Source: Candidatus Thorarchaeota archaeon
GTDB taxonomy: Archaea; Asgardarchaeota; Thorarchaeia; Thorarchaeales; Thorarchaeaceae
Assembly (NCBI GenBank): GCA_046758445.1
Contig: JBHIAE010000060.1
Location: 1 to 16,351 of the forward strand
Length of the DNA stretch: 16,351 nucleotides
Reading direction: 5' to 3'
The translations under genes and the position numbers were made by a program. Shown in pieces: positions 1 through 16,351 of the stretch. The stretch's first letter is position 1. Each line of letters begins with the position of its first letter. The notes under the pieces are model-generated. The model was not told the origin of the DNA and ran no database searches. It was given only the letters and a program-made list of their open reading frames with translations.

Positions 1-584
1 AGATCCTTCTTCCCTCTGTTGTACTTGAAGGCGTTAATCCCTGCACATCCAAGAGCCACGTTAACGGCACCGAGTCGCCACGGTCTCCCTTGAGTGTCTG
101 AGATAATCACCGCGAGCTGCCTTCCTGTCTTCTTCTGCAGATCATTGAGAATCTTCCGTGCACTTGAATCGGGGTTTCTTGGAAGCAGCAGGAAGCTGTC
201 AGGTGGGGCATTCGACCGGTCCACGCCGCTGAAATTACAGACAAGGCCGGTGTGTGTTTCTGTCACCAATACTCCCTTCGTTCTGAGAACCTTCCTACTT
301 TCTCGCAGAGCTAGCTCCACGTGCACAGGCTCAAATCCATTCGACTCAGCGATTTCTTGGGCCTTCTTGGACACCGTTACTTCGTCACGATGAACCACTC
401 TTCCTTCAGCCTTTGATACAACTGAGTGTGCGATAATGACTATGTCACCATTCAAAAGCTCCAGTTCCGCTTCGCCTAGAGCATCTAATATCAACTGAGA
501 TAGGTCATCGCCTGCCACTATCTTAGCAATACCTGGGACACCGAACAGATGGATTGGCTCAGTACTCAAATGCTCACGTCGCAT
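1..584 (-). CDS. cofE: Coenzyme F420-0:L-glutamate ligase, 5' part (gene continues beyond the left edge)
   Basis: Hand translation, absent from the ORF track: (MRREH)LSTEPIHLFGVPGIAKIVAGDDLSQLIL...GDIVIIAHSVVSKAEGR...NFSGVDRSNAP...LLLPRNPDSSARKI...AVIISDTQGRPWRLGAVNVALGCAG. GDDL, VSKAEGR, GVDxSN and ISDTxGRPWR are CofE motifs. Start is ATG 584 or in-frame TTG 569. Confidence 0.93.
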   Translation of the reverse strand, partial: MRREHLSTEPIHLFGVPGIAKIVAGDDLSQLILDALGEAELELLNGDIVIIAHSVVSKAEGRVVHRDEVTVSKKAQEIAESNGFEPVHVELALRESRKVLRTKGVLVTETHTGLVCNFSGVDRSNAPPDSFLLLPRNPDSSARKILNDLQKKTGRQLAVIISDTQGRPWRLGAVNVALGCAGINAFKYNRGKKD

Positions 585-617
585 CAAAACCCTTGATTGC
601 ATAGCGGAAAAGTCTAC

Positions 618-625
618 CTTATATG
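618..625. promoter_or_regulatory. Candidate TATA box in the divergent cofE/top6B intergenic region
   Basis: CTTATATG, reading CATATAAG on the minus strand about 35 nt upstream of the cofE ATG. Direction not determinable. Confidence 0.35.
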
Positions 626-823
626 GCCCTGCAACTCTTGGAAGCGCGGTTCATGGCCTAGAACGGATTCCTAAGTGCGTTTTGACAGGAAAACAATAAA
701 TGCGATGATAAGGAAATCCATGGAGTCGAGAAGTGCAAGTCTTTACCTTGTCTAAGGCTGTACAAGTGCAAGGGATGCCAAGCTTGCGAATCTGAGGAAA
801 GATACACAGACGGAGTGACAAAG

Positions 824-2869
824 TTGAGTCGAAAGAAGAAGAAATCCAAGAAGTCGAAGAAGGGCCCATCCAGTCGAAAGCGCACTGCCCCAGATCCGGC
901 TCTCACGGGAGCAGGAGACATTCGACAAGGTACGATTGCGAAGTTCATGCGCAAGAGAACTCAGCTTGTCGGCTTCGAAACCGGACTCAACAAGCATACT
1001 CAGTTCGCAATCGAGTTCCTCGACAATGCGATAGACGCTCTCGAGAGTTGGTGGTGGAAGACCAATAGACGGCCAAGATTAGACGACCAACTCGACCCGA
1101 AGTATATTGAAGAAATACGCTCAAAGATAGAGGGGACTCTTCAAGACTCGATTGCGCTTAGCAAGAAGCTCGAGAAAGACGTGAAGGAAGGCAAGGATGT
1201 TCAGATTCCTCCACGAAGAAAGGAAACTCTGGATGAACGGCTGACGACATTTCGGAAGTTCTTGATTCCGTTCAGGGGCATGATTAGCAGGCGCGAGCCA
1301 CTGTGTGTGATCCAGCTCACTGAGGTCTTCATGCCTGATCTTGTTCCTCTCGATGATGAAGAGGGCTTCAAGGTCTATGAGTTCACTTGCTTCGACAATG
1401 GAGTTGGTATGGTCCCTGATGACCTTGAGAAATATGGCATATACCTTGCATCGAGCAAGTCAGAGAAACTCAGGCAGACAAGAGGTAGTCAGGGATTTGG
1501 TGCACCTTCTGCTTTTAGTGACGCCCAGAACACTACCGGCAAACCAATACTCACTATCACGAAGAGATACACTTCTGACAAGGCAAGTGTGTCAGACTTC
1601 TATACGACGACAGCCAACACAAAGGACTACGTGGGTGGGCCGATTGAAATGGACCTTCCATTCGAGCAAGGCACCTACATTCGGCTTAACTACCTGAACA
1701 TTCAGTATAGGAGAGGTTATGCTGACACGTACTGCCAGATGGCTTCTCTTCTGAACTCACATGTCACCATAGTCTTCATTGATCCGTATGGTGCAGTTCA
1801 TATCTATCCGCGTCGTGTGAAGGAGTTCCCCGAGGAACCAAAGTACGCGCAGCCACATCCCGCCAGCATCCGAATCGGAGAGTTCCAGGACCTGCTGAGA
1901 GAAACTTCTGAGATAGATCTGAGGGGATTCCTCACCAGAGCATTCTGCAGACTAAGTTCCAAGAAGGCGAAGACAATCCTTGATAACGCGAACAAGGACT
2001 TACGCAGACGTCACCAAGACACACTCAGCCCTTCTACACCTGCTGACTCTCTCTCTAAGATGGAGATTGAGCTTCTCTACAAATCCTTCTCCAGTGAAGA
2101 CTATATTGCCCCCCCAACTGATACAGTGGTCCCAGTCGGTGAAGAGGTCTTCGAGCAGACAATTCAGATGGCCTACAATCCTGACTTCGTGACGTCTGTG
2201 ACCAGAAGACCGACATCAGGCAAGGGACTGGCTTTCTCGGTGGAAGTCTGTATCGCCTACGGAGGAGAGATAAGACCGGCTACATCTGCCCCAATGGTGC
2301 TATGGCGATTTGTGAATCGAGTGCCAAAGTTGAGAGACAACAGCGACTGTGCCACATGGAAGGCCACGACCTCGGTCAACTGGAAGAACTACAAGGTCCA
2401 GACTTTCGATAATGGGATTCCACGCGGACCAATCATGGTCTTCATCCATGTCGCTGGTGCATACGTCCATGTCATGTTCAAGGGCCAGAGCAAGCAAGCA
2501 CTCGCCGAAGATGAAGTCCTTCTACGTGAGATCAAGCTTGCACTGGAGGACGCAGGGAGAAGGTTCAGGCGCTACATTACGAGACGAGAGACTGCTCGTC
2601 GGAAGGCAAAGAGAGCTGGAATCCTGGCCATGTATGCTGATCAGTTCGCTCAGAGTCTCGCAGCCATCACCAATGATAATCGCAAGAAGCCTGCCTTTGA
2701 TCCCGAGGTGGTCGCTAGGAAGATACGGGACTCCATCACAGGGGTTGAAACTGCTGACGACCAAGAAGAGACTGAAACTGACGCTATTGGCACAGACCTG
2801 GTCGCAGACGTGCCGCTTGGAGACGGCGAGGAGGAGCTTGCTGAGGTTCCTGCGGAGGGAGGCGACTAG
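824..2869 (+). CDS. top6B: DNA topoisomerase VI subunit B (GHKL ATPase, H2TH, transducer) with a large ATPase-domain insertion, basic N-terminus and acidic C-terminal tail
   Basis: N-box EFLDNAIDA, G1 DNGVGM, ASSK, G2 TRGSQGFG, PHP, transducer RFVNRVP, WKNY (WxxY) and GQSKQAL. TTG 824 is preferred over GTG 815 because SD-like GGAGTGA lies at 812-818. Confidence 0.95.
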   Translation: MSRKKKKSKKSKKGPSSRKRTAPDPALTGAGDIRQGTIAKFMRKRTQLVGFETGLNKHTQFAIEFLDNAIDALESWWWKTNRRPRLDDQLDPKYIEEIRSKIEGTLQDSIALSKKLEKDVKEGKDVQIPPRRKETLDERLTTFRKFLIPFRGMISRREPLCVIQLTEVFMPDLVPLDDEEGFKVYEFTCFDNGVGMVPDDLEKYGIYLASSKSEKLRQTRGSQGFGAPSAFSDAQNTTGKPILTITKRYTSDKASVSDFYTTTANTKDYVGGPIEMDLPFEQGTYIRLNYLNIQYRRGYADTYCQMASLLNSHVTIVFIDPYGAVHIYPRRVKEFPEEPKYAQPHPASIRIGEFQDLLRETSEIDLRGFLTRAFCRLSSKKAKTILDNANKDLRRRHQDTLSPSTPADSLSKMEIELLYKSFSSEDYIAPPTDTVVPVGEEVFEQTIQMAYNPDFVTSVTRRPTSGKGLAFSVEVCIAYGGEIRPATSAPMVLWRFVNRVPKLRDNSDCATWKATTSVNWKNYKVQTFDNGIPRGPIMVFIHVAGAYVHVMFKGQSKQALAEDEVLLREIKLALEDAGRRFRRYITRRETARRKAKRAGILAMYADQFAQSLAAITNDNRKKPAFDPEVVARKIRDSITGVETADDQEETETDAIGTDLVADVPLGDGEEELAEVPAEGGD

Positions 2870-5001
2870 TGTCACGCAAGAAGAAATCGAGGAAAAAGGA
2901 AACCGTTCAAGCCACACTTGGCGAGCTTGTTGAAGGGAAAAGCACGGAAACCAAAAAGGAGCGTGGCAAGAAGTCCACCTCGAAGAAGATCTCTCGCCCG
3001 AAGAAGAGGAGCCCAAGACCCACAACTAGGAAGAAGACTGTCAAGGCGAAAAGAACCCCATCAGCAAAGCCAAAGAAGAAGACTCCCACTCCCGTAAAGG
3101 AAGAAACCGGTCCACCATTGAGTACACTACCCGGAATTGGCAAGAGACTCCAGCAGAGGCTGATTGCTGCAGGCTACGGTTCAGTGGATAGGATATCAAG
3201 ATCCAGAGCCAAGAGTCTCTCCAAAAAGGTAGACGGAGTTAGTCTTGCAGGTGCCAGGAAGCTTGTTGCTGCCGCGAAGGAATCCGTCAAACGTGCGGCG
3301 ATTCCTGAAACCATTGTAGAGAAGGAGTCTGTTCCTGCCGACATCATAGTCGAGGAAACGCCTGCATCACGACTCAGGTTGACCGACCTCCCCGGCGTCG
3401 GAGCGAAGCTAGCTAGAGAGCTCGAGAGGTCAGGATACAACACAGTTGCACGAATATCCCGGTCCAGACCCAGCTCAGTAGCTCGGGTTGTAGATGGACT
3501 TAGCTTGAAGAAGGCCACTGTTCTTGTGGACTCGGCTATTGATCTTGTGCATGAAGCTGAGATTCAGAGCATATCCGGAGTGACTCAACCCAGACCCAAG
3601 CCAAAGGACGTCCCCCCAAAGAAGGCCAAAGTCATACGGGTGAAACCAGAACCAAAAGAACCAACTCCCGAAGAAGTGAAGGTAGTACCTGCAAAGAAGA
3701 AAGTCAGGAAACCGAAGAAGCCTAAGAAGAAGGTAGAGAAACCTCCCCAGAAAGTTGTCAAGAAACGACCAAAACCGAAAAGGACGAAGTCCAGATTGCC
3801 TGTCCCTCCTGCCGTCGAGAAGCTTGCCAAAGATATGAAGAAGAAATGGGCTGCCGCTGAGAAACGGCAAGCAGCAATTAAAGCTGGTGAACTGCCGGAG
3901 GAAGAGATTGCACCACTCAAGGAAACTGTCGAAGTTATCGGAATGACGGCGGATGAAACCACCGCGAGTCTGGTTGAAGTCGCAATGGAGGTTCTCAATG
4001 AGGCCATGACTACCGGGAGACCCGCCTTCGAGATTCCAAGCCGTTCCGGAGACAACATCGTTTGGGATGAAATACGTGATCTTCTCTTGTTGGGGATGAA
4101 GACAGTATCGAGACCATACCATTCGCTTGCGTCAGTCGTAGATGCCACTAGGACCGCTAGAGTGATGGAGATAGTGTATCAACTTCTAAAATCAAATCTA
4201 CACGCTACGAAAAGAGAGGTGTTTTACAGTGACGTCAATCTCTTTCGTGAACAGAAGCGAAGTGACAAGATTGTTGAAGATGTCGCATCAATGCTACACA
4301 CCACGCGTGATAGTGTACACATAGTGGCATCAGCACGCGGCTCTGCTATGGGTCGTGTGGTAATCCGAGATGGTGGCGACACTATTGATCTGACAAGAAT
4401 GGGAACTGGGGGGTGGGCCATAACTCCGTTCCTTGATCAAGTCGAAATACTGGAAAGCGACGCCGAGTTCATCATTATGTCAGAAAAAGATGCGGCTGTC
4501 ATGAGACTAGCTGAGGCCAAGTACTGGAATCGTCAGCCATGCATCGTTCTGACGGGCAAAGGATCAGGAGACATCGCTACACGAGCGTTTCTTAGAATGC
4601 TTGTAAAGGAGTTGGAGATTCCCGCCTTTGCGCTCGTTGATTCTGACCCGTACGGACACTACATCTACTCAGTGTTCCTAAGAGGAAGCAAGCGATTAAG
4701 CTACGAATCACCCTTCATTGCCACTCCCGAGCTGAAACTCCTTGGAGTACTCAGTCGAGATCTGGACGAGTACGACATTCCCAAATCGGTTCGAATTCCT
4801 ATGGAACCCACAGACATCAAACGCGTGAAAGATATGCTCAAGGAGCCATTTGTGAAGGCCAATCGAGACTGGGTGAAGGACCTTCAGCTGATGTTGAAAC
4901 TCAAGGAGAAGGCGGAGATACAGGCTTTCGCCAGCCACAGCTTCGAGTATCTGACGGACGACTACCTTCCGAGGAAGCTTGAAACCGGGGACTGGATTTA
5001 G
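2869..5001 (+). CDS. top6A: DNA topoisomerase VI subunit A (Spo11 homologue) with a ~355-aa N-terminal extension (two HhH domains and two Lys/Pro-rich tracts)
   Basis: Core from about aa 360: FEIPSRSGDNI, TKREVFY (putative catalytic Tyr453 at 4225-4227), TOPRIM SEKDA, TGKGxxDxATR, DSDPYG (DxD), KAEIQA. The GTG overlaps the top6B TAG by 1 nt, with GGAGG at 2858-2862. Confidence 0.95.
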   Translation: MSRKKKSRKKETVQATLGELVEGKSTETKKERGKKSTSKKISRPKKRSPRPTTRKKTVKAKRTPSAKPKKKTPTPVKEETGPPLSTLPGIGKRLQQRLIAAGYGSVDRISRSRAKSLSKKVDGVSLAGARKLVAAAKESVKRAAIPETIVEKESVPADIIVEETPASRLRLTDLPGVGAKLARELERSGYNTVARISRSRPSSVARVVDGLSLKKATVLVDSAIDLVHEAEIQSISGVTQPRPKPKDVPPKKAKVIRVKPEPKEPTPEEVKVVPAKKKVRKPKKPKKKVEKPPQKVVKKRPKPKRTKSRLPVPPAVEKLAKDMKKKWAAAEKRQAAIKAGELPEEEIAPLKETVEVIGMTADETTASLVEVAMEVLNEAMTTGRPAFEIPSRSGDNIVWDEIRDLLLLGMKTVSRPYHSLASVVDATRTARVMEIVYQLLKSNLHATKREVFYSDVNLFREQKRSDKIVEDVASMLHTTRDSVHIVASARGSAMGRVVIRDGGDTIDLTRMGTGGWAITPFLDQVEILESDAEFIIMSEKDAAVMRLAEAKYWNRQPCIVLTGKGSGDIATRAFLRMLVKELEIPAFALVDSDPYGHYIYSVFLRGSKRLSYESPFIATPELKLLGVLSRDLDEYDIPKSVRIPMEPTDIKRVKDMLKEPFVKANRDWVKDLQLMLKLKEKAEIQAFASHSFEYLTDDYLPRKLETGDWI
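3118..3543 (+). repeat. Tandem duplicated 55-aa HhH (RadA N-terminal-like) domain within top6A
   Basis: Copy 1 at 3118-3282 (LSTLPGIGKRLQQRLIAAGYGSVDRISRSR...VDGVSL) and copy 2 at 3379-3543 (LTDLPGVGAKLARELERSGYNTVARISRSR...VDGLSL) are 26/55 identical without gaps by my count. Confidence 0.85.
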
Positions 5002-5103
5002 GGGCACATTGACTCCCAGATATCGTGTTGTCATTGGGTAAAAGGGATAAGGGATTGATGAGTGCCCTCTCTGCAGTGACACTGAACTGAAGGAGGCTCC
5101 ATA

Positions 5104-6018
5104 TTGGTCAAGTCAAAGCTTGATGGCATTGAAGTCATTGATGGACATGCACACTTCATAACATACAACACTGTCAAGGAATGGTTCTCTGATCCGGAGA
5201 GACTTAGGCAGGCTCAGGAGCGCGTAGCCTATAGAACCGACATGACTGAATTCAACATTCCTGATGAACCGTGGGACACAGGAGAGATGTGGATTCAAGA
5301 GCTAGACAAATACGGGATAACAGCCATTGGGATGATGGTTGGTCCCGAGAGTCGGGAAGAATTCCTCGAAACGCGGAAAAGATACCCCCGGAGATTCATG
5401 GGGTACGCGAATGTCAATCCTGCGGATGAGAATGCGGTCGAAGTTGTGAAGAATGCGGGAAGTGATGGATTCCAGGGAATCAAGCTTTACCCCAGCTCTT
5501 GGGACTTCCATGTATATGACAAGAGAGTGTACCCAATATACGAGGAGGCTCTCAGGCAGAATCTGCTTGTGATCCTTCATTTCGGAATCACAATTGGCAC
5601 ACAGGCCAATCTCCGCTTTGGTAACCCGTTGGATGTACAGAAGCCAGCTCAGGACTTCCCAGACTTGAACTTCATGATAGCTCACTTTGGTGCAGGATTC
5701 TTTCGCGAGATTCTGATGCTTTTCTATCAGACCAACAATGTGGTTGTGGACTCTAGTGGAAGCAACAGCTGGATGCAGTATTTACCCTATGACCTAACCA
5801 TTACAAAGATCTACGAGAAGGCGCTAAGAGCCGGAGGATCTTGCAGGATTGTGTTCGGCACTGATTCGTCCTTCTTCCCTCGCGGATTCAGATTCAATGT
5901 CCTTCAGGAGCAGTACAACGCGGTCAAATCGCTCTGTCCTCAGCTATGCTACTCTGAAGAAGACGTTGACCTGATTTTTCGAGGCAACATTCTGCGGCTG
6001 ACAGGTTTTGAGCACTAG
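5104..6018 (+). CDS. Amidohydrolase-superfamily metal-dependent hydrolase (Amidohydro_2-like), substrate unknown
   Basis: IDGHAH (DxHxH), FQGIKL, LHFG, IAHFG, IVFGTDS and C-terminal IFRGNILRL. GGAGG lies at 5092-5096 before the TTG. Confidence 0.88.
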   Translation: MVKSKLDGIEVIDGHAHFITYNTVKEWFSDPERLRQAQERVAYRTDMTEFNIPDEPWDTGEMWIQELDKYGITAIGMMVGPESREEFLETRKRYPRRFMGYANVNPADENAVEVVKNAGSDGFQGIKLYPSSWDFHVYDKRVYPIYEEALRQNLLVILHFGITIGTQANLRFGNPLDVQKPAQDFPDLNFMIAHFGAGFFREILMLFYQTNNVVVDSSGSNSWMQYLPYDLTITKIYEKALRAGGSCRIVFGTDSSFFPRGFRFNVLQEQYNAVKSLCPQLCYSEEDVDLIFRGNILRLTGFEH

Positions 6019-6021
6019 ATC

Positions 6022-6037
6022 GACCCATTTGTGGGTC
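6022..6037. terminator. Small hairpin between convergent genes
   Basis: GACCCA-TTTG-TGGGTC, a perfect 6-bp stem in the 32-nt gap between two stop codons. No U-tract. Confidence 0.35.
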
Positions 6038-6050
6038 ATGGCAACTCTGA

Positions 6051-7358
6051 CTATGCCTTCCGTATCTTCTTGTCGAGACCCTTGAGTCTCTTCTTCTCGT
6101 CGGCCTGTCGGTACTTTTCAGCTGCTTCTTGGTACTTCGACAGTGCCTCTCGAGTGTTGCCTGCCTTTGCTAGTCCGTCACCCTCCGATTCCAGAGTCTT
6201 GCCCCATTCAACGTAGCACTCTCGCACTTTTGCCGCACAACGGGCTCGCTTCTTTGCATCAGTTGAGAACATGTAGAGCTCGCGAGCTTTTCGATACTGA
6301 ACAATAGCCCACTCGTATTCGTGTGCCTTCTGATGGTTCTCACCCTGTTCAAAGTGGTTGTTTGCCATGGCATCGTATCCCAGGTCAGTTCTCTTCGTGC
6401 ACTCGTCGACCATCTTCTGATTGTCAGCTCTCTCATACAGTGTCTTTGCCTTCTCGAATGCTTCTATGGCCACTTCGTACTCCTTCTCCCTCAACTTGGC
6501 ATCTCCGTCTTCGAGTCTGGCCCTACCCATTGAATCATATACATAGTCAGGATACTCGAACTCATCACCGCTAAGAGAGACCCCACAGCTAGGACATGAC
6601 GGCGTATCAAGTTCGACCATTGGAGTAGCAACGGAAACTTTGGTCGGAGTTCCGACCACCACATCGATGAAGTCCTTAGATGTGACTCCTCTGCCTTCTG
6701 GGAAGAGGTGTGATACCGCCTCTCGAGTTTCGTCGTCTCTACCGTCTGGAAAGAGATGGTCAATCACCACATCTGTTGCAAAGTCTATCTCATCAGACAT
6801 TACCCTGGGAGGTTCGATTTCCTTGAAGGGCATGCCCACCTTTATCTCAGGTTCTTCTCCAACACCCATTTCCTCCCAGCTGAGCCCCTCTGTACGGTCC
6901 TCCAGAACGACAGCGTCTGGTGGTATCCCAGAATCAGGAACATCCATCATGGCCGCTTGATTAATGGCTCCAGAACTAGAATCCTCATTCTCAACTGGTT
7001 TGACGAGGGTTTCATCCACTTCCCACGAGAGGTCGCCCTCCGGGGGTACAGCAGTGGCTTCCTCGTTAACGGCTGGTGCTTCGGTGACTTCAGGTTCGGC
7101 GAGTTCTGGCAGCTCGGTTTCGGGCAGTGTGTCTGCAGTGTCAGCAGAAACGTCTTGCTCTGGAATGTCTTCAAGCTCTGACTCTGCCAGTAATATGCTA
7201 CTGTTGTCTTGGACTTCAGCATTTGGCGTAGCTCCAGTTTCTGCAGGTGTGTCGGGAGATTCATGTCCCGTGGCCAGTCTTGAACCACACCCCATACAGA
7301 AAGTCGATCCCCTTCTGACTTTCTTGCCACATTCCGGGCATTCCATACTCTCTTCCAT
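6051..7358 (-). CDS. Zinc-ribbon / acidic disordered linker / TPR-like helical-repeat protein
   Basis: N-terminal CPECG-x9-CMGCG, a ~200-aa E/D/P-rich linker, a lone CPSCG, and C-terminal A-x3-[FY]-x2-A-x3-Y helical repeats. Start is ATG 7358 (alternatives GTG 7370, ATG 7346). Confidence 0.85.
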   Translation of the reverse strand: MEESMECPECGKKVRRGSTFCMGCGSRLATGHESPDTPAETGATPNAEVQDNSSILLAESELEDIPEQDVSADTADTLPETELPELAEPEVTEAPAVNEEATAVPPEGDLSWEVDETLVKPVENEDSSSGAINQAAMMDVPDSGIPPDAVVLEDRTEGLSWEEMGVGEEPEIKVGMPFKEIEPPRVMSDEIDFATDVVIDHLFPDGRDDETREAVSHLFPEGRGVTSKDFIDVVVGTPTKVSVATPMVELDTPSCPSCGVSLSGDEFEYPDYVYDSMGRARLEDGDAKLREKEYEVAIEAFEKAKTLYERADNQKMVDECTKRTDLGYDAMANNHFEQGENHQKAHEYEWAIVQYRKARELYMFSTDAKKRARCAAKVRECYVEWGKTLESEGDGLAKAGNTREALSKYQEAAEKYRQADEKKRLKGLDKKIRKA

Positions 7359-7516
7359 GGTGCGAACCACTGATATGTTCTGGAAGCAGTCTGACCTTCT
7401 TCAGTTTCAACTGCCGTTGTTGAGGGGTATCTAGTCCATATGAACAATTTTCGTACAAGCATTGTTCCTAGTCGATGCTAGGCATCCCTTCTGCCTTCAG
7501 ACAACATAAGATCCAT

Positions 7517-8134
7517 TCAGTAGAGTACTATGTACGTTGGCCATGTGATGAGGACTCCCAGTATGACCCCGGCCGCGGCTTGGAGGAAGCTGTGTTGCCG
7601 AAGCCTGATTCTAGACCAGATGACGAGAGCCCACAGAATCACAACTGGAAGCGCCATCCATCCGTAAACCGCCAACAGGGCAGTTCCAGGACCACCAACC
7701 CCGGCTCCGTGAACTGATATCTTGCTTCTTTGGTTGACAATCAACACTCCGAGCGTGACGTTGAAGTATGCAGCCGCCAGGACTTGCAGTATCAGACAAC
7801 TAGTGAAGCCGAAAATTGCGATAGCGAATATGTAGCAAAGTAACGAGAACGCTAAGAACTTCGACCTGCTCTCTTGTACTGACACGTCGAGGTCCGTCCG
7901 CCCCTTCCATGCCGCGTAAACGATGGGCGCTATTGGCGCGACTACCATGATGATGACAACGACTAGCAGGGCAGATACGAAGTCAAGCATCGGACCAAGC
8001 CCGATCGGAGAGGCGTAGGCCATAATGGCCCCCACGTAGAGGTTCACGAGAGGAGCAGGTGTTAGACGGGAGATGATTCGAGCCAAGATGACTCCAGAGC
8101 CAGTCAATTCCAGAGTTTCGTCGTGGTATCTCAA
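7517..8134 (-). CDS. Multi-pass membrane protein, PAP2-like phosphoesterase family
   Basis: About 6-7 hydrophobic segments. KISVHG and WSRIRLRQHSFLQAAAG resemble the PAP2 C2 (SxH) and C3 (SRx5H) motifs. The C1 motif is not evident. Confidence 0.65.
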   Translation of the reverse strand: MRYHDETLELTGSGVILARIISRLTPAPLVNLYVGAIMAYASPIGLGPMLDFVSALLVVVIIMVVAPIAPIVYAAWKGRTDLDVSVQESRSKFLAFSLLCYIFAIAIFGFTSCLILQVLAAAYFNVTLGVLIVNQRSKISVHGAGVGGPGTALLAVYGWMALPVVILWALVIWSRIRLRQHSFLQAAAGVILGVLITWPTYIVLY

Positions 8135-8225
8135 GTTGCTCAGCTACCTTGTTCCCGGTGAGTTGACGCTTTCTTCAATGTTTTCGTGGCGCTCTTGGGA
8201 AATCCGACATCGCGGAGTCACATCA

Positions 8226-8245
8226 CGAGAAACCTTATTTTCTCG
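8226..8245. promoter_or_regulatory. Perfect 7-bp inverted repeat overlapping a BRE/TATA-like element in a divergent promoter region
   Basis: CGAGAAA-CCTTAT-TTTCTCG, 56 nt upstream of the roadblock ATG. Outer arms CGGAG (8213-8217) and CTCCG (8252-8256). Confidence 0.45.
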
Positions 8246-8301
8246 AAATCGCTCCGTTTGCAAGCAAGGAATGCAGAGAAACCCCATGGATGTGAGCTAT
8301 T

Positions 8302-8610
8302 ATGACAGCGGTACCAAAGCGGGAGGTCTTTGAACGGATAATTCAGAACATAACGAGTAAATTCCCTGACGTATACGCAGCTCTGTTCATTAGCCCCGAG
8401 GGCTTTCCCATCAATTCATGGGGAGTTTCACTTGAACGTGCAGAGGAGATCTCTGCCCTCCTCAGCGCTCTGATTGGCAAGACAAAGGAAGTAATCTTCC
8501 AAGTGAAGCAGGGCGGAGACCTTCAATTCATTCAGATACAGTCGAGCCTTGGAGGAATACGCATCGCGCCTCAAGAGGAGTTCATTCTTGTCACCATGAC
8601 GAAGAGCTGA
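8302..8610 (+). CDS. Roadblock/LC7 (MglB/LAMTOR-like) domain protein
   Basis: 102 aa with the typical pattern VYAALFISPEGFPINS, helix EISALLSALIGKTKEV, and strands GDLQFIQIQS..GGIRIAP..EFILVTMT. Confidence 0.88.
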   Translation: MTAVPKREVFERIIQNITSKFPDVYAALFISPEGFPINSWGVSLERAEEISALLSALIGKTKEVIFQVKQGGDLQFIQIQSSLGGIRIAPQEEFILVTMTKS

Positions 8611-8658
8611 AATCTATACTCCATTTCGTAGATAGGGAGACTAATTAGCTATACTTGG

Positions 8659-9609
8659 ATGGCTCAATTGTGCTTGACCTTGACTTCAGAAGCATTCAGA
8701 ACCAGGGATCTCACGAAACTCTACGGTTCAACCTTGGCGTTGGACAAGGTCACGGTTAAGGCTCCCAAGAAAGCTGTAGGATTGTTGGGTCCCAATGGTG
8801 CCGGTAAGACTACACTAATTCGAATCCTCATGGGCATAATACGTCACTCGTCTGGCTCGGGAGGGGTGCTTGGCCTAGATTTCAAAGACTCAGTTCAAGA
8901 GATACGTGATCGTGTGGGATACTCACCCGAGTTCACGCCAATCATTCCGGAAGTCAGTGCCATGAAGTACGTCACATTTATGGGTAGGCTTTCAGGGTTG
9001 CCGTCTGTAGAAGCCGCGCAGAGAGCACATGATACGCTTCACTACGTGGGTCTAGACGAGGAAAGATATCGTCCGTTGAAGGAATTCAGCGCGGGCATGA
9101 TGCAGAAATGTAAGCTGGCTGCAGCACTTGTTCATGATCCAGAACTGGTGATTCTAGATGAACCGACGGACGGTCTAGACCCAACTGGTCGTCACCAGAT
9201 GCTTGAACTGATTCAGAAACTCTACAGGGAAGAAGAAAAGAGTCTGATAGTGTCGTCCCATCTTCTGTTTGATGTTGAGAAGGTGTGTGACTGGGTTGTT
9301 ATACTTGGTAGAGGACAAGTTGTTACCACTGGCAACATGGACGAGCTTCTTGCCGACACCACAGGAATGCTGAGGTTGAAGATTGCCGGAGATGCAGAAG
9401 AGTTTGCGAAGAAGCTGACGGCACGCGGGCTAGATACCCAGGTTGAAGGTGCCTTTGTAGATGTGAAGAAGTCAGACGGCACCGAGATGATAGTCCTCGA
9501 AGAAGTGAACAAGGACTCTTCGGTGAGCCTCCGCTACATGGGACGACGAACGCAGACGCTGGAGGACGTGTTTGTGTCATTGGTTGAAGGGAGGAGTGAC
9601 ATGGAATGA
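8659..9609 (+). CDS. ABC-2 type transporter ATP-binding protein
   Basis: Walker A GPNGAGKT, signature FSAGM, Walker B VILDEPT, H-loop SSH. The true start may be TTG 8674 or 8680. Confidence 0.95.
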   Translation: MAQLCLTLTSEAFRTRDLTKLYGSTLALDKVTVKAPKKAVGLLGPNGAGKTTLIRILMGIIRHSSGSGGVLGLDFKDSVQEIRDRVGYSPEFTPIIPEVSAMKYVTFMGRLSGLPSVEAAQRAHDTLHYVGLDEERYRPLKEFSAGMMQKCKLAAALVHDPELVILDEPTDGLDPTGRHQMLELIQKLYREEEKSLIVSSHLLFDVEKVCDWVVILGRGQVVTTGNMDELLADTTGMLRLKIAGDAEEFAKKLTARGLDTQVEGAFVDVKKSDGTEMIVLEEVNKDSSVSLRYMGRRTQTLEDVFVSLVEGRSDME

Positions 9610-10607
9610 GCGAGCAAGAAACTGATGACAGCTATGTCCGGAAGTTTGGCTTCAGACGTTTCACTGGCGTCAGAAAGGCCAGATGGTACAGGGTCATGAC
9701 AGTGGCATGGTTCAACCTTAGAGAGGCAGTACGTAGGTCCGGTTTCACCAAGCTGCTCCTCGTGTTCATGTTATTCACAATCTTGGCGCAGGATATAGTA
9801 ATCATTGCCCTGTCAACGTTCTCTCCTTTTATTGGCCCCGGATTGGACGTTACAGAGCTATTCCGCCACTCATATGCAGACTCAGTCATTGGCATGGTAT
9901 CTCTGATCAATCGTGTGAGTGTGATCCCTCCCGACATCTTCGGACCTTTCGGACTCATGCTACCTCTGTCGCTCACTTCAGGCGGAATCAGCTTCATGTG
10001 GTTGCTGTTGATGGCTATGGTGGGTGGAGGTCTAATTGCAGATGATAGACTTCACCAGACAACAGAAGTCTACTTTGCTAGGATTTCCAGGTTCGAGTAT
10101 GTCATTGGAAAGCTAACTAGTCTAATCCTCTTCTCAGTCATCGTCATTATGCTCCCGGCAGTTGTTCAATACTTCCTGTTGAACTACGGCCTAGGCACAG
10201 ATGTCTTCGCCAGCCTCGACTTGCTCTTATGGGCGGTTGGTTTCACACTTCTGGCAGCCTTGATCGTTAGTGTCTTGACAATAGCCCTTTCAAGCCTGAC
10301 AAAAAGAAGAGCCGTTGCAACCCTCACGCTATTCATTGCTGCAATCATCATGTCAAGCTTCTACACAGCAGTCGCTCTCGCATGGAACCAATCCGAATCA
10401 CTCCTCATCCTTATGGACTTCATTGGAGCTCTATCTCTGTTTGGTGCAATGATGCTCGGGTACTCCGAGGTTACAGTTAATGGATACAACGTGTACTTCT
10501 TCAATGAGATAGGTGTAGAAGCGATCATGGTGGTTGGTGTTGTAGCTGCCACTCTCCTTCTTGGGATTCTGGCCCTTGTACTGACTCTATTCAGGAGGGA
10601 CAACTAA
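9606..10607 (+). CDS. ABC-2 type transporter permease
   Basis: Multiple TM segments, motif GGGLIADDR...YFARISRFEYVIGK, and an ATGA overlap with the upstream ATPase. Confidence 0.88.
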   Translation: MSEQETDDSYVRKFGFRRFTGVRKARWYRVMTVAWFNLREAVRRSGFTKLLLVFMLFTILAQDIVIIALSTFSPFIGPGLDVTELFRHSYADSVIGMVSLINRVSVIPPDIFGPFGLMLPLSLTSGGISFMWLLLMAMVGGGLIADDRLHQTTEVYFARISRFEYVIGKLTSLILFSVIVIMLPAVVQYFLLNYGLGTDVFASLDLLLWAVGFTLLAALIVSVLTIALSSLTKRRAVATLTLFIAAIIMSSFYTAVALAWNQSESLLILMDFIGALSLFGAMMLGYSEVTVNGYNVYFFNEIGVEAIMVVGVVAATLLLGILALVLTLFRRDN

Positions 10608-11548
10608 TGGCGGCCATAGTGATCAAGGAGGCATCCAAGCGCTACGGCGAGGTCGTCGCGATTAGCAGCTTCAACATGGCTGTCCGAAAGGGCTCAATTA
10701 CGGGGTTCGTCGGTCCCAACGGTGCGGGAAAGACAACCACCATCAGGCTCATCACAGGGCTCGCCCGACCAGATAGCGGAAGCGCACAAGTGTTTGGTGA
10801 GAACCCCTTCGACAATATTCGCGTGAAGGAAGAGATTGGCTATGTATCGGAGCATGACGATCTCTACCCATGGGCAACTGTTAGAAGTTCAGTCAAGATG
10901 CTTGCCCGTATCAACCGACCGGGAGGCAAGACCGATGAGGCCGTTGATTGGGCAATCTCAAATGTTGGAATGAGCAAATTCACTGAGAGGAAGATATCTA
11001 CACTGTCAAAGGGAATGAAACAGAGGACAAAGATTGCTGCGGCGTTGGCCCATTCGCCGAAGCTGCTGGTCCTCGACGAACCTCTTGGTGGTCTGGACCC
11101 CCTGGGTCGCCGAACCATAATGGAACTTCTTCAAGAGATCAATGCAGAGAGAGGTGTCACAATCTTGATCTCAAGTCATGTCCTCGAGGAACTAGAACAT
11201 CTAGCAAACAGGATTACTCTCATACATCGGGGACAGACCGTCGCGGAGGGCAATCCCCACAGGATAAGGAGTCTGCTGTATCAGTATCCCCATGAGATTC
11301 AGTTTCATTCAACACCAGAGAATATGAAACGAATCGCGAGCGGACTAATGGAGCTTGATGGACTTGTAAGGTCCTTGACTTTGTCCGAAGTGAAGGATGG
11401 GCTGATACATTGCACAGTTGTGACACCTCGACCTGAAATGTTCTACGACGAGCTAGTGCGCATTGCAGTGAAGAAGAAAGCTCCGATCCTTCGGGTCGAC
11501 ACACTCTCTGAAAGTGTAGAGAGGCTGTTTGAGTTCCTTGTATCGTGA
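10607..11548 (+). CDS. ABC-2 type transporter ATP-binding protein
   Basis: GPNGAGKT, LSKGMKQR, LVLDEP, SSH, and a TAATG overlap with the upstream permease. Confidence 0.95.
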   Translation: MAAIVIKEASKRYGEVVAISSFNMAVRKGSITGFVGPNGAGKTTTIRLITGLARPDSGSAQVFGENPFDNIRVKEEIGYVSEHDDLYPWATVRSSVKMLARINRPGGKTDEAVDWAISNVGMSKFTERKISTLSKGMKQRTKIAAALAHSPKLLVLDEPLGGLDPLGRRTIMELLQEINAERGVTILISSHVLEELEHLANRITLIHRGQTVAEGNPHRIRSLLYQYPHEIQFHSTPENMKRIASGLMELDGLVRSLTLSEVKDGLIHCTVVTPRPEMFYDELVRIAVKKKAPILRVDTLSESVERLFEFLVS

Positions 11549-12360
11549 GGTGGAAATGGTTGAATGTGGAATCAGTTCAAACATCGCCTGGTCGAACTGG
11601 GATTGGAGGCTCTCTTCGCAATGTGCTAACGAGAGGGGCCTATGTGTTCTGGATCTTCATAACGGCCTTTGTCAAGGACCGCAAGAGTCACCTCTTGATT
11701 ATCCTTGGACTGCTTCCGGCTGCGGTCCTGTTATCCACAGGGATGGTTCCCAATGATCCGTTTCCTGCCCGTATGTTCTTCGTGGACCTCACCCAGTCGC
11801 TGTACATATCGTTGCTCATCCCTCTCTTCGGACTGTTACTAGGAACAGCGGCTCTGACTGACGAGATTGAATCGCACACGATCGTTCAGCTTGTGAGTCG
11901 ACCAGTGAGAAGAGTAGAGATACTGGTCTGGCGCTATCTAGCAACTATTGTCGCTGGGACACTTGTGGCAATCATTGCTACGAGCGGCTTCTACCTGACC
12001 ATTAGTCTAACAGCTCCGATACCAGTAGAGATGCTCACTGGCTTTTGGGGAGTATGTTTTGTTTGCACTGCTGTCTATTGTTCAATCTTCATTCTCCTTG
12101 GCGTAGCAATCAAAAGACCTCTCATCTGGGGTGTGGTGATTACGCTCTATGAGCAGCTCCTTGGAGTTCTTGCGGTATTCTTTGGTGGAGCTGCATTCTC
12201 ACTGTCTGGGCACATACTCCATGTTGGGACCCAGCTTGTTGACTACCCTTACTCGATACAAGACTGGACCCCATTCAACTCTGGGCTGCTGCTTGTAGTA
12301 ATAACCATAGCAAGTATCGTCATCTCGACAATCATCTTTCGACAGAAGGATTTGGCCTAG
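11545..12360 (+). CDS. ABC-2 type transporter permease
   Basis: About 6 TM segments, LTDEIESHTIVQLVSRPVRRVEILVWRY, C-terminal FRQKDL. The start may be TTG 11560 (GAGGTG at 11547-11552). Confidence 0.88.
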   Translation: MRWKWLNVESVQTSPGRTGIGGSLRNVLTRGAYVFWIFITAFVKDRKSHLLIILGLLPAAVLLSTGMVPNDPFPARMFFVDLTQSLYISLLIPLFGLLLGTAALTDEIESHTIVQLVSRPVRRVEILVWRYLATIVAGTLVAIIATSGFYLTISLTAPIPVEMLTGFWGVCFVCTAVYCSIFILLGVAIKRPLIWGVVITLYEQLLGVLAVFFGGAAFSLSGHILHVGTQLVDYPYSIQDWTPFNSGLLLVVITIASIVISTIIFRQKDLA

Positions 12361-12484
12361 CGGGATTCCCATGAGTTCTCAATGAACATTCAGAGATCAG
12401 TGCTAGTACATTTGACAGAAGAGTACCAATCCTGCGTCCGTACAACCTTAAGACAGCATCACTCGGTAGTTCGACTAGTGCCAT

Positions 12485-12492
12485 TTTTATAT
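12485..12492 (+). promoter_or_regulatory. Candidate TATA box of radA
   Basis: TTTTATAT in the intergenic region, about 84 nt upstream of ATG 12576. Confidence 0.5.
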
Positions 12493-12575
12493 CTAGAAAG
12501 ACGACTACAGCATGTTCACGTGCTTGGCGAAATCTACGCGCAATGATTGTCAGGCATTTGAGGGAGGTCTACAGG

Positions 12576-13628
12576 ATGTCACGACGGAAGAAGGAAGCTG
12601 ATAAAGAGCAGGAAGAGGACGTAGATTACGAGGATTTTGAGCAAGGAGAGTTGGAAGAAGCCGCTCCTGGCATCGGTGAAGAAGGGGCGTTGGGTCTGGA
12701 TGTCACTGACCTCCCGGGTGTTGGCCCGGCAATTGCGAAGCGGCTCTCTGAATCCGGGTACAGGAGTGTCGAGGCCATTGCAGTGGCATCGCCCGCGGAA
12801 CTTGCGGCTGCAGGTTCCATAGGAGAAACGACTTCAACCAAGATAATCAAAGCTGCCCGTGAGATGCTTGACATTGGTTTCGAAACCGCTGATCAGCTTC
12901 TTGAGAGAAGGAGAGCAGCCGGAAGGATCACAACCGGCTCCAACGCCCTCGATGAACTCTTTGCAGGGGGGCTTGAAACCCAAAGCATCACAGAAATGTA
13001 CGGCTCTTTCAGATCCGGAAAGACTCAGATGGCCCATCAGCTTGCAGTCAACGTACAGAGAGATCCAGAAGATGGTGGCCTCTCGGCCACAGCGATATAC
13101 GTGGACACAGAAGGCACATTCAGGCCAGAGCGCTTGGTGGACATGGCTGAAGCCTACGGCATGGATCCGGCCAAGGTGTTGAAGAATGTTGTCTGGGCAC
13201 GAGCCTACAACTCAGACCACCAGATTCTTCTATGCGATCAAGCGATGGAAATGGCGCCTGACAATAATGCGAAACTGCTAGTACTGGACTCAGTGACAAG
13301 TCATTTCAGGGCAGAGTATACCGGCCGAGGGACGTTGGCTGCAAGGCAACAGAAGCTGAACAAGCACCTGCACCATCTACAGAGAGGTGCCGAGATCAAC
13401 AATTTGGCGGTCTACATAACGAACCAGGTTATGTCGAGACCTGATGCTTTCTTCGGAGATCCGACAACACCAGTTGGCGGACATGTTCTCGCTCACGTTC
13501 CTCAGACACGTTGCTATCTCAGGAAGTCGAAAGGTGAGAGACGGATCTGTAGGCTTGTGGACTCACCAAATCTGCCCGAAGGGGAGGCAGTCTTCACAGT
13601 CACGAAAGACGGAATCAGAGACGTGTGA
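12576..13628 (+). CDS. radA: DNA repair and recombination protein RadA
   Basis: N-terminal HhH domain (DLPGVG...SGY), FETA polymerisation motif, Walker [21 protein letters not shown], Walker [49 protein letters not shown] 12576 is preferred over 12543 because GGAGGT lies at 12563-12568. Confidence 0.97.
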
Positions 13629-13635
13629 GCAGGTC

Positions 13636-13674
13636 ACACTACTAGGGTGTATGGCGGGGTCCTGGAAACTCCGC
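13636..13674. terminator. Two small hairpins between convergent radA and reductase genes
   Basis: ACAC-N7-GTGT (13636-13650) and GCGGGGT-CCTGGAA-ACTCCGC (13654-13674, one G-U pair). Confidence 0.3.
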
Positions 13675-13676
13675 AC

Positions 13677-15032
13677 CTACTGAAAGTCAGCAGAACGAAT
13701 GATGTCCAGTACAGTCGCGTTCCATCGTTCTAGACCGTCTGGCTTTGCTGGATATGAGTCGTAGAGCCTTGATATGTTCTTCATTAGCCTTGCAGCTTTC
13801 TGGAGACTCCTCAGCAGACTGACTCTTCCCATGCCTCTCTTGAACCTCCGTATCTTGTCAATTGTCCCTAAGGAGATTCCGTCCCCCCTGTTTGCAGACA
13901 TGAGGTCTCCCGGCTCGAGAATCCTCTTCTCAAAACCGAAGTTCATGTCGTCGTCTGAAACAGATTGCAGAAGTTTCCGAAAGATCTCAAGTGATGCTAG
14001 GCGCTTTCCGAAACCTTTCATGTAACGAACATTATAGTGCCACAGACCAGATGCCTCAAGTTCATTCCTGGCTATAGCTCTCTTGGCGACCTCACCAAGG
14101 ATTATGCCTGCCCTCATTCCTGCACCTATGCCGCCCCCGTGAATCGGGTTGACTTGGGCGCCGGCATCTCCAACAAAAGCGACACCGTCCGCTACGAGTG
14201 ACATCAGAGGTCGTCTCACGGGCACGGCTCCTCCTGCGCCCTCAACCACTGTCGATCGGAACAGGAGAGGGTACTCCTTCTTGAACTTCTGGAAGTGTGA
14301 CTTGGGTGACCCCCTCCCAGTTCCACCTGTAATGCCAACTCCCGCATTCACCTCTTGGATTCCCTTTGGAAATATCCATGCATAGCCACTGGGAGCTAAT
14401 CGTCCACCCAGAAAGACTCTAGCAACTTCTGGTTCTGCGAGTGGCATCCTCAGCTTGAGTATCTCACGGTAGCACAGGGCGACATCTTCTTTGTCAATCA
14501 CTCTCTCCACCAATGGACTCTCTAGCTTATTCCTAATCACCCCTGCAAAACCACTGGCATCCACAACAAGCTTGGAGTGTACATTCTTCTCAATCCCGCC
14601 CTCTGACAAGTCCTTGTAGGTGACTCCGACTACTCTATCTTTGCGAATCAGGGGAGAACCCACATGGCATTGCGGCATGAAAAAAACGCCTGCATCGATC
14701 GCTTCTTGCAAGAGACGCTGACCAAAGCTTAGTCTGTCTACTGTCCATCCGTCAAACTCTGTCCATCCTCTAATCTTGAGTTCGTTCACCATATTGGGTG
14801 GATATACATCTGCTCCCGCAATTGCAGAGGATATCTCGGGACCTCTCGGGAACTCGATCCCTGTTGATTCGAAGTGTGATTTGCTTATCTCGTCCCCGCA
14901 AACCTTCTCGCCCACATTAGCTTGCGGCTTTCTATCAATCAGAAGTGTCTTGAGGCCCATCTCGGCGCATCGTCTGGCCGCTACACAGCCCGCCGAACCA
15001 GCACCCACAACAATCACACGAGGTCTCTTCAA
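13677..15032 (-). CDS. Geranylgeranyl reductase family FAD-dependent oxidoreductase (digeranylgeranylglycerophospholipid reductase-like)
   Basis: VVGAGSAG, KVCGD (CG motif), VVDASG, GYAWIFPKG (YxWxFP) and VGDAGAQVNPIHGGGI. Confidence 0.92.
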   Translation of the reverse strand: MKRPRVIVVGAGSAGCVAARRCAEMGLKTLLIDRKPQANVGEKVCGDEISKSHFESTGIEFPRGPEISSAIAGADVYPPNMVNELKIRGWTEFDGWTVDRLSFGQRLLQEAIDAGVFFMPQCHVGSPLIRKDRVVGVTYKDLSEGGIEKNVHSKLVVDASGFAGVIRNKLESPLVERVIDKEDVALCYREILKLRMPLAEPEVARVFLGGRLAPSGYAWIFPKGIQEVNAGVGITGGTGRGSPKSHFQKFKKEYPLLFRSTVVEGAGGAVPVRRPLMSLVADGVAFVGDAGAQVNPIHGGGIGAGMRAGIILGEVAKRAIARNELEASGLWHYNVRYMKGFGKRLASLEIFRKLLQSVSDDDMNFGFEKRILEPGDLMSANRGDGISLGTIDKIRRFKRGMGRVSLLRSLQKAARLMKNISRLYDSYPAKPDGLERWNATVLDIIRSADFQ

Positions 15033-15062
15033 GGTCTTTCGAATTCTACCGCTACCAGGGAG

Positions 15063-15069
15063 TTATAAA
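15063..15069 (-). promoter_or_regulatory. TATA box of the reductase gene
   Basis: TTTATAA on the minus strand, 30 nt upstream of TTG 15032, compatible with a very short or absent leader. Confidence 0.6.
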
Positions 15070-15076
15070 TACGCTC

Positions 15077-15106
15077 GTCAGATTGCCCAAAAAGACTGTC
15101 AGATTG
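15077..15106. repeat. 9-bp direct repeat GTCAGATTG x2 with 21-bp period
   Basis: Exact copies at 15077-15085 and 15098-15106, plus a partial GATTG at 15109-15113. Confidence 0.7.
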
Positions 15107-15120
15107 AGGATTGTTGGGGA

Positions 15121-15657
15121 CTACAAGTGTCGGAACTCAACTATCACAATCGAGATGATGAGTACGCCCAGTACAACGACAAGTAGCGGCGGCATCCAAT
15201 TCAGGAAGAGCCCCAAGTAGTAGACGAGCGTAGGAAGATCGAGGGCAATCACCACAAGAATAGCGTAGACAAATAGCAGACCTGAAGCTGCGAATATCGG
15301 GTAGAACAATGGTCCTCCACTTATCACCAACAGCAGAACTATGACCCCAAAGCGGCTCTTCACAGGATCAAGCAGTGGGAGAGGGATTGCCTCGTCGTCC
15401 CTGAACTGGAAGTAGTAGCTTATGAGCAATGTTGGTATTCGTATTCTGATTAGCTCCAAGACTTGGACACCTAGTTGAACCGAGAGCAAAATCACTGTGT
15501 GCAAGAGCATGTAGCCCAGAATGATCGCATTGATGGGAGGCAGGTCTTCTGAAAGTATCTGAAAGCTCTCAACTACTCCAACAAAAACGAAGAAGTTGAT
15601 GACAAAGAGAGCAAGATGTCCAAGTGCTCCTTTAACAACTTGACTGCGCGCCACCAA
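15121..15657 (-). CDS. Uncharacterised multi-pass membrane protein
   Basis: 178 aa with 4-5 strongly hydrophobic segments. It fills the gap between neighbours and starts 24 nt after the GTPase stop. Family not recognised. Confidence 0.78.
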   Translation of the reverse strand: MVARSQVVKGALGHLALFVINFFVFVGVVESFQILSEDLPPINAIILGYMLLHTVILLSVQLGVQVLELIRIRIPTLLISYYFQFRDDEAIPLPLLDPVKSRFGVIVLLLVISGGPLFYPIFAASGLLFVYAILVVIALDLPTLVYYLGLFLNWMPPLLVVVLGVLIISIVIVEFRHL

Positions 15658-15681
15658 TCTTAATCAGTCCGAGAAAAGCCA

Positions 15682-16278
15682 CTAGACTCCCAGTTTAAAG
15701 GGTTTGCTCGGGTCCGGGCCTTCCGCCGTGAGAGGCCCAAGCTCACGTTGCTTCTCCATTGCTCCTGTAACAAGCTCTGTAAACAGCTCGTTGATGTTCT
15801 CCCCTGTCTTGGCGCTTGTCTGGTAATGAAGCACATCAAGCCACTTTCGAATCATCTCTCCGGCCGCCGGGGGAACGAGTCTGTCGCTTCTGTCTATCTT
15901 GTTTGCAACGACAGAAACCACGGCATTTGGACAGACTGTGATGAACTTGGTAAACCACTCACCCACGTCCAGGAACGTCTGTGGCCTGGTCACGTCATAG
16001 ACGATGATTGCCATAGTGGCTCCGGCCATATACCTTCTCCGAAGCTCATTGTAGGTGGGTTGGCCCGCCAAGTCCCAGAGCACGACTCTAGCAGTCACTC
16101 TGTTACCATCGGGCATTGTCACGTCCACCGTTTTGAGGGCAAAAGTAGTTCCAATTGTGGCAATGTATCTCTCACTAAAGCTGTCTTCCGTGTATCGTTT
16201 GATACAACTGGTCTTCCCTACGGCCCCGTCACCTAGGGCAACCAGTTTAAACATGTGAGAGATCTGTTCGGTGGACAC
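15682..16278 (-). CDS. Ras-superfamily (Rab-like) small GTPase
   Basis: G1 GDGAVGKT, G2 YIATIG, G3 WDLAGQ, IVYDVT, G4 NKID and G5 TSAK. No C-terminal Cys. Confidence 0.94.
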   Translation of the reverse strand: MSTEQISHMFKLVALGDGAVGKTSCIKRYTEDSFSERYIATIGTTFALKTVDVTMPDGNRVTARVVLWDLAGQPTYNELRRRYMAGATMAIIVYDVTRPQTFLDVGEWFTKFITVCPNAVVSVVANKIDRSDRLVPPAAGEMIRKWLDVLHYQTSAKTGENINELFTELVTGAMEKQRELGPLTAEGPDPSKPFKLGV

Positions 16279-16327
16279 GGTACGGCCGTCCTTAACTTCA
16301 CTGCCCAGGTTATCTGCCGAGGATTGG

Positions 16328-16344
16328 TATTTAATAGTTCTCGG
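16328..16344 (-). promoter_or_regulatory. Candidate BRE/TATA of the GTPase-membrane protein pair
   Basis: The minus strand reads CCGAGAAC-TATTAAATA, about 50 nt upstream of GTG 16278. Confidence 0.5.
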
Positions 16345-16351
16345 AATATCC

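Follow-up and report, generated by a model that had tools for sequence, protein, structure and literature searches.

The window, i.e., the whole 16,351-nt stretch of contig JBHIAE010000060.1 analyzed here (assembly GCA_046758445.1, Candidatus Thorarchaeota archaeon), harbors the overlapping genes top6B and top6A and, further downstream, radA (Table 1). The initiation codon of top6A is GTG (2869–2871), which overlaps the top6B stop codon TAG (2867–2869), and GGAGGGAGG at 2854–2862 represents a plausible Shine-Dalgarno (SD)-like site. The GTG start was backed by homologues, which open with MSRKKK or MARKKK at the same position. The SD-like site and the stop/start overlap, from which the preliminary description had argued for translation of the arm preceding the catalytic core, were confirmed, and the arm is very likely translated.

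Table 1. Coordinates of the genes and of the features of the long-form Top6A within the window.
Feature	Position (nt)	Strand	Evidence or remarks
top6B, 684 aa, partner ATPase subunit	815..2869	+	Pfam Topo-VIb_trans, NCBIfam top6B
Translation start context	2854..2871	+	Taken from the sequence itself
top6A long form, 710 aa	2869..5001	+	N-terminal arm and Asgard-type catalytic core
Basic tract 1, aa 1–80, 31 K+R, net +24, predicted disordered	2869..3108	+	
Tip motif TVQATLGELV, aa 12–21, PIP-box-like	2902..2931	+	Homologue counts, alignment, PCNA-pocket model
HhH domain 1, aa 84–143, (HhH)2 five-helix module	3118..3297	+	Pfam HHH_5; AF2 pLDDT ~87–92
HhH domain 2, aa 167–236, (HhH)2 module with long last helix	3367..3576	+	Pfam HHH_5; AF2 pLDDT ~85–95
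Basic tract 2, aa 237–312, Lys/Pro-rich, 30 K+R, net +24, predicted disordered	3577..3804	+	
Extra N-terminal helix, aa 314–338	3808..3882	+	AF2 helix
Top6A catalytic core, aa 361–710, 5Y-CAP and Toprim	3949..4998	+	Pfam, NCBIfam, motif residues
radA, 361 aa, syntenic neighbour outside the feature	12543..13628	+	Own N-terminal HhH at 12699–12863

In Top6A, Pfam identified TP6A_N (aa 427–485), Toprim (aa 534–704) and two HHH_5 domains, the latter at 3118–3282 (31.9 bits) and 3376–3531 (28.1 bits) and both above the cut-off in the genome scan. NCBIfam Top6A models align only from aa ~355–380; thus, the catalytic core begins near aa 360. The open reading frame and the alignments agree with the earlier description of a 710-aa Top6A with two HhH domains ahead of such a core. 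From its N-terminus, the arm of about 360 aa comprises a first basic tract, HhH1, a linker and HhH2, then another basic tract and a helix; its net charge is +57. The catalytic Tyr (Y453 in KREVFY, nt 4225–4227), the Toprim Glu (E539) and the DxD motif (D591, D593), previously judged intact, were found without change in 45 orthologues. AF2 predicted two confident five-helix modules in the arm with disordered linkers between them. Foldseek searches with these modules returned NusA (8y5l), RadA/Rad51 and Topo V chains; NusA alone passed an E value of 0.001, and the best local fit was to the RadA chain 2zuc_A (55 columns, rmsd 1.3 Å). The partner Top6B has a Lys-rich N-terminal tail (aa 1–35, net +11), an insertion of ~95 aa between the N-box and the G1-box (aa 78–172; alignment to M. 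mazei 2q2e_B), a WKxY motif in the transducer and an acidic C-terminal tail (aa 625–684, net −15).

Spread of the arm and kinship of the core

Long-form Top6A, with open frames of 658–954 aa, was present in all 31 sampled genomes of the window's own Thorarchaeota family (16 genera; each genome at least 90% complete). A database search (E ≤ 0.001) matched 831 homologues, the best 120 of which had this architecture in common; nearly all named ones among these 120 were labelled Thorarchaeota. Two HhH copies were found in 116 of 122 proteins, three in two, four in three and seven in one. Of 118 orthologues, 117 had an arm with a net charge between +18 and +74. The seven-HhH variant carries an arm with a net charge of −9, which indicates that the basic tracts can be dispensed with. 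The orthologue of the sister-family genome G311 (420-aa frame) lacks the tip motif and showed no arm match before aa 295, from where it aligns also over the segment of the extra helix (aa 314–338). Thus, the proposed domain survey showed that the HhH arm is restricted to one Thorarchaeota family, and for this reason it says nothing on the origin of Spo11. No paper describing an HhH arm on Top6A was found in the literature search, in line with the earlier impression that the architecture was undescribed.

The core itself is 61–68% identical to its best armless matches of ~395–436 aa, which are named Baldr-, Hel-, Odin-, Loki-, Hod- and Jordarchaea and lack HhH domains. In the phylogenetic tree, the long forms made up a single clade (100/100) nested in the clade of named Asgard sequences; this larger clade was sister to one with a eukaryotic Top6A. 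The placement is consistent with Feng et al. 2025 (PMC12680538). Asgard-type Top6A is known as the sister of eukaryotic TOP6A/SPO11 from that paper and from Brinkmeier et al. 2022 (PMC9665070). Neither of these two papers mentions HhH domains, and the latter describes the Asgard/eukaryote-specific N-terminal helix. The 710-aa protein shares with Asgard-type Top6A this helix before the core, the adjacent top6B and the position of its core within the clade, but it is ~310 residues longer owing to the tip motif, two basic tracts and two HhH modules. With canonical archaeal Top6A (S. shibatae 2zbk_A, M. jannaschii 1d3y_A, M. mazei 2q2e_A), it shares the 5Y-CAP and Toprim domains, the catalytic Tyr, the acidic Toprim residues and a gene for the A2B2 partner, whereas the solved chains of the former have only 301–389 aa and no arm. 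Thus, the 710-aa protein is the A subunit of a conserved, eukaryote-related Asgard-type topoisomerase VI.

The search for a second, canonical top6A suggested by the preliminary description was successful: the same genome encodes an armless Topo VI operon (508 + 351 aa). Its 351-aa Top6A is 29% identical to the 710-aa form, resembles the M. mazei protein better (217 bits) and was placed apart from the long forms, beside a Marsarchaeota sequence.

Relatives of the HhH modules and the radA neighbourhood

In the domain tree, HhH1 and HhH2 of Top6A grouped with the N-terminal HhH of ribosomal protein L32e (98/92), and the RadA N-terminal domains formed a clade of their own (94/85; 96% of bootstrap trees); the seven-copy array of one genus adjoined this RadA clade. 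A profile of the Top6A HhH scored highest against L32e of the same genome (73.9 bits), followed by Rpo6/RpoK (60.9 bits) and RadA (47.8 bits), and this ranking was repeated in five other genomes. All 14 family genomes searched had one to three HhH modules at the N-terminus of L32e, whereas 0 of 56 other Asgard genomes searched did; Rpo6/RpoK bears the module only in family genomes. In total, the profile had 4–19 matches per family genome as compared to 0–2 elsewhere; the genus with the seven-HhH Top6A has three HhH on L32e and 17–19 matches genome-wide. The NCBIfam L32e model NF009401 also matches the HhH regions of Top6A and RadA, which indicates that it includes the N-terminal HhH. The modules of L32e and Rpo6/RpoK are thus the closest sequence relatives of those of Top6A and share the design of an N-terminal HhH with a basic linker, although the host proteins differ. 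The long N-terminus of Thorarchaeota Rpo6 is already in print (PMC13257274). We propose that the two (HhH)2 modules of Top6A arose by internal duplication. Because the module is also present on L32e, a ribosomal protein, it may bind RNA or serve a general cellular property instead of a need specific to Topo VI.

The preliminary description had likened HhH copy 2 to the RadA N-terminal domain. The 14 of 26 identities proved correct on recount, but they reflect a family-wide hairpin motif, and when the entire domain was compared, RadA scored lower than L32e and Rpo6/RpoK from that genome. The RadA/Rad51 N-terminal (HhH)2 thus shares the HHH_5 family and fold without being the nearest relative, and the tree did not show the suggested grouping with RadA. 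As to gene order, radA lies 7.5 kb downstream of top6A; of the seven unrelated genes in between, two are encoded on the other strand. In about 21 of the 31 family genomes, radA follows top6A on the same strand at a distance of 2.5–7.5 kb; four more distant Asgard genomes lack this synteny. The synteny is conserved within the order, which the preliminary description had not expected, but it also exists in G311 with its armless Top6A: it is real but older than the arm. Moreover, two convergent genes between top6A and radA make the latter a separate transcription unit.

These results bear on the proposal that the arm links cleavage by Topo VI with RadA-type recombination, with HhH domains derived from or mimicking the RadA N-terminal domain and the nearby radA as a functional link. 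The shared Pfam family, the predominance of RadA/Rad51 among the Foldseek matches, the frequent presence of radA downstream and the position of the seven-copy array are in its favor. Given the domain tree, the profile scores and spread of the L32e and Rpo6 modules, the syntenic but armless G311, the separate transcription of radA and the four genomes lacking the synteny, we consider this link very unlikely.

The tip motif and PCNA

Close to its N-terminus, Top6A carries the motif TVQxTLG[DE]LV, in which Q14, T16 and L17 are invariant in the alignment. The pattern Qxx[LIMV]xx followed by two hydrophobic residues occurs within the first 60 aa of 84 of 109 full-length homologues. The tip is similar to the archaeal PIP consensus peptide KTTQSTLDSFFK (PMC4929162) and the C-terminal PIPs of the same genome (Fen1, QSSLTDFF; a second ORF, QSTLVDFM). 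With canonical PIP boxes (KTTQSTLDSFFK on A. fulgidus PCNA, 1RXM), it has in common Q-x-T-L-x-[DE]-h-h at a protein terminus and the basic flanks. However, these are defined by an aromatic pair, as in F-F of the genome's own Fen1, and the Top6A tip is aliphatic there (L-V, V-L, V-I).

The tip was modelled in complex with PCNA of the same genome and sat in the PCNA pocket, with a score of 0.79 versus 0.13 for the best control. Among solved complexes, 58 of 80 reach the mark applied to this score, as do 2 of 110 mismatched pairs. At least 80% of the contacts agreed between the runs, and the partner pLDDT was at least 51. Tip residues 11–22 contacted PCNA residues 38–47, 123–128 and 243–250, the latter two presumably corresponding to the interdomain loop and C-terminus. 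Since PIP–PCNA complexes have been solved abundantly, the pass of this model may reflect likeness only. The tip may dock on the PCNA clamp.

Possible functions of the arm

Arrays of HhH domains confer processivity and salt resistance on Topo V and chimeric polymerases, and (HhH)2 domains contact the DNA backbone non-specifically. Like Top6A, Methanopyrus kandleri topoisomerase V (type IC) combines a topoisomerase with tandem (HhH)2 modules, and the copy number of up to seven in one genus recalls its array. Topo V belongs to an unrelated catalytic family, and its array comprises 12 units with repair activities and is C-terminal, whereas that of Top6A is N-terminal and usually has two units, with Lys-rich disordered segments interspersed. 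By analogy, the arm plausibly works as the Topo V array does, by adding DNA affinity. The arm probably serves as a built-in DNA tether of Topo VI, possibly also as a clamp tether. Of the preliminary description of a DNA-tethered Topo VI, the arm proved real and conserved; the tether is the best interpretation, with DNA binding inferred from domain family and charge.

Other readings were weighed. The arm could be one case of a generic, family-wide tag of HhH and Lys-rich segments for nucleoid or condensate association, RNA binding or ionic adaptation, and neither a Topo VI-specific DNA tether nor a clamp link. The spread of the module on L32e and Rpo6/RpoK, the number of profile matches per family genome, the NF009401 matches and the apparent co-expansion in the seven-HhH genus suggest as much. 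However, neither L32e nor Rpo6/RpoK has the tip motif, which is peculiar to Top6A, and Top6A retains at least two HhH copies nearly everywhere. We regard this reading as rather unlikely; it is compatible with DNA tethering by the Topo VI copy, so that the two overlap. Recruitment of a protein partner by HhH modules that do not bind DNA is improbable. The top Foldseek match was an E. coli NusA chain, whose tandem AR domains bind proteins, and tandem SAM domains were also listed, but the strongly basic flanks, the occurrence on three unrelated nucleic-acid machines and the two to seven copies, typical of polymer avidity rather than of a specific partner, point away from it. That the arm is untranslated, with the true protein beginning from an internal Met close to the core, could be argued from the GTG codon, but is hardly credible in view of the frame open in all 31 family genomes, the many invariant columns in the HhH domains, the invariant tip motif 12 residues from the proposed start, and the SD-like site and stop/start overlap.

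In one Thorarchaeota family, an Asgard-type Top6A acquired a flexible N-terminal arm of ~360 aa. According to the favored tether, the arm would hold the A2B2 enzyme on duplex DNA via sequence-independent backbone contacts, and such tethering would increase local concentration, processivity or tolerance of salt. In addition, the tip may dock on PCNA, which would put the long-form Topo VI at replication forks. The armless second Topo VI of the same genome would do other work, which would amount to a division of labour between the two paralogues.

Gene arrangement and domain organization of the long Top6A

The genome from which the window originates (G000; contig C60) comprises 3.25 Mb and is 92.7% complete, and database homologues of the window genes carry Thorarchaeota labels. 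The GTG start codon of top6A is overlapped by the stop codon TAG of top6B, and the Shine-Dalgarno-like sequence GGAGGGAGG is located 6 nt upstream of the GTG; both features had been named in the preliminary description and were read in the sequence. Top6A matched the Pfam domains HHH_5 (twice), TP6A_N (5Y-CAP; aa 427–485; 70.1 bits, with a Pfam cut-off of 26) and Toprim (aa 534–704; 181.3 bits). Alignment to the NCBIfam Top6A models began only at aa ~355–380, in agreement with the proposed start of the core near aa 360. The residues Y453 (KREVFY), E539 (the metal-binding Glu of Toprim), D591 and D593 (DxD) were invariant in an alignment of 45 orthologues, i.e., the catalytic tyrosine and the TOPRIM acids are intact as described. 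By its 5Y-CAP and Toprim domains and its partner Top6B, the product is a Top6A/Spo11-type subunit, for which ATP-dependent strand passage or cleavage is predicted.

The adjoining gene was identified as top6B by the NCBIfam model (341.6 bits; cut-off 274), and Pfam Topo-VIb_trans was matched as well, as expected of a partner subunit with a GHKL ATPase and a transducer. The N-box (EFLDNAIDA), G1 (DNGVG), G2 (GSQGFG) and WKNY motifs were recognized by eye. Relative to Top6B of M. mazei, an insertion of ~95 aa (aa 78–172) separates the N-box from the G1-box. Top6B also carries a Lys-rich N-terminal tail (net charge +11) and an acidic C-terminal tail of 60 aa (net charge -15), the latter being a possible point of contact for the basic Top6A arm. 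Since an armless genome of the sister family (G311, same order) encodes a Top6B of 700 aa, these Top6B features are independent of the arm.

The two HhH domains proposed for the arm were recovered as HHH_5 matches above the cut-off, and an AlphaFold2 (AF2) model of arm and core was built on 45 orthologues (Table). When the HhH pair was modelled separately, a within-module pLDDT of 85–95 was obtained. Each module contained four helices of at least four residues and one 3-residue helical turn in the AF2 models. Thus, both modules exceed the curated HHH_5 threshold and are predicted to adopt the five-helix, two-hairpin (HhH)2 fold. A Foldseek search with the two-domain arm model returned chains of E. 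coli NusA, RadA/Rad51 and Topo V, with global scores that were weak because the HhH linker is flexible; this output served solely for naming the fold, and the modelled modules are of the generic (HhH)2 type. The arm has a net charge of +57, and each of its two basic tracts contributes +24. The helix at aa 314–338 plausibly corresponds to the N-terminal helix described for Asgard and eukaryotic Top6A (Brinkmeier et al. 2022, PMC9665070). Since coordinates, domains, core start and catalytic residues hold, the initial observation was correct in every detail checked.

Coordinates and properties of the features analyzed
Feature	Position	Strand	Description
top6B	815-2869	+	684 aa; precedes top6A
top6A	2869-5001	+	710 aa
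HhH match 1	3118-3282	+	HHH_5, 31.9 bits, cut-off 27 (genome scan)
HhH match 2	3376-3531	+	HHH_5, 28.1 bits, cut-off 27 (genome scan)
Amidohydrolase gene and two ABC-transporter ATPase/permease pairs	5104-6018 and 8659-12360		top6A-radA interval
Convergent pair	6051-8134	-	Zn-ribbon/TPR protein (439 aa) and 205-aa protein; between top6A and radA
Top6A N-terminus	aa 1-80		disordered (AF2 model)
Top6A first module	aa 84-143		five helices, pLDDT ~88 (AF2 model)
Top6A linker	aa 145-163		disordered (AF2 model); aa 144-166 net charge -5
Top6A second module	aa 167-236		five helices, pLDDT ~88 (AF2 model)
Top6A, following stretch	aa 237-300		disordered (AF2 model)
Top6A helix	aa 314-338		helix (AF2 model)
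Top6A catalytic core	aa 361 onward		AF2 model
Second Topo VI operon	L003:6436-9004 (G000 contig C3)		top6B 508 aa and top6A 351 aa
L32e	L007:1483-2277 (G000 C1)		264 aa; N-terminal HhH and Lys-rich linker
Rpo6/RpoK	L008:1375-2097 (G000 C43)		about 223-240 aa; N-terminal HhH and Lys-rich linker
ORF with canonical PIP box	G000 C23:12478-13572	-	365 aa; ends in QSTLVDFM

No description of the arm was found in the literature searched on Topo VI, Top6A or Thorarchaeota in combination with Asgard archaea or HhH domains, and the reviews and surveys of Topo VI and Spo11 that were consulted did not mention it; the preliminary description, too, knew of no account of this architecture. HhH domains are mentioned neither in Feng et al. 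2025 (PMC12680538) nor in Brinkmeier et al. 2022 (PMC9665070). In public records, these proteins are named 'helix-hairpin-helix domain-containing protein' or 'SPO11'.

Distribution of the arm and the two topoisomerases VI of the genome

A search of 5.8 billion proteins yielded 831 homologues at E ≤ 0.001. The best 120 of these all combined HhH with Top6A (~600–855 aa), and those with a named source were nearly all from Thorarchaeota. The long form was present in all 31 genomes of the family with at least 90% completeness, spanning 16 genera, with open frames of 658–954 aa. Among 122 proteins, 116 carried two HhH copies, while three copies were found in two proteins, four in three and seven in one. 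The net charge of the arm ranged from +18 to +74 in orthologues, the sole exception being the variant with seven HhH copies (-9). The G311 orthologue, of 420 aa, aligned with the long form only from aa 295, and neither HhH modules nor the motif at the arm tip were present when looked for in this protein. HhH domains of the arm type were not found in the other Top6A representatives or the named Asgard orthologues either. Since the arm is present family-wide and lacking in G311 and in these other Top6A proteins, it was therefore gained near the base of one Thorarchaeota family and has been retained since. The survey of relatives proposed in the preliminary description thus found the arm conserved, but in one family only.

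In the genus of genome G389, HhH modules were expanded in several proteins together (L013, G389:C14; L017, G389:C34), with seven on Top6A, three on L32e and 17–19 profile matches in each genome, some of them in ORFs of 2,200–2,475 aa.

The long form is not the only Topo VI of its genome, since a second complete operon lies on contig C3 and encodes the canonical Top6A whose existence had been left to be checked (Table). The Fen1 gene (C3:64730-65788) is located ~5 kb upstream of this operon. The short Top6A shared 29% identity with the core of the long form, and its best match among solved structures was Top6A of M. mazei. In comparison, the core of the long form was 61–68% identical to its best armless hits (Top6A of ~395–436 aa), those named being from Baldr-, Hel-, Odin-, Jord-, Loki- and Hodarchaea. 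In the phylogenetic tree, the long forms were monophyletic (100/100) and nested among named Asgard Top6A proteins, and this Asgard-type clade was sister (100/99) to a clade containing diatom Top6A. The short Thorarchaeota copies (100/99) were placed far off beside a Marsarchaeota sequence, few of the representative clusters being named. Thus, the sequences place the long form as the conserved Asgard-type Top6A, adjoining eukaryotic Top6A; the view that it is an odd paralogue was rejected, since tree and identities make the short copy the outlier.

This tree matches Feng et al. 2025 (PMC12680538), according to whom eukaryotic Top6A/Spo11 is closest to a conserved Asgard Top6A, and a second copy in some clades, as well as a third in Thorarchaeia, is related to other archaea. 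The same authors describe a signature motif insertion common to the Asgard-type clade and eukaryotes. A scan of the phylum gave 2–4 Top6A matches (mostly 2–3) in most genomes of the family, as against a single match in the majority of the other families.

Other length variants were observed among the homologues. Two representatives from the clade next to eukaryotic Top6A (P0128 and P0135; 461 and 470 aa) have an N-terminal extension of ~100 aa with a ubiquitin-like look, the Pfam ubiquitin match being weak and below threshold (E 0.0023), and Top6A open frames of ~470 aa were common in several other Asgard families. In P0142, P0145, P0164, P0168, P0187, P0198, P0203 and P0216 (830–950 aa), the core match was split in two stretches, and these proteins may contain inteins or be fusions.

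The HhH modules and radA

The identity of 14/26 positions between the second HhH copy and the N-terminal domain of RadA proved correct, and the preliminary description had raised a link to RadA-type recombination. An HhH profile built from 122 Top6A arms was run on the source genome. It scored highest with the N-terminal domain of L32e (73.9 bits), followed by those of Rpo6/RpoK (60.9 bits) and RadA (47.8 bits), with all other proteins at 21.6 bits or less; the ranking L32e > Rpo6/RpoK > RadA was repeated in five other genomes. In a maximum-likelihood tree of 41 domains, which comprises just 63 columns and therefore needs cautious reading, both HhH copies of the window grouped with two-copy Top6A and L32e modules (98/92), while the RadA N-domains formed a separate clade (94/85; 96% of bootstrap trees). 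Only the seven-copy array of one genus adjoined RadA.

All 14 family genomes examined had the HhH module on L32e, as opposed to none of the 56 further Asgard genomes that were searched; the module of Rpo6/RpoK followed the same pattern, being confined to family genomes. Matches to the profile of the Top6A HhH pair numbered 4–19 per genome in the family and 0–2 elsewhere. A long N-terminus of Thorarchaeota Rpo6 was noted in a 2026 paper (PMC13257274), where it was termed a helix-loop-helix fragment.

In about 21 of the 31 family genomes, radA was located downstream of top6A at a distance of 2.5–7.5 kb and on the same strand; most of the others were split across contigs, and three were rearranged. 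The ancestral order consists of top6B-top6A, two convergent genes (Zn-ribbon/TPR and 205 aa) and radA. The convergent pair was found in three of four loci checked, one of them in the sister-family genome, with only its first gene at the fourth locus; the 205-aa protein had no Pfam match. The amidohydrolase gene and the four ABC-transporter genes look like additions to this layout because they are mostly absent at related loci: all were lacking from two of the four checked, and a third has only the amidohydrolase gene. The ancestral layout also occurs in G311, with its armless Top6A, and no linkage of top6A and radA was found in four more distant Asgard genomes. Thus, the neighbourhood is an inheritance of the whole order, forms no operon and does not depend on the arm. 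The synteny that the preliminary description had left to be checked proved better conserved than expected and, by its occurrence without the arm, gives no support to a functional link. Derivation of the HhH copies from radA and coupling to RadA-type recombination were rejected because of the domain tree, the scores of the profile and the occurrence of the synteny in a genome with an armless Top6A.

The arm tip and a possible role of the arm as a tether

The sequence TVQATLGELV (aa 12–21) was the sole conserved element of basic tract 1, and Q14, T16 and L17 were invariant in 20 diverse orthologues. Q14 and L17 agree with the Gln at position 1 and the Leu/Ile/Met at position 4 of the PIP box; the aromatic pair at positions 7–8 is absent, with L20-V21 in the window and LV, VL, VI, VV or LI in homologues. 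The tip bears a resemblance to the archaeal PIP consensus peptide KTTQSTLDSFFK (PMC4929162) and to C-terminal PIP boxes of G000 itself, QSSLTDFF of Fen1 and QSTLVDFM of the 365-aa ORF. It differs in that aliphatic residues replace the aromatic pair, which is FF in Fen1. The two proteins of G000 served as a reference for the standard clamp-binding motifs of the organism.

A model of the tip in complex with PCNA of the same genome (gene on contig C24, L014:1501-2262) reached 0.79, as compared to 0.13 for the best control, a value that may echo memory of solved PIP complexes. Solved complexes attained this mark in 58 of 80 cases, and mismatched pairs in 2 of 110. Contact agreement between runs was at least 80%, and the partner pLDDT was at least 51. 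Tip residues 11–22 contacted PCNA residues 38–47, 123–128 and 243–250, which we take to be the canonical interdomain-loop pocket for PIP boxes. Since many PIP-PCNA complexes are solved, the model shows likeness and not binding.

As inferred from their family, the HhH modules would bind the DNA backbone non-specifically. The arm would then tether the main Topo VI to DNA as a built-in, sequence-independent element, and its tip may be a clamp anchor at the end of this tether. It would act as the Topo V HhH array does, or the basic C-terminal domain in eukaryotic Topo II, by analogy and without belonging to either family. A DNA tether with a possible clamp anchor is the most economical mechanism; of the earlier proposal, the DNA-tethered Topo VI is thus kept, and the part concerning RadA-type recombination is unsupported. 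The main rival concerns the selective driver of the arm, which may be a family-level property and not a need specific to Topo VI, because L32e and Rpo6/RpoK bear the same module. In a wider scenario, which we consider less likely than not, family-wide grafting of an HhH and Lys module onto machines of replication (Top6A), transcription (Rpo6/RpoK) and translation (L32e) would have yielded, among other products, a type IIB topoisomerase tethered to the replication clamp, in which the degenerate, PIP-like aliphatic tip of a DNA-binding leash of ~350 aa docks the main Asgard-type Topo VI on PCNA, so that supercoil relaxation or decatenation travels with the fork and the armless Topo VI serves other needs.

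Since the arm is limited to one Thorarchaeota family, it is uninformative on the origin of meiotic Spo11 or on Spo11-Rad51 coupling, and showing this restriction removes an attractive, unsupported Spo11/Rad51 reading. The naturally tethered Topo VI offers a comparative system, with an armless paralogue alongside, an HhH dosage of 2–7 and a testable tip resembling clamp-docking motifs, in which it can be asked what DNA affinity and fork recruitment would give a type IIB enzyme.
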